DNA from: Podospora anserina
Lineage: Eukaryota
Length of the DNA stretch: 64,000 bases
Assembly (NCBI GenBank): GCA_017654855.1
Contig: CM030338.1
Coordinates: 1,612,001 to 1,676,000, forward strand
Reading direction: 5' to 3'
Positions 1 to 64,000 of the stretch are shown here, one piece after another (positions within the stretch are counted from its first letter, which is position 1; every line of letters starts with the position of its first letter). Below the pieces are notes generated by a model. The model saw nothing but the letters and a program-made list of their open reading frames with translations, searched no databases and was not told where the DNA came from. The position numbers and the translations under genes were made by a program.

Positions 1-510
1 CTCAGACACCACGACGGACAGCATTTCTTTTGTCATATTTTTCTTTTGTTTATGAGATACGGGAGATACGGGATATGAACACGCGGGTTTTTTTTCTTTT
101 TGGTTATGGAGTTTAAAAGAAAGGATTTGGGATTGTTTTTCTGGAATACATAGCGCAAAGCGAGAACTTGTTTATCAAGGATTTTTTGGATTACCGGTTA
201 TGGGTGTTGTTTGACATGAAAAAAAAACTGGGAGATTTGATGAAAAGGATATGATGATGACCTGGCGTTTTGTTTTTTGAAGGGATTTGTAGAAAAGTTA
301 TTGTAGACTTGGGATAGATTTGTGTGCTTGTTTATTTGTAGTTTAGTTTTGCCTTTGTTGTATATATTTTGGCAATGTTGGATACCCCTGTTGTATATTG
401 TATATTGTTTAGCAGCACATAGCGTTGGATGGCATGGGATGGCATGGGATGGAATAGGAAAAGGCAAAAGCTCATGGCTGTTTGTGTCTGTCTGTTTGTC
501 TTGACTACAT

Positions 511-537
511 TGTGTGTGTGTGTGTGTGTGTGTGTGT
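511..537. repeat. (TG)13 microsatellite
   Basis: Perfect TG dinucleotide run read directly. Confidence 0.95.
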
Positions 538-692
538 TTGTGTTGCCTATCAATGAATTGTTGCTTTCCTGTTTCTTTTCCGGTCGTGTGTTTGTCTATC
601 TACCTCCCTCCTGCTCATTTTCCTCCTCGGTCCGTCAATCTCAACTTTTGCATCTCTCATCCTCGCTGGGATGGGTTTGAGTTTACGCGATC

Positions 693-1473
693 TCAAAGAG
701 GCAAGTCAGCCTCCCCGGGGATCAAAGTCCCGTTCTCGACGGCGGCACGGTGGCCGCGGGCGAGCATCCCGTAGACGGGCATGTACGTGTCCAGCCAGGG
801 GAGGATCTCCTTTGCGCCGGGGGAGGAGCGCCAGTCCCTCATCAGGTCGCAGACGATGCTAAAAAGGGAGACGACGTTGACGCCGGCGCGCATCATCTGA
901 TCATTGGCGAGGTCGCGGATCTCTTTTGTGACGGTGCCCGAGGCTTCCTGGTTGGCCCAGACGGAGTACCCCTCTGCGCGGAGAGAGCGAGCCAAGAAGG
1001 CGGTACAGACGTCTGTGACGATGCCGGCGAGGATAATCTGCTTCTTGCCTGTGGCCTTGACCGCGGCGCGGAACTCGGGGGAGTCCCAGGCGTTTACTTC
1101 TCCTTGGCGGGCGATGACGGGGGCGGTGGGGTACATGTCGAGGATTTCTTGGGGGAGGGGGCCGTTGGGGCCGGTGGAGGCCGAGGTGGTGAGGATTACG
1201 GGGAGGGTGGGGAAGGCAAGGCCTAGGGCGGAGTGGGCGAGCATGTTTTGTTTGAAGAGGGTTGGGTCTGGGGGGGTTAGTAAGGGGTGTGAGAAGGGGA
1301 AGGGGGAAAGGGGGGGACATACCGTAGTCACGGGCGAGATTGTAAAGGCCTTCTTGGAGGTCGACGATGATGAGGAGGGAGTCGTTTTTGTTGAGGCGTT
1401 CCCAGGGGAAGGACGAGTCGGCCAGGATAGGGAGGGCCGTGAGGGCGGTTGTGAGAAGGGTGGTGAATTTCAT
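693..1473 (-). CDS. Isochorismatase/cysteine-hydrolase family protein (YcaC-like) with predicted signal peptide; 2 exons (1473-1323, 1267-693)
   Basis: Intron 1268-1322 (GTATGT..CTAAC..CAG) joins ...LARDY to DPTLFKQ.... Motifs LLIIVDLQEG, ILTTS, VNAWDSPEFRAAVKATGKKQIILAGIVTDVC are typical of YcaC-like hydrolases. Hydrophobic N-terminus MKFTTLLTTALTALPILA. Confidence 0.9.
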
Positions 1474-1520
1474 TGTGAGATGGTCAAGGTGAAATCACTG
1501 GTGAGAAGGTTGATGAGGAG

Positions 1521-1547
1521 ATGGTGATGGTGATGGTGATGGTGATG
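1521..1547. repeat. (ATGGTG)n short tandem repeat upstream of the isochorismatase gene
   Basis: About 4.5 copies of ATGGTG read directly. Confidence 0.85.
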
Positions 1548-3096
1548 GAAGTGAGTGATTGATATTCTGGCTGTACCAACTCCTTTTATACATGAACTTC
1601 AATCCCCAAGATCCCCGCAGGACTCTCGATATCCTGAATTTCTTTCCTCATTATCGTCCCGCGCCTTGCCTCCCGGATTATCGTTGTTGACCGCCACAAG
1701 CATCTTGACAAGCACCGTCTAATCACTTGATCAGCATCCCGTCAGTGCCCAGGTCATCATGGGTCACATCGACTAGACAGCATCGAGTCCGTGATGACGA
1801 GAACCGCGGCCTTGAACACCGGAATCAGCACTCCACCGAGAGTCCAGCCCGCGGAAGGATGATGTCGATGGCTTCAATATCCACCACGTTGTTCGTGTTG
1901 TTGCTATGTCCTGACTAAGGCACTGCCTGCCCGATGCAACGTACAGCTAGTTGACTGCATTGTCAGCCGGGACTAAGGATTGGATAATTGTGTGTAACGC
2001 GGATTGCTGATTCAGCGCCTGCAAGTCGAGGTGATGGTCCGCTTCGCGAGGATAGCTTGGCTGGTAGAGGTTTAGTAAGCTAGAATATCACACACAATAT
2101 ATACCTTAGGTATGAGGGGGAAGTTAGGGAATAGCCAAGATGGAGGTAGATTGGAGATCTCCGTGCCGCCTCAGATCCAGATCGCATCACATCATCTCTG
2201 AGCGGTTGATGATGGGATTCTTGAAATCCACGTCAGCTCAACTTAATCATGTTTAACCGCACCCAATGGCCTGGAGCGCGCTAAAATGGGCCGTCAAACG
2301 GCCAGCGGCGGGATGGCAGGTGTAGCGTGACAGCCGGTGAATCACCTCAACGCCAGCCCGTCCACCTTGAAGATAGCGTGCCCCCCACTTTGACTTGTGT
2401 TTCCGTCTGGGGAAGGAAGGTCAGAGCTTCTTGTTTCCACCGTCGATAAGGCAGAGGAGGGATCATCCCAATTGACTTATTCACCTTTATTTAGGAGACA
2501 GGATTGCGGCGAATGTTCAACTTCAACTTCTGCGACATGTGTAACCTGTAACAAATCCTCAGACGGAGCTGAAGGGCTCTAACAACATGATATCTGAGAC
2601 CTGTTAGTGGAGGGGTTTGCTTTGGCCCCCCCCACCCCGCCCAGCCCTTGCAGTAGCGAACGGTCTGGAACCAAGACAGGGAAAACAACAGCTGCCCTTG
2701 TCAATGACTTGCACTAACAGATGCGCCCCTCACTTCTGTATCAAGATGCTATCGAGGCTGCAAGGCGGCGGGAAGAGAACCCCTGCCGCCACACTCGTTT
2801 TAGATGCCGGCATGGGCGAGGCGACGCGCCGAGAAGAGAATAGATCTTCCGTTCGAGGGGCAGGAGATGCTGGTAAAGCTGGCCTCAACCTCCGTTCAGA
2901 GGGATGGAATGTTTCTTTCCCTTTTTTCTCCAACTTGAGTCTTGCCCTGTTTTTTGTCTGAGAAGGGTTGTTGCTGATTGATATTTGGCGAACACTGCTG
3001 GACAAGTGGCCAGAAGTTTTATTCCCTTCGCTGACTTGAGGTTTTTGAAACTGCTGGTTTGTTGCAATTGGGTTGTTTACTTCGCGATACATCACC

Positions 3097-4548
3097 ATGA
3101 GGTTATTACACCGACTCTCGGAGCTGTCAGTTCTGGCCAGCTTGGTTCTGGCCCACGAAGGTCATAATTATGACCACCATCACCACCCTGATCACAGTCA
3201 TGATCACGAAGATTTGGGGGCAGTCAAGATCTGCGGGGACGGTGGCTCTCTCACCGGTGGATGTCAAGATGGCCTAGGAAGCATGGGTGCGGCCGACGAG
3301 AAGGAGTTCCTCTGGAAGGAAAACGACACCGCCCAAAAGCCTGTTACCTCAACAGACGATGATAGCAAGCCAAAAGGATATCCCTGGACCCATACCACAC
3401 CATGCTTCACCAGCCCCCAACCCGATACCTCCATCTGCGTCTTCACAGACAACAACTTTGCCAACGGCAGGGGAGCCTCCTTCATCACCACCCCCCACCG
3501 CGCTGAGTATCTAGCCACCACCCCAGCCTTTGTCGACCAGGACCTCGTGAAGAATATCAACCAAGACCTCCACCGCACCGCTCCTTCCAAATACGAGAAG
3601 CACCAGATCCCCGGCAAGGGCATGGGCCTCATCGCCAAAGTGCACATCCACCGCGGAGACCTCATCATGGCCAACACACCCTCCCTGATGATCGACTACC
3701 GCGCCTTTGAGGACCTCCCCAAGGAAGAATACCGCCAACTTCAAGCCGCAGCCGTGGACCAGCTCCCCGACCTCCACCGCGAGCACATCATGGCCCTCTC
3801 CACCCACGACGGCATCGAGCGCACCCACATCGAACGGATAGACAAAATCTGCTCCACCAACGCCTTCGACATCGACCCCGACAGCGACGACGAGACCCAG
3901 GACCACGGATTCTATGTCGTCTTCCCCGAGATCGCAAGGATGAACCACGACTGCCGCCCCAACGCGGATTACTACTTTGATCACGAGACGCTAACCCAGT
4001 ACATCCACGCCATCCGTGACATTAGCCCCGGGGAGGAGCTCACCCTCTCGTACATCAACCCCATTATGAAGAAGCGCGCGCGCAACAAGAAGCTGAACCG
4101 GATTTGGGGGTTCCAGTGTGCTTGCCCGTTGTGCACAAAGGAACAGGCGCAGGTCGAGGCGTCGGATGTTAGGATCCACCAGATCAAGGAGCTGGTTGGG
4201 GAGTTTAGCGATTGGAGCTCGGATAGCAGGGCGACGCCGCAGTTGGCGGAGCTGGTGTTGAGTCTGTATGAGCAGGAGAAGCTTTGGGGGAGCATGTATG
4301 AGGCGTATACTTGGTTGGCGCTCGAGTATAACGCTGTTGGGGAGCCGTGGACCGCGGTGAAGTGGGCGAATAGGGCGGTCGAGTGGGGGATTCCGGTCGT
4401 AGGACCCAAAGATGGGGATATGGAGCAGATGAGGAGGCTGATCAAGGACCCGTGGGCGCATTGGAGTTGGTTGAAGAGGGTCAAGGTTAGAGGGGGGTGG
4501 GGGAAGGGGAGTGAGAGGGAGGGGGATGGGGATGATGAGGAGGAGTAG
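3097..4548 (+). CDS. SET-domain protein (SMYD/Set5-like fungal type) with N-terminal signal-like and His-rich segment
   Basis: SET motifs IPGKGMGLIA, ARMNHDCRPNA, AIRDISPGEELTLSYI and post-SET WGFQCACPLC. ATG at 3097 within ORF 3073..4548. Confidence 0.88.
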   Translation: MRLLHRLSELSVLASLVLAHEGHNYDHHHHPDHSHDHEDLGAVKICGDGGSLTGGCQDGLGSMGAADEKEFLWKENDTAQKPVTSTDDDSKPKGYPWTHTTPCFTSPQPDTSICVFTDNNFANGRGASFITTPHRAEYLATTPAFVDQDLVKNINQDLHRTAPSKYEKHQIPGKGMGLIAKVHIHRGDLIMANTPSLMIDYRAFEDLPKEEYRQLQAAAVDQLPDLHREHIMALSTHDGIERTHIERIDKICSTNAFDIDPDSDDETQDHGFYVVFPEIARMNHDCRPNADYYFDHETLTQYIHAIRDISPGEELTLSYINPIMKKRARNKKLNRIWGFQCACPLCTKEQAQVEASDVRIHQIKELVGEFSDWSSDSRATPQLAELVLSLYEQEKLWGSMYEAYTWLALEYNAVGEPWTAVKWANRAVEWGIPVVGPKDGDMEQMRRLIKDPWAHWSWLKRVKVRGGWGKGSEREGDGDDEEE

Positions 4549-6343
4549 GAGGGTGAGGATGATTGGGTATGGTATAGACGTTTGGGATTGTTTTCTTTTA
4601 TTGGCTTGGAGCTCGAATAGGGAAAAGAATACGAGTTTGTGGTAGTGATGAATGCAATTGTCTTTTGGATCATCAGGACAGGCAGGAGCACAGTATATAT
4701 ATTAGGTCCTGCACGCCACTCTCAACAGCAGCTTGAGCATCTTGATCAGGGCGCCCTTGTGGTCAGGACAAATGGTTAAGTTGTAAGAGCTGCTGTTGCC
4801 GCCCACCGCCCCCCGCCGGGGGCTTGCAACCGATAGCCCCCGAGTTCGATCCGGAGTAAAACCACCGAGGTTTTCGTAACCGGCCACCCTTTCCAATAAC
4901 GGTTGGGAGGTTGGCCCGCAAGCTTTTGCTGTCTCTTTCGACTTTTCTTTTTGTTTTCTGCCTTCTTGATCTTGGTCTGGACGAGTAGACCATCAAGCTT
5001 GCTGCTCTGGTCCTTGTTGGTCCCCTTTATTCCTACTTTATGTCGAACTGAAGAGCTGTGAGAGCCAGCGCAAGCAATACGGAAGGCATCTCACAGTCAA
5101 CATTCTGAGCTCCACCTTCGGGGAGGGAAGGAGCGGTGGTCAACCTCATCTGCACCTTCCACATCAGTGGTGGTCAGATGCTGGTTTTCGGGGAGCAAAT
5201 GGCAGGTACTCGAGTAGCACTTTCCCTAAATATGACCCAGCATTCAATCGATATCTTCATATTCCCCTCACTCTGGCCTGCCTCATTGCTTGGTTCATAG
5301 CTCACCCATCACTCATCTGAAGCCTCCCCTGAATCTTCTCTCACATATCGATCACATTTATGATCCAAAAACCCCATACCAACCACCCTCCCTCATAAAC
5401 CAGCACCTCACCAACCGAATCTCCCCATCTTATACCCATCCCATTATGCAATCCGTAGCCGCAACCGCGCCTACAACCAACAGCGACCTCCCAAGCAGCA
5501 CAAACAAAAACAATAGATATTTACCCGCTCGTCTCTGCCACCTCCCGAACACCCACCCTCCTCGGGTGTATATGCACAGTATCTTGCATATGCAATGACC
5601 CTTGTGCATCGTCTGTATGTGTGTACGTATGCAAGCGCAAGATATGCAATGTGACACACGCACGCCCACACTCGCATCTCACACCGCATCAGATGTTCAT
5701 CACACACTCTCTCTTCATGAGAAATTATTCAAAATGACACAGAATAACGACAGAGCAAACTTTGCCGTTCTGACCTTTCCGATATCGCTGGGCTTGTTTG
5801 GGTATGGACTGGGAGTCGAGTATAGGGGTAATCTGGGGAGACGGGATCTTATTAGTGACTCAGGAAACATGCTCACTATCACCGAGGTTGGCATTTTGGC
5901 AACATTGTTCTCATTGCTGATGTCCTCATCCAAAGTGTATGTATGTATCTCCTCGACTCCCGACAACCTATCTGTCTCATTAAACAAAAATCCAAGCCCA
6001 TCATCATACGCCATGTCTATCCCTCTCTTCTATGATCCAGCTTCAAAACGATTCGATTCAGGGACAAAGCCTCGAAACACAAATAACCAAAGAAAAAACT
6101 GCAAAAAATAAATGTCTCGACCTGTAAATATTCCATGCCTAGCGTCTTTTTTCTCTATGACTGACTCTCTTCTGCTCTTGTGAACGAGCGCCTTCTGTTC
6201 TTTTGCTTTTGAAGATTATTTTACGCCCCAATTCGCCATGAAAAAAAAAACCACATTAAACAGACCCCCCAAATCAAGAAACGCTCAAAAGTAAAACATC
6301 AAGTAAAGCAATGCTCGCTCCCAAATCCTAAAATGCCCAAACC

Positions 6344-9300
6344 CTAAGCCTTCTGCTGCTGCTGGACCTTGGCCATCCTCTTCGACATGCTATTCCCAAC
6401 ATGTTAGCCTCATGTTTATCATCAAAGGTTGAGGGAAGAAGAAAAAAACACTCACAAATCATAGAACGCAAACTGCCCCGCCCCACTCCCAAACTCATAC
6501 ACGAACCGACTCGCCACATAACTCCCAAAGATGGCCCTCAGGTAGCTATCCGGCACCCGCTTGATGATCGTCTCCAACCCAATCTTCTCAATCAACAAGT
6601 TCGGCAGCGCGTCCGCCAAGACACTGTTCCTGAGCGCCTCATTCTCCCACAGATCGCTGTGCTGGAGCTGCTCATCCAGACTGGTAATCGCCTGCGACAG
6701 CTTATCAGACAGAATGGAACGAGGCACCTTGGTCTTCTGGTGCTCAGCCCAGATGGCCTCAAACTCCAACCTGGCGTTCTCCTGAATCTTTTCCTGCACG
6801 GCCTTGACGTACGCCTTGTAGAACTCGGGCGCGTTGCCTTTCTTGTCGACGCACATGTCCTTGACGAAGGACTCGTCGTCAAAGGAGAGGGAGGCCAGCA
6901 CCTCGAGAGAGGACGAGGTGACACCGCCCTTGTTGGCCGAGGCGTCCTTGTAGACGATGCAACCAGCCTCTTCGAGGCGAAGTTTCGCGTCTTGAGTGAT
7001 GAAGAGGTTGGCACCTTCGACGATGTAAGGGACCGTGCACTTGCCGTCCTTGATGAGCTTGTTGGCGGAGACGAGGTCGATGGACTCGGGTCGGCCACCG
7101 CAGGGGACAAACATGTCAGTGAGGCCAGTGTCGCGGAGGTGGTAGGTGTTGCGGAAGGCAGTGCCGTTGTTGACGACCTCGCCGGTGGGGAGAGTGATGT
7201 TGGCATCCTCGCAAAGGACACGGTAACCATCCTTGGAGAGCTTGGACAGATCAAAGTGGACAATCATCTGTCGGTTCTTGGCCAGGCGGCGGAGCTCGTC
7301 CTTGTCGATTCCGTTGGGGTCGACAAGGACACCGGAGCCATCGACAACGGCGGTGTACTTTTCGTTGCTGAGGAGGATCTCGTTGGAGCCGAGATCACCG
7401 TCTGGGCCTCCAGTCTGCATCTTGCGGACGGTGGAGGGGTCGAGGTTGAGCTTGCGGTAGATGCCCTTGACGTACTCGCGGACCGAGAGAGTGGTCATGC
7501 CGTAGGTGTCGTGGGGGATACCGCCCAGTTTGGGGGACTTGCCGGTGAAGAAGGACTTCCACCAGGGAGCGCCGCGATGGCGGGCGTGCTCGGTGGCCCA
7601 ATCGACGAGGTCGGCCGTGTTCTCGTCGGGACCCATGAAGAGGATCTCCTCCTTGCCGTAGAGGTCCACAATGGGGTTCTTGATGCCAGGGGTCTCTGGC
7701 TTGAGGAGCAAATCGAGAATGCTGTCAATGTACTTCTCGAAAGCCTCACGAGCCTTGTCTTGCTGCTTGGGGTCGAGCAAGATGACACCCTTGGAGCCAC
7801 CTTCGGGAATGTCCTTGTTCTTGCGCTGCTGGGTGCTGGCGAGATTGTAGTTCTCATCGAACAAGTTGCGGGCGTTGATGGAGTAGGCCTCCTTGCTGCG
7901 GGACTTGACAATGCGGATACCGCCACGGGCAATGTCCTTGAAGCGAAGGTGGAAACCGCGAGACTCGGAAGAGATGACGAGGAACATGCCGTAGAGACGG
8001 TTGGGGTACTCAAACTCGGGCAGGAAGCTTGGGTCGAGGCGGAAGCTGAGGGCGACCTTGGTAGGGGTGAAGTAGTTGGTCTTGAGGACGGCATTGTTGA
8101 AGACGCGGAAGGCAGTCATCACCATCTCTTCGTGCTCGTTATTCACGTCCTTGGTGATCTTGTCCTTGAGCTTGGCGTCTGAGAGGACCTCAAAGGCTGG
8201 CGTGGGGGCAATGAAGTGGCGGTCAAAACCAGGGCCGACCTTGAGGTGCACATTGGCGAAGGAGGCATACAAAGCCCTGACGAGTCCAGGATGAGACTTG
8301 ATAATCTCCAGGATGTAGTCGGGCGTAAAAGTCTCAGTGCGGAGACGCTTCTTCATCTTGGACAGAATCTCGGCGTGCGAATTGTTCTTGGGATTGAGGG
8401 CCGCCACTAGCGAAGCATACTCAGATCCAAGACGGTTGAGGAAGTGCTGCACAAAGACCCACACAGAGTGAGCGTAGATGGTCTCCTGCAAACTGAGCTC
8501 GCCCGAGGCAAACATGTCCTGCAGCTTGGTCTGGGGAATGCAGTATAGGAGGGAGATCTCCTTGGTGATCTGGTGGATGGACTCCTCGATGGAGGGGAAC
8601 TTGCCCTCGAGGTTGGAGGCGGGTCGCAGGTAGATGCTGATGATGGTGATGCCGTTGGAGAACTGCTCGACGTACTTGCGGGAGCTGGTGACGCCATAGT
8701 AGTGATAGAGATCGCTCAGGGCGCTGAAGATGCCCCTGGCAGTTCTTGAGCGGAAAGCAACGACCAATCTCTTCTCCGGGGTCCCCTCAATGTCGTAGAC
8801 CTCGATAACGGGACCAGCACGGCGGACAGCGCTCTCGATGATCTCCTGATAGATCACCTTAGTGTTCTTGGTGGCCTTGGCGAGGAACATGCGGTCGCTG
8901 ATAACCTCCAATCTGGTCTCCATTGGGTCGGCATTTGCATCAACAAACTGGCACTGATACACGAAGTAGCAGCGGAGAGTGGCCTTGGAGTTGGCGTCTT
9001 GTCCCAAAACACCGGGAGACCGGAAAGTCTCGACGCGGAAGCGCTTCGAGGTGTCACCACCATCCAAGTACTTGGACTCGAGGCGGTGCTCGTATCTTGG
9101 GCCGTTGATGGAGGTCTTGCCGGGCTCGCTTGTGTCGATGTAGATGGCATGGTCAGAGGCTTCCATGTCCAGCCGGATCTCCTCACGCTTGTCCTCACGA
9201 GAGAAGGCTGCTACCTTGGCAGCATAGAGCGATGTGATGTGGTTGCTGATGGCTTCAGGAGACTCGAGCTGGAAGTAGACATCGTCGATGGCCAGCTCAT

Positions 9301-9678
9301 TGTAGAACCAGATGATCTGAGCGTCGACGAGAGCCTCGGGAATCCAACCGCCCTTAAGGATGATTTCCCGTACTGCAGAGTTGTCAGTTCCTATACTAAT
9401 CACAAGATTTGACAGTGCTCACCTTGCTTCATCTGCTCGGCCTTGCCCTTGAATTCAGGGGCAACATAGCCAACCGTGGCCGACCGCAAGACTCTGTGGC
9501 CGTTGCCGTTCATCTTGGGATAGCTGACGTGTGTTGGCTGGGGTGATGGGTGTCGGGAAACCTCTGTGCCTCTGGTCTTCTCAACGAGCCTGTTGGCTGG
9601 GTTGAGGGTGCTAGGAGACTCAGTCATGGTGTCGTCTGAGGACGAAAAGGGGTCCTGATACTCTGGAAAGCTGTCCAT
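6344..9678 (-). CDS. GDH2: NAD-specific glutamate dehydrogenase (large fungal type); 3 exons (start-9423, 9372-6456, 6389-6344); start could also be 9768 or 9627
   Basis: Motifs GFHLRFKDIARGGIRIVKS, KNKDIPEGGSKG, FMGPDENTA, TGGPDGDLGSNEI, IVEGANLFI, DASANKGGVTSSSLEV. Introns 9373-9422 and 6390-6455 have GTGAG donors and CTRAC branch sites. Last exon encodes ..FMSKRMAKVQQQQKA*. Confidence 0.95.
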
Positions 9679-10418
9679 TGGAAGGTTAGTCTTGATGGTC
9701 AGGATAGACACCCGGCGCATACGGTCGACAGGACTGGCGAGCACAGGCTCAACCATGATGCCTTCCATGGTGCTAAATCTCGAAGAGAGAGTGGCTTGGG
9801 AGCAGGAGCAAGTTGGTGGTAGGGCTGAGGAATGACAAAGGATCTAAGGAGCAAGAGAAAAGCGGAAAGGGAAGAGGCTGGGGGGCTCGAGGGGAGCGAG
9901 CACAAGTTTTGTAAAGGAATAGAGGGACATGTTGGCAGGTGTGTAAGAGTGCATCGGAGCGCGTATGATACCATGGGCGCGGTGTGTGCTTTTGGTGGTT
10001 GTCGAAGCGGCGAGGGAGCCGCAGTTGGCCCTTGCCATGACCCTCCTCGCCCCGTTTGAACCTGCTCACCCCGATAGCTGATCGCGGCAATCAGGTTTGA
10101 CGTTGGGAAGAGATGCCGGCATCGGATGAACTAGGAGAGGCAGAAGCCACAGACGGCGTGGCACAAGAGACCAGGAATGAGAGCGAGTGACATGGCAACT
10201 TAGATAGCATCGACGGCAGCTCGGCCAGAGCGAGCAGCTGTGCTTCTTCGTTTCCGGGAGTATAGCCTCCGAGAGTGGTTCTGCTGCGTTCAAACAAGCT
10301 GCGAAAGCATGCTTCACCGCTACTGAAACCTACGCTCGTACTCCGTACTGCCACCTGCTCATCCCTTGGGTGCTTCTGTGCTGTGCTGTTGCTGTGCAGC
10401 TGGTGTGGGTCCGTCTGA

Positions 10419-11501
10419 GATAAGAACCTCGAGGGTTCCTTTTCCCCTGCCTCTTGCCCTGGAGCTACCAGGAGGAGATATTTGTGCAGACTGGAGAGGT
10501 GGTGACATGGGGGACATGCTGGTGGTGGATGCATAACGTTGGAACGTACCTGGCGGCTCTCGCTTGGAGGTCTGAATCAAGCCCGAGGTGTTATTCGGCG
10601 GCGCAAGACTCGGTTTGTATCGTATCTCTTCGATATGCGCCCCGGTAGATGCTGCATCGAGCAATGTTAGTTTTCTGGGTCCCTGAACCTGGACGGAATG
10701 AGACGGGCACGGCGGGGCGATGCAACTGCGATAAGGTGCATACGATGGGGAAAAAAAGATATCTCGTTTACCTTTTTTATCGTCGTGTCTTAGATGAAGA
10801 CGGGCGATGTGTCAGTCGCTTCAGATCGTGAGGAGACAAAGACGGCTTAAAGTCTAGTCTCGCCCGGTGGAAATAGAGTTTGATGCCGCGAAAGCAGGAA
10901 AAGTGCCGATCTATCCCAGACAGCAAATCCCGAGGGTCCTGTTTCGATTGTTTTCGTCTGCACAAGATTGTATTAGTGCAAATGCTCTCACAAAGCCCAG
11001 ATCGCCATCTCAAGTGTCACGGCTCTTCGCTGTTCGGTGCTTGCTCCTCGTTGCTGCCGCTTCTGGAAGGCAAGACATGTGTTCCAGAATCCAGGGCACG
11101 CTGCCGGAGCCCGAGATAAGGAAACCTCATCTTTCCAGCCTGGCTCAGCTCTGGAAGGCCCGATCCTGCTCATCTCGTTCATGTCCCGAGCAGACACAGC
11201 CTTCCGCTGAACGCTTCCTCAACCTGCGCCTCGCCGCAGGAAGGCTAACGGGAGGAAATAAAAAAAAGGAGTCTTTGGCTGGTGGAGGGGTGGAAGGGCT
11301 GTAAAACGGAAACCATAGGCGGGGACACAACAGCAGCAACAGTAGCAGCAGCAGTAGTAGGGCTCAGGGGCAGAGGATTGATGTTGATGGGGCACAGATG
11401 AACCGAAAGGGGTGTAAGATACCTGTTACGGCGCCGGAATGTTGCACAGAGATAAGGTCTGGCACGCTGTTTGGCTGCAAGCTTCAAGCGTGGCCGATAA
11501 G
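10419..11501 (+). promoter_or_regulatory. Cluster of five GATAAG sites upstream of GDH2 (putative AreA/NIT-2 GATA-factor sites)
   Basis: GATAAG at 10419, 10730, 11115, 11451 and 11496, all in the same orientation. Function is inferred. Confidence 0.4.
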
Positions 11502-14500
11502 GCGTGTCTGTGTCTGAAAATAGCCACAGGAAGATCCGCCGATTTGGTCGTTGACTTTTTTGGAGCAAGTTGTTAAAAATGGCTTGCTTGGTAAGAGACG
11601 ACGGGGCTCGTTGTGGTGGTGAGCCGTAAGTGTAAGTGAAAATAAAGTGTTGGTAGAGATATAATAACACAATGTCAACAACAACCTGATATCGCCAGCC
11701 AAAGAAACGACGGAAGCTCTGGCTCTTTATATGTTTCCAATCGGACACTCCTCTTTTCAGACATTTTTCTTGTTGAACTCGCCCGCACTGTACGTACTCT
11801 CTCTCAGTCCATGTCTCCGCCGTCAGAACGGGGTGTCGTGATGACATTGGGGCGCTCTGACAAACGGAATCGGGTGTGCTAAGCCCGATGGGGCAATTTG
11901 GGACTCTGCTGATTGGGTCACAGGGCCGGTACCTGAAAGGTCACTGAAAAAGTGTTTCTGGGATCCCTAGCTGCCATTCGTGGCGCCCCTGGAGCGGCTA
12001 TTCGAGGTTCTGGGGTAAGAGTGGAGTTCTCAGCTCCAGGGTATTTTTTGCAAGCCAGGGTACACTTCAGGTACCTCGATGGCCAAGTACACGAAGGACA
12101 ACTCCAACCTGTTCGTATACCGAGGAATTTATTATTATTTTCTTGATTTACACGAGAAGAGCGCTCTTTGGACGGTTTTTCGAGTCCGGGAATCTTGTAG
12201 ACCGCACTTGCTTTCACTGGTCCGATGCTTCTCGTAGGGCAGCCAGCCTCGAACCATCCCCTTGAATCTCTTACTCACCACCACAACCCTCCCCAGCTAC
12301 CCAGCTCACTGGGCACAAGGCGGGACGGCGTTGCACGTTCTGGAAGAGCCCCAAGCAATTGGAAATCCAAGCTATCTCCCCTGCCCAATCCCAATCTCGT
12401 CAAACACTTGCACTAGATCCCGCCGGGACGGTGAAGCCCCGACCGCCACTGCCATGGCTCTCTATCCCTTCACGGATAGCTTGGAAGTGTCAGAAGATGG
12501 ATCTAGGATCTACCGCTATCCCCAGCTCTATCGCCCGTAAGGTTTGCCAATGGACTTTGAACGGAGGTAAGACTCACGAAAGAGTGGGTTTCAACATCTC
12601 CATCTCCGTGGAACCTGCTGTGCTAGTTTGCTATCACCAACTGGGTTCAATCTGTTATTCAGAGTTTTGAGATGCCGAGCCCTGTGACAACTCCCAGACT
12701 TCAGACTTCGGAATTCAATATCAAAGGAGCCAGCCAGTCGTGCAACACATCTTCTCCCTTACCGCCTCTTCGTCTTACAGTCCTGACCTGGCATAATAGC
12801 GGTAGATCAATTCGGATTCGCAATTGGCGGTGGCATCATGAAAGCCCAGACTGTGCTCATCGGCAAAATGTTCCTTTCACGTTTGCTCCAAAGACTCTCA
12901 TTCTCAACGAAAAGTCAAGGCAAAGTGGTCCCGTGATGGCCCAAATACGTAAGAGCGACGGCCGCCCCGGGTTGGGCCCCTTTGCCCCGCATTTCGATCC
13001 GCTGTGGCTTGCCCAGCGTGCCCCGCCATCCACCATCCCCGGATTTTCCAGACCAAGCCCAGTGAAGCGCATCGCCATCAAGTAAAATGGGGGTAATGAA
13101 AACCTCCAGTTTGCTGCCCTGCTGCCCTACTGCATACATATTTTGTTCCTGAGGGTGCACGGGACCGGATTGTGGCTCTCTTTTCAGTATCCCGTTTCAA
13201 AAGCTTTTCTGGTTCAAAGCAGTTGATGTTGCGGATGGCGACCTGAGATTCCTGCTATCCACTTAGCACTCTTTGACCGCTGCTATGCCGGCCGCATCTT
13301 GCATTTATTCTTTTCGACGATGCGACTCTGCCAAAACGTGTACCGGATTCTAACCTCATAGGTTCAAACTCCAAAAGGTACGTACCCCGATACCTGCCAG
13401 GTTTGTTGAGCGCGAAAAAAGCTCTGCTGTCCTCGTGCTGGCACCCAGGCGCGCTGGCTTGTTTGACGACACGGGCCGGGCTGGGGCATGGTCACGGGGC
13501 TCACCTTGAGATTTGCAGCTCGGCGCCGTTGCGAAACTTCCTCCCTGCCAAGTCCTTCCAGGCCTCCAGACTGCTATTTTTTCTGTTGGCTAGGGGCTGG
13601 GTATGGAGATGACAACAGCGCCGGTGTGCGAATCGGCATCTCCACGAACCTGGCATCTGGGAGAGCTGGAGCGGCCGGAAGGTCTCATGCACTGTACGGC
13701 AACACTGCCCCGTGAGAGCCCCGGTGAGACTACCACCGCTCCAACAGACTGAGCTCACCACCAACAAAACAAACAAACAATTTCCAGCTCATTCTTTCGC
13801 CCCTTTTCCACATTCGTTACAGAGCACAGAGATGACTCCCATTTCTCTCTTTGGTCTGCTGATACTCTCGCCATGGCCAGTTTGTCTCTGCCCGGTCCGA
13901 AAGGGGTCCCACTGAAGGACACATTTGAGATTTCTCCCTCGACAACTCTGTTGCAGTCACATATCGGAAACTCCCCAGCAACCATCCGATCTTTTGCTCC
14001 CAAGGTCTGACCTCCCTCTCGGAGCTGCATCTCAACATTCGAGATCACGCTGAGGTCATCAGAGCAATCCTCCAAATACCTGCAGAGTATTACCTGATGC
14101 CAAGGGCACGGCAGAAATCCATGCGGAATCGTCATCCGTGATCATGGGTTCCATCTTCATCCCTTCGGTGCCGTGGACGATATCAGGAGAGAGCTTCATT
14201 CGATTCCCGATCTTTGAATCGGAAGCGATAGGTCTCCGTTCCAAGTCTTGTTGCTGAAGAACAGATGGTTCCCAGTCCATATATGCAAGCGGGGGAGGGC
14301 CGGGCTTGCATACTGGCATATGCGCCTTTCAAGGGCCAAAGTGACAGCAAAACATGTACATGCAAGGTACCTTGCCTTGCTTGGGATGGGCACATGCAAC
14401 ACAAGGACTATCAACCTCTTCTCTTTTGCTTGAACTTCTCCAGCAAACCAAGTCTTGAAGCTTGTCATCTTTACCCCTTTCTGTCATCATGCAGAGCTAC

Positions 14501-15510
14501 GGAAAGAATCTGCTCTTTTCCCAGAGATTATTCGTCCGATTCACTAACAGGGTTGTTACACAGGACTTTTCTCCAATTTTGGAGGTTCTTGCTTTCTCTG
14601 AGGTTGCTATCCTTTGTGTCCCCCCAAGTGCCTCCCAAGAAAAGAGGCAAAGCTGTTTCTGTTTTCTGTGTCTCGTTTTAAATTTTTTGGTGTCTTTCTC
14701 TCCCACACTCTCCTGACACACACTTTTTGTTTTTTTTGTTTCTATTACTCATAGTGGTAGTTGGGTCTCTTTTCTGGTCCGAGATTCTCTTCGTTAAGTG
14801 CCGAGAATAGGGTTCTCAGGCGATGAATCGTACGTACGATCTGCCCAGCTTTTATAGCGGAGTAGACTTTGGAAAAAAGGCTCGTCCCGTCTGATTTTCC
14901 CGCCGGTGTCGGAGCTTAAAAACTGAGGAGAATTGAGGTCATCATCAGAGAGGGCTGAGTTTACATGACACACTGGTCGGAAAAGATGCATCGTGAAGGC
15001 TGCGGTTCGCAAAGGTCCAAGGAAGGAGGTTTAGGATCCAAGGGACGTCACTCATCGGGTTTTTTTTCTTGGCAGGGCAGGAATGGAAGGTTCCATGTGG
15101 GTTCTCCCGTTGATTGCCGCAGGTCTCCGCTTTTAGTTTTTTTTGCTGATGGCGGGGCCGCCGCCGGCCGGGCGGGGCACAGTTCGGTGGTGCCCCTCTC
15201 GGATCTGTCGCCGTTTCATCAACGGAAGAGATGGAGGGGTAGTTGATTGAACCGCAGGTAGGGCAATTGATTGAATCCTTCCTCATTATCACACCCGACG
15301 ACAACATCTATCACCTGCGAAGTTGTGTATGAGTGACTTTTACAGGGGTTGAAGTTTATCCAGTGTTGGACAAGAGACACATCGAAACTCTTTTTACTTT
15401 TCGGCAGTTTGAACAATTGGCTCAAGGGTTTCTGCTGTCACACATACATCACACCATATCTCACACTTTTGCTTGCTCGGAGCTTGTTACTCCACATCAA
15501 GAAAGAGACA

Positions 15511-17017
15511 ATGACTTCAGCTCCCGTTCTTCCCGCCGGCGCCGCCGGGAGTGGAAATGCGAGGGAGCGAGCACGCCAGCTGGACCGGGATGATGAACTG
15601 GGGTTATTGAGGGACGAGTTCAACATCCCGACAAAGGGACAAATCGCGAGCACCTCGTTACCCGAGGGTTCCTCAGGTACAAGTCCCAACTGATCCAATA
15701 TCAAGCCTCGATAACTGACAGGTTGGCATAGCCAATAACAATGACAGCGACACAACAACCAAGTGCATCTACCTCTGCGGCAACTCTTTGGGTCTCCAAC
15801 CCAGACGCACACAAACCCGTCTCTCCCAGTACCTCTCCACCTGGGCCACCCAAGCCGTCCAAGGGCACTTTAAACCGCTGACCAACTCCCCCTTGCCAAC
15901 ATGGCTCGACGTCGACGAGCGAGCAGCCGAGATGATCGCCCCCATCGTGGGAGCTCACGTCTCCGAGGTGGCAATCATGCAGACTCTGACTGCGAATCTC
16001 CATCTTCTCATGTCTGCGTTCTACAAGCCTGATGCGAACAAGCGGCACAAGATCATCCTGGAGAGCAAGGCTTTTCCTAGCGATCACTTTGCCGTGGAGA
16101 CACAGCTTCGTCATCATGGGTTGGATGCGAGCAAATCAATGGTTTTGCTCAAGTCGGAGAGGTCGAGGGATAATATCTTGACTACGGAGGAGATCTGTGG
16201 GGTTATTGACCAGCATAAAGAGGACGCGTTTTTGTTGTTGTTGCCGGGGATTCAGTACTACACTGGGCAGCTGTTTGATATTGAGACTATCACTACGTAT
16301 GCGAAGGAGAGGGGGATTTTTGTCATTTGGGATCTGGCACATGCGGTTGGGAATGTGGAGTTGAGGCTTCATGAGTGGGGGGTTGATGCTGCGGCTTGGT
16401 GCTCGTACAAGTATTTGAATGGGGGGCCGGGGTGTATTGGGGGGATGTTTGTTCATGAGAATAATAGTGCTGTGACGAAGCTTATTACTGATGAGAGGCC
16501 GGAGGAGGGGTATAATCACCGGTTGGCTGGGTGGTGGGGGAATGATAAGAAGAGTCGGTTTGGGATGGAGAATAGATTCCACCCTGTCAAGGGGGCCGCG
16601 GGGTTCCAGTTGAGTAATCCTAGTGTGTTGGATATTACTAGTTTGTGTGCGAGCTTGGAGGTTTTTGAGCAGGCGGGTGGGATGGGGAAGTTGAGGGAGA
16701 AGAGTTTGAGGCTGACGAAGTTTTTGGAGGAGCAGTTAGAGGGGATGGGGGAGGAGGAGAAGGGGTTGTTCAGGGTTATTACGCCTTTGGATCCGAAGCA
16801 GAGGGGGGCGCAGCTTAGCTTGGGGTTGGGGAGTGGGTTGCTTGAGGGGGTGATGAAGGAACTGGAGAGGCAAGGGGTGATTGTTGATGAAAGGAGACCG
16901 GATGTCATTAGGGTTGCGCCAGCGCCGTTGTATAATGGGTTTGAGGATGTGGTTGGATTTGTTGAGGCTTTTGGGGAAGCCTTGAGAGTGGCCAGGAGAG
17001 AGAGGGATGCGTTTTGA
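15511..17017 (+). CDS. BNA5: Kynureninase (PLP-dependent); 2 exons (15511-15676, 15732-17017)
   Basis: Intron 15677-15731 joins ...PEGSS to ANNN...IYLCGNSLGLQP. Motifs TLTANLHLLM, ILESKAFPSDH, WDLAHAVGNV, WCSYKYLNGGPG, RLAGWWG, IRVAPAPLYN. Confidence 0.95.
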
Positions 17018-17083
17018 GATGTACACGCAGTGTTGCTATTGGGGGTCTGTCATTACGTCTTGCGACGCAGGTTGTGTATTCGC

Positions 17084-19015
17084 TCAAACAATCTCAATCA
17101 CCACAGCCTCCAAGTCATATATCCACCGCGCTTGGTAAGCATCTACCATGCCAACCCTCCTGAAACGTCCGTTAGACAGCTCTTCAAGCACTAGACCCTC
17201 CCCATTCCAGTCCTCGTCCCACTGAAGGAAAACAAAAACAATCCCACCCGTTCTCGGCCCAATATCATCAAAATGAACGTTCCCAATCTGGCTGTGCTTC
17301 CCGTCTTCATTCAATACCATAAGCTCCCATCTGCCGGCCTTTTCACGCACAAAAGGCTCTCTTAAAACTGCCGCCTTAATGCGTAACGAACCATCCGTCA
17401 CCTCCCCGAACGGCGCCTCCACAGCTGCAAGGCTGACCCAACAGTCCACCACCTCCATCTGCTTATACTTTGAAGCATTCACCATGAACGTAGCATTGTC
17501 ATAGTATACCCCCCAATTCACGCTCGCCCACGACCACGACGGAGCACGGTATCTTGCCGGCCTCGAAGACTTGGAGTCGAGTTCCTTCTCCCTGACCGCC
17601 CTCCAAAGAAGGTCAGGCACCAAAGACTTTTTCCAGAGTCCTGCGAGGTAGGAATCCCCAGTCACGCGGGAGAACTGCTCTGCGACGCCTGCCAGAGCGG
17701 GCAGCTTGTCCCCCTCGTGAGAGTGCCATCGCAGTGTGAAAGAAGCGACGATTTCAAGCCACGCAACACGCGCCTCCCATTTCTCTTGGGGCGACAACTC
17801 TTTGGATCGTTGGCCTGATGTTGAACAAGCGAGTATCCGGGGAAGGCGCACTCTGCTTGGTCCGCAGAGCGCCTGGCCTATGCTGACGGCTTCGGTCTGG
17901 CAGTTGTATTTGAGGGTCTCACTGTCGTAGATCAGAGTGCGCGAGGGGAGGACCTGCTCTTGCAGCGTCCAGGCGCGGGAGTCGATTGGTTCGACGGGGA
18001 GGCCTGATTTCCCATGAGGGGAGTATGCTTCGTGTGTGTTGAGAAGGGAGACGATGCCTACTCTGCTTCCTGTTGGGTCTCGGGGGTTGTTGTTGTGGAA
18101 GGGTACACGTGCTGATGGGTTTCTCTGCAGCCGGGTTTGCCTCAGGAAGCCTTCCCTTGAGGTAGCTGCGCTGGCTGCTATGATGGTGAGGTAGCTCTCG
18201 CGGTAGATGCGGCTCATTTGACAGATTTGTTTCAACTTGTCGGCGTCAGAATCTTGGATGATGCAGAGAGCATCAACCCAGAGGTATCGGTGCTTGAGAG
18301 AGTGGGTAACGAAGATGGCATCGCGGATGGTTCGTGGGAGGCTTGAGATGGGTATCCCATGGCCGACAATTTCTTCGATGTTGGAAGTGGTGAGTTTGAG
18401 AGGCTGGTCAATGCCCCAGACGTAGCTCAGCGTTATATACAGGCCTGGCTGAGTTCCATGTGTGAGAATGAGTCTGGGGTTTGACGGATCTGAGCAATCG
18501 ATGACGCGGTCTGGAAGCAGCGTGAATAGATCGGGGCTTTGGCAGTCTGCGTGAAACTTGACGCAGTTGTCGATGCATTCCTGAGCTAAGGCGAAGCTCT
18601 CCGGGGTACAGAGGTCTGTAATTTGTTCACGGGCCGCAAAATGAACGGCTGCTGGATCGTCTGCGACAGTGTAGATGTGATACAAGTTGGTGATTCCTTT
18701 ACCATTGATTACGACCCGAACTTCCAGTTGACTCTGCCGTGGGGTCCATGAATGGTTGTCCACATCATCGAGGCCCACGAAGACGGTGACAGTGGTTCCC
18801 CCAGGAGGGTATCCCAGCATCTTTATAAGTCTGTTGAGTTCGCCACACCAAGTGCATCCTCGCCTGACGGCCCCTTGCACGGCTTCATAGGGAGTGTCAT
18901 ATGTATACATGTCTTCCGGGGTCGTGTTCAAAAGGGACCTCCAACCATCAGGCGAAAAGATGGTCTTGAGATCTGTTTCGCAGACAAGCGAGAGCGGATC
19001 CAGTAACTGTTCCAT
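17084..19015 (-). CDS. HET-domain protein (heterokaryon incompatibility domain, TOL-like), intronless
   Basis: HET blocks YITLSYVWG, LPRTIRDAI...RYLWVDALCIIQD, MSRIYRESYLTI, SRAWTLQEQVL; downstream DKLPALAGVA, YLAGLW, RAPSWSWAS. Confidence 0.92.
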   Translation of the reverse strand: MEQLLDPLSLVCETDLKTIFSPDGWRSLLNTTPEDMYTYDTPYEAVQGAVRRGCTWCGELNRLIKMLGYPPGGTTVTVFVGLDDVDNHSWTPRQSQLEVRVVINGKGITNLYHIYTVADDPAAVHFAAREQITDLCTPESFALAQECIDNCVKFHADCQSPDLFTLLPDRVIDCSDPSNPRLILTHGTQPGLYITLSYVWGIDQPLKLTTSNIEEIVGHGIPISSLPRTIRDAIFVTHSLKHRYLWVDALCIIQDSDADKLKQICQMSRIYRESYLTIIAASAATSREGFLRQTRLQRNPSARVPFHNNNPRDPTGSRVGIVSLLNTHEAYSPHGKSGLPVEPIDSRAWTLQEQVLPSRTLIYDSETLKYNCQTEAVSIGQALCGPSRVRLPRILACSTSGQRSKELSPQEKWEARVAWLEIVASFTLRWHSHEGDKLPALAGVAEQFSRVTGDSYLAGLWKKSLVPDLLWRAVREKELDSKSSRPARYRAPSWSWASVNWGVYYDNATFMVNASKYKQMEVVDCWVSLAAVEAPFGEVTDGSLRIKAAVLREPFVREKAGRWELMVLNEDGKHSQIGNVHFDDIGPRTGGIVFVFLQWDEDWNGEGLVLEELSNGRFRRVGMVDAYQARWIYDLEAVVIEIV

Positions 19016-19997
19016 GGATGCAAGTGAGAGTCTTTTCCACTTCTGTAAAGAAAATCAGTTGTTGAAAATAGGTAATAATCCCAGGACTAGCCCTGACTTG
19101 TAGAATGCAAACTTGAGCCAACATAAGCCACGCCCGCCCCACATGCTTAGGCGCCTAGGTAGGAAATATTCCTTTGCTATCATGGGAAGCCTAAACAGTG
19201 CCCCAATGCGCTCTGATTTGATTGGCAGCCATGAGGGAGGTGGCGCAAGGGCAGTATTAGCTTTTTTGTTCACATCCACCCAACAGGTTCAGACCATTTG
19301 TTCTCTCCCTTAAAGGCTTTTATAGTACCAGGTAAAAACTACATAGCGCTACGCTGTGAGTTTTGGAAAGTGTCACCTAAGTACCTGCCGTTTTGCTCCC
19401 AGAAAGCCAGCATGTGGCCACCAGTGAAGGAACGTGCGGATGAAGTTAACGACCGCTCGCTCCTTCCCCCTCCCGTCAAGAAGGTGAAGCTCAGAATGTC
19501 GACTGTGAAAGCTTCCATGTTGCTTGCTCTGGCTCTCACAGCCCTTCAGTTGGAGATAAAGTACCTACTGGAGACTCTAATAAACCTACCATCCACTTTT
19601 TATCGTAATCTGAAAAGAAACCAACTCTCTTAAACTGGCCAAATGAGACGCTTCCTAGTACCTTACCCAAACCGCATCACCTGTTACATAGAACGTCGGA
19701 AGCAGACGGTCCATACAAGGTACTTTATGAAGTTCCTTTGCAGATTTATTGTATAAACCTCTGTTATTGGGTAAAGGGGTCATTCGGGGGCGTCTAGTTA
19801 AACCCCTGACCCTGTGCCGGGCTTGTCGACCATTGAATTTGTTAAGGTCCCATGGGTACTGGTTGGGAATAGCTGGCTGATTTCCCGCACTTTGGTCTTT
19901 CCCAATATTCGGACATCTTCCGTTAGGTAGTCTTCTCGCCATATTGCGAGCTTGAAGTCTGGACCCAGTTTTACCAAACAGCTGCCGCAAGAGAGCC

Positions 19998-20780
19998 ATG
20001 GCGAATTCTGTTGCACTCCTACACCTTGGAATACCCAACAGCGTCGAGGTAGAGGTTGTTGAGTACCCAGCCGAGAAATTCCCAGAGCTTGCCGCTTCCC
20101 TGCATCAACCCCATGATGATACTATCAACGCGACAATCACATGCATACGCGTGTGGTTTCAGGACCGGAGGGTCCAAACCCTGAAGAGTCTGTTGGAGGA
20201 GAAGGATGAGCAGTTGCAGGAAGCAAGATGGAAGGAGGAGAGCCACGCGGAAGTCTTGCAAGATTGGACGGTGCAGATGAAGGAGCTCGAGAAGGCAAAC
20301 GAGGACTTGCAGGTACAAGCCGCGATGGCGAGAAAAGCGTTGCAGGAACAGGCGGAGGAGGCGGAACGGTACCGGGAGTCTGTACAGGCCGGGCAAAGAA
20401 ATCTTGAGATTGGACTAGACACATCTCGCCGTATTGTCGCGAACGTGGAATTAGAGCGGTCAGTCCTGCTAAGAAAGGTTGATGAACTAACGAGCCAAAA
20501 CCAAGAGCTTGCCAGAGCCTTTTTGAGCCAAAGAGGACGCCGTCTTTCAATGGATGAAGATGCTCAGTCGGAGGAGCCACCTGACAGGCCCGGCAGCGAC
20601 CTCCCTTCGAGGCTCGAAAACGAAACCTTGAGGACTTCACTCAGCCATGCTCAGAGAATGATTCAAAATCTCAGGACCAATATACACCGGGAAAAGACAG
20701 AGAAGCTCGAGTTAAAACGCTGGCTGCAAGATGCGCGCGACCAACTTGAGCCTGAGCGCTCGGCCGTTGATAACGCATGA
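19998..20780 (+). CDS. Coiled-coil protein resembling an internal fragment of ApsA/AMI1/Num1 (no PH domain); may be part of a larger or truncated gene
   Basis: 260-aa E/Q/L-rich ORF. Segments LERSVLLRKVDELTSQNQELARA and LENETLRTSLSHAQRMIQNLRTNIHREKTEKLELKRWLQDARDQLE match my recollection of the ApsA-family coiled-coil. Confidence 0.65.
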   Translation: MANSVALLHLGIPNSVEVEVVEYPAEKFPELAASLHQPHDDTINATITCIRVWFQDRRVQTLKSLLEEKDEQLQEARWKEESHAEVLQDWTVQMKELEKANEDLQVQAAMARKALQEQAEEAERYRESVQAGQRNLEIGLDTSRRIVANVELERSVLLRKVDELTSQNQELARAFLSQRGRRLSMDEDAQSEEPPDRPGSDLPSRLENETLRTSLSHAQRMIQNLRTNIHREKTEKLELKRWLQDARDQLEPERSAVDNA

Positions 20781-21076
20781 TTGACTAAAGGAGACCCAAG
20801 CATTCGCGGCACATTCGGAAGTGGCACTGACTAGGAAACAGAGGCAGAGTAGTCGGATGTACATAGCACTGCCGAGGTTACCTCATCTAATGCTCGGCCT
20901 GTACCACAGATAGCTAGATACACCGTCGTGCCAGAGTAGCGGAACCTGGATTACAAGGTGAGAGCCAACGCTTGTCAGGGCAGTTCATTGAGGTGCTATC
21001 CAGTGTATCCAGTCACATGCTGGTCAAGGATCAGGTAGTTCAGAGAGCCTGGTAGATTTTGCTGCTTTCTACCAAA

Positions 21077-24000
21077 CTATACAAGACAGATAATGTTCGG
21101 CTCCTTAGCCTCCTTCCATCTCAGAGCCTCTCTATACATGATACCGTGAATATGACACTCCCCCACGAGCCAGTACTGGCCGGCAACCCTTGCAGGCCTC
21201 AGTACGAAGGGTACTGCGCCGCCTCGGAACAAGCATATCTTGTCGCCGGGGCGGGCATTTCCTGGGACAAGTCCCACATACCCCTTGGTGGTGTGGCACA
21301 GTTTCGCCCTGAAAATGTGCTTGGTGAATGCCGCGGCTGTCCGCCAATACAGGACGACTGTCTCCAGCGAAGACCGTGGACGGTCTGTGTAGATGGCCAC
21401 GTTTCCTCCCTGTCTCGCGCAAAGTATCTCGTCCTTGAGATTTGCGGGCCACGTGCCGCTCTCTGGGACGTTGGTGCTGGCGTCACGTACTTGGTCGAGA
21501 GGCCAATGGGATCGGCCTAGTATCAATTCTGGGGAGCGTGGGCCGGTGGCTCCCCCTATGACCAGCATGAGCCTGACTGTTTCCAAAGACTCACCGGTTG
21601 GATACTCGGACAGAAAGGTAAAGAATCTTTCGAGATCCTCATTCGCCGCTGTGAACGAGGCAAAGTTGCCAGTAGCAACCCTTAGCTTTGTAGTGCTTGT
21701 AAGGCTGTCGATGATAGTCCCTCTTATAGCCAGGACTGGCTTGTGTGCCATGCCTCTCCCCGCTACACCTGGAATTTGCACCGAAGCCTCCGGCACGCCG
21801 CGGTGTCCGGCAAAATATCTTCTGGTCCCACTCCTCCAATTGGAGATTGTTTTGGGAAAGGAGCTACTTGTGAAATCGGGGATCCAGGACGAAGATGGGA
21901 ACGCTAGGGGTGACGGAACAGCTGGCCCTTCCAACCTTCCCGTTCCTGATCGGTACAGGAGATCCAACACCATCCCCTTCTCGACAAACTTCATTGCGTA
22001 TCGTCGCGCTACGGCCTCGACCCCGGACCCATAGTCTGGATCGAATTCCTCCTCTGCAACATCGGAAGCGATCCCCAGCAGGGCAAACATCTTGTCTTCG
22101 CATTTCGTCGCCTTGGTGTAGAAGGACTCGAGAAATTCGAAGAAGCCAAGCTTGTGTTGTGTATGCTTGAACTGCTGCCGGGCAAACCCCATTGCGAGCG
22201 CTGCCTCGGCATTGGGCAGTGCGTCGGTACGATTTTGCCATGCTAGGACGGTTGAGGCGAAGAAGTCCTCCCACCGGATGCTTTGGTTGCCGCAAAGGAC
22301 CTCGACGTTGGAGCCCAAGACAAGCTCCTGGACGATCCAAATGCGAGAGAACCACTCTCGTGAAAGTAACCTGTCTAGAGAGCCCCAGATCGCATCGTTG
22401 CTTCCCGGAAGTTTTGCTTTGACCCGGCCACCATGTTGAAGTTCTGTGAGAAAGCGAAGGGCGCCGCTGCTATGGCTATCGGACTCGCCTATCCAGGCTA
22501 GGATCACGGCTGCTTGCTGGTAAATCCGTTGCATGAAACGGATCTGCGCGCTCTTCTCGACCGAATTGTGCTGATCTATGCAGACGGCATCGGCCCAGAT
22601 TGACACGGGCAACTTCTCACGTCGGATTCGTCGCAGCGCGGCGGCTAGGGAGCGAGTTATTGGGATGTTACCTTCTGAAGTCTCTAGATTCTCGGCCATA
22701 TCGGGGTTTCCCCAGATGTAGGAGAGGGCGGAAAAGTGCGGCTTAGATGAAAGGGCTACGTGCTGTATAGACGCCTGGAGCGATGCCTCTGCTCGGCCCT
22801 TGTGTGGCTGAAGGTACAACAACCGGATGTGATGGGTTGCAAAGGGAGGTACTTGTAATGGTTGGACAGCTCTGGTTACGTGCTCGCCGCATCCATGTTG
22901 AGGTGGGAAGGGCTGGTACTGCCCGGAGTGTTCAAGGTACACTGCCACCCACCATATGGGACAATCGAGAGCAGACCTTTTGCAACCAGGGCCCAAGGGT
23001 CGATGAAGACAGCCACGCGACCATCCTTCGTGACGTTGTAAACACGGAGCAACACGAAAACATGGTCCGCTGCCTTGAGATTGCTTAACGCCAAATCCTG
23101 AGGCTTGAGCGAGATGGTGGTTAATGCGATATCATTTTCCGGTCAAAATGTTGCCAACTCATCAACTTAGCATGTGTATTTGTAAGTCGAAACGGTGTGT
23201 CAGTGGCCCTTCAGTTACATAGACGGACAGGTGAAATGTCACCTGCACCGCCAATATCTTCAGACGTTGGTCAACGTCTTCAAAAAGCCTCGACCGCAAC
23301 TTGTTGGACACGTCGGTGATCACAAAAGTGGCAGCAGGCTTTGCGTCTTGCTCGGGAGCGGGATGTCCAGCATCGACACGCAATGGGCTTTTCCAGTGCT
23401 TCGTGGGTTGATAACCATCGCCAAGGGATCGTGATAAGTATTCCGAGACCTGGCAGCATTCCCCGTCACTATGAGTACCGTACTTATCTCACGGGGAGGA
23501 CTTCAGCAAGCAAGGTGTCCGTATCTCACCGTGTATTCTCCCATAAACTGCGGGTCGTTGTGCCTCATTCCACCAAAGGTAACAGACAAAGGTCTCAGCG
23601 GAACAATACCATCCTTGATGTCGTGAAAAGTGTGGTTGGCGGCGGGTTCCCGAGACTCAAGATACTCCTTGTAAAGCCCTGCCACCGGCCTTACACCACC
23701 ACTGTCCTTGGAGTTCCCAGCGCTGTTGTGGTTTCTGCTAGAAGGACCCTGCTCTCCGTATGATTTCTGAAATTCGCGATCGCCCGTTGACAGGTCTCCC
23801 CCGGTAGGAGCGGGTGAAAACGTAATGCTGGCGCACCGCTTGCACGATGAGATGGCTGATTGGGTTAGGTATGTATGTTAGATGGCGGGCTTGGCGGGTC
23901 CTATCATGGCGCCAGAGAACTCACCTTGCTCCATAGAATTTGCTACGTCGTCCCATTCTGGGACGTCTTCCGGCACGCCTCTCCTGCGAAGGCTCGCGTC

Positions 24001-27000
24001 AACTCTTTCGGCGTTCCTTTCGGTGAGAACGTGGTGTAGCAACGATGTGCATTCGCCGTCCACGATGTTCAGCCATACCCAAAGCTCCTCCAGTAATTCA
24101 AGAGATGAGAACCCTAAAACCGCTTCCTCCGAGGATATGTATACGTCGAGCATATTTGGATGCAGATGCAGGGCCACGGCACCAGTTTCGGTCCGGCCCC
24201 TTTGCCCAGTACCTTTTATCTCCCAATCGAACTCAATTTTTCCCAGTAGGGATACATGAATGTGATTGAGCTGCGATACGATAGCTCGCCTCTCCGCGAT
24301 ACTGGTGTTGCTAGAAAGGAGACTGCAGAGGCGAGCTGTCGGTGACTGCTATACTCTCAAGTCTACCTATGATATAGACATGGACGAAGGTCAAGCGGGA
24401 GAATGGTTGGGAGTCGGAGGAAGAAAAGCGGTTCAATAGCATACCGGGCAATGTGGTGTGCTTTGGCACGAAGGCTCATAGTGTGGACAGGGCTATGTCC
24501 AGCGTCGTTTTGGACATGCGACACCTTGACTGCCAGTTTTGACAACATGCGATCCTCCAGTTGAAGGAGCTGGAACAGGTTCGAACAAGCTCGCATTTTT
24601 GATAAGCTCATGGTCAGGAAGGCCACTCTCCCTTCAGAACTTGCAAGCAGATGTGGACGGTCCGCAATATACCAGTCACCCCCGCGAAGGCTGGGTATGG
24701 CAGATCTGAGCTGGTAGAGCTGTCCCCCGGATTCTCCCAACCATGCTGGGAATATATTTAATGCCTTAAGCTGCAACACCCCAGCATCCCGATTCTTCTT
24801 CCACGCTTTTGGTTGGATTAGTGCGCTGGTGGCCTTGAGAACTTGCTGGATATGCTCTAACGAATCTGACGGAACTATACGACGAGCCTCGTTGACGAGG
24901 TCTTTCAGTGTAGTATTCGGAATTTTTAGCGAGTCACGGAAGAATGATTCAAGCTCTGGATAGTGCTGGATGATGCGTGGCGTCCGTTTCAAGCAACCCA
25001 GGCCATCCCACACGCAATCGTCGGTGCTGAGCCAAACACCCACAGAAGCAGACTCCCCTTTCAGGAGAAACAGCAGCTTAAGCTCTGCAAATGCTTTCCT
25101 GTTGCCTCTCATTAACTTCAAATACCACAAAATGAGATAACGTCGCCATACCTCGTATAGCCTTGATTTTCATCTGTCAGACTCGCATGGAGGTGTTGAT
25201 AGAGTCTTAACACTTCATCTCGCGTTGCTTCTGCGTGTTGCAACTGCCGTAACCGTGTGATGTAAGCGTCTGCGTTTACTGAGGTCTGCACCCCCAGGTA
25301 CTTCAAAACATTTCATGCGACATCTTCTGGGTCTGGAATGGCAAGGACGCAGGACCCAGGCTTTTCGGATGATGACAATAATGCATCAAGGCTAGACAGG
25401 ACGGCTTGCCGTGGCAGAAAAGTCCTATCAAGAGAGCGGCGGACGTTGTCATCGATGCAACAGGCACTTAGGGTTGCCAGCTCTGATCTCAAACGCTGCC
25501 TCGAGGTTTTCAGGGTCGCTTTTTCTGATTCGGCGAGGGATATGAATTCTGACTCGGATTCTGCGTCGTCCACTACATAATAGCGGTAGTGTTCCCACCT
25601 TCGACAGAGAAGTTCTAGCCATTTGTTACACTCTGACTGCTCAGCCAGGGATCGAAAGTCGGCAGATAGGACAAAGCCCAGATTGTCAGGGCCGTTCAGG
25701 TCGACGAGACGAGGAAAAACGGCAACGTGTAGATTTAACTGCAACCAATCGATCCAGTTCGGACAGTGGGTAAGTGGTGGCGACGCCTCTTCATGGAGAA
25801 ACGCGAATGAGTGTTCGTGTGAGACCAAGAGTTGGCTAGCAGAAAATGGGTCGTCAGAGCGCACATAAATTCGGGAAGCTCGACAAGGGCGAAGGTTTTC
25901 CACAACAAGCCAGAGGTCGGCCTTCGTCCATCCTGCTGTCCACCCAGCCCGGTAGAGAAACTGAGCGTGGCTTATCAAGGCGCGATGTGAAGTATCTTGA
26001 ACATCGACACTGGGCCGTACCCGATGTGCTGCTAATATCCTTTCGCAGACATCTGCCTGTTGAACCCTCCTTGCACCTAAGCTCTCTGTTAGCCGCCTTC
26101 TGTGAGAGTTCTTCGCAGCCTGAGGGGAAATCTCTGCCAGTCCAAGTCCTTTGGGTACGACCAAGTCGTTGTCATCAAGCGGTATGTCTAACAAATCTTC
26201 GGACTTTGCGGAGACCCATCGACCGTCACGTAACGGGACGATCTCGAGCTTCAATATGTCGCCCATGTAGTCTTCAAGAAGGTCACATAACACTTTACTA
26301 ATCTTCGCGTGCCACGAATCGGGCATTTACCGAAAGTTGTGTGTTTCGTTCGTAATAAACAAACTTAGTTCCTCGATAAACTGCGTTTTTGACAGAACAT
26401 TAACACCAAGCTGCATGATCCGCTCTTGCAGATCTGCATGGTACTTGTTGGAAAAATGGAGAAACGTAGAGTAGTCTTGTGGAATCAATGGCCTGTTGTG
26501 GTCGTCAGTGTAAGGGTCGGAAACCCAGGTGAGCTTTTCTGGGGCCATGAGGTGCCCGGCATCTGACTCTAACATTGGTGTTCGAGACAATAGGGTAATG
26601 ATATCTCCTGGAAGAGGCTCAAAAAAGCTGTCTGTTGTTGGGAAGGGCAGATAATACGGCCAGGTATAGCGAAGATGTCCACTATTCAGGGCGTGAACCG
26701 CCCTGAGGAAAGCTTTGGGAAGCTCATGCAAGAAGACTTGATTGCGGGCCGAAGACATGTCGACATCTTCACGGTTGGCAACGAGATCAAAGTCGGCATG
26801 GCAAACGAACTGCACCCTTGTCAGTTGACCAGAGAGTCTGAGAAGAACAAAATCACTGCTTGACGGACCCTGAACCCATAGTCTCGGATAGGAAGAAAAG
26901 CGAATGTGAAGCACGTAATATTTGAGCTCAGGGATCGGGGCTGCGGAAAGACCAAGACTATGTCTGACTGTTCGTTGGTCCCGTGTGAATCGGTCGATGG

Positions 27001-27808
27001 CAATCGAGATACACCATGCCTGTAAAGCACAAGAGGAGACTGCGCACTGTCTGGGAGTTCAAGGGTCTGTAATTCGCCAGGTTTGCACGTGATGTTCGGC
27101 CGTGTAAGATCGAAAGTAACTTCTTTGCCATGGAGGCCATCGTAGACAATACGGATATGCACTCTTCTTAGTCTCCGAAGAAGGAGTATGCTGCTCGAAT
27201 CCAATCTCTCGAGTTCTTGAAGAATCTCACTGGCATCGCATTCGGGAGAAAGGTGGAGGAGGAGCGATGTCCACCCAGCGATGCGCTCTTCCGGGAACGT
27301 TGACCACACCGGTATCATCATGCCGAGACTCTCCCTAGAATCGAACCTGAAGGAGTAACAGCCAGATGCGATGTACACTGATTCGGCAACCTTGAAAACA
27401 GACTTGAAGCCAATTCCTTTCCGGCCGATGCGAGTGCTCGAGCTTCGTGTTTTTGAGCTGTTGCCCATACTGCAGATGGCTTCTACGTCTTCCATTGTGA
27501 ACCCAGTTTCATTGGAATCAAACCGAAGCACTCGAATTTTGTACGTGATGGTTAGTGTGGGGTCATGGGCGACGTAATTGTTGTCATCAACATTCTGTAT
27601 CAACTCCCACAAGAAATGGGAGGGCCTTCGGTACATGTTTTTTGCAGGCTTGCGACAAATTAGAACGTAGTTGTGACGTGGCGGAGAGGATGCCTTGCAA
27701 GTTCGCGATTCCCTGTTGGTCTTTGGGATATCCGGTAGGATGGCCTACGCCTTTTAAGTCTCTTATTCTCATTATGTGACGCTCAGCGCCGGACGTCGAG
27801 ACTGGCAT
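21077..27808 (-). pseudogene. Disrupted large gene: sacsin/NO VEIN-like HATPase N-terminus + DUF3883-like segment + C-terminal HET domain (HET-6-like)
   Basis: N-terminal PSHFLWELIQNVDDNNY, NETGFTMEDVEAICSMGNSSK, IGRKGIGFKSVFKVA; intron 26810-26868 into FVCHADFDLVANREDV. In-frame stops at 26327-26329 (TAA), 25313-25315 (TGA) and 22876-22878 (TAA); frameshifts near 27640 and 22835. HET motifs IRLLYL, FSALSYIWG, IWADAVCIDQ, WFSRIWIVQEL, GYVGLVP, LVGECHIHGIM. Confidence 0.8.
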
Positions 27809-28001
27809 CTGGCCGGACACCTCTGCAACCGCAGAGTCATGCTGGGCAAGGCCGTCGCGACCCGTTGCCGGGCGAGCCAGTCGTTTCGCCAACCACATTC
27901 AGGCAGGTCGTTAGGTTTGGTGTAGTCCAGTTGAAAGAGTAATGAGTTGGTAGCGGTATCTGGCCACGAGTTTACGAGAATTTCAGTGCTTCTTGGGTAT
28001 C

Positions 28002-28703
28002 TTAGATAAAGTAAGTAGTAGATATACAAGTTAAAAATGCTGAGGTTAGGCAACTGGTAATAGGTTGGGTACCGATATGACCTTGACTTTCCTTCTTGTC
28101 CAATCGCATTTGAGCTGTCCGAAAACATTGCTTATGGCGGGATAAATTTGTCACTGGAATTAAGGTACGAAGTGCAAGTAACAGAGATTTTACCACTTCT
28201 ATTTCCCGATGGCAAGACTGTCGTGGGGCCCTTGGGAAAGGCGTCAAAAAGATAATACCGATATTGTTTTTGGTGCTCACGGGCCTACAGGCCATGGTTG
28301 GAAGACAGTTTGAACATCTGAACGAAGAATTGGACTGACTGCCAAGGCACGGCCAAAGCATGGCAGGTGTATAAGGTGTCAGGCAGGGCCTTGGCAGGCA
28401 GGTGAGGTGATTGTGATTTGTAAGCCGTTGACGCCGTTGAAAGTGAAGCTGATGGTGAGAGTAGGCACGGACCGTAGAGAGAATGGGTATCGTGTTGAGG
28501 ATGTGGGAGAGCAGTCGGGAGCGCAGGTGGGTTGGTTGATGGAAGTCGTGGGCAGTGATGGGACGGGAAGGCCTTGTGCAGGGAGGTTGATGGGTGTAGG
28601 TGCCAGTGCTGATGTCGATGCCGGTGTCAGTGCTAGGGTCGATTCCAGGGCTGGTGAGGGTGCCAGTGAGGACCTGGGTGGTGGATGTGATGATGGATGT
28701 CAT
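28002..28703 (-). CDS. Hypothetical protein with Cys cluster (CLPRPC..C..RCSNC..ACRP); possible intron from 28280
   Basis: Within ORF 28002..28910; ATG at 28703; GTGAG donor immediately after the ACRP codons. Confidence 0.35.
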   Translation of the reverse strand: MTSIITSTTQVLTGTLTSPGIDPSTDTGIDISTGTYTHQPPCTRPSRPITAHDFHQPTHLRSRLLSHILNTIPILSTVRAYSHHQLHFQRRQRLTNHNHLTCLPRPCLTPYTPAMLWPCLGSQSNSSFRCSNCLPTMACRPVSTKNNIGIIFLTPFPRAPRQSCHREIEVVKSLLLALRTLIPVTNLSRHKQCFRTAQMRLDKKESQGHIGTQPITSCLTSAFLTCISTTYFI

Positions 28704-29381
28704 GATGGATATAGGTGGTGTTGAGAAAGGGTTAGGGTTTAGTAGAGAGCGGTGAGGTTGGCAGTATTGGATGTGGGCACCTTGATGGGCAGGCGCGAGG
28801 TGCCCCACAATATCGGAGGTGGTGGTCATCGGTTGCCGGTCATCCATCTCAGTCAACACCGCAGACATAACTGAGATACGTGCCCTGTTGGCCTTCCTGA
28901 GAGAGAACAATTCTGGGGTTAGAAGTAATGAGAAGCGCCGATAAAAGGACGCTCCGAGTCGGGGCCGCTAACCGCCAGCTTAAGCAAAACAGAAAGAACT
29001 CGGGTTTGTAAACAAGACAATGTTCCGAACTCAACTCACTTTGATCATGATTCATAAACGGTGATCCAACATCAAATCGTAATAGTCTCAAGCTTGACTG
29101 CAAGCAGAGTTAACCCATTGTTCAAAGACATCATTTTTTTCCAAATTGCACCATGCATTGTTCTGTTGTACAAGTCTATTATTCGCAGTTCACCATCCTA
29201 AAAATATTCGTCTATTTAAGTACGAGGCTTCTTCCCTCATCACCATCCAAGTTTTTCTCATCATCATCTTTCTCATGCCCACTATTTGAGCTTTCTGACT
29301 GTTCATCCCAGTATCCCGCAAAGCCTGAAATCATCACCAACACCAACACTTACAAACCCATCACCCCAAACAACAGGCACC

Positions 29382-29579
29382 ATGTGTGTTTTCTATGAGT
29401 GGTTCTACTCCTGCGGTTGCAAGGTGCCGGGGTTGCTGCAATGCATGCACCGGTGTCCCGACGAGGAGCCCTGCCAATACCCTAGACCGCCGATCAAGAA
29501 GTATATGGACCATCCTTGCCCGCAGCTTCAGCGGGAGGGTAGACGTCTTCATCATGCAGGTGAGAAAGTACGTAGGTAG
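29382..29579 (+). CDS. Small Cys-rich protein, M-C-x8-CGC family, copy A (65 aa)
   Basis: CACCATG context; MCVFYEWFYSCGCKVPGLLQCMHRCPDEEPCQYPRPPIKKYMDHPCPQL...; four paralogues nearby. Confidence 0.7.
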   Translation: MCVFYEWFYSCGCKVPGLLQCMHRCPDEEPCQYPRPPIKKYMDHPCPQLQREGRRLHHAGEKVRR

Positions 29580-29596
29580 TGAATAGCAGGTGGCCT

Positions 29597-29660
29597 TTTT
29601 CCCTGGTGGAGGACGCGGTAGGATTAAGATGGTGGTCGATTTCTTCCCCTGGTGGGGAGG
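29597..29660 (+). promoter_or_regulatory. Two tandem CUGGU-loop hairpins (SRE-like) in the 3' UTR of copy A
   Basis: TTTTCC-CTGGT-GGAGGA (29597-29613) and TCTTCCC-CTGGT-GGGGAGG (29642-29660). Confidence 0.6.
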
Positions 29661-30169
29661 CTAGGATGGCAAGTGTCATTCTAGATCATATTGTTATAAA
29701 CATATCTTTTTTTTCCATCAAGAACTAATACTATACCATACTTGTGCTAATTGTGATGTGATATCTATCATCGGGCTTCTTGTTTACCAGGCACCTTTTT
29801 CTTTAGGAACTTGGAGAGAGATATACCAACTGTAAAGACCTTGGCAGTACGTCTACAGATATTGTTTAAGGACGCTCCATCGTCTCAGCAATTTCATTGT
29901 TCATAGAACAAATTGAGTAGTACACAGACTAATCACACAGTACAACCACCAAAGCATTGTATCAACTGCATCCTATCATCAACAACTCCATTGCCAACCC
30001 TCACTACCCCCTCCCAACACCATTATTTAAGCGCCACCCTTTCCTCACATTCATCTTAGCTTCTTCTCATCATCATCAGTACATCCATACACTCGAGACG
30101 TTTTGACAAAGTCTCCCCCCTAACCCAAACCAAACTCTCAACAAACCAATCCACTTCACTTACACAACC

Positions 30170-30358
30170 ATGTGTGAATACGAGCAATAGTTCTTCGCCT
30201 GTGGGTGTCCTGCTGGCTCTGTCCAGGTGTCCTACCTCTGCGCTGAGGTCAGAATTGCTGGCTGAGCTTGCCAGAGCCCTCAACCGATTATCAGGCGATA
30301 GCACATGTGTGCTGTTCATACTCCTCCTCCTCCTAAGAAGAGACGGAGTTACAAGTAG
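30170..30358 (+). pseudogene. M-C-x8-CGC family copy B with three in-frame stops (TAG 30188, TGA 30263, TAG 30299)
   Basis: Manual translation MCEYEQ*FFACGCPAGSVQVSYLCAEVRIAG*ACQSPQPIIRR*HMCAVHTPPPPKKRRSYK* aligns with copy A. Absent from the ORF track. Confidence 0.7.
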
Positions 30359-30385
30359 GTGAGTTGTTGAGATAACATGACAGTA

Positions 30386-30401
30386 CTTCCACAGGTGGGA
30401 G
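30386..30401 (+). promoter_or_regulatory. CAGG-loop hairpin (SRE-like) 3' of copy B
   Basis: CTTCCA-CAGG-TGGGAG, 6-bp stem including one G-U. Confidence 0.5.
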
Positions 30402-30888
30402 GGATAAGACGTGTTTTGGTAGAATGCCTACAGGTAAGTAAGTGAATGATGGTGATCAACCAAACCCTTTTTTTTCTTTGGGAATTTTGATACCAAAAAC
30501 GAATGAATTTCTTTTTTCTTGGACTTCTATTATCTTTTATCCTTGCTGTAATTGTGCTTTGTGATTACGATACTATATATTTGACCTCATATATGTCTTT
30601 GTCTCTGTCTGACTGTTGACGGAAGACTTCAAGGACTTGCAAAGACTCCTCTTACCTAACTCAAGACCACTGAGTAAATGTCCTTTTACCAAATGTTACG
30701 AGATTTACACAAAATTTAAGTGTGTATTAAAGCTGGTGCAGTATGGTAGGTACTAAACAATGGGCTTACAAAGTCACAGATCATAAAAGTCACACAGATC
30801 AATCAATATACACAACAAACACATGAACTGGCACACAATATTTCTTTCGAAAGATCTTTTTTTATTTTGATCATCACCCCCACCACAG

Positions 30889-30903
30889 CTCCCACCAGGG
30901 GAG
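30889..30903 (-). promoter_or_regulatory. CUGGU-loop hairpin (SRE-like) 3' of copy C
   Basis: Minus strand CTCCC-CTGGT-GGGAG. Confidence 0.6.
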
Positions 30904-30995
30904 GGAGCTAGGTATTATTAGTATATTATGAACTTACCAGTCATGTCTCAAAGATGACTGACTGCCTTCTGCAAACTTAACAGAACCTCTCATCC

Positions 30996-31145
30996 TCATA
31001 TTTCTCGCAACAAGACAAAATATACTCGCGCATGAAAACCCACTCCACACAGACCCAAAGCCACATGGGCGCATTTCTCGGCGCGGACCACATGGCCGGG
31101 GATGATGCAGCCGCAGCCGTAGCAGTATTGGGTGTGAATGCACAT
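30996..31145 (-). CDS. M-C-x8-CGC family copy C (49 aa; C-terminus possibly frameshifted)
   Basis: Manual translation MCIHTQYCYGCGCIIPGHVVRAEKCAHVALGLCGVGFHARVYFVLLREI*; CAACATG context; TATATAAA near 31300 upstream. Below the ORF-track cutoff. Confidence 0.62.
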   Translation of the reverse strand: MCIHTQYCYGCGCIIPGHVVRAEKCAHVALGLCGVGFHARVYFVLLREI

Positions 31146-31879
31146 GTTGTTGTTGTTGTTGGGTGGTGTGGATGGATGCGAGTAAAGTGTTGTTGTGAGA
31201 GGGGAGAGATGATGTGGTGGTTTGTTACTTACCGGAAGTAGGAAATGGTGATGATGATGATGATGATGGGATGAGAGGATTTGAGGCGGGGAAGAGCGGG
31301 TTTATATATCTATCTGATGGGACAATGGATTGTGGTCGAATGAATAGTAGAGGCTTTGTCTTCCTTCGTGTTCTTTGGGTTCAAGTTCTTAAAATAGTCA
31401 GTGGCACTATTAAGAACAATGCTTTGTCTCTTCATCTTGCCTTCTGAGAAGGTACACAAAATAGGCTTATAGGAGAGGGTAGGTAGGTAAGTAAGCTTTG
31501 TTTTACAGGCATCTCAGCCTTAATAGCTCTCGTAGCAGTTCGCCCACATACTTGCTGCAAACAGATACGTCGCAATAACACACCTAGGTACGTCAGCAGG
31601 CCTTCTTCTAGGATCCAGTCTTTGAAGTTTGAAGACATCGTAAGAGCGCGGGTTGCGACACAGAACAGCATCTCTTCTTCCAGGTGTAGTAGGAAGTTGA
31701 TAAGCAGTCAAAGAAACAACGGCCGTTTCGTACATAGGTAGGTATCACATTCAAAATTCAATGGTCAAGAAGAGAAAATAAATACTCCAGAGGAAAAAAG
31801 TTTTTTTATTATATTAAATACGTCCAAAAATGATCAAATCATCAATCAACCCGACGAAGTCTCCTACCTCATCCCCTCA

Positions 31880-31900
31880 CTCCTCCCACCAGGGGAGAAG
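31880..31900 (-). promoter_or_regulatory. Orphan CUGGU-loop hairpin (SRE-like)
   Basis: Minus strand CTTCTCCC-CTGGT-GGGAGGAG, 8-bp stem; no family ORF found upstream. Confidence 0.5.
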
Positions 31901-32285
31901 TTTTGTGTCGTGAATGATCACGGCGGTGCTGAAATAATAGTATTGTCTGAAGGGCAAAAGCGTTTGTTTTGTTGTAACAGGTGTTGTTCTGGAGTGTTGA
32001 AACCATGTGATTGTCCCCAAAGTAGTGCTACTAACACCTGCCCATCCGGTATCTTTGTCCACTTAGCAATGACCACATTAAGCAGGTTAACAGCTCTGTT
32101 TCCAGTTGCCAAAGCAATGTTTCAGGTGGGTTCTGGCTCATGAACAATCTCATTATCCTCTCCAGTTGAGCCTCACGGCTTTCATCTATTTAAGAACAGC
32201 TATCAAGTGCATTGCCGTCATGGATTCTTGTTTCCCACCAAATTATTCTAGGAAGTTCAACCGCAACACAGAATAGCCAAGCACC

Positions 32286-32480
32286 ATGGGTATCATGGAC
32301 CTAGTTCACTTGGGGTTTAAGCTTCTGGAGATGGGGCTTTTCATCGTATATGCGGTTGTGGCCTCCTGTATTTTGTATATTCTGTGGTTTACTGCCGTGG
32401 CAGTGGTGTTTTGGGTGCTACCGGAGACAATCGTAGTGCGCCGTAGACATATCCCGTTGAGATTTAGTCTCGACTTTTAG
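32286..32480 (+). CDS. Small hydrophobic (putative membrane) protein, 64 aa
   Basis: CACCATGG context, long hydrophobic stretch, upstream TCTATTTAAG at 32185 identical to the one before copy A. Confidence 0.35.
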   Translation: MGIMDLVHLGFKLLEMGLFIVYAVVASCILYILWFTAVAVVFWVLPETIVVRRRHIPLRFSLDF

Positions 32481-33158
32481 TTGGAGTCTGAAGTCAAGTT
32501 TTGTCAAGGATCTGGTTCTATAGACATGACCCAAGCTGAGTGAGAGCCAACAAAATAAAAACCCGAATTTATCAAAACATATCATCTACCTACGTTCCCA
32601 ATGTTACCTTGTGTATATCTACCAACGACTGTATTATCTCCCAGAACACGTACCCAGTGAATGTAATTTTAGAGATTACCTACCAGAGTACTGATGAAGG
32701 CATAACACCAAAGACTGCCGGCCATATAATGAGTATACCTCTGCTCTGGAGTTAAGAAGAGGTATCAGCAAGGAAACTCCGTATAAGTACCAACCAGCTT
32801 TTCAGCATTTCTTCCACGAACAGAAGCATATGCGGCTCCATGACGCCAATTATTGCAAGGGAAAGATCAACGGACTTGAAACAGAGTGAGTGATGTAGAT
32901 ACTTCAGTATTCTTCTCTATAAACGGTCATCATCCGTATTGATAATATCGTTATTCGTACCACAACATTATCCAGATGTCGGTCTACTTAAGCATCCTTG
33001 CCTTTCCGTCATGCCTCATCTCTTCTCTCATGACCATCATCAAACTCTCGAGCCTTTTTGATAGATAGGTATCTACCTACGTAAAGACTCAGACATCAAC
33101 ACTTCACCAACCCAACCAACCAAACCACCACCAACACCAACCACATATCTCATTCAAG

Positions 33159-33497
33159 ATGTTTGAATACTACGCCAACTACGTCTACTGCGGCTGTGAG
33201 GCTATTCCCCGCACAGAGAAAATCTGGACATGCCACTCTGTTACTACCCATCAGGTTCTTGAATGCTCCAACCCTGTTGTCGCGCCGAAAGCACGAGATT
33301 GGCCCTGCCCTATTCACCAGCCCGGTGTTCCCGATCCTCTGGACAAGGACAATGATGGGAAACTGGAGATCAAGCGGGAGAACAGGATCAGAGAGAAATT
33401 CGATTTTCTCACTCAAGATACTCCCAACCTGAATGACTCGGACGAAGAGGCAAGCGTGGAGGAAGGCAAAGAGGCAAGCGTAGAGCAAGGTAAGTAG
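33159..33497 (+). CDS. M-x9-CGC family copy D (112 aa, acidic tail with EASVExGK x2)
   Basis: MFEYYANYVYCGCEAIPRTEKIWTCHSVTTHQVLECSNPVVAPKARDWPCPIH...; same Cys pattern as the paralogues, first Cys replaced by Phe. Confidence 0.7.
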   Translation: MFEYYANYVYCGCEAIPRTEKIWTCHSVTTHQVLECSNPVVAPKARDWPCPIHQPGVPDPLDKDNDGKLEIKRENRIREKFDFLTQDTPNLNDSDEEASVEEGKEASVEQGK

Positions 33498-33506
33498 GGC
33501 CAAGTT

Positions 33507-33560
33507 AGGTAAGTAAGGTAAGTAAGGTAAGTAAGGTAAGTAAGGTAAGTAAGGTAAGTA
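33507..33560 (+). repeat. (AGGTAAGTA)6 tandem repeat directly after the copy D stop codon
   Basis: Six perfect 9-bp units followed by degenerate units, read directly. Confidence 0.92.
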
Positions 33561-34248
33561 AGGTATGTCAAGGCAAAGTAGGTGAGGCAAGTATTAATTA
33601 CTGTGTGATGACAACCAAAACATAAATGCAATAAAAACACTCTTTTTTATTTTTAACAACACTGTTCTTAACTCTGGATGACATATTTCTGACCGTAATC
33701 GTGTGTATTCTTCTCCTCAAGACCGAGGGATTAAAGATAAGGTAACTCGATGCCTCCATGCTGACCTGAGAATTGTAAATGTTTGCTTGAACCTCACCCT
33801 TACCTAAGTTACCTGAATTTACTAGAGACCTGCCGTTAGCCATATTGAACCATCCTGGGAAGTCCAGCTACAGCCTCTTCTCTGCAAAGTTAATTCTGCG
33901 CCTCAAGAGCCTACCTACCAAGCACCGTTTGTGAATGAAGCTATTTCAGGACTCAAGACAAAGCCCAATATACGGGGAAGATAGGAAGAAGAGAACAGAC
34001 AAAGACATCAATCCCTAATGTAATATCCCATCAGACAATCCCATTGTATATTCTCCGCTACACAAATCCCCACAGACTAACAACCAACTCTTCCACCCCA
34101 TCCATCTCACCACAACTTCTCATCATCGTCATTATCACTCACTCACTCAACCCCATCACCAATCTACCAACACCCACCACCTCAAGCAGGTAAGTATTTA
34201 CCCCCCCTTCCCCTCCCCCCCCACTCAACCCACAAACACCAGCACAAA

Positions 34249-34464
34249 ATGTGCATCTACACCTCCAACATCTGGGCCTGCGGCTGCGTGGTCAAGAACA
34301 AACCCGCCGTCCGCACCCATCCCTGCAGCCACGTTCTCCAGGGGGCCGCTTGCCCTACCCCGGCGGCAATCACTGTTCGGGCAGTTTACATTGATGGGAA
34401 GTGCTACCGTCATCATATGGAGCATAGGGGTCGTGAGCATCGTGGGGATGGGAGACATAACTAA
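34249..34464 (+). CDS. M-C-x8-CGC family copy E (71 aa); possible 5'-UTR intron 34190-34242
   Basis: MCIYTSNIWACGCVVKNKPAVRTHPCSHVLQGAACPTPAAITVRAVYIDGKCYRH...; CAAAATG context; GTAAGT..CAG just upstream. Confidence 0.72.
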   Translation: MCIYTSNIWACGCVVKNKPAVRTHPCSHVLQGAACPTPAAITVRAVYIDGKCYRHHMEHRGREHRGDGRHN

Positions 34465-34524
34465 ACTAACTAACTAGGTGGGTTGAGTAAAAAAGTGTTT
34501 GAGAAAAAGCTCTTCCTTTTTTCC

Positions 34525-46192: not shown

Positions 46193-46501
46193 TGTCACCA
46201 CCGTTGTCTGTAGTCTGTACATGTCACTAGGAGACATTGACAAACAGAAAGCCCTATTTAGAGCGTTGCTCGTTTTAGCAAGAGGTTACAAAGCACTACG
46301 GTGATAGCCCAGGGAAATACATGCAAACTTTCTCACTCCCTGCGGCTTCAGTTCGGTTGAAGTAATCTTCTTCATACAAAATTCGGTGAAAAAACATACG
46401 TACTTGTGCCTTTAATGTATTTGTGATACAGACATGTTCTTGAAGTTGTATAGTTGCTTACCTACCTAATCAAGCCCCTCGTCGATATCTCACCAAAGAA
46501 T

Positions 46502-48116
46502 TTAACCGGTAGAAGAGAGCGACGCATTCCCAACAAACACCACCGACACCGCTGCATATGCCGCTGTGGCTCCCAACAAAGACTCCAACGACGTCGGTGT
46601 AGTTCCACTAGACAGCACAGCAAGGGTGAGGGCTGTCAGGAGGACGAACAACACCGTCAAGATAAGAGTCAACACGTTTGAGTGCCTTACAATGAATAGT
46701 ATGACCATGGGGACAACAATAGACACCCCTCCAAACAGACATGCAACAAGACGGACGAAGAAGTCCACTTTGGGCGAAATATGAAGCGGTCCCATACGAG
46801 CCTGAGCATCATGGAGGATTCTACGGGTTCCGGCTACAAAGTTACTGTGATTAGCGATGGTTACATGCAAGAGATAGTTAGGAAGGCCGCGACACACCAT
46901 TGCCGATTCCTCCTTCAAGACCTTTCTTTCTAAGGAGCAAGCGCTGCTTTTTCCCCTCTTGGTCCAGCATAAATACTGGAGCCCGCATCTGGAACCAGAG
47001 ACGCATGCCGCCAACCGAGGATGTGACTTGATCCAACACTGTCACATCATTTGGCGGCAGAAACTCAGCTTGCTTTCCCATAGCAGACTTCTCCTTTTCC
47101 TGCTGGGCAATGCCTCATGAGCCCCGGCAATGTCAAACAAGTTGAGAGCGTCTGGTCCATCCCAGTAATGGGGCTCGTGAAGCTTATGGGCGAGATTTGC
47201 CGCCATGGGCTTGACAGACGAAGGCTCTGGCGCTTTTTTGCTATCGAGAACTTGGAAGCTCTCGATGGCTCGCACTGCCTCAATGTTGGTACTAAAGGTC
47301 GAAACGTATCTGAGTAGGAATGTGCGGATTATGACAACACGTACCATATTCCTGTAACGCTTCTCCAAGACCGTCAAAGGACGGGTCATCAAATCCATCG
47401 CATGCCTCATCGTAGTGCAGTTTCTCGGACAAAAGCACAAGCTTATGCTGGGCCCTCAAGATATTGAAGACGCTGAGTCTCTCAAAGCGGCAGAATACCA
47501 ACTCTCGGCGGGATACCGACTCCTGGCGCTTGATCATCTTGCTGGCGAAGCTGTACATTCGACGATCCTGTTCCTGAGCCGTAAGTGGCAATGTATCTCG
47601 TGTCTCGTCGAAACCACGCCGCCAGGCGTCGGCTCTGCCGACGTGACACAATGTGTCATGGGGGGAGACTGTGCGGTCCGGATTGGCATAGTTGGGGTTT
47701 ATTTGCTGCAAGGACACATTTGTCATGACTGATATGTTCGATCGGAAGGTAGAGAGTGTTTGCCTTCGCTTTCCCTGAAGCGTCCCTCCTGTCACCTGTG
47801 TGAATTCATGATGGTCTAGAACCGCGCCTAGAGTTGGCGGTTCTATTCCCTCAAGGCCAGAGGAATCATCGGTCACCTCGTCGAGAGTTGCGGTGTTGCC
47901 GTTGACTACACCATCAGCCAACAGCTTTTCCTCTACCGTTGGCGACCTGGAGTCTTGATGGTCCGGGATTACATGTGGAGTTGTTGATCCTATGTCGTCA
48001 GGCGCACGGAAAACACTGTCAGGAGTCGCCATGATAGTAACTGGAACTCTGTTATTGTCGTCTGCGTTATCGATTGACTGTCTCAACTCTCCCACTGGTA
48101 ATATAGAGTCTTCCAT
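46502..48116 (-). CDS. DUF6594-like protein with C-terminal transmembrane helices; introns ~47275-47344 and ~46834-46897; apparent frameshift near 47110 (possible pseudogene)
   Basis: LVFCRFERLSVFNILRAQHKL, ALQEY, RLVACLFGGVSIVVPMVIL, LGATAAYAAVSVVFVG are characteristic DUF6594 motifs. Confidence 0.72.
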
Positions 48117-51100
48117 TGGGTGTAAAATGATGCAACTGTGACATATGTAAGCCTAACTTTCGGTGGTTTGTGCTGACTTTCTCTCTTCTCTGTCACAGAG
48201 AAAACCTAAGAGCTGAGAGAAATAAGCTTGGCGACTAGCATCTCGAGGGCCGAAGGCTGAAAAACAGGAGCGGGGTTTACTCAGGCAGTACATGATCATA
48301 CTTGTTCAGCTGAACGCTCATATCTTACCAATCGCATCTTCAGCTGCTGTTGCCCGTATCAGCCAATCCACACGCCATCTTTGACCACAGAAGCTGATAC
48401 GTCGTAGACAAAACGATAGAGACTACCAACTAGACTACTCTCCCATGAGAACGAATAGGTGGATAGATAGACATCCACATTCCGAGCTTACAGGTTTCAA
48501 CGAGGTCCAATAAGCCTTCAAGGTCATCGAATCTAGAGGTCTTCAAAACTGATCGAGAGACAGATTGACAACACCGCATTGTTATGTCTGTACCTTGACT
48601 TCGTAAAACTCATATTTTGTGTTTCAGACTCTCTTTACATGTCCAGAGGATGTCTGGGATCAGCTCAACAACATAGCTTAAATTGCATCTGTCAGCTTGA
48701 CGATTATCAGGGCGTTTACGACGAAAAAGATCCCGGAAGGTTGTATCGGGTTACTGTTTTGTTGGAGGCTAGTTGCAGAAAAGCGGTCAGAAGTTTAGGA
48801 AAGAATGAAATAGCGAACCACGGGAAGACCCATACTGAACTACTCTTCCGGATTAGTCGGCCGAAGGAGAAAGGATTGTGACTAGAATCGGAACTACATA
48901 CCTTTGGTATGTCCGTTGGTTAGCTGACGGCCATGTTTCAGCCGCTGGTGATGCTCGAGATAGTTTGCATACGTAGAGACAAATAGTCCCACTGGTAATA
49001 TCTCCCTCGGCTTTTCGCCATATCTGTTTTGTATTTCCTGGGCGTTCAGCAAGGACAGTAGAACAGACCGGGACCCCGAAAAGGCACTCACACACCTCCC
49101 CGGCCAATATTGATCTAAATCTATCAGTGTCATGTTGAAAGGCTGTCGTCATCTCCCTTGCTGCCCCCAAACATACCAGGTATCTTGCCCCTTCTAACTC
49201 AAACACTGTTATAGCCAGCTGGTTCAAAGACGCCAACCAAGCATACCCAGAGCAATAGCACAGCACAAATTTATCTACTCATGCAGCTTCTCATCACCCA
49301 TCCAGTGGCAACAGCCCCGATCTCGTATTTAGTCTCCCTTCACGGCTCCACCATGTGTTCGAAGTCGAAGGTAATCTGCGCCTAAGACACATCCTGTAAA
49401 GACAACCCGCCTTCAGCCACCACCCCGCCCCATCTTGTTACTCTTTACCCCTCCGGGAAACCCAAACTCAGCATGAAGGTATGGTAACTCACCGGCTAAG
49501 CTCCCTAGTTGAGCAGTTCTATGCCCGGGGTGAAGATATCTATGTTGCTCTCACCCAGAAGAAGCCAGATACGGAAGCCGAGCATGAACGGAGACGCCCA
49601 GGCCGGCCCCAAGGCTTTACCACTAGCGAGAATCACTGCATAAAGCACCACAATTCTGTTTCCAGTCACCGTAAGGATGAAGCAAGCAAGAAACAGTTAG
49701 CTCCAAAGAGCGCAGTACCACTCCCACTCGGCGATACCCTCTGCACAACACCCATCGTGTACATCTCTGTCAGCCCCAGAACTGACACAAATCATGCCAC
49801 TGAGCAGTCAAACCAGCCGATGAACCCAAACAATAAAAAACACCCAGCCGGCCGGCCGCGCCGGAATTAAAACCATCTCCGGCCAACCTCAAACACATAC
49901 TATTTTTCCCGGCCCGCAGTCCGCAGGTCCACCGGGACAGCAGTGCCAAACTCAAGCGGGAAAAGCATGAGACGAAAGCTCGACACAGTAGCAAAACTCT
50001 GGCGAATCTGTCTCCCGGATTTTGTTCCCTGATGACGGGAGGGTGTGTACACAACAAGTTGCTCTTCGCCCCGAGATCAGGCCTTTACCGTGAAATCACT
50101 CGCTCATACTGACAGCATCTCCGGCGCTTTCGGCAGACAATCTTGGATCTTGCTCGCACCGGTCTAGTAGCCTTGTATGTGTAAAGTGGCTGTTGAGTGC
50201 CCCTGACCATAAAGACAGCAGAACTCTGACTTGCCACTCGGCATTCATCAAAGCCATTCATCACGAGAAGAAAACAACCAATGGAACCATAGATTAACTT
50301 CCTCGATATCCGGCATCCTCCCCCAACCGGTTCACCCAATAGCATCAACCTCACAACCATACCGTAACACCATACCATTCAGCCTACTTTCACCCCCATG
50401 ACAGCGCTAAGTTGTCCTGGTCACAACCAACCAGTCAGGCACCAAATCTCAGCGAGAAACCCCCGGTAAGTTGGGAATGAAAGATGGAATTTGCCGTATA
50501 TTGACTGTATGACGGCATTTGCGCCAGGCTTCTAGCAATCTGTCGTCGACAGGGTAGGTCAAATTTGCTTTCCTGGTCTTCGGTCTCTCGATTGGTGTTT
50601 GGTAGAAAAGAGTAGCTAGGGGCCATAAAAAGTTGAACAATAGCCGTTGTTGATTCCGGTAACAGGTAACGTTGCAGATCTTCGGCCTCTAGTCGTCCCT
50701 CCAGACGAGATATACCATCCGGGAAAGCCCCCCCTTCATTACAGCATTCCTGCCGTGTAGAGACGAGCGAACTTCGGAGGCACAATCGAAAGTGTATGAT
50801 GTTTGTGCTCCCGGTCGTGTAAACTCGTCCCGGCATGTTGATCAGATTGTAGGCAACAATTCGTCGTCTCGGAGAATTCCCGCAATATAGTCTCACACCC
50901 CCCTTTCCGTTTTCCTTTTCGGGTCAACATAAGCTTCCTTCCTCCCCCAATATAAAGTCTTTCCAGGAACCTGGAGTACCCCATATTGCACAACGCACAC
51001 TCATATATTAAATGATGTACCCTCCTCTTCCTTCCCCGGCCAGACCTACCCCAGCCATACGCCGATATGAAGAGCCGAAAAGAGCGGAGACAACACTAGA

Positions 51101-54100
51101 GTGCCAGCCAAGAAAGGTAACCGTTGGACGGTATATGAAGTGTAGCAGGCCAAAATCTGGAGGACCGCAGATTTACCCGGATTCTGTCTCCTCGTCTATC
51201 GTCCAAGACAACCCCTGCTTGCCCGATCCGTCAATTTGGCTAGTCTTGGAGAGCTTGTAAGGGAAAAAGCCAGGTATATAGACAGCCATTCGACTGGTTA
51301 AAGTCTCCGGTTCCAAAGAGCTACAATGTGACTTTATGTCATCTTGGAGCTCTCCCCAAATTACCGTCGATGCTACTTGGAAGTGCATCTCGTCTGAATC
51401 TGAAAAAGTGATCGACAGTTCATCCGCAATGCGCTTGCTCATCTGATCATCAGGAAGATATATGAGACGAAGGGAACAAAAAGAGACGAAGAAAATGTTC
51501 TTTCGTCAAGCGCCTGACGTGCGCTCGAGCCGGATGGTTTATCAACGGATCGGAGTCAACAGACCTAGAGACAACGCACTACACACAGACACTGTCTGGT
51601 TCCGTGATCTTCACTCGAAGATTTCGAGAAGTCCCGTCAAATTAATTAGGTCTGACAACACATTGGTGGACGAGGGCGGGGAAGATGGTGGCCTGGGGTT
51701 TGGGGTAGAATTAGCCGCAGTTTCAAAGTTTCAACTCTGCATGCGGGTATGTTGCAGTCTGCAGCACAACATCTCGGCTCTTGTTTGCCCAGCCCGGAAT
51801 CCGAGTCGTCGTCGCTGTCACCAGTGCCCTTGGCGGCTGGTACGGGATACAAAACGGCCGGTCGTGCAAAGACCAGGCGGTTCTAGAGGAAAGCCGGATG
51901 CTGCGCTTGCAGCACCTTGGTCATGGAAGCATACAGCATAACTCGCGGATGCCGAAAACTGTGACGAAATATCGATGCTCTCCAATATGCCGCGCGGGAA
52001 TGCGAGGTCATCGAGCGGCAGTGTCTCTTGGGGATCTGCCAACGTTCTAGAAAATGGTGGTGATCGTGCCAGACAGATAACCGCAGCCGACAGAACACTA
52101 GATGGATGGGCAAGCCCTTTCGGGGAGTGAGATCACGCCTGGACGGGACCATGATAATCCCCCAAGCTCGTAGTCAGCTTCATGTACTGAATGACGGCTT
52201 CATCCGAGAAAACTCACATCGGATTGCAACCATGAACTTTCAACAACTACCGATAGGCCGCTCAGCACGGCAGATAAGATTGTGCGGCGGAAGTCCGGCT
52301 CGTCCACAGGACGTCAAGTCAAAACGAGCTCTGATACTTGCTAGGTCCAAGGCAGAAAAAAGAGGCGACCAGTAGGAAAGAAAGTCTGCCCTTAAAAAGA
52401 GAGCTGGTTGGGTAGTATTGCATCTTGACGCGTGGAGGATTTGCCCCCAGGCGTCCATGTCCAGATATACGGTTAGGCAATCAGGGCGTCAATGCGAGTC
52501 CGAGGGAACTGGCTGTCAGAAGCCTTATGGTTGGCTCATTGGTTTGGTGAACCATATTCTCATGAGAGGCGGTTTGGTGTCTTTAGGGCCAAAAGAACAA
52601 GTGCCAACAGAGTGTCTCGACCGGTATGGCATGGCAAGAGCATGGGTGCCAGTCTGCTCGACTCTCCCCCCGTTATTCAGTTAGTTCGCTGCAACTTCCG
52701 TGGTAGAAAAGAACATTGCAGTCTCGGGACCGACGCAGGAGGACCGATAAAACGCCCGGCCTAATGTTCGGCGCATATTGAAATTTTGCGTCGATATTCA
52801 TTTAGTCGCAGAACTGACGGTCCTGTACTGTGGCTGCTTATGAGATGATTATGAGCGAGCCGCGACGTCCTATTTCCGTGCCGTTCCAATCAGGACACCG
52901 AGAAGAGGTCTGGAAATGCCCGACATCCGTTCAACTTTGGCGATGCTTGATCTCAAATGTAGATGGCAATGTAACTTGGCCCCATATCGTGGGGTATGCG
53001 TAAGCAAAGGCGCGCTTGACTTTGACGGGAGGTGGTAGTTGGTGGGTGGGTGCCATAGCATCTGTCAGGATGCGGCAAGTGTCTGGTTGAGCGTCGACCT
53101 GGGGGGTTTGGAAATAGAAACCTGGAAACAGCCATCGATCTCAGCAGCCCGTCCATGTCGTCCGTCATGTCGTCGTCAGCAAGCCATGCCAAATCCGGGG
53201 CTTGGACGGGCCGATGGAGTGTGGGTGTTGGCGACTTGTGTTCGATGAAACGAAAGTGCATCTGTGGCTGAAGTAGCCAAGCACAGGACGACTCCCAAGT
53301 TTGGTACGACATCAGCAATGGCTGGGACCCTTCGTTAAGGCGTTTCAAAACAATAACCTGAACGGTACAGTTCAGTGGCCGATGGAGCATGCCGCATTGA
53401 CGGAGCGGATGTATACAACTAGAACGGTGAGACGACGGGATCGAAAGCAACCTGAAGAGCAAGGTTGTTAGCCCGTCCTGTCTGACTTTGTTCCGCCTAA
53501 TGCTCTGTTGAAGTAAGGATCGTCCCATGACAGGATTCATCACATGACATCTACACCTAACTGGTTCAAACGTCAGGTAAAGTCAAGCGTCGTTGTATGG
53601 TCTCGGACGCCAAGAGTCCATGGTGGAAGCGATGATAGACGGTGGGAAGCCAATCTTCGCGCCGCTTGCCGGGCCCAGGGACGGGACGATCAGTGCCCCA
53701 CACAAGTAACCCTCCTTTTCCCCAGAGAGGAATGACCGAATCGTGTTACTGGCACTCCGGTAGCCGAGGGCCTCTTTTGTTGGAGCAGTTCCCGTCCGGC
53801 CCCATCTTGTCTGCTTCTCTACGGCACGGGGGTGTATTCTGCCTTTATGTTTCGGCACCGAGAAGTGAAGCCCGGAGGAACACCACTGAAAAGACGAGGA
53901 GAGACGAAGCAGAGAGCTAGCTAGTAAGCTAGTCTTCGAGCCATGAATGACGGGGATGACGGGGGCTGAAGAGCATGCGTAGGTGCTGGACTTGTGTGTG
54001 ACGACGCATGGAACTGGGGGCTGGCTGTGAGCGATAAGCGTCTGCTTGGATGCTGAAGAGCCACTAGAGCCCAAACGATTGCCGTGGTTAGCCAAGTCGC

Positions 54101-57100
54101 TGATTAGCCACAAGCATTTTAAGCGGCATTATTCCCCCCAGCGCCCCCATCGTGGGGCACAAGACAGAAACCGGGAATCAGGGTCACATCTTTCCAACCA
54201 CGGGTGCTGGCGAACCCTGTCAGGATCCGTGAACCGCGTTCATGACGGTGACCCCTGTGAACCCCTCTTGGCCCTTGTCTGACACATCGGCAAGCTTGCA
54301 GGTTCTGAAAAAGGCTTCGCAGACCGATGACATGGCGAGGTTATTCTGGTTGTAGACTCCGAGTGAGGCAACTATTGTCGAGCCGTACGCTTTGATATGT
54401 TCAGGCCGCGGTTGTCCAGTTGTTCGCGCAGATGGTTCGCCCGCCCGCTGCGAAGCGCTGCAACCGCCCGGTCCGCGGCAAGACTCTCCCTGCTATTTCT
54501 GATCCGCCTTGATGCATTGTTATGATGGGCAAGTGATTGACAGTAGGCACGGGGGTTTGCTGACAGTGCAGACGTGGAAAAGGCCCTCGAGCCCGCCTCC
54601 GGCCAACAAGAAATGTAACCGAAAGACATCGGCATCCTAGCTGCTTAGACGGTGCCTATAGTTACCGAAATGCGGATGGCTGGCCCATCTTCAGCAAAGA
54701 GGAAAGGGGCGGCGTTGCAGCCAATGGAAGACAGAATGCCTTTCGTCACATTCACATCCACGACCCACGATGATCAGAAACAAACACGGCGGAGGATGTT
54801 TGCGTGGTCCATTCAGAGTCGAGATCAGAAATCTGCTGCAAGATGAGGGATCGAAGGAGGGCCACATCATAAAAGTGACCATAGGGGTTGCAGTGTTTGA
54901 CTGCATATGGCGTCGTGTGGCTTGCCGAGCATAAGCAGGCGATTGCGAGTAAGAGAGCCACACCGCTGGCTGGACCGGTCTCTGGACTTGTACTGTAGAG
55001 AAGAGAAGACTCTGCCGGGTCACTGGAACCGGCGGCGGGAAGGCGTCAACAGCTTCATCTGCAAAATAAAGCCGGCAGATGTTTCGAGTGACACGTGTGG
55101 TGGGCAATCTATTCTGTGACGGGGGACAGACGGTTCTGTTAATACAACTCTAAAAAGTTAATATTGACGGAACCGAGAAAAAGACCCCAACGTCTGGATC
55201 ATCCTGGGGGACGGCACGGCTATTTTGTCCGGGGGTGTCTCTCTGCCTTGGCGGCCACCTCACAGGGTAAGATTGTGAGGGCGTCGTGAGTCTTTTGGTT
55301 TTCGAGGGCGTGTGCTGTGTGACGAGGACGAGGTGCCCAGCAGCCTGCAGCCCGCAGCTCGCGGGGTCAAGTTAAAAGAAGGCGAAAAGGTAGACATTTC
55401 GAGTCGTGGGCAAGAGTTCACCACCGCTCAACGGCACTGGAACGTGTTCCGGTCTTTTTGTCGATGGGAGAAGTGTTGAAAGAAGTAGGAGAGCGGCGGG
55501 GGTTGCGGTGGAGTGTGGACCTGTGACTGCCGTAGCCGGGGGTTGGATGGCCCGCGCGCTATGGTCTTGTTAGCGGTCCTAACCCTGGCTAGCGCCATCA
55601 CTGATATGCATCTCTATCCACATGCGCTGGCTTTCCACTCGCAAATGATGAAGCTCCCACGATGCTCTACCCCCGGGCAATCAACACGATGGTTTGGAGG
55701 GGCAGCAAAAGGAACCTCTCTTCCGTGCAGTCACGGACTTGTCTTGGCGAACTTGGCCCAGACCTCCGGTCGCCTTCTTGCCTTTTCGTCTCTTGACTGC
55801 TGTGTAACAAAATCGGCTCGCTATTGACAACGTCAAACCCGTGGGAGAATTCCGGGACTGTTTGAGAGAGCCGGGCCATGATGAGACGACTCGAAGGACG
55901 GGTTCAGCAATGGAACTGGGTTTCACTCCATCTCGTTGACATCAGCCGGTGTTCGGCTTGCCAGCGGGATGGCTTGTTTCCCGTCGTCTCCTAGGCCCCC
56001 TTACACAGGCTCTGGCGATGACTCGCACTGTTCACCCTGTGGTGGTCAAAGGTCTCATATCTCAAGTCCCCAAGGTCCCCGCCGTGGAAGCATCGCCGTC
56101 CACGGAGCGGGCCCCATCTCCCCCGCACACTGCAAAGAAAGGAAGTACACTGTGCAACAACGGGCCATATCGGTGCTGAACTAACTGCTGATCAGGCTGA
56201 CAGACGGTGTTTGTCCCGTCTCTGCGGATTTTAGCCCGCTCCCGGTGCCTCAGCTGTCTTCCAAAGCTTCCAAGCCAGATCCCAAACACATCCCACACCT
56301 CATTGCTGGCCTTGATAGGCCTACCCCCCGATCCAAGGGTTCGACTGCAGGTAGGTAGGTGCTTGGTCCATTCCTACACTAGGACTGGATGGTCCCGTTA
56401 ACCCGCTTGCTGGATTGTCGCGATCAGCCCCTGCGATCCCTGTCGGGCAATCTGCAGAACGCACCTCTTCCATCCACTCACGGACCGTCAGGTCGCCGGC
56501 GCCTCTTCTCTTACTTTAAGTGCTCCTCCACCGCGGCGGGCAACAGCTGGAGGCCAATATATCCTCTCACACCATGGCCCACCAGCCCGGCTTTACCATA
56601 TTGCTCTGAAATATCCCGACTGCCTGCTACCCCTCTTGATACCCTGCTACACTACTACCCTAGCTGCTACCCTCTGACCCCAGATCGAGCCGGGACGTGG
56701 TACCAGACCCGCCTGTCAAGAGCCGAGTCCTGAGCTTGTACGGCAGGGCTGTTGCTGCACCTGAACACAGATGATAAAAGCAGGCGGCCCTGCAGCTTTC
56801 ACCACCTGGGCAAACAAGACTCGAACTTCTCTTCCGGCTCCCCTCCGTTCGATTCCGACTCGGAACACTGCGCATTTGTCTTGTGCTGCTGCTCCCGACC
56901 TTTGGCCAGCACATCCCTACCACCTGCTTCCACGGTGTGAACTTGATGGTATCCAGACCGGTGGCGCTGTGATACAAGACAACGTCAACCTTCGACACCC
57001 ACGCGTGCCCTCGGCTGGCCACAGAGCTGGTCCAACCATCCAACCACAGCTGGCCCTGTCTTCATTTGTGGCTTCTGCAGCTGCACGAGACCCCTGCTCC

Positions 57101-57462
57101 TCGGTGAGCATCACCGCCAAACACAGAGACAGCATCAAGATCGCAAGATCCCAGATCCCGGGCTCTCACCCTTGCCACCTCCCTGCAAGAGCTCGGCACA
57201 CACTGTTGGCTCGAGGCTCGACTAGTGGCCTACCATTGTTTCTCCCCCGCTGAGACAAGGCCTCACTTCCGACCCTTCAACCCGGCTACCCGGATTCGTA
57301 TATGTGGCTGCTCTCGCCCGGCAGCAAGTGGCTCTCTGGTGTACGGCTGCCCACCTTTTGCAGATCAGCTTTCTGACCAGTTCCAAGACAAGAGACTGAC
57401 CGAGTAATGAAAAGGCTCGGATCCCCTCTTCTATTCATCCATTTGTGATCCCGCCTCCCCCA

Positions 57463-59025
57463 ATGTCTACAGTGGTCGACTTTGCTCCTCACGACTTTGG
57501 CCGTCATCCCATGTTGGACGTCGACAGCATGTCTCGACCACATCACAGCTACCACGAGGGATATGCCCCCGGACATGGGCACTACGCTCCAGAGCACCCA
57601 CCGTACCCACCACCACAGCCCTCTCACCTCACCCAGCCGCCACGGCTGCCCTCCATGGCCACCATGATATCGACTGCAGGAGCAAGCCACCTTCCTGCAA
57701 TGCCAAATGGACGAGACGTCTCCTACCCGGGAGGGAAACCGGGCTACTATTCAGACTACGCAACCCCCTCGCCAGTCGGGCAGACACCTCCGCAGTTCCC
57801 TGGTCCGAGCAACGACCCCCATGCCTTCTCCAGGCGGGCAGTCGACATCCGGCGCTCGCCCACCCTATCATCAACAGCCAGTGACCGGTCATCTGACGAG
57901 GTAGCCCACGAGATGCGTCTGAGGCAAATGAACAGCTTCCGAGACCACCACAGCCAAGGGCTCCCACGACAGTATCCCCATCAATCCCCCCGTTCAAGAG
58001 GGAGTTCCCTCCACCACGACAGCGCTCTCCCACCAGTATTGATGGGCGGCCCCTCTGCCAGCCCTTACGTCCCAGCATCAGCATACATGAACGGCCGCCC
58101 GCCACCGCACCTCCCCCAAAGCCCATCAAACAGCACCCAAGCCAGCGCCTCCCCAAGACAAGAGGGGAAATCCATGAGCATATCCAACCTCCTCAGCTCA
58201 GACAGCGCCACCACCACCACTACCTCCTCCTCCTCCACCTCCCACCCAAACACCACCACAACCATGAACACCACCACCTCCCACCCCTCCTACCCACCCC
58301 CAGCCCCCTCCCCCATCCCCTCAACCTCAGAATACCGCATCTCGGTCCGCCAACAACCCTACGCCGCCCGCTCCTGCGGCTTCGGCGAGCGCGACCGCCG
58401 AGTAATCGACCCACCCCCCATAGTCCAACTAACAATCCACGACCCCTCCCTCTCCCCAGAGGAACTCTCCCGCCGACTCCGGCACCAATTCTCCGTGGTC
58501 CACTGCTCCATCTACGACGAGCGCGGCGAGCGCGACATGTCAGCCATGCCCGAAGACTTCCGTCAACAACGCCGTCTCATGGGCACCCTCGTCGCCTCCC
58601 CTTTTGTCGGCCAAGACGAAAACGGGGAGGAGGGCTGCTTCTTTTGCTTTCCTGACCTGAGCTGCAGGACACCTGGGAGTTTCAGGTTGAAGTTTGCGCT
58701 TGTGGTGCTGGATCCGATGAGTATGCGAATGGGGGATAGGAGTAAGATTGTGGCTACGGCGATGAGCGAGGTTTTTTGCGTGTATAATGCAAAGGATTTT
58801 CCTGGTATGAAGGCTAGTACGGGGTTGACGAAACGGTTGAAGGAGCAGGGGTGTCTGATTAGTATCAAGAAGGGGAACGAGAAGAGGGAGACGCCTGGGG
58901 GTGGGGGTGGGGGTGGTGGGAGGAGGGGGGCCGAGGAGGTTGAGGAGGAGGAGGAGGAAGGGGAGGGGGATAGTGAGGGGGAGGGGGAGAAGAGGGGGAG
59001 GAAGAGGGTGAAGAGGAGCGCGTGA
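57463..59025 (+). CDS. velC: Velvet-domain protein, VelC/Vel3 type (C-terminal velvet domain)
   Basis: YRISVRQQPYAARSCGFGERDRRVIDPPPIVQL, RRLMGTLVASPF, GCFFCFPDLSCRTPGSFRLKF, SEVFCVYNAKDFPGMKASTGLTKRLKEQGCLISIKKG, after a long Pro/Ser-rich N-terminus. Confidence 0.88.
   Translation: MSTVVDFAPHDFGRHPMLDVDSMSRPHHSYHEGYAPGHGHYAPEHPPYPPPQPSHLTQPPRLPSMATMISTAGASHLPAMPNGRDVSYPGGKPGYYSDYATPSPVGQTPPQFPGPSNDPHAFSRRAVDIRRSPTLSSTASDRSSDEVAHEMRLRQMNSFRDHHSQGLPRQYPHQSPRSRGSSLHHDSALPPVLMGGPSASPYVPASAYMNGRPPPHLPQSPSNSTQASASPRQEGKSMSISNLLSSDSATTTTTSSSSTSHPNTTTTMNTTTSHPSYPPPAPSPIPSTSEYRISVRQQPYAARSCGFGERDRRVIDPPPIVQLTIHDPSLSPEELSRRLRHQFSVVHCSIYDERGERDMSAMPEDFRQQRRLMGTLVASPFVGQDENGEEGCFFCFPDLSCRTPGSFRLKFALVVLDPMSMRMGDRSKIVATAMSEVFCVYNAKDFPGMKASTGLTKRLKEQGCLISIKKGNEKRETPGGGGGGGGRRGAEEVEEEEEEGEGDSEGEGEKRGRKRVKRSA

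Positions 59026-64000: not shown

Follow-up and report, generated by a model that had tools for sequence, protein, structure and literature searches.

Short gene units between 29.2 and 34.6 kb

The window, a 64-kb stretch of Podospora anserina DNA, contains five matches to M-x9-C-G-C in six-frame translation, all of them between 29382 and 34249. The mean number in 200 shuffles was 0.14 and the maximum was 2, and the shuffle mean for the stricter pattern M-[CF]-x8-CG[CH] was 0.01. The original prediction of five short ORFs starting with M-[CF]-x8-C-G-C had the five starts in the right places, and the motif can be read at each of them. Four copies (c1, c3, c4, and c5) are open, but the copy at 30170 on the forward strand (c2) is a pseudogene with three in-frame stops.

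Unit c1 (29213 to 29656, + strand) consists of a TATA-like box at -169 from the ATG, TCATCATC at -124, a CA-rich leader, a coding frame for 65 amino acids with 7 Cys and 4 His (29382 to 29579, +), and an 11-mer, CCCCTGGTGGG, located with an exact-match scan of the window (29646 to 29656, +). Unit c2 (30024 to 30398, +) has a TATA-like box at -146, TCATCATCATCA at -103, a leader, a broken coding frame (30170 to 30358, +), and a degenerate 3' motif, CCACAGGTGG, at +219. The stops in c2 are TAG at codon 7 (30188 to 30190), TGA at codon 32 (30263 to 30265), and TAG at codon 44 (30299 to 30301). The c2 CGC motif lies past the codon 7 TAG and could be reached by read-through alone. There is no frameshift in c2, and its alignment to c1 persists past the stops (tblastn E value of 2.2e-4 over 44 residues).

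Unit c3 (30891 to 31308, - strand) has a TATA-like box at -163, a (CAT)n/TCATCA run at -124, a leader, a coding frame for 49 amino acids with 6 Cys and 4 His (30996 to 31145, -), and the exact 11-mer (30891 to 30901, -). No other copy is as short, and compared with c5 it is truncated. At 31786 to 31896 (-) there is a relic of a sixth unit, a 3' region that is 68% identical to that of c5 over 114 nucleotides (E value of 6e-6) and contains the exact 11-mer (31885 to 31895, -); no recognizable coding part was found upstream of it.

Unit c4 (32985 to 33577, +) has the TATA-like TACTTAAG at -174, TCATGACCATCA at -131, a leader in which a 20-mer is 90% like that of c1, and a coding frame for 112 amino acids in which position 2 is F instead of C (33159 to 33497, +). 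The tail of the protein is acidic (net charge of -9), its end is a 24-nucleotide tandem duplication (33445 to 33492), and a (GGTAAGTAA)n microsatellite directly follows the coding sequence. The 3' 11-mer is absent from this unit. The exact c4 protein was found in 12 contigs of the Logan assemblies. In the one relative seen (P0001), the c4 tail is read from a start in another frame, from which we infer that this relative carries a frame-breaking indel in c4. Unit c5 (34047 to 34537, +) has a weak TATA-like box at -202, TCATCATC at -129, a leader that is 50% C, a coding frame for 71 amino acids with 6 Cys and 7 His and a basic, His-rich tail (34249 to 34464, +), and the exact 11-mer (34527 to 34537, +).

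Thus, the whole gene units, and not the coding motif alone, are paralogous, and local amplification, as originally proposed, is borne out at the level of complete units. All five have a TATA-like box between -146 and -202 and a TCATCA run between -103 and -131. The CA-rich leaders and good start contexts previously described were also recovered: positions -100 to -1 are 70 to 82% A+C and 4 to 10% G in all copies, and -3 is A in 5/5. The broken c2, the sixth-unit relic, and the different c4 start frame in the relative are as expected from the birth-and-death evolution that had been suggested. Divergence of the residues between the cysteines is as strong as was claimed, with pairwise identities to c5 of 24 to 37%; the rapid pace proposed for it received no support. 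Within the window, tblastn linked c3 to c5 (E value of 6.5e-6), c1 to c2 (2.2e-4), c1 to c3 (3.1e-4), and c5 to c2 (0.017). The tblastn link of c4, to c2, was weak and not convincing (E value of 6.1); c4 was assigned to the family because it has the motif, a D-x-P-C-P stretch in common with c1, and the common unit architecture.

The four exact copies of the 11-mer in the window all lie within the cluster on the same strand as their unit (0.11 expected by chance; 0 of 100 shuffles reached 4). The 11-mer can fold into a 6-bp hairpin, for which five rows include one compensatory pair, and its conservation exceeds that of the coding sequence. One reading of this is that an RNA or DNA element is conserved rather than a protein, with the units serving as small noncoding transcripts or as promoter/terminator modules made up of the leader and the 3' hairpin. 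However, the top conserved block besides the 11-mer begins exactly at the ATG, conservation there is at the amino acid level with synonymous changes, and c4 has the coding motif without the 11-mer. The listed contigs over c1 to c3 also end before the 11-mer, a comparison to be read knowing that contigs cannot show transcript ends. We consider this reading very unlikely.

Open frames and probable transcription

The four open frames of 49 to 112 codons start from homologous ATGs and have been kept open despite near-saturated divergence (roughly 50 to 60% nucleotide identity). Compared with composition-matched shuffles of the units, open-frame length gave P values of 0.032 (c1), 0.057 (c3), 0.0015 (c4), and 0.022 (c5), with a product of about 6e-8; c2 failed the same test against shuffles of its own unit. 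Cys11, Gly12, Cys13, and an additional Cys at position 24 to 26 are invariant in all five aligned rows, and synonymous codons vary among the copies at the conserved Cys (TGC/TGT) and Gly (GGT/GGG/GGC) positions. The late C-x2-[HL], expected in most copies, is present in c1, c4, c5, and, past its stops, c2; c3 lacks it. Three to five aromatic residues occur within the first 10 positions of the proteins. Codon-position identity over the first 13 codons was 0.65, 0.60, and 0.57, a weak periodicity. As anticipated, no copy has a signal peptide-like hydrophobic N terminus in a rough hydropathy window: the maximum mean hydropathy of 10-residue windows was 0.74 to 2.19, and none of the proteins has a basic n-region leading into a hydrophobic core. 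Because the conserved motif begins at residue 1, it cannot be a cleaved leader.

Contigs from two probable RNA runs of one study (X16 and X17) cover all five units at depths of 2 to 5; their designation as RNA is the guess of the tool. The contigs lie at 29306 to 29456, 29469 to 29638, and 29418 to 29614 in c1; 30092 to 30242, 30100 to 30250, and 30234 to 30383 in c2; 30960 to 31211 in c3; 33067 to 33263, 33180 to 33330, and 33325 to 33490 in c4; and 34240 to 34423 and 34395 to 34958 in c5. Among the X16/X17 pieces listed from 29200 on, 13 of 14 fall at least partly in a unit or in the repeat that directly follows c4, and the remaining one (34474 to 34964) spans the c5 3' motif. None of the listed pieces lies in the spacers at 29639 to 30091, 30384 to 30959, 31212 to 33066, and 33554 to 34239. 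No splice joints were reported in these contigs across the units, and those over c1 continue past its stop codon with no joint. Runs X18 and X20, which belong to two further studies, gave no coverage of c1 to c4. In at least 15 of the listed runs, the window DNA is complete or nearly so (sampled-word share of 0.99 to 1.00). These results provisionally suggest that every unit is probably transcribed.

Transcription does not demonstrate function, because the broken c2 is covered as well as the other copies. It is possible that the array is transcribed and functionless, composed of proto-genes or of duplicates in decay, with frames that stay open through luck and composition and with peptides, if any are made, that lack a role. 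The coverage of c2, the decay of the sixth unit, the truncation of c3, the apparent frameshift in the c4 of the relative, and the weak codon periodicity would all be consistent with this, as would the lack of homologues and of a confident fold described below. However, such decay would not be expected to retain four frames of this length from homologous ATGs, invariant Cys and Gly residues encoded by changing synonymous codons, or the A at -3. On balance, a functionless array is rather unlikely.

Searches for relatives and the genomic neighborhood

No Pfam family matched any of the four intact ORFs at an E value of ≤10, and no credible homologue was found in protein sets of 5.8 billion sequences and 1.84 billion representative sequences. 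The profile search of the 1.84 billion representatives gave three matches at an E value of ≤0.001, all internally repetitive and unrelated. JGI metagenome contigs gave no match. A 15-billion-protein collection lacks three of the four intact ORFs, in agreement with the suggestion that the array is partly invisible to ORF callers. Thus, as judged by sequence comparison, no relatives of the family are detectable in the protein sets searched, and none therefore speaks for constraint between species.

A profile search of the PDB found no solved-structure relative, with one chance-level match (E value of 1.4), and AlphaFold2 gave no confident fold in two models (mean pLDDT of 42.7 and 46.0). The Zn binding proposed for these proteins is without computational support because confidence is low for each of the two models, in addition to the lack of a family match or solved relative. 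A catalogued zinc-finger or zinc-ribbon domain was rejected as an identity for the proteins on the Pfam result, the PDB E value, and the lack of a recognizable fold.

The cluster might instead belong to a wider, catalogued but unnamed family of 65- to 80-amino-acid ascomycete hypothetical proteins, being merely too short and diverged to link and not lineage specific. Many ascomycete hypothetical proteins have a Met-Cys start followed by a Cys-Gly-His/Cys turn, and c1 and c5, which are 25 to 28% identical, match the same two unnamed Ascomycota clusters in the ESM Atlas (73 amino acids with 77 members and 65 amino acids with 57 members) with scores of 0.89 to 0.90 and 193 to 201 of 256 features shared. 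However, a score of 0.9 was also reached by 4 to 10% of shuffled proteins, the recognition values (2168 and 2074) are below the 2300 mark of the tool, and the three profile matches among the 1.84 billion representatives were unrelated. A wider family of this kind seems somewhat unlikely.

Two HET-domain ORFs (PF06985), at 17084 to 19054 (-; E value of 8.3e-32) and 21077 to 23131 (-; E value of 4.2e-30), lie 6 to 12 kb from c1, in accordance with the original description of HET genes next to the array. The toxin-like neighbors also described were not recovered; a Pfam scan of 20 neighboring large ORFs found no toxin family in any of them. The families found were HET (twice), a Sacsin-like domain, NAD-binding dehydrogenase domains, SET, NAD-glutamate dehydrogenase, kynureninase, velvet, and RRP5, and 11 of the 20 ORFs had no family. 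NAD-glutamate dehydrogenase, kynureninase, and RRP5 are housekeeping genes.

Short peptides in several copies with a conserved N terminus and a variable remainder could also be RiPP precursors, ribosomally made peptides in which a conserved leader precedes a variable core that is posttranslationally modified to a natural product, and an NAD-binding dehydrogenase-like ORF (35228 to 35923) is directly downstream of the cluster. Tailoring enzymes of fungal RiPPs include UstYa-type oxidases, prolyl oligopeptidase, and fused methyltransferase. However, none of the 20 ORFs scanned belongs to such a family, the peptides have no signal peptide or repeated core, and the lengths of the variable parts differ more than twofold. 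We consider RiPP precursors very improbable.

Interpretation and comparison with known systems

We marginally favor the interpretation that a small gene unit of about 450 bp was duplicated in the distant past and that its copies make up a tandem cluster from 29.2 to 34.6 kb, which together with the two HET-domain genes would form a variable-gene island between housekeeping genes. Each unit would have its own TATA-type promoter, a CA-rich leader of 70 to 90 nucleotides, and no intron, and would specify a predicted cytosolic mini-protein that starts with M-C-x8-C-G-C and has 5 to 7 Cys and 3 to 7 His. In this model c1, c3, c4, and c5 would still be open, c2 would be a transcribed pseudogene, and the sixth unit a 3' relic. 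The tails, basic in c1 and c5 and acidic in c4, appear to diverge freely. Tentatively, the N-terminal Cys/His set might fold around a metal (Zn or Cu) as a small knuckle or hairpin, with the diverging tails providing partner specificity.

Translation of the four open copies would make them a new intracellular Cys/His mini-protein family missed by standard annotation; without translation, the cluster would be an unremarkable set of decaying duplicates. The presence of intact, truncated, broken, and relic copies in one place makes the cluster a compact natural series on the retention and loss of very small genes.

Fungal metallothioneins are small, cytosolic Cu/Zn thioneins that lack a signal peptide and contain a C-G-C (C-x-C) motif, features that the mini-proteins, predicted to be cytosolic, have in common with them. 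Metallothioneins also have a very high Cys share, repeated C-x-C/C-x-x-C clusters, and few aromatic residues. The Cys share here, 4.5 to 12% (7/65, 6/49, 5/112, and 6/71), is far lower, and each protein has one C-x-C, no C-x-C/C-x-x-C run, and an aromatic-rich N terminus; a metallothionein identity was therefore rejected. Secreted small cysteine-rich proteins (PAF/AFP antifungals and effectors), as far as the sources available describe them, are likewise small, Cys-rich, fast-diverging, and sometimes in local families; this candidate was rejected on the lack of a signal peptide-like N terminus in the rough hydropathy test.

The c2 copy offers a concrete site for the question of restorative RNA editing. 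Premature-stop-codon (PSC) pseudogenes in Fusarium and Neurospora are reported to be restored by sexual-stage A-to-I editing, with TGG given as the most frequent ancestral state of PSC sites (PMC10776026 and PMC7306014). Like these, c2 is probably transcribed and has in-frame TAG stops, its codon 7 TAG aligns with TGG in c1, and the A of this TAG is in a predicted 4-nucleotide hairpin loop. In contrast to the pseudogenes as described there, c2 has three stops, one of which is a TGA with G before the A, and the codon 44 TAG is in a predicted stem; thus, a UAG derived from TGG in a hairpin loop fits one of the three stops and neither the TGA nor the second TAG. No A-to-G difference was present in the contigs over c2, which drop rare variants and come from unspecified tissue. 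It is highly doubtful that the units encode translated, metal-binding Met-Cys microproteins, coregulated through the common promoter and 3' hairpin, with A-to-I editing of the c2 stops reviving this copy in sexual tissue alone, that serve as stage-gated, diversifying partners of the neighboring allorecognition genes.

Among known patterns, the cluster comes nearest to the grouping of lineage-specific genes (LSGs) with HET-domain genes in Neurospora (PMC10684091). As reported in the part of that study available, N. crassa LSG proteins are short (mean of about 192 amino acids and minimum of 26), the LSGs are annotated genes, 515 of 670 with introns, and their clusters are mostly subtelomeric; that text never uses the word "cysteine." The cluster described here is similar in its short genes, lack of homologues detectable in the protein sets searched, local duplication, long noncoding spacers, and physical association with HET-domain genes, here at 6 to 12 kb. 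In contrast to the Neurospora LSGs as reported (PMC10684091), the genes here are intronless, encode 49 to 112 amino acids, are for the most part (three of four ORFs) missing from the 15-billion-protein collection rather than annotated, and lie in a window that holds housekeeping genes. If the open copies are translated, the cluster would extend the Neurospora observation of orphan genes gathering beside HET-domain genes to orphan genes that are a recognizable paralogous micro-gene family with common regulatory elements.

A repeated micro-gene unit

The five copies c1 to c5 make up a paralogous family of micro-genes that is new and unannotated. In the six frames of the window, M-x9-C-G-C was found five times, at 29382(+), 30170(+), 31145(-), 33159(+), and 34249(+), and nowhere else. 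In 200 composition-preserving shuffles of the 64-kb window, this pattern had a mean of 0.14 matches (maximum, 2), and the stricter M-[CF]-x8-CG[CH] had a mean of 0.01. All five motif starts of the original prediction are therefore present, but only c1 (29382-29579, plus strand, 65 amino acids), c3 (31145-30996, minus strand, 49 amino acids), c4 (33159-33497, plus strand, 112 amino acids), and c5 (34249-34464, plus strand, 71 amino acids) are open frames. The remaining copy, c2 at 30170(+), is not an ORF, its frame being broken by TAG at codon 7, TGA at codon 32, and TAG at codon 44.

In the five-row alignment, C11, G12, C13, and one Cys at position 24 to 26 are invariant, and identity to c5 is 24 to 37% (25 to 28% for c1). 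Searches with tblastn inside the window linked c3 to c5 (E = 6.5e-6), c1 to c3 (3.1e-4), c5 to c2 (0.017), and c1 to c2 (2.2e-4, 44 residues), the last alignment continuing past the in-frame stops. For c4 there was no convincing tblastn link inside the window (best stated match, c2; E = 6.1); it was counted as a member because of its motif, a D-x-P-C-P stretch common to c1, and its unit architecture. The proteins have 5 to 7 Cys and 3 to 7 His each, and the tails differ in charge (c1, +4; c5, +6; c4, -9). A candidate extra copy at 43931(-) was rejected; its tblastn E value was 0.068, but only the first five residues were in common, CGC was missing, and there was a stop at codon 15.

Two tails merit separate description. 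At the end of c3, the DNA at 30990-31040(-) reads in another frame as Y-I-x3-C plus a terminal Cys, like the C-terminal part of c5, and the original c3 tail may have been lost by frameshift; the likeness amounts to 4 to 5 residues in 14, and tblastn within the window gave no match. The last 48 coding bases of c4 (33445-33492) are a 24-nt tandem duplication, 88% identical. A nine-base microsatellite (GGTAAGTAA) of about 8 copies, at 33493-33577, begins at the c4 stop codon, so that the splice-donor-like GTAAGT is repeated. The c4 tail therefore seems to have grown through repeat expansion.

The repeated entity is the whole gene unit, extending beyond the peptide motif. Across the units, a TATA-like box lies at -146 to -202 and a TCATCA-type run at -103 to -131 from the ATG, the leaders are 70 to 82% A+C and 4 to 10% G, and A occupies position -3 in all five copies. 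The word TCATCATC was rejected as a cluster-specific motif; with 26 matches in the window, 10 of these inside the cluster, it is widespread and therefore has little weight by itself. The exact 11-mer CCCCTGGTGGG follows c1, c3, and c5 at +244 to +278, with a degenerate form in c2 at +219 and none in c4. All four of its exact occurrences in the window lie inside the cluster, against 0.11 expected from shuffles, of which none in 100 reached four. The fourth, at 31885-31895(-), stands at the head of 114 nt that match the c5 3' region at 68% identity (E = 6e-6), with no recognizable coding part upstream. We read this 11-mer and its 114-nt stretch as the probable relic of a sixth unit. A 6-bp hairpin could form in the 11-mer, with one compensatory pair in five rows; five rows are too few sequences, and we claim no structure. 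The G+C content of the cluster (0.42 to 0.49) is below that of its flanks (0.51 to 0.56). RIP was rejected as the source of the divergence, as the cluster values (TpA/ApT, 0.86; [CpA+TpG]/[ApC+GpT], 1.18) do not pass the usual thresholds.

Coding potential, contig cover, and the broken copy

Several features favor coding. Synonymous codons for the conserved Cys and Gly differ among the copies, and, with DNA identity between units of about 50 to 60%, four frames yet remain open from a homologous ATG. These open frames are longer than those obtained by shuffling each unit (P = 0.032 for c1, 0.057 for c3, 0.0015 for c4, and 0.022 for c5). Against coding, the three codon positions differ little in identity (0.65, 0.60, and 0.57), which is only a weak periodicity. 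Antisense ORFs over c1 (29361-29555[-], 64 amino acids), c2 (30056-30319[-], 87 amino acids), c3 (31032-31241[+], 69 amino acids), and c5 (34225-34458[-], 77 amino acids) are about as long as the sense frames or longer and have no common start or motif; automatic gene callers could pick them in place of the sense frames.

Contigs of four sequencing runs (X16, X17, X18, and X20) were compared with the window. The "RNA?" label of X16 to X20 is a guess by the tool, and among the runs listed, none is recorded as RNA. X16 and X17, from a single study of the same organism as the window, have contig depths of 2 to 5 and contain 21 to 23% of the words of the stretch. Their contigs lie on the units and not on the spacers, a pattern in favor of coding: among the listed pieces starting at or beyond 29200, 12 of 14 overlap units, one (39 nt) is in the microsatellite after c4, and one (34474-34964) is over the c5 3' motif. 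Pieces cover c1 at 29306-29638, c2 at 30092-30383, c3 at 30960-31211, c4 at 33067-33490, and c5 at 34240-34423 and 34395-34958. Cover of the broken c2 is no poorer than that of the intact copies, which speaks against coding. No joints were reported in X16 or X17 contigs over the cluster and contigs run across the c1 stop codon; thus, no frame there is the first exon of a spliced gene. Contigs of X18 and X20, which come from two further studies, leave c1 to c4 uncovered. This counts against coding, as do the guessed label, the single study, and the low depths of X16 and X17, and is no evidence of silence. The frames are putatively coding, on evidence from sequence and putative RNA contigs.

The broken copy could be a plain pseudogene or a gene restored by A-to-I editing of its stops. 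Premature UAG codons in pseudogenes of Fusarium and Neurospora are edited to UGG in perithecia, are mostly of TGG ancestry, and have edited sites mostly in hairpin loops (PMC10776026, PMC7306014). The first TAG of c2 stands opposite a TGG of c1, and its A is in a predicted 4-nt hairpin loop, in a fold no better than shuffles (z = -0.5). The second stop is TGA, in which G precedes the A, and the third, a TAG, is in a predicted stem; both are a poor fit to editing. Restoration by editing would be the less likely alternative, and c2 is much likelier to be a plain pseudogene.

At position 28956, in a transcribed region left of the cluster, the window has G, and contigs from two studies have A (X16, depth 6 of 6; X18, 3.2 of 3.2). 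A-to-I editing on the plus strand would not give this change, which is probably a strain difference.

Database relatives and possible function

No Pfam family was found for the c1, c3, c4, and c5 ORFs at E ≤ 10. A word-indexed search of 5.8 billion proteins with the four-copy alignment gave 21 candidates of near length and a single match, P0001; among longer proteins, 1020 candidates yielded none at E ≤ 10, and c5 by itself yielded no candidates. A five-copy HMMER profile had three matches at E ≤ 0.001 among 1.84 billion representatives, all rejected as spurious because these unrelated, internally repetitive proteins scored through 4 to 7 repeated stretches and had no M-C-x8-CGC start. In metagenome contigs, tblastn confirmed none of 178 pattern matches for c4 and 598 for c5.

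P0001 is a 79-amino-acid Logan protein from one contig that differs from the c4 tail (window, 33263-33494) at 3 of 75 aligned residues by our count. Its first four residues are those of the window ORF at 33263, which lies in another frame. The simplest reading would be a short frame-breaking insertion in the c4 of the relative from which P0001 comes.

Exact look-up in a collection of 15 billion proteins found c4 solely as a Logan call, in 12 contigs, and did not find c1, c3, or c5, though this DNA is wholly or almost wholly present in at least 15 runs listed (0.99 to 1.00 of sampled words). The four ORFs are therefore unannotated in the protein sets searched. In the ESM Atlas, c1 and c5 led to the same pair of unnamed Ascomycota clusters, made up of 65- to 73-amino-acid hypothetical proteins, with scores of 0.89 to 0.90, a size also reached by 4 to 10% of shuffled proteins; these clusters hint at wider kin and are the sole such indication. 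No description of an M-C-x8-C-G-C family was found in the literature outside supplementary files.

There is no computational support for any fold. The single match of a PDB profile search (E = 1.4) was rejected as chance level, and AlphaFold2, given shallow alignments (5 and 4 rows), reached mean pLDDT values of 42.7 and 46.0. Together with the lack of a Pfam family, these results give no backing to the zinc binding originally proposed. A rough hydropathy test found no signal-peptide-like N terminus in the family proteins. It is possible, though we hold it only tentatively, that each protein would form a small cytosolic N-terminal knuckle stabilized by metal, with a variable tail that would bind partners; the residue pattern by itself suggests this mechanism. 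Membership in the metallothioneins is opposed by a Cys content of 4.5 to 12% and an aromatic-rich N terminus, and against a RiPP cluster, 20 neighboring ORFs were found to include no tailoring enzyme.

Genomic neighborhood and known parallels

Two HET-domain ORFs (17084-19054 and 21077-23131) lie left of the cluster, as does one that is Sacsin-like (26821-27744); an NAD-binding dehydrogenase-like ORF (35228-35923) is directly to the right, and SET, NAD-glutamate dehydrogenase, kynureninase, velvet, and RRP5 genes are farther out in the window. The series of long open frames at 24363-28967(-), one with the Sacsin-domain match (E = 1.5e-10), has the appearance of a single large gene, with no Pfam family matched elsewhere in it; a 4500-nt X20 contig ends within it, at 28919. 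Mid-cluster, the ORF at 32286-32480(+) encodes 64 strongly hydrophobic amino acids (maximum hydropathy, 2.72). An X18 contig (32274-32471) covers it, and its TATA-like word at 32181-32197 is 88% identical over 17 nt to that of c1 at 29207-29223; it has no sequence kinship with the CGC family, and the protein collection does not contain it. Upstream of the dehydrogenase-like ORF, the region from 34411/34473 to 35000 is covered by contigs of all four runs compared, and the X17 contig at 34395-34958 joins it to the end of the c5 coding frame. The long 5' leader of the dehydrogenase-like gene and the c5 3' end, including the 11-mer, may overlap or be cotranscribed.

The proposal that the family was amplified locally, diverged, and lost copies next to HET genes is supported by the repeated units, the 24 to 37% identity of the copies to c5, the broken c2 and the relic, and the two HET-domain ORFs. 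The rapid pace proposed for the divergence goes beyond these data. The proposed toxin-like neighbors are not supported, as no toxin family was found among the 20 ORFs scanned. The window comes from a filamentous ascomycete, and the closest described pattern is in Neurospora crassa, in which lineage-specific genes cluster with HET-domain genes (PMC10684091). The word "cysteine" is absent from that paper, which describes genes that, unlike c1 to c5, are annotated, mostly intron bearing, and longer (PMC10684091). The general kind, clusters of orphan genes near allorecognition genes, is thus already known.
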